Shown here: positions 1 through 64,000 of the stretch, piece after piece
How the letters are laid out: the number at the start of each line of letters is the position of its first letter
Numbering within the stretch: the stretch's first letter is position 1
NCBI GenBank assembly: GCA_051599415.1
Contig: AP039708.1
Coordinates: 62,001-126,000 of the forward strand
Direction: 5' to 3'
Length of the DNA stretch: 64,000 nt
Source of the DNA: Savitreella phatthalungensis
Lineage: Eukaryota
The notes under the pieces: generated by a model
What the model was told of the DNA's origin: nothing
The model's input: only the letters and a program-made list of their open reading frames with translations
The model's database searches: none
Made by a program: the position numbers and the translations under genes

Positions 1-2967
1 TCTTGCCACTCACAGATGAGCCTGCGGACGCGCGTGCCGGCGATGAAACGGACCTGCCAGAGGTCAGACGACGTGTGGCCGCGCCAAAAGCGTCAAGCTT
101 GCTGCTCTGAGATGCTGGAGGTGCAAGACGAGCATTCGGTACAAGCTCTAATTTAGGAGTCTTTGACGAGAGATGCTTGTGTCTCGATGGTGCCGGTGTC
201 CTCGATGGTGGTTCGGGCATCGGCTCCCCTGTGATGAAGGGGTGCTTGAGTGCTTGTTCTGGAGTCATGCGTTTTTGCGGATCCCATTTCAAACATCGTG
301 TGAGGAAGTCGAGCATTTTGTCGTCGTTGCTGCGGATCGCCTGTGCGAGTGAGCGAGTCGATGGCCTCCGTCGAACGCCTTTGCTCGATACGCATGGTTT
401 TGGCCGGCCCTGCGCGTCAAAGAATAGCTTGGCTCTGGAAGAATGTTCGACAAGGCGTCGCTCTGGCGGACCAAAGATCTCCATGATACAGCCGAGCTGT
501 TCTTGCTCGTCTTCTCCCGGAAACAGCGGTACGCCAGTCAACAGTTCCGCGACTATACAGCCCAGACTCCAAATATCGATGCCAAGTCCGTAAGACATCC
601 CCAGAATCACTTCTGGCGACCGGTAGAATCGCGATTGGATGTATGTATACACCCGCTGGTCTTGGAAGCACGACGACCCAAAGTCGATGACGCGCACGTC
701 CGACTGCCACGCGTTCACGAGCAGGATGTTCTCCGGCTTGAGATCGCAGTGAATGACACCGTGGCGTGATAGTAATGAGAGACACTGGAGAATCTGTGAA
801 GCAAAGCTGAGGAGAAATAAGTTAGTGAGCTTGAAGGGGACTATTTGAATAAGAACATACCTTCTGACAAGTTGCATAGAGCAACCCTTAAAATTTCTGA
901 GTTTCGTGAGTTCGTAAAGGTTCATGCTGAGCACATCGGAGACAATGCAGAGATGGTGGCGGAAGTAGAAGTGCTCGCGATAGCGGAGCGTGTTGTGTTG
1001 ACAGTCAGGATCCTGTGGATTGTCAGTCACGAGTTTCGACCTCGAAGGTGGTTAGCAATGCAGCTTACCCATTCGTGAAGCCGCTTGAGGATGTCGACCT
1101 CAATCAAAGCCTGAGCGTGGAACCGACGCTTGTTTCTCACCAGCTTAATAGCGACGACAATGCCAAGCTTGTGATCAAGACAGCAAACAACTTGACCGAA
1201 TGAGCCTTTGCCAAGGACATCGACGATTTCGTATCTGTAAGCGAGGTGGTCACCCGGCACGATCTTGTAGTCGCCTCGATTGTCGTCATAATCGAAATTT
1301 GCATCTGTCGAGGCGTCTAGTCGGCCGCCGGGCTTGACAACATCACGCAAACCGGCAAAGTACACCTTGTCCTTGTAGTCAGCGACTTCTCCACGCTCGT
1401 ACAGGTTCAGAGGCGCATCTTCCGTTTGCCAGATGGTCTCGTCAGTCGTCCGTCTGCGAGATTCTGTGCGCACACGCTGGTGCATCGCATGCTGCCGACT
1501 CATATCTGCGTCGAGAGCCTCCTGTCCGTGTCTTGCGACGTAGGCTGCCGCCACCTCTTCATCTGCTTCAGTCTGCGCAGTTTGAGTCCGCAGCGCTGGT
1601 GATGCAGCGATGACTGAAGACGTTTTCTTGACTCTGGTGACCCGAGGCAGCGAGGCGAAGGAGCCTGTTTGCGGTGTGGCAAGCTCAGAATCACTCCTGC
1701 CGTCGGTTGATCCTGCCAGGTCCGCGAGCGATTCCGAGGTAAACGATTTGGGGATGGCAGGCGGCGTGCTGCTATCAAAATGCATACTGGGCGCGCGCAC
1801 CCCGAACGGCGAAATTTTGCCCTTGAGCCAAGAGATGCTCAACCTGCGCTGTCGACTCGGAGTCGTCCTTGGCGTCGTCTCGTTGTGGTCCGCCACATCT
1901 GCCACAGCTGTCGCAGCAGATTCAGACAGCTTCCTCTGCGGAACACCATTAGCAGTGCTACTGTTCCGCTGTCGGGATGAGCTGCGCGAGAGCGAAAGTC
2001 GCCGTAGTAAACCGAGCGCTTCGCGCGCCTTGCTAGCTGGTCTAGGCGGCGTAGAGGTTGGGGAAGTCGTCGTCGTCTCCCTAGCCTTCGTATGAGGCTT
2101 CGGCTTTTGGATTGCGCTTACAGCCTCTGCTGCTTCAACTTCCGCGGACTCCGTCATATGGTGCTGAGATTCAAGTAGATCGAGCTTCCGCACCAGTGGT
2201 GTACCCATCTGCTTCAGACGTAAAGGCGGCAGATTGAGCTCTCGTGGTGATGATGCTCCCGGCTGGTCATCGGCTGTGAGCTCAGGTAGAGGAACATTCC
2301 GTCCTTTGACTGGCGACTGGAAAGAGCTGTCATTCAACATACCTCGTGTCTCGAATACGTTGTGATGTTTGACAGCAGCGACGGTTGCACTGCGGTGACG
2401 TCGGGACATGTCCAGATTGGGCAGACGAGGCTTCGAAAGCGTCTGCAAGGGAGGCAGAGGTGGTATTGGCGGCGTCACCGATCGCGGACGACCTTCGGTA
2501 TGCGAGCTGAGAGACTTTGGCGTGTGCGGCGGCGTGGAGGTGGATGCCGTTGTGACTGACGATCCCGCGACGAGTTGTGGGATTTGAACATGTTCGTCAA
2601 TCGGAGGTGGGAGCTTCGGGATCTGCTGCTGGCTGAGACGCTTCTGGCGCGCGGCTTCCGTTGGCGACCGCGTCCGGGCACCTAGGCCGTGAACGCTGCC
2701 TTTCCGCGGAGACGAGAGCGAACCGTTGGAAGTCGATTTTGGCAGCTTCCGGCTTGTATTAATGCCCGATTTGCGATGAGACGCTAAACTTTGATTGTTC
2801 GCATCTATTCTCGCGAGGCTGGCGAGATCTCGGACTTGCTTTGAACGCGACATGCTGGCCATCGTTGGCCGTTCATAGCTGGCAGATGGTGTTCTCGGTG
2901 GTAGCTGCGTCGACCCTGCGATGCTACCGTCATATGTGCCCCTTGACGTCGCCCTCGACATGGTCAT
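1..2967 (-). CDS. DYRK-family dual-specificity protein kinase (Pom1/Ppk5-like); 3' end lies outside the window; introns 1013-1068 and 807-860
   Basis: A long Ser/Pro-rich N-terminus is followed by a DH box (DYDDNRGDY) and GKGSFGQVV. Removing GTAAGC..CAG (1068-1013) and GTATGT..CAG (860-807) gives HCDLKPENIL, IDFGSSC and the DYRK activation loop YTYIQSRFYRSPE. The frame stays open to position 1. Confidence 0.92.
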
Positions 2968-3342
2968 CGTCTGTCACGAATGAGGCGCTAGAGCATGCCG
3001 ATAAGCTCGTCTTGACGACACGCTTGGTTGGCTTGCGGTGATGTGATGGCTTGTTTGTGTTGTATTGCAGATCGATAGTCACTAGTTCCAATACGGTGGT
3101 ACTTTAGCTGCCACGAATACGCGATCGATCAATTAAGCCACTGCAGAAATGGTATGCACACTTTGGATGCATATGATCCCACACTTGCGAAGGTACAGGG
3201 AGACCACCTTCAACTCACACGGGCATTATATCACACCTCGAAAGTCAGAAGTCTAACTGATCGATTATAGTCTACATGAGAATGCTGGTCATGCACTGAC
3301 TGAGGTAGAGACAGGGACTGCATGAGCCGGAAGATTGGAAAG

Positions 3343-5679
3343 TTATGCCTTTGTGGCAACGACGATACTCGTGCCGGAGGTCGAGTCTCCATCGATGCTG
3401 TCCGAGCCTGATGAGGTGAGCTCGACAGCACGCACGGCCTCGTCTACATCGGCATGGAAGAATGGACGATCGATGGACAAGAGTGGCACGAAGCCAGTAG
3501 TTGTCTGGGGCCACTTCGTTTCGACGCGCTGGATCTCGCCGCTAGACTCGATGTCATTGACAGGCTGACGAATCCCGTGGGCAGATGCATCACCGATGCG
3601 AGCGACCGAGAATAATGAAAGGCCACGGTTGTCTGCGACACCAAAATTACCGCGCACGAGAGCACGCTTGACCCACGGGTTGCTGATACCGGCGAAGCGC
3701 CACTGGACAGCCTGACCGGCGTGGCGGTCGAGCTGGTTCCGTGTATCGATCAGATTCTGGAGACCAGTCAGATCGAGATGGGGCACACCGGTGAAGTCGA
3801 GAATGACGGCGCGCAGAAGAGGACGCTCGTCACGAGCGAGCGCTTCCTTGTCAAAGTGACGCGGCCCTGGGTCGTTCCAAGGACGGTCACCGAGGCTCTG
3901 ATTGGCGAGCTCGATTGTCGGCCGGGTCTGAGCCTTGATCTGTGCAACCATGTGATCGGTGAAGTGATTGGCGTTCGGGTATAGGAAGCCCTCATTGAGT
4001 GAATAGATGAAAATTCCCGGAGGCGGCGAAATGGGCTTGATCAAAGGGTTGTGGCCACCTGAGTGGTCGAGGGGCACGTACAGGTTGCGAGAATTGTCGA
4101 CGCGGGCATCGTGCACGCCCACGCTACCAATCTTGACGGCACCGAGGAAAGCACCGCGTGATTTGGCAATTCGGAACAGCAGTACTGCGGCAGAGACAGC
4201 GACGGTGGTGTAGATACCATTCTCGATCGACGAGAAGACTGTAACGAGCACACCCGCCCAATAGATGCAGAATTCGATTGGCGACACCTGCCAGAAGTGT
4301 AGAATCTGCTGAGGAGTAGAGCACAGATCTGCGACAGCGTGAATAATCACAGCAGCGAGAGACGAATTAGGGATCCAGTAGAAGACTGGCGGCAATGCGT
4401 AAATGGCAATGACAACGACGATAGCTGTGATGACACCAGCGAGCGGGGTGCGCACGCCAGCCTTGGACTTGATTGCAGTGCGGGAGAAGGAGCCTGTTGC
4501 GGGGTATGCGCCGAAGAAAGGTCCAAAGAGGTTGGTAATGCCAATAGCGATGAGCTCCTGGTTCGGGTTGATGACATAGTTGTTGACGCGACCGAACGAC
4601 TTGGAAATGGCAATGTGCTCGATAAGTAGGACGATGCAAGCGGATGGCAGTTTCTTCACGAAAGTGTCGATGATGGTCGAGTTGAGCTCTGGGACGCCGA
4701 TGTGCTGGAATCCACGGGGAACTGTTTTCAGGATGGAGATCTTCGGGTTCTTCTTGTGATTACGGTTATAAAGCCATGAGATCAGGGTGTAAAGCAAAAT
4801 GACAAAGGCTGTGCGCATGGTTGAAATGAAGAAGAAGGTCTTCGCACGGTGCGGCAGGCGCTTAGCTGCACCTTCGAGACCCCATTTGATGGCATAGAGC
4901 ATGACAAGGGCAGTGATACCAAATGCCGCATCGATCTTCGTGTCGCCCAGATGCTTCAGGGTGTCGATGATGACCTGATACGTGTGGCCGCGTGTATTGA
5001 ACGTGTTGTTCTTGTTGTTACCGAGTAGAGCTGGGACCTGACCAGCGATGATGCTAATTGCTGAGCCGGTCATGAATGCTGCGATCGACGGGACTGGGAT
5101 GAAGTCCACGATGAAACCCAATCGGAGCATACCGAGGCCAAAGACAATCGCTCCGGTGATGATGGCAACAGCAGATGCAACCACGTAGCCGGGGATGGTC
5201 GGGTTAGACTTCTTGGCGGCAAGGACGATGTCACCGACAAGGGTTGACATGACGGCAACGGGGCCAATTGTAATGTCCTTCGAGGTGGCGAACATGAAGT
5301 AAAGTGCGACGCCGACGAAGGAGGAGTACAATCCGAATTCAGGAGCGAGCTGGGCAAGCTTTGCGTAGGCCATCGACTGTGGTACCACAACAGCACCGAC
5401 AGTGAGACCAGCGACCATGTCACCAGAAAACCACTTGAGGTTGTAGCGATGAATCCATGTAGCGATCGGGAAGAGGGACAGCAGATATCCCTTGACCTGG
5501 CGCTTTGGGTCGGGGAACTGCGCCTGAAAGAAGCCCTTTACAGTAGCCTCTTCCTCAATGTAGTGAGGTGGCAGACTTGCAGGGTAATTGTTGATGGACT
5601 CGGCGCGGCGAGTCTGCTCCTGTGCATTGTCGCCTAGCAAGTCGCGACGGACCTGACCGGCCTGCTCACGAAGACCCAT
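3343..5679 (-). CDS. SUL1: SLC26/SulP sulfate permease with C-terminal STAS domain
   Basis: 778 aa ORF with GDMVAGLTVGAVVVPQSMAYA, EHIAISKSFGRVN, PATGSFSRTAIKSKAGVRTPLAG and the STAS motif VILDFTGVPHLDLTGLQNL. Confidence 0.95.
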   Translation of the reverse strand: MGLREQAGQVRRDLLGDNAQEQTRRAESINNYPASLPPHYIEEEATVKGFFQAQFPDPKRQVKGYLLSLFPIATWIHRYNLKWFSGDMVAGLTVGAVVVPQSMAYAKLAQLAPEFGLYSSFVGVALYFMFATSKDITIGPVAVMSTLVGDIVLAAKKSNPTIPGYVVASAVAIITGAIVFGLGMLRLGFIVDFIPVPSIAAFMTGSAISIIAGQVPALLGNNKNNTFNTRGHTYQVIIDTLKHLGDTKIDAAFGITALVMLYAIKWGLEGAAKRLPHRAKTFFFISTMRTAFVILLYTLISWLYNRNHKKNPKISILKTVPRGFQHIGVPELNSTIIDTFVKKLPSACIVLLIEHIAISKSFGRVNNYVINPNQELIAIGITNLFGPFFGAYPATGSFSRTAIKSKAGVRTPLAGVITAIVVVIAIYALPPVFYWIPNSSLAAVIIHAVADLCSTPQQILHFWQVSPIEFCIYWAGVLVTVFSSIENGIYTTVAVSAAVLLFRIAKSRGAFLGAVKIGSVGVHDARVDNSRNLYVPLDHSGGHNPLIKPISPPPGIFIYSLNEGFLYPNANHFTDHMVAQIKAQTRPTIELANQSLGDRPWNDPGPRHFDKEALARDERPLLRAVILDFTGVPHLDLTGLQNLIDTRNQLDRHAGQAVQWRFAGISNPWVKRALVRGNFGVADNRGLSLFSVARIGDASAHGIRQPVNDIESSGEIQRVETKWPQTTTGFVPLLSIDRPFFHADVDEAVRAVELTSSGSDSIDGDSTSGTSIVVATKA

Positions 5680-7841
5680 CGCGTTGATGGGATTTGCGAG
5701 ATAGGGGTGGGACGAGAGTGTTCAGATCAGGTGTCGAATAGCCTGATTGACGTGCAGGGATGCGATACTTTAAGTAGGTTGTGCGTACCGGTCGATCAGT
5801 AGGTTAGGTGGTCGCGTGCTGCGATTCTGTAGAGCACAAGCGTGGACAAATTACCGCTCGGCAAAACTTGGTTCTGTTGTCTGTCTCAGGTAGATGTGGG
5901 CCCAAGGATACGCCTGGATGTAGCGACGTCGGGTTGCTACTTCTTCTGACGGGAAGAGTCTTTCGTCGGCCGCCTCTTATTGCGCGATTCTTCGCTTCAG
6001 CGAGCAAGAGGTCGAGCGAGGAGGTATCAGCACGAAGGCTCGTTTTGTATAGGCACCCGAGTAGGTGACGAGAGACTCATTGAGACCGATGAGAAATACA
6101 GAATCGCTCGTCTAGCGGGTAAGCTGGAAGAATACAAAGCCATACTGACTTGCACGATACCGAGTGTCCAGAGTTACGATGGTAACTGACTTCGGAATGA
6201 GGCTTGATGATGTGCTCGATGTGAAGCAATTGACCTGGAGCTGCTATGAAGTGGATCCTGGTGGAGAATCGAAAAAGTGGAATCGCAGCCGTGAATCAGG
6301 CGACTGACTGCCTACCCGCTTGCGTCTGCGTCACTTTCGAGGTTTGAGTAGCTGGCTACCATGAAAAACATCCGAAGACAGAGTCCTGGCTAACGGGTAG
6401 GGGTTCCAGTGTGAGTTGTTACATGAGCTTGACCACTTTGATGAGGAGTGTTGTTCTGGCCTGAATTTTATCAATCACGCAATAACGCCTCAAAGTGCGA
6501 CATGCCCAATCACGATGCTTAAATCCTCGGGCGAGGCTTTTAAAATTTTATTGAATTTATAATTGACCGAAGCTCTTGCTTTGTTCCTCTTCGAATATAT
6601 TCATTTTTGGCTGGAGTCGACTTTGATCTGATTTGATCTGATTTGAGCATGTGAATTTGACCATTCCTCGTAGTCGCCCGATGCACATACGAAACGTACA
6701 GACAGCGAGAGATGTGGTGCTGAGAGCCAAGCGGAGTACGAGCGTTCATCACGATCGTCGCCTCAATCATCATTAATGTGTTTAGACAGACAACTTTTGA
6801 TGGCTTGCGTTGTCTATTCGATGTCTTGAGAATGGTGCAGGAGAGCATGCTTTGTGACATCAACTTCTCCGGTGAATTGAGCCTGTCCATTGAGTAGTGT
6901 CACTGGCGATCTTCTATTCTGTATGCGCTGTCGGTTTGCGTTATTTTACCATCACGCGAGAAGTTGACTCGACCTATAGCGTTGGATTTACTCGAATCAG
7001 GTCAGCTGGGTGGAGGAGTTACACTCTGAGTGACACCCCTCACCTGCACCGAACTCTTGGCTCTTGCTTCTCGTAGGCTTACTGGATCACGTTCGTCGAG
7101 AATTCTCCGGGCGATAAGCGATGATCTTCCTTTCTCCTCTGACTCTACACTCATCACATGCCAAGATGTCGGGCTATACCACTGTGCATATTCGCATGCA
7201 TGTGCTGCTCTCTCGCAATTGAGTGCAGTTTGCTGGCGCACAGCATGCAATTTATACACTGACACTCAGAAAGAGCCGGTGCTGAGATTGACATGATGTC
7301 GTGCGAGCCAGCTAAGGACCTTCATTGCGATTGAAGCGCCGTACAGCGTGAAGTCTTGCTGTAATCAGCTTCTTCAGCGAGAAGTGGGTCTAGAGCGAGT
7401 TGTTCACAGCCACTCTCCTATGCGCCGGAGAAATAATACTGCCGATCATTCTGCCTGACCTGACTTCATTGCGAACCTACTGCTGCACTGTGGTCCGAGA
7501 AAATTGACTGAAACTCAAATGCATGTTTATAAAGAACCGGTATCGATCCAAGGTGCTAGAACACGTGACGAGGAAGTCTGAAATCGCATTATATTGGCCA
7601 CCCGTGCACACTGAAGAACGTACATCCCTATTTCAGTCTCGTCAGACACTTCAAGCCCATGCTGACCAGGGCGATACGGCTGCACTCATTTGTAGTGCTC
7701 GGGCTTTGCAAACTACCGCAGCTGGCGCAATTCGCACTGCTTGTCTTGCAGCAATGACAGCAATGGTCCCTTTTCACATCAGATGACGACGCCATCCTAC
7801 TGTCCTGGTAATTGATGCAATATGCAATTATATACAGGTAG

Positions 7842-9320
7842 CTATGTCTTTTGCCAGACTTTCCACGGTTTTTTCAGGCCGTCACGTTGCTGTTTTCTCC
7901 ACTTTGCCGGATAGAGCGCGGCCGCCGCGGCTATGTACATGGCACCTGCGAATCCAATCAGCCTCAGATAGTTGTTTGAGTCTGCGACGATGCGAAGTGC
8001 GATTGTGGTGGCAAAGCAACACGGGATGCTCATCACCAACCACACGATGGTCGCCGCTGGTCTAAGATCCTGGAGCCCGACGATTTCAGCAGTCACCGGA
8101 ATAATGCTTGACCAAAATGTCCCGACGACGGTGCCGTCCAACAGCGCAAAGACTACCATTGCAGGGTACGATCTTGCAAACATCCATAATAGCAGACATA
8201 GCAAGCTCGTTGCCAGCGTCGCCCCAATGGCCGTGTTGATCCTTCCCACACGATCACCCACGTAGCCGACTGCAGGTCGCCCAACGGCCATGCCTGCCGA
8301 GAGTAAAGCCGCAAGATCGGATCCTTGCTTCTGGGAAAAGTCGAGATAGTTCACAGCTTCTTTTGTGATACTGAATTGTACTGTGACATACCCAAGAAGC
8401 GACAAAAAGCCCCAAAGGATAATCCACGTGAAGCCATCGTGTCTTTGCCACACCCCAGGATCGACCATTGAGCTAACGACCTTGTCGAGCGAGCGCGCCC
8501 CCTTCGCATGCCGCTTCGTACGTTCGAGCTTTTCAATCTCTGGCGGGGACTTCATTAGGCAGGTCGCCACGAAGTTTGTGACGAAGACGACGATGCCGAT
8601 GATGCGGAAACTCCACTCGAGCGAGATGTTCTGAATCATCGCATTCGTCCCTAGATTGAAGATCACGCCGCCGAGTCCCGAGCCACCGGATGTGATACCC
8701 TGTGCGAGCGCACGCCGACGTCCAAACCACTGTGCCGGGATATGGACAGCAGGCGCATACAGCAGCCCCAAACCCACCCCGAACAGGACTCCCTGTGACA
8801 AGAACAATTGCCAGAACTTCTTCGCATACGATGCAGAAATAAACGCCGCAGCCTCCAAGAAGCACCCGAGAAACATCGGCATCCTGTGTCCAAACAAGTG
8901 CGAGAGCAACCCGGACACGGGCGACACCAGCAGTGCCGTGCACACGGAGATACCGCCGACGAAGGTGAATTGCGTGGTGGTGGTGCCTGGGAAGTACTGC
9001 GTCGCGTTGGCGGTGTAGTGTGAGAGGTAGATTGCGAACGATGCGTTGACTCCCCATGTCATGCCGTTGATCAAGGTCTGTGATGCGACGACGACCCATC
9101 CGTATCCGCCGTCTGGCGGGACAAAGTTCCTGAGCAAATCCTCATCGTCTTCCTTCACTCCCTCCTTCTCCCGCACACCGTGGTGCACGGAATCAGGGCT
9201 GTGAGCTGTCGACGTCGTGCTTCTGCTCACACTCGCGCCGTCAACCGCCACCGCACCCGCCATAGACTTCTCGTAGACCGATGTCGCGCTGCCGCCGACC
9301 GCGTCTGGCATCTTCGACAT
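7842..9320 (-). CDS. MFS transporter, monocarboxylate porter (Mch-like) family
   Basis: 492 aa with PPDGGYGWVVV, QWFGRRRALAQGITSGGSGLGG and GYVGDRVGRIN; about 12 hydrophobic segments. Confidence 0.92.
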   Translation of the reverse strand: MSKMPDAVGGSATSVYEKSMAGAVAVDGASVSRSTTSTAHSPDSVHHGVREKEGVKEDDEDLLRNFVPPDGGYGWVVVASQTLINGMTWGVNASFAIYLSHYTANATQYFPGTTTTQFTFVGGISVCTALLVSPVSGLLSHLFGHRMPMFLGCFLEAAAFISASYAKKFWQLFLSQGVLFGVGLGLLYAPAVHIPAQWFGRRRALAQGITSGGSGLGGVIFNLGTNAMIQNISLEWSFRIIGIVVFVTNFVATCLMKSPPEIEKLERTKRHAKGARSLDKVVSSMVDPGVWQRHDGFTWIILWGFLSLLGYVTVQFSITKEAVNYLDFSQKQGSDLAALLSAGMAVGRPAVGYVGDRVGRINTAIGATLATSLLCLLLWMFARSYPAMVVFALLDGTVVGTFWSSIIPVTAEIVGLQDLRPAATIVWLVMSIPCCFATTIALRIVADSNNYLRLIGFAGAMYIAAAAALYPAKWRKQQRDGLKKPWKVWQKT

Positions 9321-9696
9321 CCGAAGAAACGAGCGACTTTACTCAGCGAGGATCAAGAATGACAGTGCTCATGCGATAGTGAAAAGATGCTTGTCCCTGG
9401 AAGAGCAGGTGGGCTAATGAGCCGGATTTTAAACGATGAGCAATATGTTATTTCATGACTCTGATCCCGCAGTTTTCAAGGATTGCAGATTTGCCCTGAC
9501 GTCGGTTAATTTTACCTACGCCAATCGGATTCTGCCGAGATGCATAGCCCGAGTGAGTGGGAGAGAGTATGACTGTAACAGCGTCGTACATGGGGGCCAA
9601 TACTAATCTGGATTCCCACATCTCACAATCGTCAAGTTCATCATTTGCGTGCTATATACACGTACATTGATAATAAATAGCCCAAGAGCCGGGCGC

Positions 9697-11013
9697 TTAG
9701 CGTCCTCCTAGCAATGGGTCGCGCTCACTCATGGTCGTCTGTGAGCGTCGGTTGGCCTTGTCGACATAGGCAGCTCGCGCTCGTCGGAAGCCTGCTCGCA
9801 AGGCGACGAAGAGCAGAACGAAGATAAGTGAGACGATTGCGAGCACTATACCGATGAATCCGAGAATGAAGTAGACAAAGGCGATAATGCTCAATAGCCC
9901 TGGCTTGTGGGCGTTCGGGTCTTGAGGGACTGATCGTTCAGGGGCGGGAAAGACGTCGAATGTTGCAAAAGTGTAGTGCATGAGTGGTCCACGTGGCGAT
10001 GGTTTTGCATCAACGACAAACTTGGTCAACCTGCCCGCGAGGTACAGCATCTGCAAGAAATCGAAGAAGAAGATCCTCCAGGGTACATCCTCTGGTGGTA
10101 CAGCCACTCTGCTCTGGTCAAAGGCAGGTCCCCAGTGACCCTTCCACAAGCTCCACTCGGGTCCCACGCCCTCAGGTGCCTCGGTGATATCGTAAATCTC
10201 ATAGTCGCTCCAACGGATCCAGGAGCTCTCCGGCAGATGTGCAAATCCAATATCGCCTACTTCGACATGTGTGATGGCGCCGAGAGTGATCACCTTGACA
10301 GCAGTGTTGATAAATCCGTCGAAAGCAGGGTCGGTGTTCTGCATGTCTGCCGGAGAGGGGTAGCCTGCATGACTATTGTTGTGACTGTAGACGAGGGGAT
10401 GCGTGACATTTTCGACCTGGTAGTCGAGCGTAGGTTCGTTGATGTCGCCGTGTACCGTGTAGTAAACGGAGTCTATCTGCAAGTCGTGTTCGCCCTTGAG
10501 CACGACCGTCGTGTGCTCCCAGTCGGCGAAGTGGACGGCGAGCGGATACCAGGGGAAGCGTGTCACTTTCCCTCGGCTGTCGACCGTCTTGAAGCCCTGG
10601 GGGCCGTTGTAATAGTGATAGTACCAGTATTGGAGGACGATCCGGCCGTCCTCGAGAACACGCGCCTGAGAACTGACTGGAGCGTCTACGAATTTGCCGT
10701 CGCGCAAGGGCATACCGCCGAGAGCGCTGTCGGGAACACTGAGGGTATCTGCTGTCGCGTTGTAGTATCGCTCGTAGGACCGTGCTGGATCTGCAGGCAG
10801 GTATTTCTCGTCTGGATGAAGATACACCACCGGCGCAAACTGCTTGAGGACGTCCATCCTGATAGAGATGTTGAGCGGATGTGATGGCGGCTTCTCCCAA
10901 TCGTCCGGCGGCATTTCTGTCTCATCCTGTGGCCACAGCGGAGGCAGCGAGGGCGTCCACAGTGCCGCAGTGCTCTTGAGCAGAAGGCATAGAGCCGATG
11001 CGGTCAAGAGCAT
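9697..11013 (-). CDS. Vps62/DUF946-like membrane-anchored protein
   Basis: 438 aa; N-terminal signal peptide, motifs FAPVVYLHPDEKYLP, YWYYHYYNG, HFADWEH and W.GHWG, and a C-terminal transmembrane helix. Confidence 0.75.
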   Translation of the reverse strand: MLLTASALCLLLKSTAALWTPSLPPLWPQDETEMPPDDWEKPPSHPLNISIRMDVLKQFAPVVYLHPDEKYLPADPARSYERYYNATADTLSVPDSALGGMPLRDGKFVDAPVSSQARVLEDGRIVLQYWYYHYYNGPQGFKTVDSRGKVTRFPWYPLAVHFADWEHTTVVLKGEHDLQIDSVYYTVHGDINEPTLDYQVENVTHPLVYSHNNSHAGYPSPADMQNTDPAFDGFINTAVKVITLGAITHVEVGDIGFAHLPESSWIRWSDYEIYDITEAPEGVGPEWSLWKGHWGPAFDQSRVAVPPEDVPWRIFFFDFLQMLYLAGRLTKFVVDAKPSPRGPLMHYTFATFDVFPAPERSVPQDPNAHKPGLLSIIAFVYFILGFIGIVLAIVSLIFVLLFVALRAGFRRARAAYVDKANRRSQTTMSERDPLLGGR

Positions 11014-11673
11014 GGCGACAGAGAAGTCAGCTGGAAGAGCAATGAATTAGTTGATGGTAGCAAATAGGAAAGAGCGTTGTCGACCAGGGATTGCTGACGA
11101 CCAGCGCGTCCCAAAAGAACGTGTCCGAGTGTTGTTCTGTAGTTGAAGGTCTCAGAGATTCGTGGTGGTTGATGACAGGTTTCCTGACTTGACGTCTCCA
11201 AGATTTTGCTTGCGTTACCTCATCTGCTCACCTGCTGTCAGAAGTGAAAGATCGAGTGTATGTACGCATGGTTAGAAAACGGGAGCCGGTTAGCAGCTGA
11301 CGTAGAAATCTGGTTAAGGTTGTAATCGATCTAGCTCACAATAGTTTGATCTAGCTTACACTGGCTGTAAGTTCAGGCAGGTCAAAAGAGGTTCAGATGA
11401 AATCAGATTGCTGTGTGTAGACGATCAAGCTAGAGATGCAATGTAAATCCACCCAGGGTTGCTGACTCAAGGTCAAGAATCTCCCCGCGGCCGGGAATCA
11501 TTTTCTGTGCACATGTGTTTTATGCATCGATTAGTGGATGGTATATCATCAGTCTGTGTGGACGGACACTTTCACCATCATCCTGCTGCTCATCTGAATA
11601 TTGTGTTTGTGTATCTTTCCGGGATCAGAAAATCCATTATAATCAAAGAGTAAAAATTTGAATAGAAAAGTTC

Positions 11674-11679
11674 AAAAAA
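11674..11679 (-). terminator. RNA polymerase III T-run terminator of the 5S gene
   Basis: TTTTTT on the minus strand 7 nt after the 5S 3' end. Confidence 0.8.
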
Positions 11680-11686
11680 GAAGAAG

Positions 11687-11804
11687 AACTGCAGTACCAG
11701 GACTTCCCACCTGGTCTCCCACGGCAGTACTATTCCGGCGCTGCGCTGGTTATCTTTGGTGATCGGACGGGAACCAGATCTTTCAGCGCGCTATGACCGC
11801 AGAT
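11687..11804 (-). rRNA. 5S rRNA gene (dispersed copy)
   Basis: The reverse complement is 118 nt, ATCTGCGGTCATAGC...GTTCCCGTCCGATCACC...TAGTACTGCCGTGGGAGACCAGGTGGGAAGTCCTGGTACTGCAGTT. It has the CCGATC loop, a box C region and complementary termini (CTGCGG/CTGCAG). Confidence 0.95.
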
Positions 11805-11827
11805 GAAATTTCCGTTGTCGAGTCACG

Positions 11828-11834
11828 ATATATA
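11828..11834 (-). promoter_or_regulatory. TATA-like element at -24 to -30 of the 5S gene
   Basis: TATATAT on the minus strand at the spacing known for fission-yeast and Neurospora Pol III genes. Confidence 0.55.
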
Positions 11835-12570
11835 CAAATTTTGAATCAGGGCGAATGCATGTGTGACCTTCTTCACACCATGGATACAGCGAAATAGTCA
11901 TCTTCCATCATGTTTCCAGATAAACGGACCTGATCATTTGGGCCAGAGGTTGAGATGCCGTAATGCTCATCGCGTGTATGTGGACCTCGCGAAGCACATG
12001 TCATGCACACACGACTGAGTCGAGCAACACGAATACATGTACATCATAGAAATCCTCAGAAATGTTGCAGTGACTCCGCTAGTCAAACAATGTTTCCATG
12101 TCACACGCAACGCCCAGGATCTCCCGTTATCTTACATCCGGCCACGTGAGTGCGATTCTGTCGTTATTTTGTTTCATCTAGCTGTCATGTGCCATCGAAC
12201 AGAGCCACGCACTGTCATGCTTAGACTCGCACAACGTCTGACCCATACTGGTAGGACGATTCAACTGCGATTCCTCTTGTATACGCGCCGTTCGCCTGCC
12301 GCATTGGAGCAGGATGCGGCAACGCTCAGAATTTGTCTGGCACTGTACCGAGAATCCTGACGCGATGCGACGAGTGTGCATCCCGCTCAAATTCCGGTAC
12401 TCTCGCAAATTTGTGGAGTCAGATTTCTTCTTGCCTCCGCAATAGCCGGTCCTCGAGTCATCTATCTCTCCTAGTCAAAATAGCGCATACAGGATCAAGT
12501 CATCAGAGCGGTCAGGACATTTCTGAACCCTACGAACGTACCTGTCATCCTGCTTCATGTTCATAAAGAG

Positions 12571-14142
12571 ATGCGGATACAGCGGTCGCATTCGCAAAGC
12601 CTACAGCTAGAAACAATCCAGGTAAACAAGAACGCCATTCGGGTAGATGGTCACGATGAGGAGGCACTCAGCTCCACGACCACACCAACAGAGCCGCGCA
12701 GAGAAACCACGAGCCACGAGAAAGACGTTGTGAAAGACATCAGATACGTCGAGTGGGAGGCAAATGATCCAGAAAATCCGTTCAATTGGCCAGCCAGACG
12801 GAAAGCGATCATCTCAAGTGTCACAATCATCATGACCCTGTTTGTGGCCTCGTCAGCCGTCTGCTTCTCCTGGATTATCCCATCAATGGAGCGCGATTTC
12901 AATGTTTCACGGATCGTTGCCACAATTGGACAGGTGCTATTCACCGTTGGATTCGCGATCGCCCCAATGGCGCTGGCCCCATTGAGCGAGGTGTACGGAC
13001 GGAATTCAGTCTACTATTCGACGTATGGCCTCTTTGTACTCCTCTTCATCCCGCTGGCCTTGTCACCGAGCTTCGCTGGCTTGCTCGTCCTCCGCCTCCT
13101 CTCCGGCATTTTCTCGTCCACCGGCTCTACCATGGTCGGTGGCACCTTGTCAGACATGTACATCTCTCAAGAGCGTGGCCGTCCCATGGCACTCTTCTCA
13201 TCCGTCACTCTCTTCGGCACGGCTTTTGGATCAATCGTGTCGGCCTACACGACGCAGAACCCAAAACTCGGCTGGCGCTGGGTCTTCTGGATTCAACTAA
13301 TCGTCAACGCCGTGCTGTTCGTCGTGCTCGCCGTCGTGCTTCGAGAGACACGAGGGACAGTGCTACTGTCTCGGCGCGCAGCAATGTTGCGGAAGAAAAC
13401 AGGGGATTCCCGCTACATGGCTCGTGCAGAACTCGAGCGTCAGTCCCTGTCAATCCTGATTCGACACAGTCTGACACGGCCGTTTCGTTTTCTTTTCACG
13501 GAACCCACCATCATGGCGTTCTCTGTATGGGTATCTTTCGTCTGGGGAGTACTGTATCTATTTCTCGCAGCGATCCCGATCGTTTTCACGCAAGTCTACG
13601 GCGCTACAGCAGCATCGTCATCGTTGGGTTTCCTAGGCATGGTCGTTGGCACGACAATTGGTGTCGGTCTTGTACCTTTCCTCGATGGCCTGTACAATAA
13701 ATCGGCAATCAAGCAGCCTGGAGGACAGCCACGACCCGAGGCCCGCCTGTACGGATCGATGGTGGCATCGCCCTTGTTCGCAGTGGGAATGCTAATGTTT
13801 GGATGGTTGGCGTACCCGCGTATTCACTGGGTTGGCGTTGAGGTTGGCGTGGCTTTAGCATCGTTCGGCATTTTTGCCATCTACCTTGCCGTCTTCAACT
13901 ACATTGCAGACAACTACGGCACCTACGCCTCGTCCGCCCTGGCAGCCCAGTCCTTCCTGCGCAATATGTTCGCCTCATTCTTCCCACTCTTCAGTCATCA
14001 GATGTACGAATCACTGGGAGTCCACTGGGCATCGACCGTTCTGGGGCTCACTGGAGTCCTTCTCACAGCCGTGCCCTACATCCTGTTCTTCTACGGACCA
14101 GCCATCCGAGCCCGCTCCAAGTATGTCCTTTCAGATGCCTGA
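12571..14142 (+). CDS. MFS drug:H+ antiporter-1 (DHA1) family transporter
   Basis: 523 aa with WEANDPENPFNWP, APLSEVYGR, GWRWVFW, PRPEARL and YASSALAAQSFLRN. Confidence 0.93.
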   Translation: MRIQRSHSQSLQLETIQVNKNAIRVDGHDEEALSSTTTPTEPRRETTSHEKDVVKDIRYVEWEANDPENPFNWPARRKAIISSVTIIMTLFVASSAVCFSWIIPSMERDFNVSRIVATIGQVLFTVGFAIAPMALAPLSEVYGRNSVYYSTYGLFVLLFIPLALSPSFAGLLVLRLLSGIFSSTGSTMVGGTLSDMYISQERGRPMALFSSVTLFGTAFGSIVSAYTTQNPKLGWRWVFWIQLIVNAVLFVVLAVVLRETRGTVLLSRRAAMLRKKTGDSRYMARAELERQSLSILIRHSLTRPFRFLFTEPTIMAFSVWVSFVWGVLYLFLAAIPIVFTQVYGATAASSSLGFLGMVVGTTIGVGLVPFLDGLYNKSAIKQPGGQPRPEARLYGSMVASPLFAVGMLMFGWLAYPRIHWVGVEVGVALASFGIFAIYLAVFNYIADNYGTYASSALAAQSFLRNMFASFFPLFSHQMYESLGVHWASTVLGLTGVLLTAVPYILFFYGPAIRARSKYVLSDA

Positions 14143-14240
14143 CATGCTTTCATGCATATAGAGAAACAATGCAGGCAGACAGCAGACCCTGTAGATTACC
14201 ATGTATATTAAAGTACAATTCATGTCATGCCCCCGTGTCG

Positions 14241-14777
14241 TTAAATACCAAAGTCTGACAAGTCGAGTCCGCGTTTAGGTTTTGGCGTGTCTGATGAGCT
14301 CGTCGTGCTCTTGCTCAATAATCCAAGTCTCCTAGCACGTTGGCGATCGCGAGATCGTGCGTTGTTGGCTGCAGCATTGGCAGAAGAAGCTTTGGACGAC
14401 GGTTCTCCTAGTGGTCGACTTTCTCCGACACCAAATGACGCAGTTTGCGCCTGCATCACTCCAGATCTTTTTGCTATCTTTCCCGGCTGCCGCTTCTTCT
14501 CTACTTTCACTCTCCTTCTGCAAAATGTGCACCTCACTACCCGCGAGCGCAGACGTCCTGCACTCAGCCTCTCACCGCACGCCCTACACCATTCGGAAAG
14601 ATCAAGTGTTGAATCTCTGGAACCCGAGTCTAGGAGCACGCCTGTCTGAGTAGCTCTTGAGATAGCTCGGTCGCCAAGATGCCTTCCCACGGAGCGGCTG
14701 CGTGATAACCCCGAGCCACAAGATAGGAGCTCACTAGCTCTTTTGAGGTAATCTATCTCCAGCGCTACATCATCCAT
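14241..14777 (-). CDS. RNase P/MRP Rpr2/Rpp21/Snm1-like zinc-ribbon subunit
   Basis: 178 aa; N-terminal IDYLKRASELL, two CxxC pairs (CRACG, CTFCR), and a basic tail ending GLDLSDF. Confidence 0.65.
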   Translation of the reverse strand: MDDVALEIDYLKRASELLSCGSGLSRSRSVGRHLGDRAISRATQTGVLLDSGSRDSTLDLSEWCRACGERLSAGRLRSRVVRCTFCRRRVKVEKKRQPGKIAKRSGVMQAQTASFGVGESRPLGEPSSKASSANAAANNARSRDRQRARRLGLLSKSTTSSSDTPKPKRGLDLSDFGI

Positions 14778-15291
14778 CGTCCATGAGCAACGTCGACAAG
14801 ATCGTCCTAATTAGACCTTGTGTGCATTCAACGAGCATGTGAAGAACATATGATGTGGAATGCCAAGAGCTTTTTGTCCTGTTCCTACAGTACTTCCTAC
14901 CTATAGATTAAGTCTAACTCAGCCTCCCACCTGTCCAAAACTCATTTGGCATCGAGAACAATTCGAAACTATCAGAATCTAGTGATCGATGACGTGGATC
15001 AACTGAAAATTAAGAAAGTTTGCAAAAGTTCTAAGCTTTTCATTTAACTTTTGTACGAAACTCTCAGATCTAAATTAGATGCGCATGATGATCGCGATAC
15101 GTACTGTATCTCCACAGCCAAGAGATCGGTGTAGACGAGACTCCCGGCCGGTGAGCCAAGATCCTCCACCAAGCGACGACAAACTTACAGCTCAAACGAT
15201 TCTGTGGTCAGACCTGCTCCACTACAGTCTTCTTAATCTGAGATCCATCGGCGAGTCGTTCCCTCGGTAGATTCTTCTCGCGCCTCCACAG

Positions 15292-16527
15292 ATGTCGTGG
15301 AAAGGATTCACAAAGGCGGTTGCCCGCGCGCCTCACACCATGAAGGGTAAAGTTGGTATGGGCGAACATACAAAGGACGCAGTCTACATCGATGCAGACC
15401 GTCGTTTCAAGGAACTCGAGACAGAGACAAAGCGTTTGCATGAAGATGCGAAGAAGTACTCACAAGCTGTCAACGGCATGCTCGACCACCAAGTCCAATT
15501 CGCTGAAGCAGTCAAGGACATATATAAGCCAATCTCAGGTCGCATGTCGGACGCCTCTACTCTCGTGCCGGAAGGTAATCCAGAAGGTATCGAAGCGTGC
15601 GAACAGTATCAAGAGATTGTCAGAGAGCTCAAGGAGACGTTGGCCCCAGAGCTAGAAATGATCGAGACACGAATCGTCCTCCCTGCTCAGGAGCTCCTCG
15701 AGATCTTCAAGCAAGTGAAGAAAGTGATGACGAAGAACGAGCACAAATTGGTGGATTACGACCGGCATCGCGCAACACTGAAGAAGTTGCAGGACAAGAA
15801 GGAGAAGACGCTGAAGGACGAGAAGGCGTTGTACAGGGCAGAAGCTGACGTCGAGGCGTCAACACAGGAGTACGAATACTATAATGAGATGCTGAAGGAA
15901 GAACTACCGAAGCTCTTTGCGCTCGAGTCAGAGTTCATCCGCCCACTCTTCCAAAATCTCTACTACATGCAGCTCAACATCTTCTACACCCTAAATGAGC
16001 GGATGGCGCGTTGCGATATCCCTTACTTCCAGCTCGACCGCGACATAGTCGAAGCCTTCACAGAGAAGCGCGGAGACGTGCAGGAACAGGCGGAGAAGAT
16101 CCCAGTTGTCAAATTCAAGCTTGCCAAGCCACCGTCGCGTTTCGAGCGCCCTGGAACAGCAGGATCAAAGAAAGCTGGAGAAGCACGTGCGTCGTCGGAC
16201 GCTCAGTCAGAAGATCTGCCGGCATATACACCGGTGGGCGCGGGAGCGGCGTCATCGTCCGCAGCGGTCGGCAGGACGTCATCCGTCACCGGCAAGAAGC
16301 CACCACCTCCGCCACCATCGAAGCCGTCAGCTCTAGCAAAGAAGAAGGAGGTAGCAAGGGCGTTGTACGACTACACTGCGCAGGCCGACGGCGACCTCTC
16401 TTTCAAAGCCGGCGACGCGATCGAAGTTGTGCAGCGCACAGATTCAGAGAACGACTGGTGGACAGGCAAACTGAACGGTGTCCAAGGAGTCTTCCCTGGC
16501 AACTACGTCCAGCTAGAACTACAGTAA
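15292..16527 (+). CDS. RVS167: Amphiphysin-like N-BAR + SH3 protein (Rvs167/Hob1)
   Basis: Starts MSWKGFTKAVARAP; BAR domain (KLVDYDRH, LKEELPKLF); C-terminal SH3 ALYDY...WWTG...GVFPGNYV. Confidence 0.96.
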   Translation: MSWKGFTKAVARAPHTMKGKVGMGEHTKDAVYIDADRRFKELETETKRLHEDAKKYSQAVNGMLDHQVQFAEAVKDIYKPISGRMSDASTLVPEGNPEGIEACEQYQEIVRELKETLAPELEMIETRIVLPAQELLEIFKQVKKVMTKNEHKLVDYDRHRATLKKLQDKKEKTLKDEKALYRAEADVEASTQEYEYYNEMLKEELPKLFALESEFIRPLFQNLYYMQLNIFYTLNERMARCDIPYFQLDRDIVEAFTEKRGDVQEQAEKIPVVKFKLAKPPSRFERPGTAGSKKAGEARASSDAQSEDLPAYTPVGAGAASSSAAVGRTSSVTGKKPPPPPPSKPSALAKKKEVARALYDYTAQADGDLSFKAGDAIEVVQRTDSENDWWTGKLNGVQGVFPGNYVQLELQ

Positions 16528-16680
16528 GCTTCAGGACACGGCCACGCAGATCGGAAATAATGATATGCCTCCATTGTATTTACCTACGATTGTCCCGCCG
16601 ATCTCTGTACAGCCCAAAGTTGGTCTGCTGATTGCATACCCTGTCGTGTCATTGTCTCGTCGTCCATCCGTCCAGGCGGG

Positions 16681-17148
16681 CTACAGCTGCTGTCCGAGGA
16701 ACTGAGTGAGGGCAATATCAGCGACGATGCGCCTCATCAACCCTGGATTAGCCGGGTCGTCGTAGGCGAAGGTTTCATGAACGTGTGCCCTGGCGAGATT
16801 GACGCCTACACCGACATCCAAGCCGAAGTCAGCAATGACGACACCGCTGCCATTGACGGCGTACGTGTCGTTCTCAACCGCTCTGATCACCAGGTACTGG
16901 GGACCGTACTTGAGATCCCGGCGGAGCTGAACACCCGAGTAACCAGTCTGGATTCCAGCCTCGACGCGCGTGCAGTTCGGGTGGAAGGGCACATCAGAAG
17001 GATCGTGAGTAGCCAAGGCCTGCACGTAAGCCCTCGCGCCAGCAATCTTGCACCCATCGTCACACGACCCAGCCGTCGGAGCACCAGCTGCAGAAAACGT
17101 TGTGAAGGCCAACAGGCCGAGTAAAGTGGATGGCAATGAAGACAACAT
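16681..17148 (-). CDS. Small secreted protein with SnoaL/NTF2-like features
   Basis: 155 aa intronless ORF; hydrophobic signal peptide, CDDGC, and ARAYVQALATHDPSDVPFHPNCTRVEAG; TATAA-like element upstream (about 17190-17194). Confidence 0.75.
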   Translation of the reverse strand: MLSSLPSTLLGLLAFTTFSAAGAPTAGSCDDGCKIAGARAYVQALATHDPSDVPFHPNCTRVEAGIQTGYSGVQLRRDLKYGPQYLVIRAVENDTYAVNGSGVVIADFGLDVGVGVNLARAHVHETFAYDDPANPGLMRRIVADIALTQFLGQQL

Positions 17149-18350
17149 GCTGTCACAATGGGACGCTGGATCAGGGAGATCCGCCGTCCTTATACACTAG
17201 AACAGACCTGTCATGATCGACACTTGAGGACTGGGGTAAAGTTGACAAGGACTTAGGTCTGCGGATCCACCAGCGGGGAAAGAGCTTAACGGGATCTATC
17301 TGGTTCGCAATTATCTACCATATTGGGGAGGAGATCTGCACCTGTCAAAAAAGCAAGGGAGCCGCCGAGAAGCCTTAAGCTCAAGAGCTCACGTGTACAC
17401 ATTAGCCACTCTCAGCCACATTCACCCCATCCTGTGTCTACGGGAGTGTTTTTGATCCAGAGCTCTATTGAGCGTGAAGCGGGATATATGGTGGGAGGGG
17501 TCATAGCCGCTTTCGCTACATAAGCTACATTCAGGATTCTAGGACGCAGGAGACAATCGGGATTTGCGTCATTGCTCCGATCAAGGGATGAACTTGGCGC
17601 GGAAGAAATTGGTCATTTGGGCAGCGAGGATAGAAATCGCATATCTATTTATGGAACGGGAAATAGCCGCTCTCACCAGCCTCGGTTTACAATTCAGATT
17701 TGTCCGAGTTCATTCTGACACAGCTGAGATAGTCCTGAATTTTCAAGGATGGAATACTCGACCGTGATAGATCTCAGTTTGATCGGAACCCTATCTAACC
17801 AAAACCATTCACCTCGGGTTGATTCATCCCGTTAGAGGTGAAATCCAGGTGTGATTGAGGATGCTTGTAGGCGGGTCAAACGCTGAAATTCTAATTCCGA
17901 CTCCAAAACACCTTCGCATATGTGTACTGACTCTGATCAGACTCGAGATTTCCCTCGCTTGATTTAGACTGATTAGATTCAGATAAACTAGTAATCAAGC
18001 GGACAGATTGTTTGACTTTGGTTAGACTGTGTGAATAGGCAGACTTCAATTCAACCGGATGATCGAATGGATTATTTGCTTGGATTCAACCATTATCCGA
18101 TCATCTACCACCACAACCATAGAATCCCGCTTCACACTACACAGTAACAATATCCAGTCTCCATGGGAGAATATGCTCCTTAATCCCTCTGGCTGGAGAT
18201 TCAAATCTTCCGCTCACACTCTCTCTCTTACTTGATTTGCTCCTTGACTTGCTCTCGGTAAGGGACGGTAGGCTGTCGTGTAAGCATCTCAATCTGGATC
18301 TCAAATCTACAATTTTTGTTTCAACTCTGGCTGAATTGGAAACACACATG

Positions 18351-18361
18351 CAGCCGCAGCA

Positions 18362-18398
<37 letters not shown>

Positions 18399-18404
18399 CA
18401 GCAA
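18351..18404 (+). repeat. Imperfect (CAG)n microsatellite followed by a CA-rich tract
   Basis: cagccgcagcagcaacagcagcag...caggagcagcaa, directly visible. Confidence 0.9.
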
Positions 18405-18677
18405 TCAACCACACACACACACACACACAACCAACTAAGTATCTTCCTCCTCACTCCTGCGTTCACTACCCTACGCAATCCATACACTCACACACTCTCA
18501 CTCACTCCATCCCCTCTACACACCTACACACCCATACTCACTCTCACACCCACAGACACATCCTTACAACAAACATCAATCCACAGCACAACTCTCTAGA
18601 CCAGATCTCTTAGAACGTCGTTGAACTCATTCACCGGCATTCAAGCTACTTAAATCTTCTGCAAACCAAAAAAAAAG

Positions 18678-18746
18678 GTTCGTCCAGGATAACTCTTCAT
18701 CTCATCGCCATCGCTGATTGAGCACATACTGACCTCTATCTCACAG
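18678..18746 (+). other. Putative 5'-leader intron of INO1
   Basis: AAG|GTTCGT donor, TACTGAC branch point at 18727-18733 and CACAG acceptor; the 69 nt length matches other introns in the window. Confidence 0.7.
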
Positions 18747-18765
18747 TCAATCCTACTCTCCATCC

Positions 18766-18876
18766 ACGGAGAAGGTGCCCACCACGTTTTCCACACATCT
18801 GCCTAGCTCGCACCACCCTTTCAACTCTACAAAGACTGCCAACACGGGCGGTAATCAACTTCCAGCAACAAAGTAA
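18766..18876 (+). promoter_or_regulatory. Candidate non-AUG (ACG) uORF in the INO1 leader, 36 aa (M)EKVPTTFSTHLPSSHHPFNSTKTANTGGNQLPATK
   Basis: ACG GAG at 18766 opens a frame that ends at TAA 18874-18876, 15 nt before the INO1 ATG and in frame with it. There is no AUG in this leader exon. Confidence 0.45.
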
Positions 18877-18891
18877 TTCGATTTGATCATC

Positions 18892-20496
18892 ATGGCTCCT
18901 CACGCTACAAACACCGAATCTCCTTTCGCAGGAACCTCTTCCAGCAGCGCCAATGCTGGACCCAAGATCGTCGTCAAGACTGACAAGTCTCACATCGACG
19001 CAGCCGGTAACATCATCACCGACTACACATACGACAATGCCGTCGTCAAGCAGGTCGGTGACAAGTACGAGGTTACTCCTACCCAGTCCAAGTTCACCTT
19101 CAAGACCGACACCAAGGTTCCCCGCACCGGTCTCATGATGGTCGGTCTCGGTGGCAACAACGGTAGCACCATGACTGCCGTCGTCCACGCCAACCGCCGC
19201 AACCTCGAGTTCAACACCCGTCGTGGACCAGTCAAGTCCAACTACTACGGATCCGTCACTCAGGCTGCCACCGTCAAGATCGGTGTCGATGACAAGGGTG
19301 ACGACTTCTACGTCCCCTTCAACCACGTTCTCCCCATGGTTGACCCCTCTGACCTCGTCATCGGCGGTTGGGACATCAACAACGCCAACCTGGCCGAGGC
19401 CATGTCACGTGCTCAGGTGCTTGAGTACGACCTTCAGCGTCAGCTGCAGAAGGAGCTCTCCCAGTACACTCCACTCCCTTCCATCTACTACCCTGACTTC
19501 ATCGCCGCAAACCAGGGCGAGCGCGCCAACAACCTCATCCCAGGTGATGACAAGTGGGCTCACGTCGAGCACATCCGTAAGGACATCCGCGAGTTCAAGG
19601 AGCGCAACATCCTCGAGAAGGTCATTGTCGTCTGGACCGCCAACACGGAGCGTTACGCCGACATTGTTGCCGGCGTCAACGACACCTCTGACAACCTCCT
19701 CAAGTCTATCAAGGCTTCCCATGCCGAGATTGCGCCCTCGACCATTTTCGCCGTCGCATGTATTCTTGAGAAGACTCCCTTCATCAACGGTGCTCCACAG
19801 AACACCTTTGTGCCCGGAACCATCAAGCTCGCTGAGGAGCACAACACCTTCATCGGTGGCGACGACTTCAAGTCAGGCCAGACCAAGCTCAAGTCCGTCC
19901 TCGCCCAGTTCCTCGTCGATGCTGGTATCCGCCCGGTCTCGATCGCCTCGTACAACCACCTTGGCAACAACGACGGTTACAATTTGTCTGCTCCGCAGCA
20001 GTTCCGCTCGAAGGAGATTTCCAAGGCCTCTGTCGTCGACGACATCATTGCCTCCAACCAGCTTCTCTACAACGAGGAGAAGGGCAAGAAGATCGACCAC
20101 TGCATCGTCATCAAGTACCTCAAGGCTGTCGGCGACACGAAGATCGCCATGGACTCCTACGAGTCGGAAATCCTCATGGGCGGCCGTAACACCATCACGG
20201 TCAATACCGTATGCGAGGACTCTCTCCTGGCCACACCGCTCATCATCGACCTCGTCGTCATGGCCGAGCTCTTCTCACGCGTCCAGTACAAGCTAGAGGG
20301 CGAGTCTGACTTCTCCAACTTCCACGCCATTCTTACCGTGCTCTCCTACTGGCTCAAGGCTCCTCTCCACCGCGAGGAGCGCGTTGCCATCAACGGTCTC
20401 AACAAGCAGCGTGCTGCCATCGAGAACCTCATGCGCGCTTTCCTTGGCATTGGACCCAACAACGAGATGCGCCTGGAGACCATCCTCTCCCAGTGA
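18892..20496 (+). CDS. INO1: Myo-inositol-3-phosphate synthase
   Basis: [50 protein letters not shown] and [14 protein letters not shown]; strong C-ending codon bias; first ATG at 18892. Confidence 0.98.
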
Positions 20497-20741
20497 ACTC
20501 GTTTCTCCATCCCGCTGAATAGAAAATAACTCCAAAAAAAGATCCAGTGACAAGTTAGTATTAGTCTAGCTAAGAGCATCTTGTTGCCGGTACTCGATCT
20601 TTGCTCTCCAAAATTCTTGCATTGTCTTCGTCCTGCAGTCCAGAAGCGTAACGGGTGTTGTCTCCACAATTTATCCGGAACGGTGCCTGTGAGCAACACA
20701 AGAGATTGATCGGACGCCATTTTTTGTGTGCTTGTTGAGTC

Positions 20742-22301
20742 ATGCCTCTTGTCATCCTGAGTGGCTTGCCCTGCTCGGGTAAGACGACGCTAGCAGAGCG
20801 GTTCAAAGAGGACATCGAACGGCGGATAGCCCGACGGGACTCACTCCAAGATGCTAGCACACAGACACCACCCACATCACGACCTGCCAAATCGACCGTC
20901 CAGCGTGTCGTCCTGGTCAATGACGCTTCTCTCCATCTGCGCAAATCAGAGTACGATGCGACATTTCGCGAGAAGAATGCGCGGGCGGCGCTGATCTCTG
21001 CAGTCTCGCGCTCCATCTCGAGAGACACGATCGTGGTCGTGGACGCAATGAACTATGTCAAGGGATTCCGGTACCAGCTATTCTGCGAGGCCAAGGCCAT
21101 GTCGACACCCTGCTGCTGTGTCCACATCGGTTGCCCTGATGACACATGCCGCTCATGGAACCTTTCGCGGCCGGCAGACCAGGCTTACCCTACAAAAGTG
21201 TTTGAGGAGCTGCTGATGCGATTCGAGGAGCCAAATGCGTCATCCCGATGGGACTCACCACTGTACACTGTCTTCTCGCCCGATCTAGACGCCCGCATTC
21301 CAACACGCGCACTCTGCGCGCACATCGCCCCCGACCTCGTCTTTGATGACGCTCACGAAGCCGATCTCCCAGACTTTGTCCCCGACTTCCTCGACAGCGG
21401 CGACCACGATCTCGCAGACGATAACGCCTCCACAATCCCATCGCTAGCACACCGCCTCGCTCAAGCCAACCTGGAACCGCCAACACACACACACGTCCCT
21501 CTACCGTCCGCAGTCCCACGAGGCGCGATGCTCGATGGCGATGACGACAGTAGCTCGGCCACGGACGTCAGCAGCTTAGCCGGTGGACGGTCGTCTGATG
21601 GTGAGGATGATGACAACGAGGAGGACGACGCGGAAGGTGATCGGGACGAGGTGGGTTCGCTCGCTCCAGCACACGCACACGGCACGCCATCGCGGTTCCA
21701 GCGGCGTGGTGTGGGTGGCGGCGTCCGTTCGGCTCGCGGGTCGGTCACGTCGACGGGGTCATCGAGATCGATGGCTTCTGTGCGTAGTACGACGACGTCG
21801 ATGGCCGCCGATCGAGCAAAAAAGCTAGCAGCAGGCATCGCAGGCGACGCCAAACCAAACGGCGCCACCGTCCTCCTCAAACCAAAACCCCAAGACTACC
21901 TGTTCAAACTAGACAAGGCACTGTCGTCTGTTATCTCCACAGTCGCAGCTGCCATCGCAGCGAAGGAATCTCACGTCGACATTGATTGCTCATTAGATGG
22001 GGTGACTATGGCAGGGGAGTCTGGAGTCGAGAGCCCACACAGCGTGAAGCTCTCACTGCTAGATGAGGCCGGGAGGGAGCCATTGGCGCAGGCGAACGTC
22101 AAGTTCAGAACGCGGTCAGGCGCGGTCTCTGAACTGCTCCGACTCAAGCGCGCTTTCCTCAGCATTCACCGCAACGTCAACACGGTCGCGAGCGCCGGAC
22201 GGTCGCAGGATCAGGACGGCCTCGCCTCTTCACACGCCGGAATCGATACTCGGAAGACGTTGTTCGTCGAGTATCTGGGATCCCGCCTGCCGTTTGTGTA
22301 G
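20742..22301 (+). CDS. KTI12: Kti12 (Elongator-associated PSTK-like P-loop protein)
   Basis: MPLVILSGLPCSGKTT P-loop, NYVKGFRYQLFCEAK and RFEEPN..SRWDSPL; C-terminal LLRLKRAFL...FVEYL. Confidence 0.93.
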   Translation: MPLVILSGLPCSGKTTLAERFKEDIERRIARRDSLQDASTQTPPTSRPAKSTVQRVVLVNDASLHLRKSEYDATFREKNARAALISAVSRSISRDTIVVVDAMNYVKGFRYQLFCEAKAMSTPCCCVHIGCPDDTCRSWNLSRPADQAYPTKVFEELLMRFEEPNASSRWDSPLYTVFSPDLDARIPTRALCAHIAPDLVFDDAHEADLPDFVPDFLDSGDHDLADDNASTIPSLAHRLAQANLEPPTHTHVPLPSAVPRGAMLDGDDDSSSATDVSSLAGGRSSDGEDDDNEEDDAEGDRDEVGSLAPAHAHGTPSRFQRRGVGGGVRSARGSVTSTGSSRSMASVRSTTTSMAADRAKKLAAGIAGDAKPNGATVLLKPKPQDYLFKLDKALSSVISTVAAAIAAKESHVDIDCSLDGVTMAGESGVESPHSVKLSLLDEAGREPLAQANVKFRTRSGAVSELLRLKRAFLSIHRNVNTVASAGRSQDQDGLASSHAGIDTRKTLFVEYLGSRLPFV

Positions 22302-22349
22302 TCGACCGGCTAGATAGTATATACATCCTGATGTGCAGGAAAACCGGAC

Positions 22350-22910
22350 CTATCTGGTGTACTCTGCCAGAATTTGACCGATCCCTTGCTCCTCAGCCTC
22401 GACTTCCTCCATGGCGTCCTGCTGTGCCATAGCTCTAAGGACAGTCCTCCTCGATGACTCGAGCATCTCGCCTGAGCAGAGTAACTCATCAAGCACGTAG
22501 TACGCCCTCTGGAAGTTAAAGATGAGATCGAGCTCGCAAACGTTCCCAAAATACTTATCCAGCGACTCGACGTACCTATGCATCACCTCCAGCACCTCCA
22601 ATTCATTCAACCCTGCACCCACCGCCCCTACACCACCACCACCGCTCACCTCCTCATCCTCCTCGTCCCCAACCTTCACCCGTCCGGCCGACGACACACC
22701 GCAGACGAAGAAGAGGGATGCGTACCTGCGGTAGACGATCTTGGTGTCTTCCTTGTACTCGATGAAGTTGCACATCTTCTGACGGCGAGCGAGCACTAGC
22801 TGCGTGACCTCCTTCACGATCTTCGACTTCCGCGACAGCGATAGCGTCACAAACCATTTAGTCAGCCGCACTTTACCCTGCCGGGAAATCAGCAGCAGGT
22901 ACTCGATCAT
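22350..22910 (-). CDS. APS1: AP-1 clathrin adaptor sigma subunit
   Basis: MIEYLLLISRQGKVRLTKWF, YRRYASLFF and HRYVESLDKYFGNVCELDLIFNF; first ATG at 22910. Confidence 0.93.
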   Translation of the reverse strand: MIEYLLLISRQGKVRLTKWFVTLSLSRKSKIVKEVTQLVLARRQKMCNFIEYKEDTKIVYRRYASLFFVCGVSSAGRVKVGDEEDEEVSGGGGVGAVGAGLNELEVLEVMHRYVESLDKYFGNVCELDLIFNFQRAYYVLDELLCSGEMLESSRRTVLRAMAQQDAMEEVEAEEQGIGQILAEYTR

Positions 22911-23218
22911 CCTATCGATAGGAGGAGGAGGACTGAGGAGAGGGATACTTGTAGGCTGTGTGTATTTTGTGATGGTTGTGCGCGTCGAGTGTGGATACGT
23001 GCTGGCGATTTCGGAAAATTTGTGGCGCACACTCGAGAGATACACAGCGTAATGAGCACATGCACAAAAAGGCCCGACCGAGAGAGCTCACAGACGATCG
23101 GACCCACACGTACACCAACATGTACACACCATCAGGACGATCAATAGACTATCTGACTTTTCTTTCTCAAAGTTTGGTCGGGAAGGCCGTCTTTTGCTAT
23201 CGGATTTGATGGCTGAAT

Positions 23219-23758
23219 TTATCCGAGCTTGGCCTTGAGAGACTCGACGAGTTCGATGTACTCTCTCTGTGCATCCTCCTGTGACTTTCCCTTGAGCTTG
23301 TTCCAGGCTAGATGGCGGGAGTGGTCAGCTTCGTGGATCTGATAGTACTCGCGACCACAAGAGACTTACCATCCCACTTGTACTTGTCCTTCAGGTTGAA
23401 CATGCCAGGCTTTGGCGTCTCGTTGTCGCCTACGGTCGCCTGCTTGAACAGTCCGTAGAGCTGGAGGGAGAAGGTGTGTCAGAATTGTGTGATGTGTCGG
23501 AAGAATCAGGGAGCTAGGAGGTCACGTACACGAAGGAGCTCGTCATCGGACGGCTTCGTCTTGAGGTTCTTGACCTGTTCAATCGTGTCAGTCTTCAACG
23601 TCGCTCTCGGTGCGGATAATCAGGCTGCTCGAGAAGGTGTCTCCGTTAGCGCACGCTGATGGGCGCACAAGTACAGAGAAATGGAGTATCGAGGAGATGA
23701 TTGATCTGATAATGGGCCTTACCTCTTCAGCGGCCTTGTCAAAGTCTGCCTTGCTCAT
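23219..23758 (-). CDS. ACB1: Acyl-CoA-binding protein, 86 aa, 4 exons (23758-23723, 23574-23530, 23460-23370, 23307-23219)
   Basis: Manual splicing at GTAAGG, GTACGT and GTAAGT donors with YAG acceptors gives [86 protein letters not shown]. The ORF track misses it. Confidence 0.95.
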
Positions 23759-24084
23759 TGTGTTCTGTGGAGTGTTGCTGTTTGTCGCTAGTGAAGTCTG
23801 CAGGTAATCTGAACAGAGGTGCGCTCGTTTGTCTCTTGACTCAGGAGAATAAGCGCAAGGATGGAGAGATGGTTGTGAGGATGGAGTGTAAGGTGATTGA
23901 GTGATTGAGTGAGTGTGTGTGAGAGTTGCGTGCGCGTGGTGGGTGGGATTGTAGCGGAGTAACCCGAGTGAGTGGATGAGTGCGATTGAGTGATTCAGGT
24001 TATCGGATTGAGTGATTGAGTGAGTGATTGAATGATCAATACTGTTGAAAGCGTTTTGTCCAAATGACGCACTTTGTGGCGCAG

Positions 24085-24096
24085 ATTTCACGTGAT
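24085..24096. promoter_or_regulatory. bHLH E-box (ATTTCACGTGAT) upstream of ACB1
   Basis: Palindromic TCACGTGA about 330 bp upstream of the ACB1 ATG; the reverse complement CACGTGAAAT is one mismatch from UAS-INO (CATGTGAAAT). Confidence 0.35.
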
Positions 24097-24498
24097 TATC
24101 CTGGTTCCAACTCTATAGAAGATCTGGACAGTGCAATCTGCCCACGAGGACAGTCGAGTAATGTACGTACTCAAGAGAGTCTCGAGTCTGAAGTGCAAGG
24201 AGATAGACGTAGATTGTTACAAGTCACTTGGTTGGGCACAGACACATCAGACTGCAACGCTATGCCTTACACTATGCACAAGAGATGGTGGGAAAAGAGG
24301 GAGAGAAAGAGGGGTGTGAATGAAGTGAACGGGTGAGCGAACGGATGAGTGTATCGATAAGCCAGTGAATGAGATGGCTTGCCTTCAGACAAAGCATGAG
24401 CCTGCAGCGATGTGCTGCAATAGAGAAGAACTTTGATGATGAGGTGACTTTCATATAGCGAGTTGCAACTGGTTAGATTGCGAGGACGAGATTTGCCA

Positions 24499-25998
24499 TC
24501 ATCCACGGCGAGCAATCTGCCTGAGAATGTCCATCGTTCCCACACCTTGTGAGCGGGATTCTGCGCGTGCTTGCTGCTCTGCTTCCGCGATCGCCTTGGC
24601 TGCAGTCGAGAGCACGTTCGAGGAGTCTCGATCGGCTTGCCGCACGACCTGCTCGACTGCGTGGAGTGAATGCAGCAATGAATCCACCTTGAACTCCAAC
24701 TCCTTTTCTGCATTCATCAACCAGTCATTGTCAAAGCTAGACGCCTCACCAGCGCCAGATCCTCCGGACATGTCTCCACTCGCCACAGCGTTCACACCTT
24801 CCTGCCACCGACGAAGCGACAGCTGATGCATAAACTCAGCCTCACCTGCGGGCAGAAGATCCAGATCGATATCCTCGATCGATGAGGTCTGAACTTGGTT
24901 GGTGGTGCTCTTGGCAAACCGCTCCGCAGGAATGCTCGCGGCTGACGGAGCCTCCAGGGCAACTGGCTCTTCTGGAATCTCGCTCGTGTGCTCTTTCAAA
25001 AGACGTTCCCAAACAGCCTCTTCGTCCTTGAGGGCGGCCAGCTTCTGACGAAGCTCCTCAAGCTTCTCTGCATTAGCTGTGTTCTTCGGATGTGGCTTCT
25101 TCTCGACAAGCTGCTGTTGCTGCTGCTGGTCGTCTGGACGCTGGTACCAACTCGTTGTAATCTTGTTGTCAAGCAGATCCTTCAACACCTCCTCTTCAAT
25201 CAGTCGCGCGATTGCTGCCACCTGGATCTTATCTCCAGCTGCTGCTTTACCACCGGCGCCTGTACCTGCCCCTGTATCATCCGTTTTTCGAGCTTTATTC
25301 TCGTCAATCACGCGCTGAGCACACCAGGTCAGCAGCTGCTTCATTCGCACAGGATCTGGCAAGTCGACCGAGATGTGCTTGTAGAATTCACCCGCCGGGA
25401 CATCCGCATGCGGTTGACTCGCCAGCCCATTCCCCATCGAACTTGCTCTCCGTCCGCGCATTCCTAAGGAGGATCTTCTCTTGCCAGTCTCTTGCTGAGC
25501 ACTGCCACCGGCAGCCATATCCCGCCGCAGCTGCTGGTTCTTCCGAATGATCGGCGTGTCGCTCAAAGGGAGAGCCACAAAGCTGTCTGAACCGCTCGCC
25601 ATGTTCTCAGTCTCGAGCTTCCGTCCGATTCTGCCGGTATCGCGTGGCGTGGCAGCCGGCATAGAAGGCAATCTCGGTCCATTGTCCATTGTTCGATGCA
25701 GCCTTGGGGAGACGCGTTTTGCCGGCACTGGAGCTGCAACCTTGGTCGATGCTGCGGTCGTCGTCGTTGCCGTCGTCGCGGAATGCGTGCCAATTTGCTT
25801 CGCAGCTGGACCAACGACAGGTCTGGACGCTTGTACAGGCCGCACGAAGGCAAATCCAGCATCGTCCTCCTCGTCCGAGTGGGTGTTGCGCTTTGCGGTC
25901 GGTCTCGAGCCAGCTTTCAGCTTCTTGTGCTGAAGACCGTCTGTGGCTGAAGCCTCATCGATATCATGGCCGGCCTTGCGCTTATTGACGCGCGACAT
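24499..25998 (-). CDS. DSN1: Kinetochore MIND/Mis12 complex subunit Dsn1/Mis13
   Basis: LPLSDTPIIRKNQ, RRSSLGMRGRRASS (Aurora-site motif), PHADVP..EFYKHIS.DLPDPVRMKQLLTWC, and LEFKVD.L. Confidence 0.9.
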   Translation of the reverse strand: MSRVNKRKAGHDIDEASATDGLQHKKLKAGSRPTAKRNTHSDEEDDAGFAFVRPVQASRPVVGPAAKQIGTHSATTATTTTAASTKVAAPVPAKRVSPRLHRTMDNGPRLPSMPAATPRDTGRIGRKLETENMASGSDSFVALPLSDTPIIRKNQQLRRDMAAGGSAQQETGKRRSSLGMRGRRASSMGNGLASQPHADVPAGEFYKHISVDLPDPVRMKQLLTWCAQRVIDENKARKTDDTGAGTGAGGKAAAGDKIQVAAIARLIEEEVLKDLLDNKITTSWYQRPDDQQQQQQLVEKKPHPKNTANAEKLEELRQKLAALKDEEAVWERLLKEHTSEIPEEPVALEAPSAASIPAERFAKSTTNQVQTSSIEDIDLDLLPAGEAEFMHQLSLRRWQEGVNAVASGDMSGGSGAGEASSFDNDWLMNAEKELEFKVDSLLHSLHAVEQVVRQADRDSSNVLSTAAKAIAEAEQQARAESRSQGVGTMDILRQIARRG

Positions 25999-26665
25999 GG
26001 CCGTGTGGGAGAAAGCGGTCGTTACTGTTGAGGTCGGTATGATGGGCTAAAGTGATGTCGCGCTCGCGTCAAGCAAGTCTAAATACAGATAGAGAGAATC
26101 TCAGGCAATTAAAGTACTCCTATCAAAGGACTTGCTGCTGCTAGGTCGGACAGTCTGCGAGTGACAGGAGGGGCTTGCCCTGTGCGGTGACTGTGGAGTG
26201 GTGCAGTAGTATGGTGTGGTGCTGTGGTGCTGTGGTGCTGTGGTGCTGAGTTGCGTTGTTGTTTTGGTTGACGCGCGATTGAACCCGTGCTCCGCTCACT
26301 CAAACGATTCTCGTGTATGGATTTTGTGCATTCAAGGAAAAGAAAAAAGAAAACAAAGTACAAGTTTATCAAATTTCTCACCAATTGTAACAAAATTCAA
26401 GCAGAATCAATAGAACTAACTGTTATTCACATAATTCAGCTCAACTTTTCATTTGATGTAGTATTATACATGTTCAATTTAAGCGAGAGACAGAAGGTAA
26501 CAAGCAGCTCGGATGCACGAAATACTTCCTACAACCATTTCTACCACTGATTCAGTGTACCATCAACCTCAGGCTCCTACAAGACTCTCTCGTTCCTTCT
26601 GGTGTGACTCCTCGTTCTTTAGGTAGAACATCATAGCGCTGTGCTGACAGATAACTCCTCAAATC

Positions 26666-27488
26666 ATGTCTGAGGACGAGTCGCTGGGACTAGATATGTT
26701 CCAGGAAGAGGAAACACCCGTACCTGATCCTGTGTTTCAATTATTCACACGAATGGATGGTGGCGAGCTCTCCATCAGATTAGTCCATCACTCTCCGCTA
26801 TGGGGACATCTTCTGTGGTCTGCTGGAAAGATCCTTGCAAACTATCTGGACTCACATCAGGAATTATATCGAGATAAAAACGTGCTCGAGCTTGGTGCTG
26901 CAGGTGCTTTGCCTTCTCTGATCTGTGCTTACAACGGCGCCAAGACAATCGTCGCTACGGACTACCCGGATCCTGATCTCATACAAAATATCGACCACAA
27001 TCTGAATCACAGTGGCGAGCCTTCAGGGTTGACGCTTGATCGATCAAAAGCTCATGCATGTGGCTACATCTGGGGAAGAGACGTCCAGGAGCTGCTGAGT
27101 CTCGCACACGGAGACAAATATGACTTGCTGATTCTATCCGACCTCGTCTTCAACCATCAGGCACATCGTGACCTGCTCAAGACATGCAGGAACACGCTAG
27201 CTGACCGTGCTGATGCACAGGCCTTGGTCTTCTTTACCCATCATCGACCCCACCTCGCTCACAAGGACATGGCATTCTTCGATCTCGCAAGAGACGAATT
27301 TGATTTCACAGTTGAGCACATCATTGAGGATAAGGCTGACGCAAATGTCATGTTTGAAGAGGGTAAGCTATTGACTTTTCAGCACCAGATCGCCAGACTG
27401 ACAAACAGATCCCGGTTCGAGAGATGTCCGCGCGACAGTCCATGGCTTCCGACTATCCTTAGGCAAGAGTTCTGCGGAGGAAAGCTGA
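26666..27488 (+). CDS. EFM7: Protein N-terminal/lysine N-methyltransferase Efm7 (Nnt1); one intron 27363-27408
   Basis: LWGHLLW, VLELGAAGALPS, TDYPD and LSDLVFNH. Splicing GTAAGC..CTGAC..CAG restores the family-typical end MFEEDPGSRDVRATVHGFRL with TGA at 27486-27488. Confidence 0.92.
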
Positions 27489-27726
27489 AGCTGAAAGACG
27501 TCGACTCAGGCTTCCTCCCACCGGTGCAGAAGTGCTGTGTCATGCGTCTTTGCTACCCGGAAGCATGCGCTCTTGTATCAGTGCCGCATTTTTGTGGAGC
27601 CGGTGATTTTTTCACGACGTCAGAAAGATCACCAAACCTAAATCTCAAAGAGACATATATTGTACGACGGCACCCTAAGCATTGGGCATTCCAGCCATAC
27701 TTCTGAGGCTCTTCACAAGGACACTG

Positions 27727-28971
27727 ATGGGACGTTCAACGCGTCCAGTGAGCTATAGAGAAAGCTCTTCGGAGAGTGAACCCCCTGCAATCAGCACGGT
27801 TAAGCGGGAAGTTGACGATGATGGCGAATGGACCATCGACCGGACAGAGACAACCACGGTCTCGACGTCGACCAAAAAGCGGCGTGCCACACGAATCAAG
27901 ACAGAAGCAACCACGGTCATCTCACCAAGTCGAGCTCGAGTAAAGTCTGAGCCTCAGACTCCGGAGGGTATCACTCCTCGCCGAACTCCTCGTAGATCAA
28001 CGCCGCGAAGCACGACCCTCTCGGATGCCGTTGTCAAGCCTGGAGATGTCGACATTGAGGATCTGCCGATACGACCTCCCGAGGATTGGGAAGAGGTCTA
28101 CGAGTTGCTGCGAACTCAGCGGAGGAATGGTCCTCTGGCTCCGGTAGACACGATGGGCTGTGACGCACACGTGCTGGCCCAGCAGGATCCCAAGGTAGGC
28201 CGTCTGCACAACCTAGTCTCGCTCGTTCTCTCCTCTCAGACGAAGGACACGATCAACGCAATCGCCATGACAAAGCTGAAAACGCACCTGCCTGGTGGCC
28301 TAACAGTCCAGTCGCTGCTCGACTGTCCGGCAGAGGAGCTGAACAAGCTGATCTACCCTGTTGGCTTCCACAATCGAAAGACGATCTATCTGAACCAGAT
28401 TGCTCAGATCCTGCGTGACGACTACGAGGACGACATCCCCAGAACACTGGAAGGTCTTCTGGCGCTGCCTGGTGTAGGCCCGAAGATGGCCTACCTGTGT
28501 CTGAACTCGACTGGTGACGGGACTGCGCACGGGATCGGTGTGGACGTGCACGTCCACCGGATAGCCAACATGTTCAACTGGACATCGTCCCCACCGCACA
28601 CCTACAAGACGCACACGCCCGAGAAGACCCGGCTTGCGCTCGAGTCGTGGCTGCCTCGTGATCGGTGGGGTGAGATCAACCACCTGCTCGTCGGCCTTGG
28701 TCAGACGGTATGCTTACCGCGTGGCCGAAGGTGCTGGGAATGTCTGCTAGGCAAGCAAGCCAAATGTCCTGCCGCTCTCGAAGGCGCCCACCTAGGTCAA
28801 CCTCCGCCAGGATACCGTGGTCGCAAGACCCCCGTCAAATCATCAGATCCCGATCCCCACAACGACTCTCCACAACAACAGCACCCGCTAGAACAACTCG
28901 AGGCTATCAAGCAAGAGCTCGAGGACGAAGAGGCGGCCGAGTTAAGCGTCCGATCACCGTACTTCAAATAG
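27727..28971 (+). CDS. NTH1: Endonuclease III homolog (DNA glycosylase/AP lyase)
   Basis: APVDTMGC, LSSQTKD, HhH motif LPGVGPKMA, GIGVDVHVHRI and a 4Fe-4S motif CxxxxxxCxxCxxxxxxxC; first ATG at 27727. Confidence 0.95.
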   Translation: MGRSTRPVSYRESSSESEPPAISTVKREVDDDGEWTIDRTETTTVSTSTKKRRATRIKTEATTVISPSRARVKSEPQTPEGITPRRTPRRSTPRSTTLSDAVVKPGDVDIEDLPIRPPEDWEEVYELLRTQRRNGPLAPVDTMGCDAHVLAQQDPKVGRLHNLVSLVLSSQTKDTINAIAMTKLKTHLPGGLTVQSLLDCPAEELNKLIYPVGFHNRKTIYLNQIAQILRDDYEDDIPRTLEGLLALPGVGPKMAYLCLNSTGDGTAHGIGVDVHVHRIANMFNWTSSPPHTYKTHTPEKTRLALESWLPRDRWGEINHLLVGLGQTVCLPRGRRCWECLLGKQAKCPAALEGAHLGQPPPGYRGRKTPVKSSDPDPHNDSPQQQHPLEQLEAIKQELEDEEAAELSVRSPYFK

Positions 28972-29092
28972 CACCGTTCCTCAGACCAGGTAGAAAACTG
29001 TACATGACATTGATATAAGAAAGGAAACACGGGTTGACGAGGACAATAGAAGTCACTGTGACTAGCTAAACCGAACCGAACGACGTATCCCC

Positions 29093-30490
29093 TCAGGGTC
29101 TGTCGAGGTAGTCCTTTGATTCAGCGGCCTCGTACTCGTCGATGAGTGTGTAGAGGACTTCCCTTGCGTCGTCGAACTCGTCTAGTGAGTCTTCGAAGAT
29201 TGGGAACTTGCGGTACTGGTCGAGGAAAGCGTTGCGCTTTCTGAGCTGGGTGTACTGGTCGAGTGTGCGCTTTAGGAGTGATGCCATGGAGGTGTGGTTG
29301 GCGAGCATGAGGCCGGACACCTTGTGCGGGTAGTTCAGGTACGGTGATCTCCGGGTCAGCGCTACCTGGATCGACGCTGGGCCCCAAGGGATGAACGACG
29401 CCAGCCGGCGTTCCCGGATCCGGAGGAGCGACTTGTGCACGTCCACAGGATCAGCCTCGCCTGCAATGATGTTGAGCACGCTGATGTAGCACGACCGCTT
29501 CCCACCAACCGCCTGGATCATCCGAGACTTGGGCTGGAGCAGTCGACGCATGACATCCAGCACCGTCGTCTTTCTTACGGCTGCGTTGATGGGCCGATCG
29601 AGAGCGGTGCCTGCGGCCGCCTTTGCGTGGAGTTCGAGGTCGGACGCGTCGTCGGCGGCGGTGAAGGGGGTGTAGGCTGTCATGAGGTAGTGGCATCTGG
29701 GTGTGGGAACGAGGGATGCAACGATGCCGACCATGTCGTTGTTCATGTACCCTGGGTATCTGAGTGTCTGGGTGGAGGCTGCCATGACCGTCGCCACCAG
29801 TTGGTTCGTCTGCCGGAACGTCGGGTTCGGCACGTGGAGTCTGTCGGCGGCGATCCGGGTGAGGGCGGCGTTGTCGAGGACGACGACGGCGTCCGCGTTC
29901 TGCGTCAACCGCTTCAGCGCCAGCACGCTGTTGTACGGCTGGACGACCACGTCCGACTGCCCGCCGCTGTTGGCAGGAAACACGCTAGACGTCTGCACCA
30001 GCTTCTTCGGGTACCGGTCGTTCAGCCGCTCCAGCAGGAACGACCCTAGACCGGAGCCCGTGCCACCGGCGATCGAGTGCAGCATCGAGAAGCCTTCGAG
30101 CGAGTCGCTCCCTTCTGCCTCTCGGTCGATCATGTCGAGGATGTCGTCTGCGCTCCGCTCGCCCTGCGCGTATCCGTTTGCCCAGATGTTGCCTGCGCCT
30201 CCTCCGTCCGTGGACGTGTAGATATTCTCGGCGTTGAAGATCCCACCATACGCGCCGTTCCTGATGGTCTCGAGCACGCGTGGCTCGAGGTCGACGAGGA
30301 CTGCTCGTGGCACGTACCGCGTGTCGTCTGCCTGGTAGAAGAACACATCCTTCCGATCGCCGCCTTCTGTCGCGTGCTCAGCCAGATTCCCATCCTGGTT
30401 GATCCCATGCTCTAGACATAGCTGCTGCCAGAACTGTGAGCCGATCTGGTTGCCGCACTGACCGGCCTGCACGGTGATGATCTCCCGCAT
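29093..30490 (-). CDS. TUB4: Gamma-tubulin (intronless)
   Basis: [49 protein letters not shown] and [13 protein letters not shown]. Confidence 0.97.
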
Positions 30491-30883
30491 CCTCCGCTAG
30501 ATGCCCGATTCAACTGCTTCACTTCCGATCGATGTCTAGGTGCACACGTCCAGGTGCTAGTCGGTCACTTTCGATATAGGAGCTCTGTGAGGCTCAGGGA
30601 GTAGCGCGCGCTTCGTGTAGAATAATTCCAAGTGGCTTGACTGGAGGCCGACGTCTTGTACCCTGGCGCTTTCTGTGACAGGCGTTCTGCTGCTGCCTGT
30701 GCAATGAATGACAATGTTTTGATGAAAAGATGCGCGTGCTTGCCCGACAGAAAGCCAAATTTCGCGACACAATCAAATGCACGATTGAATCACAAACAGT
30801 TTACACCTTCAAAAGTCTAAAGTCATTATCATAGTGTGTTGTGGGATGCTCAAGGCTAAGTGCTCGAGTGAGGTTAGTATCCA

Positions 30884-33550
30884 TCAGAAGCGACGGTATT
30901 CGTCGCTACGCTGCTGTTGCTGCTGCTGTTGCTGCTGCTGTTGCTGCTGCTGTTGCTGCTGCTGTTGCTGCTGCTGCTGATGTCTGCCGCTATTGTACTG
31001 CTGACGCGTGTCTGTATAATCGTTGTGGTGGAGGTGTAGATTTGGACGGCATTGGGTGTGCCATCGCCGATCGCCTTCCGCGATACAGGCTCCCTCGATT
31101 GCTGCACCGCACTCGACGCACAGGGAGTTTGTCGCCTGATGGTAGTGTAGCTTGCAGAGTGGTCTGTCTTGGTGGACGTAGAATTCGCCGAGTGGGAAAG
31201 GAGCTCTGCATGCAAAACACACAAAGCAGTTGCGGTGGAAACGACCAGAGAGCTTGCCGTCTTTGGACGATAGCGACTTGCCAACAATCACCTCACCGCA
31301 ACCGCGACAGGAGTGCTTCTGCTTGCTCACCGTACCAGCGGGACCCGCTGAAGCAGCGACGGTCTGCTTCTTCGACCCTGAGGTAGAGCCTGGGAGTAGA
31401 TCGTCGTCAGAGGCGCGTGATGCTGCTCCCGATCGAATCGTACTTTTCGAGTGGAGACTGGCAGGCGATCCTAGACGCTTGGGCGGCAGCAATGTGTAGG
31501 ATGGCTGTACGGGCTCTGGTTTCGAGGACTGATGCTGAACCGGCGAATAGTTGCTCGATGGGGAGTCACTACCGCCTTGGAGCTGCGCGTGACTGGGCGG
31601 CGGCTGTAGAGTCTCGCTCAGGTCTGCCACCAGCCTGTCAAAGCTGCCGGTGGTTTCGGATCTCGGCAAGCTCTGCAACTTATCCGCTTGCGCAGGCGGG
31701 GCGATAGCGTGCTTCTGATGCAGTTTGACCTGGTCACGCGCACGGGGTGTCCTTCCACTATCCTCATCAAATGCAAAAGCACCGGCTCGCGGGGTATCTT
31801 CCAGATCGTCACGATCTAAGCGAGAGCCACCTGTGGGGGGAACAGAGTCCGGACCAAAGCGACCATATGGATCGTCGGCTGTGCGAGGTCGAATCTCAGC
31901 CATGTACTCCTGTCGCTGCTGCTGCTGCTGCTGCTGTCGTTGCCGATCCTGCGTTGTGTATTGCGGCTGTTGGCGCTGCTGAGGTTGCGCGTGGGGCGGT
32001 CGGTGGATTGGTTGTCTAGGATTGGTGGTCCTGCCTTCAGACGAGGTGGATGGCCTGCTACTTTGGCTTGAGGCCGCTTGTCGATGGCGAGCGTTCCACT
32101 CGTCGAAGCGCATGGCTTGCGGTGGATGAGTCGGACGACGCATGCTTTCGAAAGACCGAGCTGTGTGCTGCGATGAGGCTGAACGTTGACTTCCTCGTGA
32201 CGATGCGCGAGCTTGAGATATGGTTTGATTTGGCTCCTGCCGCCGGACTGGTTGAACGATGATCGCATCGTCGTCCCCATCCGACCAGTCACCCTCGCGT
32301 GTAATCTGCTGCCGCCGACCGTTATTGCCTGGCTTTCGCATGCTAGGCAGTGCTTCTGGCGCAATGAACATATCGGCGTCCAGACGCGAGCTGACTCCGG
32401 CCTCGCCGTATGGGCCAGATGCCATAGTGAGGGAGGAGATAAGCTGCTCATTGAATCGCTGACCGCCGTGGGGAGCGCCTACAACCGCGGGCATTGGCGG
32501 CCGACGATTGTTGCCGACGCGTAGAGGTACAATGGTCCTGCGATTATCGTCTCGCGGAGCAAGGATCTGGCCTGTACGTCCTTCGCGTGGATAGTGACGC
32601 TGCCCGTATTTGCCGGCTTGTTGCTCACCATCCAGAACACCACGCTTGATTGTGTCCAGCCGGCCAAGTACTCCCGCTGCAGCAGCAAAATCGGTGGATG
32701 ATGCCAGGGACGTCTGCGTCGAATGTGTCCTGACGGTCAACCTGTCCTGCTCAGTGTCAGACGCCGTAGCTGAACTGCTCGTCAGGTACGAGTTGTGTGC
32801 TCCTTGTCTATGCCGTGATGAAAGATCGCAAGTGTTATCGTGAATGAGGGATGGATTTACAGTTGTGTTGCCGCTTGATGTGAGACCATTTTGGAGCATT
32901 CCTGAGGGATCACCACGCGTTCCCGTGTTCGCATTTGTGTCAGGCGCAGCAGAGCCCGTTGTGGTAGAGCGAGGATGAAGTGGTGCTCCTGATGCTGCTG
33001 AACCCTGTATTGCTTCCAAATTGTTGTTTGAGTCTAATGTTGCCGAATAACCGAATTTCGCCTTGGCCAGATTGAAAATCTCGTCGACTCTTCCTGTCAC
33101 AAGCGATTTTCCTCCTTTGGCAATTCCAACCTGGTTTGAAAGGGGTGCAGGTTGCCTCATGGCTGCAGCTGCGCCTGTGTTTGTTCCTGCCCTTGCTCCT
33201 GATGTTACTGCTGCTGTTGGAAAGCGGTGCTCGTAGTCATTAGAAGAAGCATTTCCGAGTGGATAGTGTGAGCGATCCCTGCTACTATCGGATTGGTTTC
33301 TGTACGCCCGGTCATCGTGATGCAGTCGACCATAGGGCTGCTGCTGATGGGTAAAGTTGCGATCATTCGTCTCATCGATGGGTTCCAGCCCCGATGAATT
33401 GTTCCCGCCATCGCCAGTCCTGCGTGCGGGCGCGCTCTTCTGGACGACTGCACCACAGACATGCAGCTCAAGTTCGTCTATCCGCGTAGGCCTGCCGCAC
33501 CGCGTGCAGCGGATGGTCGGCAGGACCTGTGAGATGCGCAAGTCCGTCAT
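30884..33550 (-). CDS. Paxillin-like LIM-domain protein (Pxl1-like)
   Basis: 888 aa; N-terminal CTRC..HVC zinc motif, disordered middle, C-terminal LIM (CRGC...FHRNCFVCFAC...CKLHYH), then a partial second LIM and polyQ. Confidence 0.85.
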   Translation of the reverse strand: MTDLRISQVLPTIRCTRCGRPTRIDELELHVCGAVVQKSAPARRTGDGGNNSSGLEPIDETNDRNFTHQQQPYGRLHHDDRAYRNQSDSSRDRSHYPLGNASSNDYEHRFPTAAVTSGARAGTNTGAAAAMRQPAPLSNQVGIAKGGKSLVTGRVDEIFNLAKAKFGYSATLDSNNNLEAIQGSAASGAPLHPRSTTTGSAAPDTNANTGTRGDPSGMLQNGLTSSGNTTVNPSLIHDNTCDLSSRHRQGAHNSYLTSSSATASDTEQDRLTVRTHSTQTSLASSTDFAAAAGVLGRLDTIKRGVLDGEQQAGKYGQRHYPREGRTGQILAPRDDNRRTIVPLRVGNNRRPPMPAVVGAPHGGQRFNEQLISSLTMASGPYGEAGVSSRLDADMFIAPEALPSMRKPGNNGRRQQITREGDWSDGDDDAIIVQPVRRQEPNQTISQARASSRGSQRSASSQHTARSFESMRRPTHPPQAMRFDEWNARHRQAASSQSSRPSTSSEGRTTNPRQPIHRPPHAQPQQRQQPQYTTQDRQRQQQQQQQRQEYMAEIRPRTADDPYGRFGPDSVPPTGGSRLDRDDLEDTPRAGAFAFDEDSGRTPRARDQVKLHQKHAIAPPAQADKLQSLPRSETTGSFDRLVADLSETLQPPPSHAQLQGGSDSPSSNYSPVQHQSSKPEPVQPSYTLLPPKRLGSPASLHSKSTIRSGAASRASDDDLLPGSTSGSKKQTVAASAGPAGTVSKQKHSCRGCGEVIVGKSLSSKDGKLSGRFHRNCFVCFACRAPFPLGEFYVHQDRPLCKLHYHQATNSLCVECGAAIEGACIAEGDRRWHTQCRPNLHLHHNDYTDTRQQYNSGRHQQQQQQQQQQQQQQQQQQQQQQQRSDEYRRF

Positions 33551-36401
33551 CTAAAGCTCTGAGTCTGCATGCAGAGACGCTGTGAGAACGACAAAGGGAC
33601 AGATTCTGCTTGGCGGTTTGACGCGCGATGACTTGAAGGGACCAATGAACCTTCTGGGAAGCGCTGTGTACACTTGATCGTAGCCTACACGGGCCTGTTG
33701 AAAGAGATCAGAGGTCTCGGTGACAGGTGCAATCTATTCGGATGCACTGTTGTAGGAAGACCGATCTGAGACTTTGACCGTGACAGGACGTGTGACAGCA
33801 GCGTTACAGACGGTATTTGTGGAGAATTCGGAAGAAATGAGTATCGCGCGTTGGGTTTGCGGCCTGTTCGAGTGTACCTTGGACCGATTGCCGAGGATGA
33901 GTTGGTAAATAAGTGAATTATTCGGTATGCGATTGTCAATGGACACGTTGAAGAGTGCGACGCGTCGACCAGCGAGCTGTCTTTCAGATCTATAGATAAG
34001 CTCAGCTGAAGAGCAGCTATGGATTGTGGTCAATGTGGATGGAGGACGTGAGAGTCTTGGAAAGGGACAAAGTGCGAGCAGGTGAGAGTGACGTGGTTTA
34101 GAGCTTAGTAGGTTTGTCCCATTGTTCCATCGACACACAATTTTTTGGTTAGTGAATGTTCTGCTGTAATCGCGTCTCCTTTGATTGACCGCGTCGAGGC
34201 GTTTTTGTGTTTCACCGATGGACAGTGCTCTGACTGTGAATACGTAGACCTTGATTGAAGTCTTGCAGGTAGCCTTGGATGTAGTGCCATGTGACTGGTT
34301 GACTACCCGCGTCCCTGCATATACCCACACATATCTGATTCCCACTGCATTTTATGGCCTGCTGTTTCAAATTCCCTTGCTTTAGCTTACTTACCCTTGG
34401 TAGATTGGCAGTTTGGCTCGATTGACTTTTGGTCTCAGATGGAGCAATTGGGTCTGATGGCTGACAGATCCATCCTTAATTTCAATTGAATCTGTGCTAG
34501 GAGAATACAGAATTCAAAGGAGTTCTGAAGCTGATCCTCGCGAAATAGATATCCTGCTGTTTCAATCAACTTGAATCAGGCCAATTTCGGACAATTTTTG
34601 ATTCTTTACAGCTGTAGCATATTTGATGAATTCGAGAAAGCTTAAATGGAAATTCAGTTTCAGTCAAAAAGTCAAGTAAATCAAGGCGAGACCAGACAAG
34701 ACGCGTCGCTTTCGTGTCTTGATCACTCTTCTCTTTGTCTCGCTTTATCTCTCTCTTCCTCTCTTAGTGTCTCTCTCTCTTTTCTTTCTCTCTTTCTTTC
34801 TCTCTTTTCTCTTATGACCTCCTTTGTCCGTTGTCACTCTGGAACATCCATCCTGTGAGTCAACCGTTGATCGGCAGGAGTAAGGTGAAGGATGCACAAA
34901 AGGATGTCTCTGCATATATCCCATACAGTTTCAGATTTCGGCCCTGAGGTAATCCTCAACAGCCGGAGTCACTCATCTTGATGAATGGTCGCAAGATTGC
35001 CGTCCACATCAGTTGAGATTCTTAGCGTGCAACTCTGATTTTGTTTCTGCATGGAGCGACTCGAGAATCCTAGATCTTTTTATCCATGATCATCATCGTA
35101 CGCTCGTTGTCCGTGTCAGCGGCCTGTATACACATGTTCTGATTTGTTCAACGATACTGGTGAAGCTTGGGCATATCATGCAAGGTGGTCACATATCAGC
35201 CGGTCGAGCCCGGCAGTCAACTACAGTGTCTCACCTGCATCCAGTCATCCGTAAGCTGAATCTGACTGTGTCTCAGAATGATACGGAAATAACGTTTCAC
35301 GTGCAACTGTGAGATAGTCTACATAGATCATTGCAGTACATGTCGAATGGATCCCAGAAGAATGATGGTGTGGACTACGACTCCAAGCGTCTGATGCACG
35401 TTGAGTTAGCGTGCTATTTGATCTGCTAGACAGGAACATCTTCTCATGCATCTATACAACAGTTCTAAGTGCGACTGAATCATTCTCGAGACGAAAGTCG
35501 GAAATATACCCAAATGGCGTCATTTTCGTCTAGAATTCGAATGATGTAAATCATTTACTGCAGTCCGGCGATTGACTAATTGCAATGCCACTGCAGATGT
35601 CATTGCGATTTGTTCAAAAATGACCGACTCGATCCCGTGCATGCTTGCTTTACTGTCATGATGCAAGCGGTGGTACAGATATATGACCATGATGAACATC
35701 CAGGTGAACTGACTCTTGTGGGTTAACTTAAACGAATTCTATGGTTGACGATCGAGTCATGATGTAAAGAGAATTAATTGGGTATAGTAAATCCTTGGAC
35801 TGAAATCCAAATTAATATGACACATGCTTCTACGCTTGATCTACTCAATATAAGTTATATTTCTCGAATACTCGGGATATGATCTACATAATTGATTGCA
35901 ATTGGTCATGGACAAAAGTTCGACTCGCTGTTATACCTGAAATTGAATCTTTGTCGAAGCATTGGGGTCATGTGCTCTTCAGCAGAGAGAGCTCTATCGG
36001 GCTAATTTGGGTCATGGTTTATCAGGCTGGGGAGACTACATTGGGTGAAGCAGAGTAAAGGAAAGCAAAGCAGAGTAAGGCAAAGAGTATAGAGCAGAGG
36101 CTGTTGGAGGAGGGTGGATGGGAGTAGGAGTGGAGTATACTCACCCCATCTGCGAAGCACGCGACATGGCACATGCATCTGCAATCAACCACACCATCCA
36201 CCACCACAACACAGAAGCTTCCCCCAGACAACCCCTCGCACAATCAAACTTCACCCTTCAACCACTCTCTGTCCCCACACTCACAAGCGTCGCTCTCACT
36301 TCAGCAGAAGTCTTCTAAATTCCTTTGGGTGGCCACGCACAGCAGACCTAGTCTCAAATCACGGAACAAGGTCAACCGTCCAAAGTCGTATCCACAGGTG
36401 G

Positions 36402-37286
36402 ATGAACACATTCTCGCCCGCAGCAAGGGCAGTCGCACACCACTCTTCTCGTTCAACCACCTCAGCCGCATCCGCCCATCACAATCATCATCACGGACGT
36501 ATGGCAGCAGCTGTCGCAATCGCATCACCAACACTGTCCCCGATCGCGGGCGCACAGCCTACATCGCCAAGCTACTTTGATGACCATCACACCGCCAGAC
36601 ATCATGCGAATGCGCGTCACCGACCGCGTTCTCGCAGGGACCGAAATAGCAACAGTCATGGCCATGCTGGCAGTGGCGCAACGTCGAGCGCATCGGGCTG
36701 GCCTGCACTCGATCCGCCAAACCTCATGCTAGGTGCGTCACGTGCACCACTCTCAGCCACCGTTGACCGGCGTCACAACCGCGCTTCACAGACAGACACT
36801 CCCGCGGCCTCAGCGACATTGAAATCTCCACGCCGTAGACCCCCGCAGTCTCAGCGCAAGCTCCTCGGCAGCAACCCACAGCACCTGATCTACTCGCCTG
36901 CGTCACCACAGCTGATCGCTGCACAGTCGCCGTCGATTCCCTGCACACCGCTCGTTTTGGATCCATCGTCGGACCCTTTCGCACTTGCTCCAACAGAGGC
37001 AGGCGTCAGCGGGGGCATCAACGCTGGGCTTGGCATCGGTGGGCCGCTCTCTGCCTTCTCCGTCGCAGCTGCGCTCCACAACTCAGTCGCTGCAGCGGGA
37101 CGCTCAGGCCAAGCTGTCTCCCCACGCATGGTCGGTGCAGCTTTGGCTTCCATGAGAGCTCAACAGCAACAACAACAGCAGCAGCACTCAAATCCGGGCG
37201 CAAGGAGACTCTACTCTTCAGTCGCAGCATCAGGATCGTCAGCGAGCGTGCCACCCCCCACCCATGACATCCCGCCAGCTGCATAG
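36402..37286 (+). CDS. Hypothetical low-complexity protein (Ser/Pro/Ala/His-rich); start uncertain (36118 region to 36402)
   Basis: Long ORF with coding-like composition from MNTFSPAARA. It contains SPQLIAAQSPSIPCTPLVL, which recalls an SP..SP.P.TPL.L motif of fungal hypothetical proteins. Confidence 0.55.
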   Translation: MNTFSPAARAVAHHSSRSTTSAASAHHNHHHGRMAAAVAIASPTLSPIAGAQPTSPSYFDDHHTARHHANARHRPRSRRDRNSNSHGHAGSGATSSASGWPALDPPNLMLGASRAPLSATVDRRHNRASQTDTPAASATLKSPRRRPPQSQRKLLGSNPQHLIYSPASPQLIAAQSPSIPCTPLVLDPSSDPFALAPTEAGVSGGINAGLGIGGPLSAFSVAAALHNSVAAAGRSGQAVSPRMVGAALASMRAQQQQQQQQHSNPGARRLYSSVAASGSSASVPPPTHDIPPAA

Positions 37287-37487
37287 CCCACTACTCTTCC
37301 TTACACAAACACAATTTCCCCACATAATGACATGATATGACAAATCTGGATTGACAAGAAGAAGTACCTTACTCTGCATCACTGCCTACATACACCTGAA
37401 ACACTATCGCGTCAATCGACACTGCCAAGACTGGTCACTTTGTCTTTGATCGTCACTGCCGAGATAGTGTTTCGCTTTGTTTCTTTT

Positions 37488-38405
37488 TTAGTGTGGGATT
37501 GGTAGTCCGGAGATCGGGTCGAGTCCGGCGAGGGCTAGCCTGAGGGTGGACTCTCCGAGGATGAGTCCCTCTGGAACTGGTTCTCCCGTTGCGGCGTTGA
37601 GGGCAAAGATCATGGCGCCGAGTGAGAAGAGGGAGGTCTGGCCTGCAGGCTTTGTCCAACCCAACTCGTACGGCAGCCTCTCCTTCTCGAACAAGCTCCT
37701 CACATACGACACCTTCGCAACACCCGTACTCGGATCACCCATCGTGCTCAAGTACAGCGCAGTCTCACCGTACGACAGCACAAACTGCAGTGGCGTGTAC
37801 GTGAACGTGGGATTCTTCTTGGCCTGCGTCTTGACGCGGTTGTACCTTGCAGGTCCAGCGTTGCTGTAGTTGAAGACGGCGTTCGGATCAGCTCCGTTGC
37901 CCGGCACGTAGGCGAGCACGGTCTGCCAGGTAGCGTTGTTGAAGGCGTAGTTGTTGCCCTCGTAGAAATCGAGCCGGGAGAGCGAGGCGTCATGCTCGAT
38001 CGGGAAGTTGTGGTGGTCCAAATCCTGGAGCGTGAACGTCGTCGTCCCTGGCGACGACAGCGATCCAAATCCACCGATCGTGATGCTGAAATCAGGCGAA
38101 ACGTTCAACCCATCACTCAAACCCTTCACCAGCACATCCACAGTCAGCCCGCGCCCGTCGTGTGGCAGGAAATTGTGATTCGCCAACGCGTTCAGCCCAG
38201 GGCACGGAGACCGCAGATCGTTCGGTCCAGGCGCAACGTACTTGTGCCCAGCAGGAGCAACCCCGCCAGAAGACGAACCCGTCGAAGAACTCGTCGCTGA
38301 ATCAACCGATCGGGCCACATCACGCACACCTAGCCGCGAACCCATGTTGGGAAACGCATCTGCAACTCCAAGTCCAAGGACTACCGTCAGTCCGAAGGTC
38401 AGCAT
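37488..38405 (-). CDS. Heme-thiolate peroxidase (short unspecific peroxygenase/chloroperoxidase-like), secreted
   Basis: Signal peptide; RSPCPGLNALANHNFLPHDGR (PCP heme ligand); EHDASLSRLD; acid-base SYGETA. Confidence 0.94.
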   Translation of the reverse strand: MLTFGLTVVLGLGVADAFPNMGSRLGVRDVARSVDSATSSSTGSSSGGVAPAGHKYVAPGPNDLRSPCPGLNALANHNFLPHDGRGLTVDVLVKGLSDGLNVSPDFSITIGGFGSLSSPGTTTFTLQDLDHHNFPIEHDASLSRLDFYEGNNYAFNNATWQTVLAYVPGNGADPNAVFNYSNAGPARYNRVKTQAKKNPTFTYTPLQFVLSYGETALYLSTMGDPSTGVAKVSYVRSLFEKERLPYELGWTKPAGQTSLFSLGAMIFALNAATGEPVPEGLILGESTLRLALAGLDPISGLPIPH

Positions 38406-39159
38406 TGTGTTCGTAGTGTGTATGGGATGTGTTGGTGACTGGGGGTTTAGCGTGATATATATCGGGGATAACGTTGCTATGGGACAAGGTAGAGTAGTCC
38501 GTCACGGAGATTGGGGGAAGAAAACGTGTGTCTGTGCCAACTCGGCCACTCTTTCCCAATCCATCATGGATGGCATTCGTAGGCAGCTCCTCTCAAAGGC
38601 AAGCTAGTATGGTGACCGCGGATGTGGCGACCACGACACCAAGAAATCAAGGGAGGCTGCATGAAAATCGGGGGAGCCGCTTTCGACAGTTCTCAGACTG
38701 TGGTCCTGATTTCACAAAAAGTCCTGTCAGAATGTTCAATTGGCCCCAAGTCAACCATTTTACCCGAGAATTACACCAAGTGATCGACCGGTGTGGCTTG
38801 AAGTCAACGTTTCTTGTCCGAGCGAATCACAATGCTTGCAATGGTAAAAGGATTTCGCTGCAGTTCCGGGCCAGGTGGTGAGAGAGAAATAGCTCTCTAT
38901 TGTGCAAGGGTGGAGATTCGAGATCCTGACTTGTGAGATGTGCATATGCATGACAGCGGAAACGCACGTTGTATGCGAAGCATGTAGCAGGTGACCTGTC
39001 AGAACGGTCAAATGTCAAAAGCAATCTATCCTCAGCATCAGACGGGAGTCCGGAGCATGCATGAATGATCGCTTGCCATGTACAGAACTGGGGACATATA
39101 CACACTTTCTATCACTTATAACATATACACGTGCATCCTGAGCACTCCTGACTTGGTCA

Positions 39160-40365
39160 TCAGCACAAGGAGATATGGTCCGCCCAGTGTCGAAGGACGT
39201 CATGACCTTCCTTGAATCGGTCAGATTCCTTGTTGCGTGAGATGATGGCGTTGTGAGAGAGCTGAGTTCGTCTGATGTGGACCTGAAATCTGTTCCACTT
39301 GAGACTGTCGAGGTTGCGAATCATCCGCCGGGTCGACTCGCTCAAATCGAGCTTACCGAAGGTCGTCTTCTTTGTGGGATGACCATCGGTTTCGCTGCCG
39401 AGTGCCGTGACGCTTGAAGTCGCGCTCGTTGGGTCGTCAATACCGACCGCTGCAACTGCTTCTTCCAGCATCTCCTGTGCGAACAAACGGTCCGAGGTAT
39501 CCGGGTGCTCTTTCCGGTGTGATCGAATTCGCCAAGCACTCTTGATATTCGACACCGCCGCAGACACAAAGTAGACCGCGAGCCAGAGAGGCAGCCCTGC
39601 GATCAGCACTGTGCGGAAGATGAACTCTCGTGTCGATACGGAGTACTTGTAGATCTCCGCTTCCTCTCCCTCTGCCAGGATCTCGAACGGTGCAGCTGGA
39701 TCGAGGACCACGCCGCCGTACTTGTCCAGCCGCCGAAGTCGGAGCTTGTCCATGTGAGCGTAAGGATCTGCAGGAGATATGCTGGCAGTATAGTATCGCA
39801 CCAATCTGTCGTGGACGATGTTGGCATAGCAGGTGCGAGTCTCGAACACCGCTAGACCTTTCATGAATGCGCTGTCCGGCTCTGTCATGAGTTCCAATAG
39901 CGGGCGGCGTCTGACAAGGCCGTCGGTCATGAAGAGGTGTGCACCTGTGACGCTGATCGATCGCGGGCCGAGACTCGACAACACCCATGCCAAAACACCC
40001 GATGAGGCCGGATGCACGCCAACGTGCGGGGTAGCAAACGTTGTGAACGCCTTTGCTTGGACCTTCTCAAATAGCCCAGCGTCGTATAAAACACCGATAG
40101 CGTACCGCAATGCAAGCCCACCGAGCGAGTATCCGACAAACGAGATCTGCCTGATCCCGGGCTCCTTTGTGATATACTCATTCACCTCTGCCGCTACACG
40201 CTCACCAAGCACATCCAGCCCATCGTACGTGTGATTGCCATCGGAGCGCTTGCACATCAGGATGTGAATACCAGGGTTGTTGTCCCTGATCGACTTTTCC
40301 ACGCACCACAAGTGTGATCCATTGCCCCAGAGACCGGCATGCAAAACGACAAGGCAGTCTGACAT
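39160..40365 (-). CDS. DUF676 putative lipase/serine esterase (Rog1/Lpl1-like)
   Basis: LVVLHAGLWGN, TYDGLDVLGER, nucleophile elbow GYSLGG, FATPHVG and YANIVHDRLVRYYTASI. Confidence 0.9.
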   Translation of the reverse strand: MSDCLVVLHAGLWGNGSHLWCVEKSIRDNNPGIHILMCKRSDGNHTYDGLDVLGERVAAEVNEYITKEPGIRQISFVGYSLGGLALRYAIGVLYDAGLFEKVQAKAFTTFATPHVGVHPASSGVLAWVLSSLGPRSISVTGAHLFMTDGLVRRRPLLELMTEPDSAFMKGLAVFETRTCYANIVHDRLVRYYTASISPADPYAHMDKLRLRRLDKYGGVVLDPAAPFEILAEGEEAEIYKYSVSTREFIFRTVLIAGLPLWLAVYFVSAAVSNIKSAWRIRSHRKEHPDTSDRLFAQEMLEEAVAAVGIDDPTSATSSVTALGSETDGHPTKKTTFGKLDLSESTRRMIRNLDSLKWNRFQVHIRRTQLSHNAIISRNKESDRFKEGHDVLRHWADHISLC

Positions 40366-41111
40366 GAAGACCTCTACCTCACAGGGCGTTGTGCGACAGC
40401 GATTGAGTGGTTACAGCTGACAAGTAGACGCGCTTTCCAATGATGGCGATGATGATGCTTCTGCCTGGCTTGTAGGTCGTAGTATTTACCGAGCACAAGA
40501 GAAGCTCACTCGGAGTATTTGTACGAGGGCTCGTTCGTGGAGAATGCCTGTGACAGAGTGGAGACGTCACGCACGAGTCACGAGTGACAAATTGACAAAT
40601 TATTGATCTTAGAATTGCAGATTACAGAGAACTGAATTGTCATTAGATCGGAAGTGATTCTCATTGGCGGACAATCTAGGTCGCAGATAGATTGTATTTT
40701 CGTTTTGTATAGATTACATCTGGATCTCAGATAGATTGCATTGAGTTTCAGCTAGATTGAAGCATCTCCTGAACAATTCACCAGCATTGCACTACTGAAG
40801 CCAGTCTAATGCAAATGTGTAAATGTGCATCTGAATCTGGATCTAGATCTAGATCTGGATCCCTCTTCAGGTTCAAGCCACATACACGTGAACCTCTGCC
40901 CATTTACGCCACGTCTTCATCCTCAGTCACGTGCATATTCACCCCCACGCACTCACAGTGCACACTCATACACCCAACCACTACTACTACAACTAACAGC
41001 TTACGCCCAGCACCAGCCAGCTGTCATCCCTGTCCGTGCTCTCCTCATCGTCGGTCTTGCTCTTCTTCCCACGCTGTGGCTTGTCGGCCATCGCCACTGA
41101 CCCTGCCAGCT

Positions 41112-43265
41112 ATGACCGAGTACGTGTCGCTCGGCGCAACCGTCAAAGACGGCTTCAAACCAGCAGATAACTGGGTTTCGAATGGTATCAAGTGGCTCGA
41201 TGACATTCAGGAATTCTACCGAGAGCGTGTCACGCTTGAGAAAGAGTTCGGTACGAAGCTTCAGCAGCTCGCGAAGAAATATCAAGAGAAGCGCATCAAG
41301 CGAACCTCCGCGCTCAGCGTGGGCGACAACCCGGCCATGACACCCGGATCACTCGAAAACGCAAGTATGACCACGTGGGCAAAGATGCTTGACGATACAA
41401 AGGAGATCGGATCGGAGCGAGTTGCACTCAGTGAAGAGCTGCGACTACATGTAGCTGAAGCCACCAAAGCCCTCGGCCTCAAGAGTGAGGACTTCCGTAA
41501 ACGCCACGAGATCCTCAACGGCAAGCTGATTGACCTGCGCGACAAGACGTATGGCGATCTTCGTCATCAGCAGAAAAAGTACTACGACGTCTGTGGGGTG
41601 CTTGAGAAGTCTCGTCAATCTGGCAAGCAGAAGAATATCGAACGGACCACGATCGACATGAACAACGCCAAGAACTCTTACATTGTCGCCATCAACTGTG
41701 CCAACGGGCATAAACGCAAGTACTTTCACGATGATGTGCCAATGATTCTCGACTCCTTGCAGGATCTCAACCAGGTGCGTGTGCAGAAACTCGACCTGAT
41801 CTGGCGCAAGGCTACCGAACTCGAGCGCAACTGTCTCGCCCGGCAATCGCAGCACCTGCAATCGAGCGACGATGCCGTTGTACGGAATCTTCCACAACTT
41901 GACACCAACATGTTCATCCAGCATAACTCTCCCAATTGGGTAGAGCCGAATGACTTTGGATTCGAGCCATGTCCGATTTGGCACGACGTGGCAGAGCTTG
42001 CCGCCGACGAGCCTTCTCGCATCTACTTGCAGAACAACCTGACAAAAGCCAGGAGAGAACTGGCGGAGTGCAAAGCCTTTGTCGACAACAAACGTCGCGA
42101 AATCGCTGGGCTCGAGCGTGTTAAGCAGCAGTACGTGGACAATCCCACCGCTGGTCCTGTCGAGGACGTCCTCAACAGCTTGCTGTACGCCAAGACGGAT
42201 CTCGTTGCACAGGACAACCGGCGGAACGTGCTCGAGTTCGAGGTCGCGACTGTGACCCAGGTGCTTGGCAACATCGATGCAGGCACGACGCCGCATGAAT
42301 TCAAATCGACGACATTCGCCATTCCAACCACGTGTGACCTTTGCCACCATTCCATCTGGGGCATCAACTCGAAGGGTGTCAAATGTAAATTATGTGCCTA
42401 CGCTGCACACAAAAGCTGTCAGATGAAAGTGCCGGCCAACTGTACACAGGTCAAGGGGGAGAAGAAGGGCGGCGGCGGAGGCGGAGCCGGAAGCGATGGT
42501 GTGAGTCTCGGCAGAACTGACACGGCCGGCAGCAATGCTGACTCGATCTATGGCGTCGGAAGGGGTCGACCTTCTGCAGGCGGTGACAGCGATGACGAAG
42601 ATGGTGCCTCCCAACATAGCGGCAAGTCGAAATCACACCGCGGCGGACTTTTCGGACTCGGCCGGAAAGCTTCAGGTAAGGGCTCAGCACCGACTTCATC
42701 ATCACCAGCCGCAGCTGCAGCTGTCTCCACACCAGTTCTGTACGACTACACGCCTGCAAGCGCAGGCGAGGTGGCCATCAAGCAAGGTCAATCGGTCACC
42801 GTGCTCGAGGGCGACGATGGTCAGGGCTGGATCAAGGTACGTACCACAGGAGGTGCTGTGGGTCTGGTCCCTGGCGGCTACGTCCAGGATCCACAACCCA
42901 AAGCCAGCACCATCTCCACCCCCGTCCGACCTTCCGGTGTCCGAAATTCGCGGACGAGTTCAATGACGAGCATGTCATCTGCTAATCAAGCTACGGCGGG
43001 CGGCAAGAAGGCAGGCCCGCCTGTAGCGGCCAAACGCGGGACCGGTACCGCAAACGGTGGCACACCCACCTCAGCAGCCGCAGCACGTGCGCAGAGGCAA
43101 GTCCGAGTCCTGTATGACTACGACGCAGCCACCGCCGAAGAGCTGTCCCTCCGCGTCGGCCAGGTCCTAGTACTCCTTCAAGACGAGCAAGGTGATGGGT
43201 GGGCAAAAGGAGAACTAAGCGGTCGAACGGGCATCTTCCCACAGGCGTACACGGAGAAGGTTTAG
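41112..43265 (+). CDS. BZZ1: F-BAR/C1/tandem-SH3 endocytic protein Bzz1
   Basis: FCH motif FYRERVTLEKEF, SVGDNPAMTPGSLE, C1 domain HEFKSTTFAIPTTCDLC...HKSCQMKVPANC and two SH3 domains; ATG at 41112. Confidence 0.94.
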   Translation: MTEYVSLGATVKDGFKPADNWVSNGIKWLDDIQEFYRERVTLEKEFGTKLQQLAKKYQEKRIKRTSALSVGDNPAMTPGSLENASMTTWAKMLDDTKEIGSERVALSEELRLHVAEATKALGLKSEDFRKRHEILNGKLIDLRDKTYGDLRHQQKKYYDVCGVLEKSRQSGKQKNIERTTIDMNNAKNSYIVAINCANGHKRKYFHDDVPMILDSLQDLNQVRVQKLDLIWRKATELERNCLARQSQHLQSSDDAVVRNLPQLDTNMFIQHNSPNWVEPNDFGFEPCPIWHDVAELAADEPSRIYLQNNLTKARRELAECKAFVDNKRREIAGLERVKQQYVDNPTAGPVEDVLNSLLYAKTDLVAQDNRRNVLEFEVATVTQVLGNIDAGTTPHEFKSTTFAIPTTCDLCHHSIWGINSKGVKCKLCAYAAHKSCQMKVPANCTQVKGEKKGGGGGGAGSDGVSLGRTDTAGSNADSIYGVGRGRPSAGGDSDDEDGASQHSGKSKSHRGGLFGLGRKASGKGSAPTSSSPAAAAAVSTPVLYDYTPASAGEVAIKQGQSVTVLEGDDGQGWIKVRTTGGAVGLVPGGYVQDPQPKASTISTPVRPSGVRNSRTSSMTSMSSANQATAGGKKAGPPVAAKRGTGTANGGTPTSAAAARAQRQVRVLYDYDAATAEELSLRVGQVLVLLQDEQGDGWAKGELSGRTGIFPQAYTEKV

Positions 43266-43407
43266 TTTGGCGCCTTCTTCTCTGGGAGAACGATCGATCG
43301 TCAGTCTCGTTGTAATTGTAGTTGGACTCCTGTCGCATGCCAGACCGAGCCTTCAAACAGCATGTAATACATACAAAGAAAACTTAACCCGCATATCTCT
43401 CCGCTCT

Positions 43408-43719
43408 TCAGTGCCGTCTACCGGCTCGCTCGACCCGATGTTTCTGGGCGACTGCAAGTCCATAGAACACCCCAGCCACCACCACAACCACCACCACCAA
43501 CACCGCCACCCTGAGCGGCGATCCCCAGAACGCCTTTGAGAACAATGCTGTCCGAGCCTCCCTCCGACGCTGCCGCTTCTCCAATCTCGCAATCCGTCGC
43601 TTCTCCAACGGACTCTTATCGCGCCATGCATCCGAAGCTGCCAACTCAGCCTGTCGATCAACGTGCTGCGTACCACCGAGACCGCCAACTTGATCTTTCC
43701 GACGTCGTAGCGATGACAT
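43408..43719 (-). CDS. Small basic protein with one C-proximal transmembrane helix (hypothetical)
   Basis: 103 aa ATG-initiated ORF filling the BZZ1-GPX gap; charged N-terminus, then LRVAVLVVVVVVVAGVFYGLAVA and a short basic tail. Confidence 0.5.
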   Translation of the reverse strand: MSSLRRRKDQVGGLGGTQHVDRQAELAASDAWRDKSPLEKRRIARLEKRQRRREARTALFSKAFWGSPLRVAVLVVVVVVVAGVFYGLAVAQKHRVERAGRRH

Positions 43720-44020
43720 GGTCTAGGGCGTGCGCGCGTGTCGTGTCGATCACGCATTCAAAATTATCAATTGTCACGTCACCTCACTTTCCAAATAATA
43801 ATGGATATCAGGCGTTCGTGAGCAACCGTTCATGTCACCCCGACGGAAATGTTCACACTCGAGACGCACGTTGTTCTTACAATCATAATCACGGGATGAT
43901 CACGCGATTTGGAGAAGTGTAGTGAGTGGATCGGTAGTGATACAATTGGGGGATCTAGGGTGTCTACGGGTCTCCTGTAACGAATGGCTGAATGCGAGTG
44001 TGAGAAGGATTTCAAGAGAT

Positions 44021-44701
44021 TTAGATCTTGGGGGCTTCGGCGTCGTCATCTGCTGGGATGTGTGGTGTGCTAGGTGGTTGAGCGAGCAGTTTCTCGATAT
44101 CTGCCTCGATCGACTCTGGCTTTGTGAGGGAGGAGTAGCGTGCGTAGACCTTGCCGTTCCTGTCGCAGAGGAACTTCTCAAAGTTCCACTTGATCCGCGT
44201 GAGACCCAGCAGCCCGGGCTTCTCCTCCTTCAGGTATCGGAAGACAGGGTGGGTGTCGTCACCGTTGACGTCGATCTTGTCCATCACGGGAAAGCTGACA
44301 CCGTAGTTGAGCTGGCAGAACGAGGTGATGTCGTCGTTGCTCCCAGGGTCCTGCCCGCCAAACTGGTTGCATGGAAATCCGACCACCGCAAGACCACGGT
44401 CCTTGAACTTCTGGTGGACAGCTTCCAGACCAGCAAACTGAGGCGTGAATCCACACTGGGAAGCAGTGTTGACTACAAGTACAACCTGACCACGCAAGCT
44501 CGACATGTCATACTCCCCACGCTTCCACGTCGGCTTGAAGTCGTAGATCGTCGTACCCTTGGCAGACGCCAGCGACGATGCTTTACTGCCGCGACGCATA
44601 TCGATTGGTGTAGAGAGAGGGATAGAGCGGGGTGGTAGAGAGGTGATGAAAGATCGGTTGATACAGTGACGAGACGAGTTGTACAGAGCACGTCGAGACA
44701 T
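44021..44701 (-). CDS. HYR1: Glutathione peroxidase-like peroxiredoxin (Hyr1/Gpx3 type) with N-terminal presequence
   Basis: VVNTASQCGFTPQF (Cys, not Sec), GFPCNQFGGQDPG and IKWNFEKFL; Arg/Ser-rich extension. Confidence 0.95.
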   Translation of the reverse strand: MSRRALYNSSRHCINRSFITSLPPRSIPLSTPIDMRRGSKASSLASAKGTTIYDFKPTWKRGEYDMSSLRGQVVLVVNTASQCGFTPQFAGLEAVHQKFKDRGLAVVGFPCNQFGGQDPGSNDDITSFCQLNYGVSFPVMDKIDVNGDDTHPVFRYLKEEKPGLLGLTRIKWNFEKFLCDRNGKVYARYSSLTKPESIEADIEKLLAQPPSTPHIPADDDAEAPKI

Positions 44702-45917
44702 TTACTATGCGGCGTGCACCCACAGCTATATAGGTAGATTGGCGTTCATGGAGTCTGTGCGCGCCAAGGATGTCTGTGTGTTCTCCATGGAGGTGGAGGT
44801 GGTGGTGGTAAACCTCCCGGACGTCACGGTCCGCCGAGTGACTGTCTCATCCGACAAACTATTCATGACGATGACACAAGACAACGGTTGAATCCCAATG
44901 TGCCGCCGCCTAACAAAAATCATCCGAGCTCTAGTTACCGTGCCAAGCTATCAAAGGCGGCTTTAGTCAGGAAATATGGAAAGGAGCGAGATGGCACTCA
45001 GACCTTTTACTCGATATCTGTGTAACCTGTTGACAGTCGTGAATGTGAGTAAACGTGAGTACGCCAAGCAGAGTGCTTTCGACAGGAGAGCCGCGGAATA
45101 CTTTGCCGCCACACTCGCACCCCGAGAAGACGTAGATTTGTGCGAGGTCAATCAACAGATACACAGTCAGCTTCTATTCAAGTCAGAAAGAAGCGAAAAA
45201 AAAAGAGTGGAGGAAAGCCTGACCCGTGCATCTTCGATATGACCCAGATTTCGACCTTTTGTAGATTGCTCATTGTCAATTCGCGTGTTTCTCGCGTGCC
45301 GGTTCAACGTGGAACCTGGTGGGCTCACATGCTTTGCCATGTTTTTCCGTCCGCCAGATTCACGAGTGACACGAGTCAGATGGCTTCGATAATCTGTACC
45401 CCTGTGGATAGTATGGACTTGACTTGGATCTGGGCGATCACAAGAGGAGGACGGCGTTTAATATACAGCCGAGGCTCCGCTTTATTACCCGTTCTGGCAT
45501 ATTAGGCCGTCAATAGTCTGCTGCTCAGAATCAACAAATTCACACTAAAGTTGAAACAAAACGTTGTAGGCTGAAGGAATGCATGCATGCTAATTTGATC
45601 TCATACGAATTGACCACATATATGATATGATCATCAATCGAATAGACAAGTACGCGTCCATTCACCCGGCCATGCACATACACGTACCTGCACCTACCTA
45701 GATACCATGCACCTGGGCAGCTAGAAACTCACGTACATGCACATGCACATGCACAAATGCACATGCACAAATGCACACCCTACACACATCAGTATAAAAA
45801 GACATACGTCAGATGCACGATATGATCAAAGTATACTGTAGATACCCTTCACATCATCTCCCTAACTCTCTCTGACTTAACGCTTCAAAGATGCACAAAT
45901 CATAGGTCAATGGCAAG

Positions 45918-47921
45918 ATGGCTGACAACAGCACCCACAAGATTCTCAAGAAAGGTGCTCTAGACCTCTCGCTCTTTTGCAAAGAACAGATCGAATTCAT
46001 CGAGTCTGAGAGAGCACTTGAAGCTCAGGAGACACAGCTTGCAGCTTCTGCATTCTCTCGTAAGGAGCTAGAGAGACGAGGTCATGCAGTCCTCAACCTC
46101 GAAGTCGGAGGCACTCGTACCGGCTTTGGTGGCAAAACACTCGTAGAACTTGTACCACGCTCATCCACGCGTGATGGCAGATCCTCCTTCTCAGATGCCA
46201 TGCGCACAGGCGATCTCGTCCGTCTGCAACCGCAGCTCGCAGGATCGGCCAACAAGATCGAGCTTGCGGCAGCATCAAAAGACGGTGTCGATGGTGTGGT
46301 CACAAGGGTGTCAGACGACAAGATCACCTTGACCCTAGACCGGGAGGATGATGATGTCCCACAGGCGGCAACACTCTGGCTTGTGAAGCTTGCAAATTCC
46401 GTGACGTATGATCGAATGCTTGACAAGCTGCGAAAGATGCAGGAGCACCCTGAGAAAGCGTCATCCCTCACCCGCATACTGCTAGGTCAATCATCTCCTT
46501 CGGATCCAGACGCTTCCAATACCAAACTTGACTACTTCGATCTCACCCTTAATGCTACCCAGAAAGCTGCAGTCGTCCACGTCCTCGCATCACCCGAGCT
46601 CGCCCTCATTCACGGGCCACCAGGTACAGGCAAGACGTATACGCTCGTCGAAGTCATTCGCCAGCTCCATCTCCAGAAGAAGCGCGTCCTCGTGTGCGGA
46701 CCCTCCAACATCTCCGTCGACAACATCGTCGAACGACTCGCGCCGACCGGCGTTCCCATCGTCCGCACGGGTCACCCTGCACGACTACTGCCATCGGTCG
46801 TGGACCACGCTATCGATGTCCTGAGCCGGACTTCTGATGCTGGGGAGATCGTGCGGGATATCCGGAAAGAGCTCGATCAGAATCTTGCGAAGCTCGGTCG
46901 GGCGAAGGGGAAAGCGCGGCGTGAAATCTACGGTGAGGTGAAGGCGCTGCGGAAGGAGTTCCGCGTGCGTGAACGCCGAGCGGTGGATGAGATCCTGCGC
47001 GGATCGGCTGTCGTCCTGACGACCCTCCACGGCGCAGGCGCCAATCTCCTCCAAGGTGAACACTTCGACGTCGTCATCATCGACGAAGCAGCCCAAGCGC
47101 TCGAAGCATCATGCTGGATCCCACTCCTCACAGCCACAAAGTGCATCCTAGCTGGAGACCACCTCCAGCTATCCCCACTCGTCAGAGCCACCAAACCAAA
47201 ACCCACCCTGTTCGAACGCCTTCTGACCCTGCACGGTGACGGCATCAAAAGACTCCTGTCGGTCCAGTACCGGATGCACGAGCGGATATGCGAGTTTCCT
47301 TCCAGGGCACTCTACGGTGGCGAGCTCGTGGCAGGTGAGGGCGTTGCACACCGACTGCTGTCTGACCTGCCGCGCGTCATGGAAACAGAAGACACGATGG
47401 AGCCAGTCGTGCTGATCGACACGCAGGGCGACGTGTGTCCTGAGAACGCGGACGACGGTGTTCCCGAGGGCAAGTCACTGCAGGAATCAAAGTCGAACGA
47501 TGGAGAGGTCTCGCTGGTGGTAGGTCACGTGACAAAGCTGTGCCAGGCAGGTGGGGTCGATCCGGAGGACATCGCAGTGGTGACACCGTACTCTGCCCAG
47601 GTGGCTGCCATTCGACAAGCCCTGAGCGCGCTCGAGCGTGACAACGACTCCAGGATCGCGTACACAGCAGTCGAAGTAGGCACCGTCGACGGATTCCAAG
47701 GAAGGGAAAAACAAGCAATCGTCCTATCCCTCGTCAGGTCAAACGACAAAGGTCAAGTCGGATTCCTTGCAGACAAGAGGAGGCTCAACGTCGCCATGAC
47801 AAGGCCCAAGCGTCATCTCTGTGTGATCGGAGACTCCACCACCATCACCCGAGGAGGTGGAAAATTCCTAAAGGACTGGATGACCTGGCTGACGGAGAAT
47901 GCAGACCTCAGGTACCCATAG
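45918..47921 (+). CDS. HCS1: SF1 Upf1-like helicase Hcs1/IGHMBP2 (DNA helicase A)
   Basis: IHGPPGTGKT, SNISVDN, IIDEAAQALE, LAGDHLQL, QYRMH, TVDGFQGREK and RRLNVAMTR. Confidence 0.94.
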   Translation: MADNSTHKILKKGALDLSLFCKEQIEFIESERALEAQETQLAASAFSRKELERRGHAVLNLEVGGTRTGFGGKTLVELVPRSSTRDGRSSFSDAMRTGDLVRLQPQLAGSANKIELAAASKDGVDGVVTRVSDDKITLTLDREDDDVPQAATLWLVKLANSVTYDRMLDKLRKMQEHPEKASSLTRILLGQSSPSDPDASNTKLDYFDLTLNATQKAAVVHVLASPELALIHGPPGTGKTYTLVEVIRQLHLQKKRVLVCGPSNISVDNIVERLAPTGVPIVRTGHPARLLPSVVDHAIDVLSRTSDAGEIVRDIRKELDQNLAKLGRAKGKARREIYGEVKALRKEFRVRERRAVDEILRGSAVVLTTLHGAGANLLQGEHFDVVIIDEAAQALEASCWIPLLTATKCILAGDHLQLSPLVRATKPKPTLFERLLTLHGDGIKRLLSVQYRMHERICEFPSRALYGGELVAGEGVAHRLLSDLPRVMETEDTMEPVVLIDTQGDVCPENADDGVPEGKSLQESKSNDGEVSLVVGHVTKLCQAGGVDPEDIAVVTPYSAQVAAIRQALSALERDNDSRIAYTAVEVGTVDGFQGREKQAIVLSLVRSNDKGQVGFLADKRRLNVAMTRPKRHLCVIGDSTTITRGGGKFLKDWMTWLTENADLRYP

Positions 47922-47949
47922 TCAAAAGTAAAACACGAGTATGATGATG

Positions 47950-48087
47950 ACTCCCTGACTGACTCTCTGACTGTCTGACTCTCTGACTCTCTGACTCTCT
48001 GACTCTCTGACTCCCTGCTTGACTGACTCACTGACTGACTGACTCCCTGGCTCCCTGACTGACTCCCTGACTCCCTGACAGACCTCC
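47950..48087 (+). repeat. Compound GACT-based micro/minisatellite (GACTCTCT / GACTCCCT / GACT units)
   Basis: Directly visible tandem units between the HCS1 stop and the tRNA. Confidence 0.9.
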
Positions 48088-48147
48088 CTGTGTGACCCAC
48101 CAATCGCCGTACATGTACCCTTCCCTGGCAACTCCCCCTATCCACCG

Positions 48148-48260
48148 GGGTCGATGGTGTAGTGGTATCACACTTGTTTTGCACTGGCGCTAGTCTGAAA
48201 TTTATTCGGATTGCGCTGGAAAAATACAAGAGGCCAGGGGTTCGAACCCCCTTCGATCCA
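48148..48260 (+). tRNA. tRNA-Ala(UGC) with a 41-nt intron (48184-48224)
   Basis: Acceptor stem GGGTCGA/TCGATCC with G3:U70 and discriminator A; D-arm GTGTAGTGGTATCAC; anticodon stem CTTGT/ACAAG with TGC at 48180-48182; T-arm AGGGG-TTCGAAC-CCCCT; TTTTTT terminator at 48263-48268. Confidence 0.95.
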
Positions 48261-48668
48261 CCTTTTTTGTTTGATCTTTTTCAAATTGCTTTTTCGTCAT
48301 CTCAAATTGCTTTTTGTCATTTTAAATGATATCTTCATCTGCTATTCATTGAAGATATTATCTGGTGACAGGACAGATAGGATCTGAGTGAGTCCCGGCT
48401 TCCATGCTTCTATACTTTCCGTACATCGTCCGTATGCAGTCGCTGCTGGCTATCGCTGACGCGTTCGATTGTCTGACCACTCGCTTACTGTCAAGATGGC
48501 CAGGTCTCTCATCCTTGTCCGTGCCCGTGCTCCCGCTCTCTGCCGGTGTGGGCGTAACGCGTCGCCGGCTCCACACCTGTCCCTGATTCGCGCGTATGGC
48601 TGTGTCAGGACAGATGCACGCCAAAGACGCGTTCCCTCTCGTAATCCTTTCGAGTAATTCATTTGTCT

Positions 48669-49922
48669 ATGAGCACGCGTCCAGTCAAGAAAGCCAAGAT
48701 GACAGACGCTCCAATGACAGACACGCCTGCCCTCCCTGCCAACACCGTCCTCGATGCGTCAGTCTTTGCACGACTCCAGGCGTCGATCGACCGAGACGCC
48801 GACTTCAGAGAGCAGCTCCGTGGAGTGACGCGCGAACTCGACCGGGTCGCTCGCAGCATCAGCTTCATCCTCCTGGGCGCCCACGGCGGTCCAAACGCTC
48901 TCGCTGCCGAAGCTTCAGGACTGCCACCGCTCTTCGACGCCCAGCGAACGTACCTCGCACAGCTAGCCTCCATCGTCTCGGGCCAGCCGTACTACAAGTA
49001 CGCGTCGATGTTCTCGTCGCAGATGCAGGCTGCATGCTTTGGTGTCGTGTTTGCCCGGTGGCTTGGTGTCGGGGGCGCGCGTGGTGAGTTGCTGACGCTG
49101 GAACAGGTGGGCGAAACCCTCGGTGTCCCCACAACCTCAACCTCCTCCTCCGCCACCGACGACGACCACTTCCACCTCCCGCTCGAGGACTACCTCCACG
49201 CCCTCATCTCCCTCATCAACGAGCTCTCACGCCTGGCAGTGAACGCCGCAACACACGCAGACTACACACTCCCACCAAAAATCGACGCCTTCATCAAGCA
49301 ACTCTTTGCAGGATTTCAGGTCCTGAACCTCAAGAACGACTCGCTCAGACGCCGCTTCGACGGGATCAAGTACGACGTCAAGAAGGTCGAGGAAGTCGTG
49401 TACGACCTGCGACTTCGAGGTCTCGTCGGCGATGGCATCCCCGCAGACGCCGTCACCCCAGCTGCTGCAACTGCTCCTGCACCTGCACAGCCGTACCTGA
49501 AGATCAAGCTGCTGACACCGGAGGCGCGTGCACCGACGCGTGGGTCTGCGTTGGCCGCAGGGTACGACATGTACGCTTCCGAGAGCTGCGTTGTCGGGTG
49601 TGGTGGCGGGCGGACGCTCGTGAAGACTGGGGTGGCGATGGCTGTGCCGGCTGACTGCTATGGCCGTGTGGCGCCTCGGTCTGGGCTGGCTGTGAAGAGC
49701 GGGATCGCGACTGGCGCAGGCGTCATCGACGCTGACTACCGCGGCGAAGTCAGAATCCTCCTCTTCAACCATCACCCCTCCCAAGACTTCCAAATCAACA
49801 CGGGAGACCGGATCGCCCAACTCGTCCTCGAGCGCATCTACACCCCAGACCTCCACGTCGTCCAGGATCTAGACGAGAGTGTCAGAGGTGCAGGAGGATT
49901 CGGATCAACAGGTACCAATTAG
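48669..49922 (+). CDS. Translin-dUTPase fusion protein
   Basis: One stop-free ORF. Translin spans about 48750-49427 ([74 protein letters not shown]). An Ala/Pro linker follows. The dUTPase spans about 49491-49919 with motifs I-V ([44 protein letters not shown]). Confidence 0.9.
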
Positions 49923-49991
49923 CAAATGATTAGAGAGAAAAAAACAACACATACACTATACGACGCTCTAGACACCCTCGACCTCTCACCT

Positions 49992-50735
49992 CTACCGCAG
50001 GCAGGTGTTGAAAATCCGGCGTAAGAAGCGCATGATGAGTCTGCGATTCTGTGGGGTGTTGTACTGCTGCCAGTTGGCTCCACCGGCCCCTGCCCCCTGT
50101 TGCTGCTGCTGCTGCTGTGGGTAGTATTGCTGCTGTGGTGGGTATGGGCCTTGACCAGCCACGCCCTGTGGTCCTGGAGCCGGATACCCTTGGGCACCGC
50201 CCTGCGGGAACGTGACGTAGATCCTGCCCTCGTTGTGCTCTGTGCGGTATTGGAAGTTATGCTGCCTGCAGAGTTCCTCGATCGCTGGCTTGAGCTTCTG
50301 GATGTGTCCGGCAGAGTGGATTCCCTTGCCGACGATGATGTGCAGGTGATTGTCCCCGCGACTCATGCACGCCACCACCCGCTGCTCGACGTACACCTTG
50401 GCCTCGTCGACGTGCAAGCCGTGCAGATCGATCTCGTCCGCAGCGCACCCTGCATTGTTCGCCCTGAACACGTACAGCGCTGCAGCCTCGTTGTGCATCT
50501 GCATCTGTCGACCGTGCGACGCAGCCTCCTCGCTCTTAGCCTTCGCCAGCGCACCGTCACCACGCGCGTACGCTGCCTTGCTAGCCTCGATGCACCGACC
50601 ACGCATGTTCGCCTCGCTAGCAGCCAGACCCCGCAGCCGATCGTACTCAGCATCGTCAGCATGGTTGCCCCCTCGCCGGTCGTGGTTGAATGCAGGGATG
50701 CCCTGGGGCCGGCCGATGTTGGTGAACGCCGACAT
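49992..50735 (-). CDS. DUF1771 + Smr-domain protein (Ypl199c-like putative endonuclease)
   Basis: EYDRLRGLA...SKAAYARGDGALAK, IDLHGLHVDEA and HIIVGKGIHS; first ATG at 50735. Confidence 0.9.
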   Translation of the reverse strand: MSAFTNIGRPQGIPAFNHDRRGGNHADDAEYDRLRGLAASEANMRGRCIEASKAAYARGDGALAKAKSEEAASHGRQMQMHNEAAALYVFRANNAGCAADEIDLHGLHVDEAKVYVEQRVVACMSRGDNHLHIIVGKGIHSAGHIQKLKPAIEELCRQHNFQYRTEHNEGRIYVTFPQGGAQGYPAPGPQGVAGQGPYPPQQQYYPQQQQQQQGAGAGGANWQQYNTPQNRRLIMRFLRRIFNTCLR

Positions 50736-51168
50736 GGGCGGCGGCCTGATGTGGTCGTGGAGGATGTGTGATTTCGCAGCCGTCGTCAGTCGTCTGACGA
50801 TCGGAACACCCAGCGATTTAGGGCCGGCAGTGGTGGAAAAGAGGTAGATACCTGTGAATACACGTCTGGTCGCCAGCGGATGAGTTATCTGGACGGAGTC
50901 CTGGTGCTTTTGGGTTATGGATACCGAAGCCTTGTTTCTTGTGGTACCGGCCGATCGATCGATGACCCGCACTGTTTGAGCTCCTCGTCTCGAGAGCTCC
51001 GGGAATCCGAGGCCATCGAACCTTGTTTTTTTGTCTCGGGGAGATTTTTTTCTTAATCTGGAAAGGGAGGTCAAGGTCGCACAAGAATCAAATTTAAATC
51101 TTAAATCTGCCACAGATCTGTGACAGGCTAGCTCGCACAAGAGATAACTCTAAAAGGAGTGTGATACG

Positions 51169-51660
51169 CTAGGACCCCGGAGTTGACGTCGGCGAGAAGG
51201 TCGGTGTGGATGTGGCGACGACGGCTTGGGGGTCAGCCGTGGTCAGGTCGTCTGTGGTGAAGATTCGAGGTCCTGGTCCTAGGAACGGGGTGACACAGGA
51301 GATCGAGCCTTCTGCAGTGCACGTGAAGACGACTTCCAATATCGGCGTTTGTGTGGGAGTCGCCGTAGGTGTGGGACTTGACTCCGAGTAGATAGGAGAA
51401 GAGGATGACGGCTGTGGTTGCCAGTATGGTTTTTCTGCGAGAGATTCTGATGGGGTTGCTGCGGCTGGTGTGGGCGATGTAAATGCCGAGAAGAAATCTG
51501 TTGGGATTGTGGTCGAGTTGGTGATCTCGTCGAGCGCGATGCCAGCACCCCTATACGGCATCTTTTTGAGGTGATCGCGGTGAGCACTATCTGTAGGATG
51601 CGGAAACGCTAGCGCTAGCGCTATGCATGTGCACAAGATGTAGACCGGACGGTACTTCAT
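51169..51660 (-). CDS. Small secreted Ser/Thr/Pro-rich protein (hypothetical)
   Basis: 163 aa; signal peptide MKYRPVYILCTCIALALAFP, mucin-like composition, and one Cys pair (CTAEGSISC). Confidence 0.55.
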   Translation of the reverse strand: MKYRPVYILCTCIALALAFPHPTDSAHRDHLKKMPYRGAGIALDEITNSTTIPTDFFSAFTSPTPAAATPSESLAEKPYWQPQPSSSSPIYSESSPTPTATPTQTPILEVVFTCTAEGSISCVTPFLGPGPRIFTTDDLTTADPQAVVATSTPTFSPTSTPGS

Positions 51661-51941
51661 GAGGAAGGATATTGAGTCGTCGTGTTGTCTTGATCACTGT
51701 CGTGGGTCGGTGCACGTCGCGAGCAAGCAGACAGACAGGCAGGTGATCATGCGACGATCGAAGAGCCTTTGTAGAGGGATGAGCGGATACGGTGACGGAC
51801 GGCTCGGAAGAGCATGACCTACCACGCGACCTGATTTGCAACACGTCTCCCGCAAACACAACCACCCGAAATGGTCTACGGCTCACATGGGCTGAAGGGT
51901 CGACGGGATTGCAATGACATTTGAATGAAAGGACTGACTGT

Positions 51942-54900
51942 CTAGAACCATGATGGTGAATGAGTTGAGTTGATGGGCGTTCGAGGTGATTTCGGCTGCC
52001 ACGCGGGCGGTTGGTGCGTGGCTTCCAAGGGTAGACTTGCCGCAGATGATCTGGCTGTCGAGGAGATGTAGGAGGAGGATGAAGGTGTAGGTGGCCCAGG
52101 TGATTGTTTGTTGCGAGAGACCCAGGCGTGGACGATGGCGTTCTCGAAAGAGCACGCGAGACTGTCGAGTGGCGAAGCTGTGGAAGCACGCGACAGTGAT
52201 CGCTCGAGTCCGAAGCTCGTCGTCGAGAGAGGCGATGAGGGAGAGGAGATGGTCGAGCGGGTGAGAGGCCGATTTGTCTGCCTAGATTGAGGCAACTGTA
52301 TCCCGGGAGATTCTCCAGCAGCCGAACAAGCGTGGTCTTGCAGTGGCGGCACATACAGACGAACTGCCGGACACTCAGGCTCGAGTATAGATGACAGTAT
52401 ATGATCTAACTCAAGGAGACTGGCTTGCAACTTGAGATGGCGATCGACTGCCGTGGCGTCAGTACATTGGCTTGCTCGGGATTCTGTTGAGTTTGATCTC
52501 ACGTTGACGCAGCTTGGCAAGGTCGACAAGGGAGAGTGCGGGATCTTGCGAGGATGGAAGTCTGCTGGCTAGACTTGGTGCTGCTGCTGGGCCATTGTAA
52601 ATGCGGACGAGGTCGTCGAGGAAGACATCTGGTGTGGCGTCAGTCTGGGTTTCGTTAAGCGGTGGTGATCTCAATTGTACTTACCGAGTGATGGAACGAG
52701 CGGTCGCTGGGCTTTGCTGTGAATCATCTTGCGGTATGCCGCAAAGTCGTCCTTTATGCAGACAATGCCGTTGAGTTGAGCCCAGGAGACGGCGTAGTGG
52801 GTCCCTAGGATGGCCACCGCTTCTCGCACAGGCTTGATACATCCACCATCTGTCAGACCACGGACAAGACAGAAGAGTGTGTTGTAGTCGCCTGCAAACC
52901 GAAGTTCTTCGCACAGGTCGATCAGCCATCGCACGTTCTGGACCATATCGTTGCTCGTCAACACACGCCTGGAAGTCTGCACGTCAGTGATCATTCAGCT
53001 TTTGAGAGGGACAGGGTGTCGAGAAGGACTCACCCAGTTGGCGAGCATCGCATTGCGACGACGAACATTGCTGAGAGCGATAAGCACGGGTGATGAGCCG
53101 CGGTAGACCGCTTGACGCGACCTGAGCCAGTACGCAATCGACTCTGGGACTAGGACTGCGCGGAGGAGGTAGAGGGAGGTGGATGCGAGCACTTGAACTA
53201 GCTTGGGAAAGTCGAGGTGCTGAGAGATGTGCTGTATGGACGGGAAGGTCGCGATGGCGTTCGCTTCTTGGACGGAAAGGGCATTCGCGCGGGCGAGGGC
53301 AGCATCGAGTGTTTCCTGAGAGATGGAGGCGGCTTCGCCGGCGGCGGCGTGACGAGCATCCGCATTCAGGACGAGGGTGAGTGAGCACTCGATTTCGCGG
53401 GACGCGGTGAAGTGGCTGGCCGCACGAAGCTCTGTCGCAAAGACAAAAGCCATCTCCTGCATTGTCTCCGAGGTTGACCAGTCTCGAGGCGCATTTTGCG
53501 ACATCCACCTCACCACTAGACTAACGAGCTTGTTGCACGCCGCGTTCTCGCCGATGTCAGATCGTCGCCAGAAAGTGTGGATGATGAGCTGCAGGAACTG
53601 GGAATGGGTGACGGTGAGAGCGTGGTAATTGAGAAGATGATCGACATAGGATGTAGGGTCTGTCAGCTTGGTCGAGCTGGTGAGGAGTTCCGCAAGGAGA
53701 GCGGGAATTGTTCCTGCGACCGCAACGCTGCTGTACTTGGTCTTTTCATAGATGAGCACGATATGGCCACGGTCGTCACGGACGAACCTGAGTTCTTTTC
53801 CCTCGACGCTCGAAGCCGGCTTGCCGTACGGGGTCACACGCTGATCGTTGCGTAAAGTTAGGGTGCTGATGGACTTGACGAGCTTCGACAAGATGCCGCG
53901 GTCGGTCTGCAAACGCGAAGATGTGGCGGCGGGATCGACGGTGCTCGACTGCTGGCGCTCGTCCTCGGAGTCGTCCTCGAAGATGCTGTCACTTGACGTC
54001 AGGCGCGAGAAGGGGATCGTCGGAGCTGGAACTTTTCTGGTGCGTGATGGCTTGCGGTCTTGGAGGGGACTGTGCGGGAGGACATCGTCGTGAGCCATGG
54101 CCTCGTTGTAACTCTCCTGTGTGCCGTATCCTGGTCGAGTGGCGGCATCGAGACCGAAGTTGAGCAGTCCGGATGGTGAGTTCTTCCTGTCCTGGCTGAA
54201 GGTCGGACGGGGCGGGCGAGCGAGGGACGAGGCCTTCGATGAGTTGATGGCCGACCATTCGGTACTCATGTCACTCGAGTTGTTTGCTGCGAGACCGGGC
54301 GTTGACATTGTCGGTGCGGGACTGGCGACAAAATCGAGGCTGTCGAGAGCACGGCGTGGCGTGTGAGACTTGCGCGATTCGCGCTTACGCGAAGACGATG
54401 TCATGGGCTGGCGACCACGGGGGCCTTGATCTTTTGGAGTCTTCGGGATGACGCTGGCTCTCGGGGTCTCGAGCGTCTCCGCATTGTCTTCCAGGTCGGC
54501 ATCGCTCGGCACATTCGCTTCAGGTCGAGGTTGGCCGCCACTATTACCTCCCTTGGCCACGGCAGAAACAGCACGATCAAGTTCACGAGCAATCTCGTCG
54601 AGCTCAGGAGTCTCGTCAGCGTACAGATGGCGATGCTGACGACGTCTTCGTCGTGACGCGAATTCTTCGACCTCGCTCTCTGACGACGGATAGATGAAGA
54701 GGTCTGCATTCTTGATGATACCTCGGCCGGTGTGCTGGGCTGACAGCTGACGTCGCACGGCGAGACTCGGTCGCTTGCGTAGCATAACGCCTGGCTGAGT
54801 CAGGTCTTCGGCGAGGGAAGACAGGTCACTGTCGGTGTCGATGTCAGACATCGTGTGGGAGCTCATCATCCGAGACATCGGTGGCGCCTGTCGAGGTCGC

Positions 54901-55754
54901 TTCTGCTCACCCTTGCTTGTCAAACTTGCAGACCCGAAGAGCAAGCGATCGACCGAGCTGCTCGAGTCATTGGTCGAGTACGACGTGCACAGGCGGCTGG
55001 ACATGTGTGGGAACGGCGGTCTGGATAGTGAAACCGGAGCAGTGGCGTTTGAACCTTCCTCCAATCGACCGGGCGACTCGGTTCCTTGACCGTCAGTGAT
55101 ATCTTCTACGCACGTCTCCAGCGCCGGTCTGTCGAGCTCGAGACTAGTGAATCGTGGCGGTCTGGGCGAAGGCGAGCGACGTGAAGAGCTTCTAGATCCA
55201 GGTCGCGAGTGTGAGTGAGATCTGGATCTAGGCGGTGAGAGGCTTGTCAGGCTGAGCTCATGCTGAGAGGCCGGATTGGAGATGGATCTGCCTCTCGAAG
55301 GGGTGTCATCTTCGTCAGGAGGGTCGGCGAGGAGTGGTTTGTATCTGACGCTGCGACGACGTGCCGGAGGGGCTGTCGGAGAACCGCCGTCGACAGAGTC
55401 AGGACGTGACTCCGGGGTCTTGTATGCGAGAGCATCTTGCCATTGACTCCTGACAGGGGATGAATGGACCATGTGGAGGGAGCTGTCCGCCTTTGGGGTG
55501 AAGTAGTCCTCAATGACATGAACAATGGGTGTACGCAATGAGTCCGCCGCCGCTGGGCTTGCTAGCAGATTCTTAGTGGTGGTCGTGAATGTGACGCTGG
55601 AAAGCTCGACGAGCTCAGCTGAGAAGGATGAGTCGAATGACAAGGCACTGAGCGTGTCAGGACGCGGTGGACGTACAGGGATGTGTCTGTCTGGTGAGGG
55701 TGATGGACTGCAGTTCGGGGTATGACGGGATGCCGGTCTTGATGTGCATGGCAT
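51942..55754 (-). CDS. Divergent RasGEF (REM + CDC25-like) domain protein; introns 52977-53033, 52629-52684, 52448-52502
   Basis: REM-like AVAGTIPALLAELL...YVDHLL. Splicing at GTGAGT, GTAAGT and GTGAGA donors with CTGAC branch points joins NW|TSRRVL..WLIDLCEELRFAGDYNTLFCLVRGL, FAAYRK..PLVPSL|DVFLDDL and VDLAKLRQ|L. The start is uncertain. Confidence 0.75.
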
Positions 55755-56183
55755 CGTAGCAGGATTCGTTATAGTCCCCCGGACTAATATCGTGAGCACC
55801 CCTGCACTGCTGACTCTGACGGTGACTAACCGAGCTGTCACTAGCACCTGAAGGAGAAGACGCTATCCGACGATGAAGTGAACGTCGATACGTGTGCTTG
55901 GAGGAGGGAAGGTAGAGATAGGTATGAGGAGGAGTGCCACAGTTCATCAGTTTTATCATTAAATTGAATTCACGTAGAAAGAATAATCAGGGTGGTGAAT
56001 AAGACTCGGCATGTGATCGATTTCTACAAAGTGTATGAGCACAGAAGAGATGTGGAGAGTGGGGGAGTGGACAGAAATAGTCCAGGTCTGGTAGATGAAG
56101 TTTGTATAGTTGGTCGTTGCAGTCGGTGAGGTGGTCATTCGTTAAGGGTTGTACAGGATGTGGAGGTCGGTGTTGATCGACTT

Positions 56184-56537
56184 TCACATCATCATGGCTA
56201 GATCGTCTGCCATGCGGGAGACCTCGACGTTGTGTAGACGGGCGTAAAGCTTGGACAGATCGAGCTGCGGTGGTTGCCCACGCCCGTCTTGCTGTGCGGA
56301 CGCGTCCATGAAGCCCGCATGAGCGTGAGTATGCACGTCGTTGGCCGCTGCAAATCGCCCTGCCAGATCGTCATGACTTGCATTGCTGCTGTTGCTAGGG
56401 CTGCCCTGCTGGTCGAGTGTCCGCGAACCGGCTCCCGGAAACGGGTATTCTGACCACGACGTCAAACTGCCCTGAGGTGTATTATAGTTGGCCATGCTAG
56501 ATGATCGTGGAACATCAATCGGCGGTGTGCCTGCCAT
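56184..56537 (-). CDS. Small hypothetical protein (117 aa) upstream of the RasGEF gene
   Basis: ATG in good context (GAAACATGG); coding-like composition in an otherwise non-coding region; TATA-like CATATAAG about 330 bp upstream. Confidence 0.45.
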   Translation of the reverse strand: MAGTPPIDVPRSSSMANYNTPQGSLTSWSEYPFPGAGSRTLDQQGSPSNSSNASHDDLAGRFAAANDVHTHAHAGFMDASAQQDGRGQPPQLDLSKLYARLHNVEVSRMADDLAMMM

Positions 56538-58300
56538 GTTTCAAAGGGTGTCTATGTTTTCAGGATTTGTCTACGCTTGTGAAGGGACGCGTGATGAAGG
56601 CCAGATGTGTGAATGCGTGTCGCAGCACAAGTGTTCCGGGGGTAGTATGGAGTTATGCCTGGGCAAGGGATGAAAAATGTCAAATAGGGCGGTGGACGCG
56701 GCTCGTGTCGGGTTGGTGATGATGATGCGATCTAGAGGGGGAAGCGCGCGCGCGTATGTACCAATCTCTAGAGCGAAAAGTTGATGTATGGGTTGGAAGT
56801 TGCGTCAATCACATGCACTCGATGTGGAGATGGACCGGAAGATCGAGGGCGGCCGGAGATCTTATATGAAGTTGTATGAAGAGGTATGATGGAGAGATGA
56901 TGTGATAATTTCAATTCACCCAGGATCTGTCCGTTCGCCTCCGGGACGAGGCAAGCCTCTCTAAATAGGCCGGCGTCAATACCGAGGACGGCAGGCGGTC
57001 AATGGCAAATTTCATTTCAAACTCCAGGCACCGATCAGATTCCGGGGTTGATGAATTGCGGATTGACAGGGCGGGGCTCTTCGGGAGGTTGAAGAAATGC
57101 TTGCTCGGTCGGTTCAGGTCAAATGGACGAACGGTGGGTTGGCGAGGCATGATGAGAGGGAGCTTGGATCGATTGACCTCTACACATGTGGATCGTGCGG
57201 AGAGAAGACAGGCAGAGCAAGGTACCTTTTTTTCTCGGCCGTAAGGAGTGATGGTCATTTTTCCCGGTCGAGCAGCCTATTATCCATACCAGGTAAAAAC
57301 GTTGTGCGAGGATTGAATGGGCGCTCGGAGGGTAGATTGGAATGAAGTCTATTCACTGTCCTCGGAATGGATTTCTGTTTAGCGCTGCTGACTGGCTTTC
57401 GTCGGCTGCCTTCCTCATTCAGTGTTGACATGCGAGAATGAGGCTTTTCTTACGATTGACAGTGTTCTGCTACGCCTACCGACGAATCTCTCATCATCGG
57501 ACTCGGCCGGGAAGCACATGCTTTTTCTTAGATGGCTGACTGCAGATACAATCTGGTCTTCATCGTCAACCTGGTCTTGTGAGATGATGATGAATGTTGT
57601 GACCTGACTTCTTTGACTTGTCGTAGCTTAATTTGAGATGGATGTGTATCTGGAGGGCTTCTCGGATGGACGCGACGCCACATCATTGATGTTTTCACTC
57701 TCTGCAGCTTGAGTCGAATATTTTTGATGCGTGTGAGATTCGATTGACTGTGTTGACCAGAATTAGGTAATGTCGACGTCGGTAGCTTACGCGCTTGACC
57801 AGATCAGATCAGCCCATAGCTGAGAAGTCAAAGGCTAGGTAAAGCAAGGCGAGACAAGGCAAGGCAGGGCAAGGCCTAAGCGTTTTTCCGTCCAGGGTTA
57901 GATCTGTTTGCTGCAGGCTAGTTGGAACTTTGTGGGATCGACATGTGACGGAAGACCAAGTTGACCCCCTGCCTGGAATCTCGTACCCGATCTACCTCCA
58001 TCTAGACATTGACCCCGGATGAAATTGCTGGTTGAGAAATGTGGGGGAGGGATCTGGTTTGTGTCTCTGGAGGAGTGACGATCGCCATCGACATGATTTC
58101 ATTACAGCACAAGGGGCGATCAGACGCGTGGATGGTTATGGTGGTTCAGGGATGAAATGAAATCGGACGATCCCATAGCGGTTCCGCCAAAAGACAAAAG
58201 ACGCACACACCCACACCTCTGAATCCGGGGTAAAGCAAAAGAGGTGAAATCATTCAAGCGTATCCTCGCAGGCGAAGATCATCACATCACGTCCCGGAAT

Positions 58301-58301
58301 G

Positions 58302-58352
<51 letters not shown>
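58301..58352 (+). repeat. (GTGC)13 microsatellite
   Basis: Perfect tandem repeat, directly visible. Confidence 0.95.
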
Positions 58353-58354
<2 letters not shown>

Positions 58355-59528
58355 ATGTGCCTGCGCTTTCACTTAGCGAGACTAGCGAAACTTTGTTTGT
58401 AAGATAGAGTTTATCGGTCGGACGCACGCCATTGATCGACATGATCGAGCTGTGGACGTTGGCATGGGTTGAAGCACGATAATCTCTCATGATTCCAGCT
58501 CAAGTTTACCTCTAGCTAGTCGATCGCTACATCTCGACTTTAGTGAATCACTGCAGAACGTCTATCCAAGTCCTTTATTCTGTGTATTGGGATGCTTTTG
58601 AATGGGTGGATATGCGATTGCGGTTGAGGTTGCGGTCACGGGTGAATTGGATTCAATTAACTGAGTCTTGCTCGGAATTACCGGGATAGAGGAATATGAG
58701 AGACGAAGGAATTTGGGTGGGAAAACAAACCTTAAAAAGTCCAAGAAACCAGACTTATTACCCGTTCGGCAGAATTATCCACTGGCTCTTTGGATCTAGA
58801 ACTCTCTCTGTCTTCCGAACAGCCCTTTGCATACTCACATCACATGAAGATGATAAGAGCTCATGCAGTCTGGCTTCCGAACGAGAGAGAGAGAGAGAGG
58901 ACACTGGGGATGTCTAGCCTAGCATGCTTAGCAGAGTCTACCTGAGTGATTCCTCGAAGTTTTTCACGGTGCGGGATACACGATCGATCGACCCTATACA
59001 GTGTTTTTGGGTATGGTCAATCTTCCAGACATCCAACCCACCAGAACTTCCCATGTCCAGTGATGCTCCAGGGATACTAGTCAACCGGCTGCTCAAAGCC
59101 GGTATAAGCATATTGTAGAAAAACGTACTTCTCCATCTTTTCCACCAGAACAGACATTCAACCTGCTAGGAGACCCCACCTTTGATGCAGACGGCATGAA
59201 TTCAAAAGTCAGGAACAAAAGCTTCTAGGCACGGCAAACTGGCTGCTACGACAGTGTTTTGCACGGATCGCTCATTTCATCTGTTGACTAGCTACTGTAA
59301 GAAGGTATGGTGTTGGTGATGTGGATTGGTGTGATGTGGTACGCGTTTGTGTTTGTGCTTGTGTTTAGGGGCGTATTGGAAGTGCGGGATAGGGTATTGC
59401 TGAGGTGTGAGGTGAGGATGAATCGACGCAGCATTCGCCAGGAAGAAAAGGGAGACAATCTCTGAGAAATGCTTAGTTCAATGTCCGTTTGAGGACTGCT
59501 GAAAAGGTCTTTGGTGGTGGTGTTTGCT

Positions 59529-60602
59529 CTATAGTAGACCGACCTCACGCAAGTTCTGCTGGATGATGATATCGTTGACGGCTGCCATGACGAACTTGAT
59601 CTGCTGGGTGTCTGTGGCGCAGGTGAAATGGGTGTAGATCTGCTTGAGCTCAGACTGGTTCAGTGAGACGAATCTGTTGAGGATGTAGTCGCATGCTGCG
59701 TTGTAGTCATCACCACCCTCGTAGTCCGGGAAGTAGTTCTTCATCGGGCTCACAGGCAACTTCTCCCGGAATCGATCGATCTTGTTGAGGAAGAGGATGA
59801 TGGAGGTCTTGACAAACCAGCGGGAGTTGCAGATCGAGTCGAACAGGGTCAGCGCCTCCTGCATCCGGTTTACCGTCTCGTCCTCCAACAGCAACTGGTC
59901 GTACTCTGAGATGGCGACAAGGAAGAGGATCGTCGTCACGTTCTCAAAACAGTGGATCCACTTTTTACGCTCGGACCGCTGACCTCCGACGTCAAACATC
60001 CGGTATGTCAATTCGCCAATGATGAACGTCGTCTCCGTGATACCTGTCGTCTTCACGCGCGATCTCAAAACGTCCTGGTCTGTTGGCAGGTAATCCGAAG
60101 ACGCGATCCGCTCGATGCTGTCAAAGTAGTACCGTGCAGAGTCGTTCAGCTGGAACTCACGTGACCGTGCAAAGCACTGTTGCACACCGCCATCCCGCCA
60201 GAGCGACTTGACTGCATTGCCGACCTCTGACGACATGACGTCTCCCTCAATCTGATTTGGCTGCATGAAGATGGTCTGGACGTGGTACTCGTTGTTGGCG
60301 TCACCGAGAGCGAGCTCCATCGACTCCATCGCCTCGAGGATCACGCGCATCGACTGCACTGTGTTGGAGAAGATAATCTCCTTGAAAGACTCTCGCTCGT
60401 CGACGCTGTAACCACCTTCGTGGATCAGCTTCATCTGCTTGAGGATGGTCGACTTTCCTGATTCTCCTGCACCGAGCAGAAGCATCTTGATCTCATTGCG
60501 CATCTGCGCACGATCCTTTTTGAGCTGGTTGTCAATCTCGTCGTTGCGCTGCTTTCCTGCATTGACGGCAGGCGCCTGCTCCGATGACATGCCACAACCC
60601 AT
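59529..60602 (-). CDS. Heterotrimeric G-protein alpha subunit, fungal group I (Gna1/FadA-like), intronless
   Basis: MGCGMS acylation motif, GAGESGKST, RSRVKTTGI, DVGGQRSERKKW, FLNKID and TCATDT. Confidence 0.97.
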   Translation of the reverse strand: MGCGMSSEQAPAVNAGKQRNDEIDNQLKKDRAQMRNEIKMLLLGAGESGKSTILKQMKLIHEGGYSVDERESFKEIIFSNTVQSMRVILEAMESMELALGDANNEYHVQTIFMQPNQIEGDVMSSEVGNAVKSLWRDGGVQQCFARSREFQLNDSARYYFDSIERIASSDYLPTDQDVLRSRVKTTGITETTFIIGELTYRMFDVGGQRSERKKWIHCFENVTTILFLVAISEYDQLLLEDETVNRMQEALTLFDSICNSRWFVKTSIILFLNKIDRFREKLPVSPMKNYFPDYEGGDDYNAACDYILNRFVSLNQSELKQIYTHFTCATDTQQIKFVMAAVNDIIIQQNLREVGLL

Positions 60603-63600
60603 GGTGGATGTTGATGATAAAGGGAAAGTGATCTAAAGACGTGGATAGGACGAACTGCTGCGCAGGTGCTTGTGCGGCTGATGCTCTAGGTTGACTGTTC
60701 TTACACGAGCAGAGTCAATCTCCCTGATCTGTAGGGGATCCTTGGCTACTATTGAATTGTCGCGCTGCTACCGGGCGGAATGTCCGAAATGCCGAGTGCC
60801 GTTTACAGTTGCCGGTGAAGTTCGTAGCGCGAGCTATCAGCGACGACGGGAGGAGGAAAAGAGCGAGAAAGCAGGACTAAGGAGTGCGAGTATAGCGACG
60901 TTTGCGTCTCCTGCTGTATCGCGAGTGTCTTGTCGCCCGTCTATGGCCAAAGTGCAAATTGCCGATTCTCTTCGGTGACGACTGATCTTTAACTTCTCTA
61001 GACCTGCTAGCGAGCGCAGTTCCTAAGGGAGAAGAAAATAAGTCGTTGCGCTTTTCGAGAGCGGAACTATGCGGAGATGCGAATGATAACGAGATCGATA
61101 ATTCCTGATAGGAACTGACCGAAGCGTTAGATACTTTGTATCACCGGCGCACGGATCGAATTTGTCCAGCAGGTGCTATGCTCGGTGAATCGTGCAAGTC
61201 GCCTGCTCGCGGGTGTATAAGCAGCAAAGATAGGGCGGATGAGGAGAGGAAATAGAATTGCACAGGACACCAAGTCTGAGGATAGGGATGGGTAGGATAG
61301 AATAGGATAGCTTTGGTTGTCGGTGGTGGTCTGTGTCTCTGTGCGTGCGTGTGTGCGTGTGTGTGCGTAACGGAGGAAAGCGATCGATCGGACTAGGTGT
61401 AAGTGTGTAAGTGTGTGTGCGTGTATGTGTCGCGCTGTTGGTTTGCTGCTTGTTGCTCGTCGGCCTAATTGCTTCGCACCAAACTCCCTGCCTGGTTACC
61501 TTCCTAATGATTTGGAGATGGATTGGAGATAGTTTGGCAGGCAGGCTGGTACTTGGGAACGCAGCCTGGGAGTGTCTGAGTGGGTGAGTGGGTGAGTGAG
61601 TGAAGAGGGGAGAGAATAGGAGGACGAGATAGGGAGTGTCTGTACTAAGCTGAAGCAGGTTGGGAGAAGGTGGAGATCAAATGACTGAAGGTCGCTTGCC
61701 TCAGATACAATATGACACAGTGCTATGCAAGTCGAGTGAGTAGGACGCACGCACCAAATTCAGGGAGGGACAGGCCTTACCTGCCTTGGGTAGGAACATA
61801 GGCAGTCAGGCGGGGGAGTCAAGCAGGATGGCTCGTGCGCGAAATCACGTTCAGCTTCAGTCGCAAGTCAGTCAGTCCAAGTTACACTGAATTATCCAGG
61901 CTGAGCGAGGCCAGGTGACATCTCATGCTTAGGCAAGTAATAGGCTAAGAGTATATCAACCACGACAGCCACGGGCAGCGACACTGCCGATGTCACCCAG
62001 ACACTAGTCAGCTATCACCATGCATACTTTGAAGACTCGAACATTCTTCCAATGTCTCAAATGCACAAGCCAGGCTGATTCAGGTTTATACCAGCCAGCT
62101 GTTCAGCCAGAAATTCAGCCAGCCGGATTTCTGTATCGGCTCTATTCTAGGTAAGAAGCCATTCACACGTTTACAAGAAATGGTAGCCCGCAGCAGTATC
62201 AAAGTCAATAGTACTCGATTGAGCTCACAGGAAGCCACGATAGCTGACACGGGCACATTGCAGAAGAAAGCTGCTGATATTTCTGGCGTAGCTACCACAG
62301 TAAGAGAAGCCTCATTGTAAACACACACGAATGAGAAATCCAGCTAAACAATTCGGTCCTCCCTACATACGCATCCACAATCTGCCCCTCATCCCCGTAG
62401 CAGGCAACTTCTCCTCATTCGAAATTCCTGAATTCGAAATTCCTGATACTAATCTGACAGCTATGAGCAGAAATCAAAAAGAGATCGTCCTCGGCAATCC
62501 ATGTCAGCTTGATGTATTGATAGTATGAGCGTGATCAGATTGGAGAATAACAGAAATGCGTATCTTTCGAGCAAGCGACAACCTCATTCTAACCTGAGAC
62601 CGTGCACGAGAAGGATGGCTGGACACTTTACTTTCTCAAGCTTTTCCACCGGGGATCAAGCCATCAGTGGAGCAAGCAATCGGTGAATCAAGCCATCAGT
62701 GAATGGTGGTGCTAGATCAAGAGAACGTATCACTCATGACACTAAGACAAAGGATTGAGTCTAGAGTAGGTCAAACACTGGCCACGCGTCCATTCCACGC
62801 ATACACCCCACGCAACGACTTCATGAGACACTAAATGGCTACGATTCGATTCATGCAATTCTTCCTTTACAATCAATAGATCCATTTGATAGCAGTAGAA
62901 AGTGGAAAAATAAATCGCTTCCTGAGCATGCGTCAGTCACACCACACGTTAAAGCAGATCAGTATGCAACCCTGTGTGTGTGGTGGCATGGCATGGCATA
63001 GCATGGCATAGCATCCTGGCGTAGCATGCACATTGATGCATCCCTCCCAGTACTTTTCGGCCTGATACGACCAACTCAAATGAGAGCACCAAGGTCTGTA
63101 TCGTAGAGGTCCATGCTACATATAGATTCTTATAAATGATTATACAGCATGTATCGATGAATGGACGCAGTGACATCAAAGGTATTCAAAGTAATACACC
63201 CAACACTGTGGCTGCCACGACAGATCAATTCCAGTCCCAGTCCGGCTGTATGAACACCCACGTTCCACCCTATTCATATGACATATGTGGCCCTAAGGAT
63301 GAAACTTGGTCTGCCTATATGATCTGTGAGAGGCCAATAGCACGCGTGCATTCGTGCAAAAGGACGTTCGATTGCGTGGATCAGCGCATGCGGGATTGCT
63401 CGTGTCTTTTGCACGCGTGAGTGGGATGCAACTCATCTGGCAGACACGTGCATCAACGTGATACACTGAAGCGTAGCCACGGTCCATCGCATCATACACG
63501 TATCGTCTAATCATCTTCAGAACCTCGCTGGAATGCACCGCGTCTGTCGGCAGAGACATGGACCACACGTGTATGTCCCTGGACCACCCCAAGGATATTC

Positions 63601-64000
63601 TGTGACCAGAGTCGCGCCACGGTCATAAAAGGCTAGCTGTCTCTGATAACGAGCACAAGCGATAAATTGTGCATCAAACTTGCTTAACCAGCACGGCCAT
63701 AGATCGAATCAAAGGTTGATCTGATCTGTCCGGAGCTTTGTATCAGCTAGCAATCCTTTCCACTCGCATGAGAGATGACAATGCAACCACCAAGCCCGGA
63801 TCGCGCGGCGTTGTGATCATAGAGAGGATATCACAGCACAAAGTCGTTCTATATGCACCAGAATGTTACAAACAAAGAAGGCTGAGACTGCCTCGTCCAG
63901 CTGCTGATAGGCTATAGCGAGTGCATCGGCATTCAACCACACTGTCCCCATGACACCTGCTGGACACCCGGAAGTTCCAGCCGCGTCAGGCAGCCATTCA

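What the first reader, a model, noticed from the sequence alone, without database searches (positions are those of the whole stretch)
18766..18891. Candidate inositol-responsive non-AUG uORF in the INO1 leader
Seen: the leader exon has no AUG. An ACG followed by G opens a 36-codon frame (EKVPTTFSTHLPSSHHPFNSTKTANTGGNQLPATK) that stops 15 nt before the INO1 AUG, in the same frame. The peptide is higher in complexity than the CA-repetitive DNA further upstream. The -3 context of the ACG (T) is weak. Known: near-cognate-initiated conserved uORFs act as metabolite-sensing stalling peptides in AZIN1 (polyamines) and plant GGP (ascorbate). I recall a similar element being proposed for fungal INO1 but cannot verify its sequence here. 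Inference: this uORF may give translational feedback on inositol synthesis. No exact UAS-INO (CATGTGAAAT) was noticed upstream.
Basis: partly seen in the sequence, partly recalled or inferred. Interest (0 to 1): 0.72.

Follow-up and report, generated by a model that had tools for sequence, protein, structure and literature searches.

The report
Ancient non-AUG uORF before fungal INO1
A hidden 30-codon reading frame that starts at ACG instead of AUG sits just before the inositol-making gene of this fungus; its peptide is kept across distant fungi and apparently also in amoebae, so it is very probably an old translational brake on inositol synthesis.

Summary
The uORF is real, but it starts 18 nt later than reported. 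The conserved start is the second ACG (18784, A at -3), giving 30 codons to TAA 18876, 15 nt before INO1 in a Taphrinales-like fungus. Of 80 metagenomic INO1 loci, 38 carry the whole homologous uORF (26-34 codons; core F-S-x-x-L-x-S-x-H-H-P-F) and 2 a cut-off part. pN/pS is 0.34 in frame versus 1.12 and 1.68 shifted; a matrix built without the window scores it 35 bits, next best 5. Carriers include Taphrinomycotina, Saccharomycotina, Pezizomycotina and two contigs grouping with the amoebozoans Dermamoeba and Cochliopodium. Those two use AUG in weak context; fungi use ACG, CUG or AUU in strong context, so leaky initiation looks selected. Best model: a metabolite-sensing stalling peptide giving inositol feedback, like AZIN1, GGP and AAP uORFs; translation and inositol sensing are inferred, not shown. 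This scan noted the element three times before in filamentous fungi. Ten literature searches found no description; I recall unverified Neurospora work. New here: corrected start, Taphrinomycotina, breadth beyond fungi.

The parts
18784..18876 (+). Conserved uORF: ACG start, 30 codons, TAA stop. After the initiator it reads FSTHLPSSHHPFNSTKTANTGGNQLPATK
   Evidence: the pattern for start plus HHP motif matches once in the 12.7-Mb genome, here (pattern designed after seeing the alignment)
18777..18786 (+). Near-cognate start in strong context (gcccaccACG; A at -3)
   Evidence: A at -3 in 19 of 21 distinct uORFs, the 2 exceptions being the two AUG-started ones
18787..18825 (+). Conserved peptide core, codons 2-14 (F-S-x-x-L-x-S-x-H-H-P-F-N)
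   Evidence: 5 to 11 of 13 residues identical to each of 20 homologs; L6 and S8 invariant in 21 of 21, S8 with both TCN and AGY codons
18826..18873 (+). Variable C-terminal half of the uORF; length conserved, sequence only loosely (small and basic residues, often GG near 22-24)
   Evidence: 1-3 ungapped identities to the window peptide after residue 14; lengths 26-34 codons
18766..18783 (+).
   Evidence: no ACG at this position in 0 of 28 homologs; in-frame stops here in three lineages
18877..18891 (+). 15-nt spacer between uORF stop and INO1 AUG
   Evidence: in homologs the gap is -28 to 122 nt and all three frames occur (6, 5, 10 of 21)
18892..20496 (+). INO1, myo-inositol-1-phosphate (inositol-3-phosphate) synthase, 534 aa, no intron, single copy found
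   Evidence: PF07994 E 1e-142 and PF01658; 80% to Protomyces lactucae-debilis; groups with Protomyces and Taphrina 100/100; one match in G000
18678..18746 (+). Predicted 69-nt leader intron upstream of the uORF (GTTCGT donor, CTGAC branch, CAG acceptor); not confirmed by RNA
   Evidence: sequence signals only

Best explanation
A conserved-peptide uORF that gives translational feedback on inositol synthesis. SHOWN: the frame from ACG 18784 is under purifying selection as protein, with a conserved start position, an inefficient start codon and a narrow length, across widely separated INO1 genes. INFERRED: (1) most scanning 43S complexes leak past the ACG and reach the INO1 AUG when inositol is low; (2) the few ribosomes that start at the ACG make the peptide, and when inositol or a close derivative is high the nascent F-S-x-x-L-x-S-x-H-H-P-F segment, then about 15-20 residues up the exit tunnel, stalls the ribosome late in the uORF or at its stop; (3) the stalled 80S blocks scanning, and here sits only 15 nt from the INO1 AUG; queued ribosomes behind it (81-96 nt is about three footprints) park scanning complexes over the ACG and raise its use, which amplifies the switch; (4) termination far upstream of the 3' end also exposes the mRNA to NMD. 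Probability that it is a translated, selected cis-regulatory uORF: about 0.93; that the signal is inositol or a direct derivative acting through stalling: about 0.65.
For: 38 of 80 metagenomic INO1 loci carry the whole uORF: 28 picked by motif and resolved, plus 10 of the other 45 scannable loci by matrix at 16.9-17.7 bits (7 had leaders under 45 nt); L031 and L083 are cut inside it. Codons 2-13, 21 distinct peptides: pS 0.79, pN 0.27, ratio 0.34, against 1.12 and 1.68 in the shifted frames; window versus the rest 0.42 against 1.37 and 1.54; whole-length 0.16 in the Taphrinomycotina-like clade (5 loci) and 0.43 in Pezizomycotina (8 loci). Third-position entropy 1.39 bits versus 0.82 and 0.65. 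The frame survives introns at two different positions (after nt 7 and after nt 23), and unspliced or intronless loci L067, L022, L016, L032 show it directly. Starts: ACG 17, ATG 2, GTG 1, CTG 1 of 21 and ATT in the L048 group; near-cognate starts have A at -3, the two AUG starts have T at -3. An independent profile search (alignment A3, no window sequence) of 1.84 billion proteins gave 39 hits at E <= 0.001; 34 hold the whole motif, with T (29), I (4) or M (1) at the start position and 27-32 residues from there to the C-terminus, 4 hold part, 1 is unrelated. In Cryptococcus neoformans INO1 mRNA rises in a upf1 deletion (10.64898/2026.02.19.706931, passages read), as expected for a uORF-NMD target. 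Precedent: near-cognate conserved uORFs in good Kozak context regulate ODC/AZIN1 (PMC2811004, passages) and plant GGP (PMC11066809, passages); ACG can initiate in N. crassa extracts (PMC5487733, passages).
Against: No ribosome, RNA or reporter data for any locus; the transcription start is unknown, so that the uORF lies in this organism's mRNA is inferred from transcript-like homologous contigs. Nothing here identifies the ligand. Invariance at residues 2, 3, 10, 11, 12 is partly built in, because selected on them, which also biases pN/pS down; the leave-out matrices and L6/S8 are free of that. Conservation is N-terminal, whereas ODC/AZIN1 uCCs conserve C-terminal prolines, so the stall site is not obvious. 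The 39 profile hits have no genomic context, and some repeat my own loci (P0391/P0392 match L067). 33 scanned loci had no hit; 15 of these had 217-600 nt of upstream sequence, including one Pezizomycotina locus (L059), one basidiomycete-like transcript (L076) and a Paraglomus-like locus (L013). No close Taphrinales leader could be fetched. The upf1 effect is for another species whose leader I did not see and may be indirect. The genome also has an Opi1-family gene, so transcriptional control may suffice.
Confidence: 0.65

Rival explanations
1. A translated, peptide-dependent cis-regulatory uORF that answers to another signal (ER stress, inositol phosphates, phospholipid status, glucose-6-phosphate, phosphate, pH or metal through the His-His pair, start-codon stringency) or acts as a constitutive damper and NMD trigger.
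For: All conservation evidence fits equally; no ligand evidence exists; INO1 rises in a Cryptococcus upf1 mutant under rich medium.
Against: Known conserved-peptide uORFs on biosynthetic genes mostly answer to the pathway product (AAP passages); a constitutive damper would not need a fixed peptide.
Confidence: 0.22
2. The uORF makes a released micropeptide that acts in trans, for example on the INO1 enzyme or an inositol regulator.
For: The conserved part is the N-terminal 13 residues, which would be exposed on a free peptide; length is narrow.
Against: Selection keeps the start inefficient in two different ways (near-cognate in strong context, AUG in weak context), which minimises product; the element always sits directly upstream of INO1; no Pfam or PDB relative.
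Confidence: 0.08
3. A conserved RNA element (structure or protein-binding site) or an N-terminal extension of INO1 by stop readthrough, with only apparent coding.
For: In this window the uORF is in frame with INO1 and only 15 nt upstream; the nucleotides before the start are conserved.
Against: Synonymous sites are near saturation and Ser8 switches TCN/AGY; no consensus fold (RNAalifold empty), local fold z -0.02, no Rfam family; frame relative to INO1 is 0, 1, 2 in 6, 5, 10 of 21 and the gap runs from -28 to 122 nt.
Confidence: 0.03
4. The first reader's ACG 18766 is the working start in this species (36 codons), or shares the load.
For: It is in frame, upstream, and has G at +4.
Against: T at -3; absent in 28 of 28 homologs, blocked by in-frame stops in three lineages; 18784 aligns exactly with the conserved start and has A at -3.
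Confidence: 0.05

Closest known systems
Upstream conserved coding regions (uCCs) of ODC/antizyme inhibitor AZIN1 mRNAs (PMC2811004, passages read)
   Same: Conserved peptide uORF, non-AUG start in good Kozak context, upstream of a small-molecule biosynthesis gene, found across fungal phyla.
   Different: No sequence kinship; uCCs conserve C-terminal residues (adjacent prolines) and are thought to have arisen separately in each phylum, whereas this peptide conserves residues 2-14 and is alignable across phyla; different gene and presumed ligand.
Plant GDP-L-galactose phosphorylase (GGP/VTC2) ACG uORF (PMC11066809, passages read)
   Same: ACG start, proposed product feedback on a rate-setting biosynthetic enzyme, NMD link.
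   Different: Unrelated peptide and kingdom; GGP regulation was tested with reporters, this was not.
Fungal arginine attenuator peptide (AAP) of arg-2/CPA1 (PMC7049704 and PMC5640933, passages read)
   Same: Short pan-fungal conserved peptide uORF, metabolite-dependent stalling, NMD substrate.
   Different: AAP starts at AUG (recalled); unrelated sequence (no Pfam match).
Conserved near-cognate uORF of Neurospora inl / fungal INO1 ('inositol regulatory peptide'; recalled only, not found in print here) and this scan's three earlier notes on filamentous-fungus INO1
   Same: Same gene, ACG start; the Pezizomycotina loci here (L067 is 99% Fusarium) have the intron-split, often Cys-bearing form those notes describe, and it aligns with the window peptide (up to 11 of 13 core residues).
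   Different: The window copy is intronless, Cys-free and from Taphrinomycotina; the family is here extended to yeasts of the Sugiyamaella group, a Zoopagomycota-like contig, an unnamed basidiomycete-like clade and two amoebozoan-like contigs. I could not see any published sequence, so identity with the recalled element is untested.

Membership tests
Conserved-peptide uORF (CPuORF) | Peptide conserved upstream of orthologous main ORFs, with purifying selection in one frame | tested here: met
   38 of 80 loci; pN/pS 0.34 versus 1.12 and 1.68
Conserved-peptide uORF (CPuORF) | Separate from the main ORF (own stop; frame to main ORF not fixed) | tested here: met
   stops TAA 19, TGA 2; frames 6/5/10 of 21
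Conserved-peptide uORF (CPuORF) | Lies in the mRNA leader and is translated | not testable with these tools
   no reads for this organism; transcript-like homologous contigs (e.g. L067, spliced) show it in leaders of other species
Non-AUG uCC class (AZIN1/GGP type) | Conserved near-cognate start in good Kozak context | tested here: met
   19 of 21 near-cognate starts, all with A at -3; ATT group also A at -3
Non-AUG uCC class (AZIN1/GGP type) | Repression depends on the pathway metabolite and on the peptide sequence | not testable with these tools
   needs reporters or toeprinting
ODC/AZIN1 uCC family proper | Adjacent prolines near the C-terminus, upstream of an ODC homolog | tested here: not met
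   main ORF is INO1; the window C-terminus has no PP and is variable across homologs
AAP / any Pfam leader-peptide family | Match to a curated profile | tested here: not met
   0 Pfam families at E <= 1 for the window, L067 and L010 peptides
Recalled Neurospora inl inositol-regulatory uORF | Sequence homology to the published peptide | not testable with these tools
   no paper found in 10 searches; two reviews not held

The most novel reading that the evidence does not exclude
One inositol-sensing arrest peptide has been kept upstream of INO1 since before fungi and Amoebozoa split, making it one of the oldest conserved uORFs known. Its leaky start is held by two interchangeable solutions (near-cognate codon in strong context in fungi, AUG in weak context in amoebae), its sensing motif is N-terminal with a length-only spacer, and no copy was found in the CTG-clade and Komagataella-like yeast loci, where transcriptional control may have taken over.
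Probability: 0.4. Interest if true: 0.85.

Novelty: new member of a known kind. Interest (0 to 1): 0.7.

Why it matters
INO1 control is textbook only as yeast transcription (Ino2/Ino4/Opi1, recalled). A conserved translational switch would be a second, probably older, layer working in most other fungi, including pathogens that depend on inositol supply, and would add a polyol to the short list of metabolites read by a nascent peptide in the ribosome. The 30-codon, intron-free copy here with a defined start and core is a ready test object, and the amoebozoan-like copies make the question of the element's age directly testable. Gene annotation misses it everywhere because it lacks an AUG.

Tried and rejected
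Frame +1 idea: after reading that earlier notes called the peptide Cys-rich, I suspected the overlapping +1 frame (two Cys, open across the predicted leader intron); homologs conserve frame 0 only, so rejected. I first took the intron-after-nt-23 clade for basidiomycetes; one search showed it is Pezizomycotina. RNA structure: rejected. Readthrough into INO1: rejected. RNA evidence: no RNA holder was listed, so no reads were laid. A single homolog peptide (L067) found nothing in the own genome because the first look gave no candidates; uninformative. PDB profile search: two chance matches, E 0.13 and 0.33. Viral scans gave six distant INO1 loci, not used. Literature: searches listed no paper on an INO1 uORF; text searches of PMC5676045, PMC5640933, PMC11550727, PMC7049704, PMC2811004, PMC12230235 and PMC5487733 found no inositol passage; supplements of PMC7049704 and PMC12934609 held no match, and the latter's data tables were not held. 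Two reviews most likely to mention it were not held, so absence from print is not shown.

Full report
Observation. The window holds an intronless INO1 at 18892-20496 (PF07994 and PF01658; one match in the 12.7-Mb genome). Its closest named relatives are Protomyces lactucae-debilis (80%) and the Taphrina deformans cluster, and it groups with them at 100/100, so the organism is Taphrinales-like. No ICRE-like WYTTCAYRTG (recalled consensus) with up to one mismatch lies between 15722 and 19401. A 69-nt intron is predicted at 18678-18746 from its donor, branch and acceptor signals; it is upstream of the uORF and unconfirmed.

Homologous leaders. Reading their upstream DNA showed the same peptide again and again. 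For the 28 loci picked that way a script found the start, an intron where needed, and the stop in all 28. The other 52 were scanned with a position matrix: 7 had leaders under 45 nt, 10 of the remaining 45 scored 16.9-17.7 bits (best of five shuffles at most 12.1) and carry a 27-codon ATT-started version, and 35 did not; two of those 35 (L031, L083) are contigs cut inside the uORF that show its 3' part. So 38 of 80 carry the whole element and 2 a part. Many are near-duplicates; one search reduced the first 28 plus the window to 21 distinct peptides. Of the 33 true misses 15 had 217-600 nt of upstream sequence: five yeast loci near Komagataella, Clavispora and Scheffersomyces (L015, L027, L047, L065, L071), a Paraglomus-like locus (L013), a choanoflagellate-like one (L040), one Pezizomycotina locus (L059), L076 and several protist-like loci.

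The start must be moved. All homologs begin with a start codon followed by Phe (once Tyr), which aligns to the second ACG of the window, 18784 (cccaccACGttt), not to 18766. None of 28 homologs has ACG six codons earlier, and L018/L019/L020, L022 and L025/L026/L041 have an in-frame stop within those six codons. The conserved uORF is 18784-18876, 30 codons, reading FSTHLPSSHHPFNSTKTANTGGNQLPATK after the initiator.

It is selected as protein. Over codons 2-13 of 21 peptides pS is 0.79 and pN 0.27 (ratio 0.34), against 1.12 and 1.68 for the shifted frames; window against the rest gives 0.42, 1.37, 1.54; within the Taphrinomycotina-like clade the whole uORF gives 0.16 and within Pezizomycotina 0.43. 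One search selected on residues 2, 3, 10, 11 and 12, which inflates their invariance, but Leu6 and Ser8 were not required and are invariant in 21 of 21, Ser8 with both TCN and AGY codons. A matrix built without the window gives window 18787 35.2 bits; the next of 84,617 13-mers scores 5.4. The frame is kept across introns at two different places (after nt 7; after nt 23) and in intron-free forms. A profile of 20 locus peptides without the window (A3) searched against 1.84 billion proteins returned 39 hits; 34 have the whole motif, Thr (29), Ile (4) or Met (1) at the start position and 27-32 residues to the end, 4 have part, 1 is unrelated; these hits lack genomic context and partly repeat my loci. 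No RNA structure explains it, and the frame and distance to INO1 vary freely, which excludes a readthrough extension.

Breadth. In the INO1 tree (37 loci and 37 reference proteins, duplicates and most protist loci left out; the fuller FastTree is) carriers fall among Taphrinomycotina (L008, L011, L018, L052; probably Archaeorhizomycetes, my guess), next to Sugiyamaella (L022, 99/86), in Pezizomycotina (L067 is 99% identical to a Fusarium protein; clade 100/99), in an unnamed clade that I take for Basidiomycota without a named reference (L032, L048, L051, L066), loosely with Zoopagomycota (L016, 97/73), and outside fungi: L030 with Dermamoeba algensis (86%, 100/100) and L010 with Cochliopodium minus (85%, 98/68 inside a 100/99 clade) (names, identities). 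A matrix from fungal peptides only scores L010 23.8, L030 22.8 and the unplaced L039 18.7 bits, reached by 0 of 1000 shuffles each. L010 and L030 come from different assemblies, differ at synonymous sites, and their uORFs overlap the INO1 start, which makes chimeras unlikely; but I could not see the leaders of the named amoebae, and the INO1 tree does not follow the species tree (Pezizomycotina do not join the other ascomycetes), so transfer of the gene with its leader is not excluded.

A selected weak start. Starts are ACG 17, ATG 2, GTG 1, CTG 1 of 21, plus ATT in the L048 group. All near-cognate starts have A at -3; the only two with T at -3 are the two AUG starts, L010 and L030. Two different routes to inefficient initiation point to leaky scanning as the selected property, which fits a cis-acting conditional brake better than a peptide made for use elsewhere.

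Mechanism. Shown: coding constraint, start position, weak start, narrow length (26-34 codons), constant link to INO1. Inferred: at low inositol most scanning complexes pass the ACG; at high inositol the nascent core, about 15-20 residues from the peptidyl-transferase centre when the ribosome nears the stop, arrests it; the arrested ribosome blocks scanning (here 15 nt from the AUG), queues others over the ACG, and invites NMD. The length, 81-96 nt in most copies, is about three ribosome footprints, which suits queuing; this is my reading, not a test. Indirect support: INO1 mRNA rises in a Cryptococcus upf1 mutant (10.64898/2026.02.19.706931, passages). Precedents: ODC/AZIN1 uCCs (PMC2811004, passages), plant GGP (PMC11066809, passages), AAP (PMC7049704, passages). 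Against: no expression or ligand data, N-terminal rather than C-terminal conservation, and an Opi1-family gene in this genome. Rivals: another signal or constitutive damping (0.22), trans-acting micropeptide (0.08), start at 18766 (0.05), RNA element or extension (0.03).

Novelty. It works like a known class (non-AUG conserved-peptide uORFs) but belongs to none of the named families (no C-terminal PP, different gene). Ten searches listed no paper on an INO1 uORF, but two reviews could not be read, supplements were only partly visible, and I recall, unverified, work on an inositol-regulated uORF in Neurospora inl; a prior description for filamentous fungi is quite possible. This scan had three earlier notes on it in filamentous fungi and none on amoebae. 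New here are the corrected start, the Taphrinomycotina copy, the cross-phylum alignment and the amoebozoan-like AUG forms. Verdict: real, conserved, very probably regulatory; new member of a known kind; interest 0.7.

Noticed in passing
INO1 tree: Pezizomycotina INO1 proteins do not group with Taphrinomycotina plus Saccharomycotina INO1 (100/100 clade) but with unplaced L039 (99/95) nearer holozoan and protist sequences: possible ancient paralogy or transfer; both gene lineages carry the uORF.
   Followed up: partly
L010:169-273, L030:40-138: Amoebozoan-like transcripts carry the uORF with an AUG in weak context, the only AUG in their leaders, overlapping the INO1 start out of frame.
   Followed up: yes
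L074:2630, L039:470, L048:2336: The start codon has switched to CTG, GTG and ATT in different lineages while position and -3 A are kept.
   Followed up: yes
L015, L027, L047, L065, L071 upstream 600 nt: No uORF found in CTG-clade and Komagataella-like yeast loci, although the Sugiyamaella-like L022 has it: probable loss within Saccharomycotina.
   Followed up: partly
L059 upstream 600 nt; L076:1-217: A Pezizomycotina locus and a basidiomycete-like transcript without the uORF: possible independent losses or longer leaders.
   Followed up: no
window 18348-18599: AUG-opened 83-codon frame over a CAG repeat (poly-Gln) and CA-rich DNA upstream of the leader; a CACATG E-box core at 18345; unknown whether transcribed.
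   Followed up: no
window 18678-18746: Predicted 69-nt leader intron with an uncommon GTTCGT donor.
   Followed up: partly
window 16681-17196 (-): 171-codon frame with a signal-peptide-like start, divergent from INO1; possibly a small secreted protein.
   Followed up: no
G000:C4:375230-376078: An Opi1-family gene (PF08618, E 4e-38) is present in this Taphrinomycotina genome.
   Followed up: no

Follow-up and report, generated by a model that had tools for sequence, protein, structure and literature searches.

A translin–dUTPase fusion gene predicted in Savitreella phatthalungensis and conserved in one clade of related fungi

Results

One open reading frame for translin and dUTPase

The window (the whole stretch of Savitreella phatthalungensis DNA that was analysed, 64 kb in length) is a compact fungal region with 36 non-overlapping open reading frames (ORFs) of at least 110 codons. 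Its genes are mostly intron-less and include those for a G-alpha subunit, a gamma-tubulin-like protein, inositol-1-phosphate synthase, KTI12 and an HCS1 helicase. At 48669-49922 on the forward strand, an ORF without interruption encodes a translin, a linker and a dUTPase of the trimeric type, with both domains full-length. The locus is laid out as follows.

45918..47921, + strand: HCS1/SMUBP-2-type helicase, the upstream neighbour, ending 747 bases before the ATG of the fusion
48642..48644, + strand: in-frame stop codon TAA, preceding the start codon
48669..49922, + strand: translin–dUTPase fusion ORF, 417 codons plus TAG (49920-49922), with no intron required
48801..49421, + strand: translin domain (residues 45-251 by Pfam; residues 20-254 in alignments to PDB sequences), including a conserved C-terminal subunit-interface segment
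49425..49490, + strand: Ala/Pro linker of 22 residues (253-274)
49491..49919, + strand: dUTPase half, residues 275-417 (286-415 by Pfam)
49992..51140, − strand: protein with DUF1771 and Smr domains, the convergent downstream neighbour, whose ORF ends 69 bases past the stop codon of the fusion

Because of the in-frame TAA at 48642-48644, the ATG at 48669 is the first possible AUG of the fusion. In-frame Met codons occur at residues 1, 11, 16, 114, 119, 301 and 324; none falls in the stretch from the translin core to motif I of the dUTPase (residues 296-300), so that a complete dUTPase has no AUG start of its own. The first-pass annotation of this DNA had described one 417-codon ORF with a stop-free junction, without an in-frame ATG ahead of motif I and without convincing splice signals at the junction. 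The reading of the ORF and its frames bears out the first of these points and the Met positions (none between 119 and 301) the second; as to the third, reading through the linker revealed no canonical intron that would join an out-of-frame ATG at 49432 to the frame of the dUTPase. Elsewhere in the ORF, an intron-like arrangement (GTGAGT...CTGAC...CAG) at 49084-49106 was rejected, being only 23 bases long and encoding the conserved segment GELLTLEQ. The predicted product of ~45 kDa is probably initiated at the start codon of translin, a judgement that we make jointly for the whole reading of the locus as a fusion.

The translin half

Pfam places only Translin, dUTPase and the related DCD family on the protein. 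The Translin profile (PF01997) is matched end to end (positions 1-205 of 205) by residues 45-251, with an E-value of 9.6e-53 and 179.6 bits (cut-off 25.9), in agreement with the complete translin domain of the first-pass annotation. Among solved structures, nine translin sequences align to the N-terminal half with E-values from 3e-47 (8z7a) to 1e-35, compared with 7e-8 (35.6 bits) for the TRAX chain 3pja_J; the N-terminal half is therefore the translin paralogue, and these chain scores confirm its earlier assignment as translin-type rather than TRAX. Besides the fusion, PF01997 was found in none (0/36) of the window ORFs scanned, so no TRAX gene lies within the 64-kb window.

In human translin, nucleic acid is bound by R21, R36, R86, R92, Q96 and R192, according to an excerpt of PMC3834833. 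A manual reading of the alignment to 3pja_A maps these residues to R47, R62, K110, S116, Q120 and R227 of the fusion, such that four of the six are identical, one is conservatively exchanged (K for R) and one is replaced (S). The C-terminal segment of the domain (residues 219-252), the counterpart of which in Schizosaccharomyces pombe translin is described, in part of PMC2875027, as required for self-association and for TRAX binding, is almost wholly invariant across the nine fused proteins introduced below. An AlphaFold2 (AF2) monomer model built on the nine-row alignment (mean 67.1, pTM 0.52) gives the translin half block means of 77-94 over residues 31-150 and 171-250, with 61-69 at residues 71-80 and in the loop at 151-170.

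The dUTPase half

Residues 286-415 match almost the entire dUTPase profile (PF00692; positions 3-129 of 129; E-value 1.7e-39; 135 bits, cut-off 22), and the C-terminal half matches the yeast Dut1 structures 3p48 and 3f4f with E-values of about 1e-45. It contains five strings which, on the usual motif definitions, we take to be the dUTPase motifs I-V.

49554-49568, + strand: motif I, AAGYD, residues 296-300
49674-49685, + strand: motif II, PRSG, residues 336-339
49719-49751, + strand: motif III, residues 351-361
49803-49823, + strand: motif IV, GDRIAQL, residues 379-385
49884-49913, + strand: motif V in the C-terminal arm, residues 406-415

The key residues of all five are invariant in 9/9 fused proteins. 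Together, the Pfam match and the motif strings sustain the complete, five-motif dUTPase that had first been read from the sequence. The core is modelled with moderate confidence (56-57 as block means at residues 321-350), and the first strand and the C-terminal arm are of low confidence, which would be compatible with a strand-swapped trimer.

The linker and an out-of-frame ATG

The linker, earlier put at about 21 residues, comprises 22, and its DNA holds two further features.

49461..49488, + strand: imperfect 6/12-base tandem repeat (CTGCAC / GCTCCTGCAACT), encoding the Ala/Pro part of the linker
49432..49500, + strand: +1-frame ATG, reading MASP, its frame closed by TGA (49498-49500) after 22 codons

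AF2 pLDDT values lie under 50 throughout residues 256-297, and in the model a tether of low confidence connects two folded domains. The out-of-frame ATG to which the first-pass annotation had drawn attention is real, but opens a frame of 22 codons only. It lies inside the linker, 21 codons ahead of the dUTPase core. MASP is read once among the 127,996 codon positions in the six frames of the window (0.9 expected), and that single occurrence is the ATG at 49432. In frame 0, the same bases read DGIP, which opens with the D-G that is common to four of the nine fused linkers.

Nine fused proteins, eight of them from unannotated assemblies

From a collection of 5.8 billion proteins, 8,000 candidates were scored and 2,514 matches obtained. 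Among the 120 best, which are those listed, nine carry both PF01997 and PF00692: the window's own protein (P0002), seven proteins from Logan/ENA (P0004-P0010) and one from an unannotated NCBI assembly (P0023). The eight homologues are thus known as ORF calls on unannotated public assemblies, and none of the nine protein clusters has a name from any source. All nine proteins align end to end over both domains. The window protein is 55-60% identical to the eight homologues over aligned columns (53-60% by BLASTP), and these are 65-79% identical among themselves.

The linkers of the nine measure 7, 13, 15, 15, 17, 17, 19, 22 and 22 residues, and every one is in frame and free of stops. Their sequence is not conserved and they share no Met. 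The frame has been kept through repeated changes in linker length, as would be predicted by selection on a single polypeptide.

Raw-data assemblies were compared with the locus as well. Over 48300-50300, a Logan contig of run X1 (10,343 letters, depth 44) is identical to the window, without any gap; X1 is the probable source of the window DNA, so that the comparison tests the assembly but does not count as independent support. In a contig of run X2, made from the sample that also gave X1, no letter differs, but 21 letters are added at some point within 48302-50300. This number is divisible by three and is also the length of a (CTG)7 array in the neighbouring gene (50097-50117). In run X3, from another organism and of low depth, pieces that are mostly 95-99% alike cover parts of both halves of the gene, the linker excluded, and run X4 yielded no matching sequence.

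An exhaustive HMMER pass over 1.84 billion cluster representatives returned a single protein spanning both domains (P0004) among the 150 best, the remainder matching one half. Seven further proteins of odd length or alignment (P0340, P0270, P0272, P0351, P0274, P0281 and P0306) were considered as hidden fusions and rejected, the second domain being absent. In JGI metagenome contigs searched by tblastn, a dUTPase match was obtained at 0 of the 80 listed loci with translin relatives (80 kept of at least 123). As a separate observation, tandem multi-domain dUTPases are the commonest long matches among the matches listed in the protein searches.

Searches of full article text found no description of a translin–dUTPase fusion and no article in which translin and dUTPase occur together, and among the best-matching papers there was none on translin in Taphrina, Protomyces or Taphrinomycotina. 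The statement in the first-pass annotation that no such fusion was known to have been described thus holds in the protein-collection and full-text searches made. Judged from sequence, the fusion is a genuine composite gene; it is confined to one clade and apparently undescribed, and both of its parts belong to ordinary known families.

Lineage of the fusion

In a translin tree of 27 rows (the nine fused sequences and 18 picked among the listed matches), the fused sequences form one clade (88/75; recovered in 90% of bootstrap trees) that adjoins the stand-alone translin of Saitoella complicata (82/76). In a dUTPase tree of 35 rows (the nine fused halves and 26 stand-alone proteins picked from 120 listed), the fused halves form one clade together with a dUTPase of Protomyces lactucae-debilis (91/86). 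The neighbouring HCS1-type helicase has its best named match in Taphrina deformans (59% identity), followed by Pezizomycotina at 47-54%. The neighbouring gene and both trees place the host near Taphrina and Protomyces. These trees, which have moderate support and are built on short sequences, are compatible with the fusion having arisen once, in a Taphrina/Protomyces-like lineage that had already separated from Saitoella.

The Protomyces sequence stands apart in its architecture. The annotated P. lactucae-debilis dUTPase (P0396) is a stand-alone protein of 143 residues, in which MASP is directly followed by YLQVKLL; its start thus has the same four residues as the +1-frame reading of the window linker at 49432. 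In the dUTPase tree, it branches between the window protein and the eight fused homologues (96/88). Being nested among fused proteins, it would represent either a truncated gene model or a case in which the fusion has been undone or toggled in Protomyces. Among the 120 + 120 listed matches, there is no translin-domain protein named as Protomyces or Taphrina, which is notable because a stand-alone translin at the level of identity of the fused proteins would outrank that of Saitoella. We infer that the Protomyces locus has the same DNA, and that its 143-residue model is either a truncated fused gene that borrows the out-of-frame ATG or the result of a secondary split through a one-base change in the C-run. 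The C-run that follows the +1-frame ATG (49432-49443) might even, though this is rather unlikely, mark a place at which lineages have switched between a fused and a separate dUTPase.

Promoter elements and the N-terminus

Two short elements lie at or near the start of the gene.

48459..48680, + strand: four ACGCGT sites (MluI cell-cycle box, MCB; at 48459, 48557, 48627 and 48675), candidate MBF sites
48687..48698, + strand: KKAK (residues 7-10), of the type K-K/R-x-K and similar to a monopartite nuclear localization signal

Upstream of the start codon, three of the ACGCGT sites fall in the nearest 210 bases, and the fourth covers codons 3-4. The window has 27 such sites, and the four in 222 bases found here (as against no more than two per 250 bases elsewhere) make up its densest cluster, with a Poisson probability of 3e-6 per stretch and about 9e-4 over the window. 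Genes that MBF controls at G1/S carry ACGCGT as their MluI cell-cycle box, and the cluster would thus be a set of predicted MBF sites. Such genes are the topic, in fission yeast, of PMC4221157 and PMC2726434, both drawn on in excerpt, and expression of yeast DUT1 peaks together with that of S-phase genes in the account excerpted from PMC6063437.

An N-terminal K-K/R-x-K motif is present in six of the nine fused proteins (KKAK, KKLK, KKQK and, three times, KRQK); in the remaining three, the ORF starts past the place of the motif. By the consensus for such signals, KKxK resembles a monopartite nuclear localization signal, and we regard it as a putative one. For comparison, the nuclear dUTPase of humans is reported to carry a nuclear localization peptide that is removed by calpain (PMC3098232).

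Discussion

We consider it likely that the locus holds a genuine, clade-conserved fusion, in which a Taphrinomycotina translin gene and the gene for the housekeeping trimeric dUTPase have become one intron-less ORF. How such a protein might work can be set out in three steps of decreasing probability. The first, for which the sequence makes a good case, is that each half would keep its family's activity: the dUTPase half would trimerize and hydrolyse dUTP, since its motifs are invariant, and the translin half would bind single-stranded nucleic acid and oligomerize, since four of six binding residues are identical, one is conservatively exchanged and the C-terminal interface segment is invariant. 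The second, to which we give roughly even chances, is that the MCB cluster would confer expression at G1/S and the KKxK motif import into the nucleus, so that the fusion would supply nuclear dUTPase in S phase. The third is tentative and less probable than its negation by a good margin: the translin scaffold would concentrate dUTP hydrolysis at the sites to which translin is bound. The first-pass annotation had proposed a function of this kind, with dUTP hydrolysis brought to translin-bound ssDNA, telomeric repeats or RNA:DNA hybrids. Alternatively to this last step, the two halves may merely operate side by side. At its minimum, the mechanism would amount to a nuclear S-phase dUTPase that can be expressed only as the tail of translin. 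The symmetries of the two parts do not match, translin forming an octamer and dUTPase a trimer, an observation that counts against the explanation.

Against the third step alone stands the possibility that two adjacent genes have merged neutrally and that the halves keep their old jobs, which we hold to be about as likely as a meaningful tether, the balance being even. The compactness of the genome (69 bases to the next ORF and 36 ORFs in 64 kb), a linker that is conserved neither in length nor in sequence, and the confinement of the fusion to one narrow clade (among the best 150 representatives) all speak for such a merger. However, the fusion has persisted while its halves diverged to 55-60% identity, and both the promoter and the motif at the N-terminus look suited to an enzyme of the S-phase nucleus, although neither point is proof of coupling.

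A different doubt concerns the product rather than its purpose. The fused ORF may yield two proteins, with the dUTPase made apart, either by proteolysis in the linker or from a transcript that starts inside the translin coding region and is translated from a non-AUG or frameshifted start near 49432, and with halves that act independently. The linker is predicted to be disordered and therefore could be cleaved, and the MASP at 49432 matches the start of the P. lactucae-debilis protein, a coincidence with a chance of about 1e-3 within some 150 codon positions. By contrast, the frame that begins at this ATG closes after 22 codons, no in-frame Met occurs between residues 119 and 301, and no Met is common to the nine fused linkers. 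The changes in linker length are, moreover, all frame-keeping, which would be needless if the dUTPase were translated separately, and we consider this alternative improbable.

Least probable by far is a sequencing or assembly artefact, in which the run at 49440-49443 would lack one C and the true genes would be a separate translin and a MASPADA... dUTPase: although an added C gives a plausible dUTPase of 163 residues with an Ala/Pro-rich N-terminal extension as in stand-alone fungal dUTPases, and although the Protomyces dUTPase record begins with MASP, the indel in the C-run that the first-pass annotation had singled out is unlikely given eight relatives with in-frame fusions and an X1 contig with 0 differences and 0 gaps at depth 44 (albeit probably from the source reads), and the extra C would leave a translin frame overlapping the dUTPase ORF by about 70 codons (as counted in that annotation) and ORFs without intergenic space, unlike the arrangement of eukaryotic genes.

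A genuine fusion, which remains the preferred reading, can be set beside known systems that contain one or other of its parts. Stand-alone translins (human TSN and S. pombe Tsn1; PDB 1j1j, 3pja and 8z7a) have the same full-length PF01997 domain and C-terminal interface segment. Human translin ends in a disordered tail of 11 residues (in the section of PMC3834833 consulted), whereas the fusion continues instead into a linker and an enzyme of 143 residues, and it has an extra KKxK motif at its N-terminus. Trimeric all-beta dUTPases, such as S. cerevisiae Dut1 and human DUT, likewise share the full-length PF00692 domain and the five motifs, including that of the C-terminal arm, but the dUTPase of the fusion lacks a start codon of its own and is tethered to translin by its N-terminus. 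With C3PO, the translin–TRAX hetero-octamer RNase, the fusion shares the segment that S. pombe translin needs for TRAX (PMC2875027, in excerpt); no description of a dUTPase appendage on C3PO was found in the C3PO literature consulted. Tandem dUTPases (Caenorhabditis DUT-1 and those of Salix and dinoflagellates) also place dUTPase in a longer polypeptide, but there it is the dUTPase domain itself that is repeated, and translin is absent.

The closest likeness is viral. In the NC-dUTPase of Mason-Pfizer monkey virus, a homotrimeric dUTPase likewise has a nucleic-acid-binding domain fused to its N-terminus by way of a flexible linker, and the NC domains of this betaretroviral protein become ordered on binding oligonucleotides, both according to an excerpt of PMC1802613. 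The viral partner is a small zinc-knuckle NC, whereas that of the fusion is a cellular, oligomerizing, all-helical translin; Pfam finds no zinc-knuckle nucleocapsid domain in the fusion protein, and the likeness is one of function and not of membership. As an analogy, betaretroviral NC-dUTPase is nevertheless the nearest known precedent for how the fusion could work.

Translin was originally found as a DNA binder at chromosomal breakpoints, and its action on DNA is still debated. In S. pombe, Tsn1 is reported to have a Trax-independent role in the removal of RNA polymerase II and in the suppression of transcription-associated recombination (PMC9246224, consulted in part), and in yeast, highly transcribed loci are enriched in uracil, the level of which falls with extra Dut1, as given in a portion of PMC6063437. 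A dUTPase tethered to translin would fit both observations. In a Rosetta-stone reading, which we think possible but rather unlikely, the Trax-independent role of translin at transcribed or replication-stressed DNA would be coupled to the local removal of dUTP, sparing repair-type synthesis from uracil.

The fusion poses a structural puzzle, in that a domain that forms octamers is tied to one that forms trimers. A translin:TRAX ratio of 6:2 has been reported for some C3PO particles (in an extract of PMC6144819), and if the fusion joins TRAX at this ratio, its six translin tails would make exactly two dUTPase trimers, which is arithmetic and not evidence. For annotation, models such as that of the 143-residue Protomyces dUTPase may, within this clade, represent only a truncated part of a longer gene. 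That the fusion has been kept through long divergence is an evolutionary hint that translin and the uracil-excluding dUTPase may share a place or a process in these fungi.

Length variation at the fusion locus

Within window positions 48302-50300, the contig assembled from sequencing run X2 is 21 letters longer than the window and carries no substitutions; X2 comes from the same sample as X1, the probable source reads. Two places are candidates for the 21 extra letters: a repeat at 49461-49488 within the linker of the translin-dUTPase fusion ORF, and a (CTG)7 array in the neighbouring gene:

50097-50117, (CTG)7 array inside the minus-strand gene 49992-51140, encoding a poly-Gln run close to the C-terminus of a DUF1771 + Smr protein

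Pieces from several other contigs map to 50097-50117, and the (CTG)7 repeat is therefore common in this genome.

The translin half of the fusion itself contains a Ser/Thr/Asp-rich loop (residues 156-166, window about 49134-49166) for which AF2 confidence is low; in an alignment of nine fused proteins, this loop exceeds that of each of its eight homologues by five residues.

A close relative in run X3

Run X3, which is large and labelled as a different organism, yielded low-depth fragments of the fusion locus, mostly 95-99% alike, that leave the linker uncovered:

48360-48582, X3 fragment
48845-49042, X3 fragment
49767-49958, X3 fragment

A yeast closely related to that of the window is present in X3.

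Other genes in the window

Elsewhere in the window, the following features were located:

2-925 and 1030-2967, minus strand, two adjacent ORFs across which a protein kinase domain is split
27727-28968, plus strand, HhH-GPD base-excision glycosylase gene (endonuclease III-like)
36402-37283, plus strand, long ORF of 294 residues
51590-52354, minus strand, long ORF of 255 residues
52998-55754, minus strand, long ORF of 919 residues

The end of the 646-residue ORF matches kinase profile positions 1-56, and the neighbouring ORF matches positions 102-263, which suggests that the two ORFs form one gene with an intron of ~100 bases, among the few introns in the window. No Pfam match was found (E 1e-3 or 1e-4) for the 919-, 255- and 294-residue ORFs. 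Between the glycosylase gene, located upstream, and the fusion there are 20 kb; the two are not adjacent, and no connection between them is proposed.

Four residues shared with the start of the Protomyces dUTPase

The annotated stand-alone dUTPase of Protomyces lactucae-debilis (P0396) begins with MASP, the same four residues that are obtained by reading the window linker in the +1 frame at 49432-49443, their sole occurrence in the six frames of the window. Either the gene model of the Protomyces lactucae-debilis dUTPase is truncated, or the fusion was re-split in that lineage.
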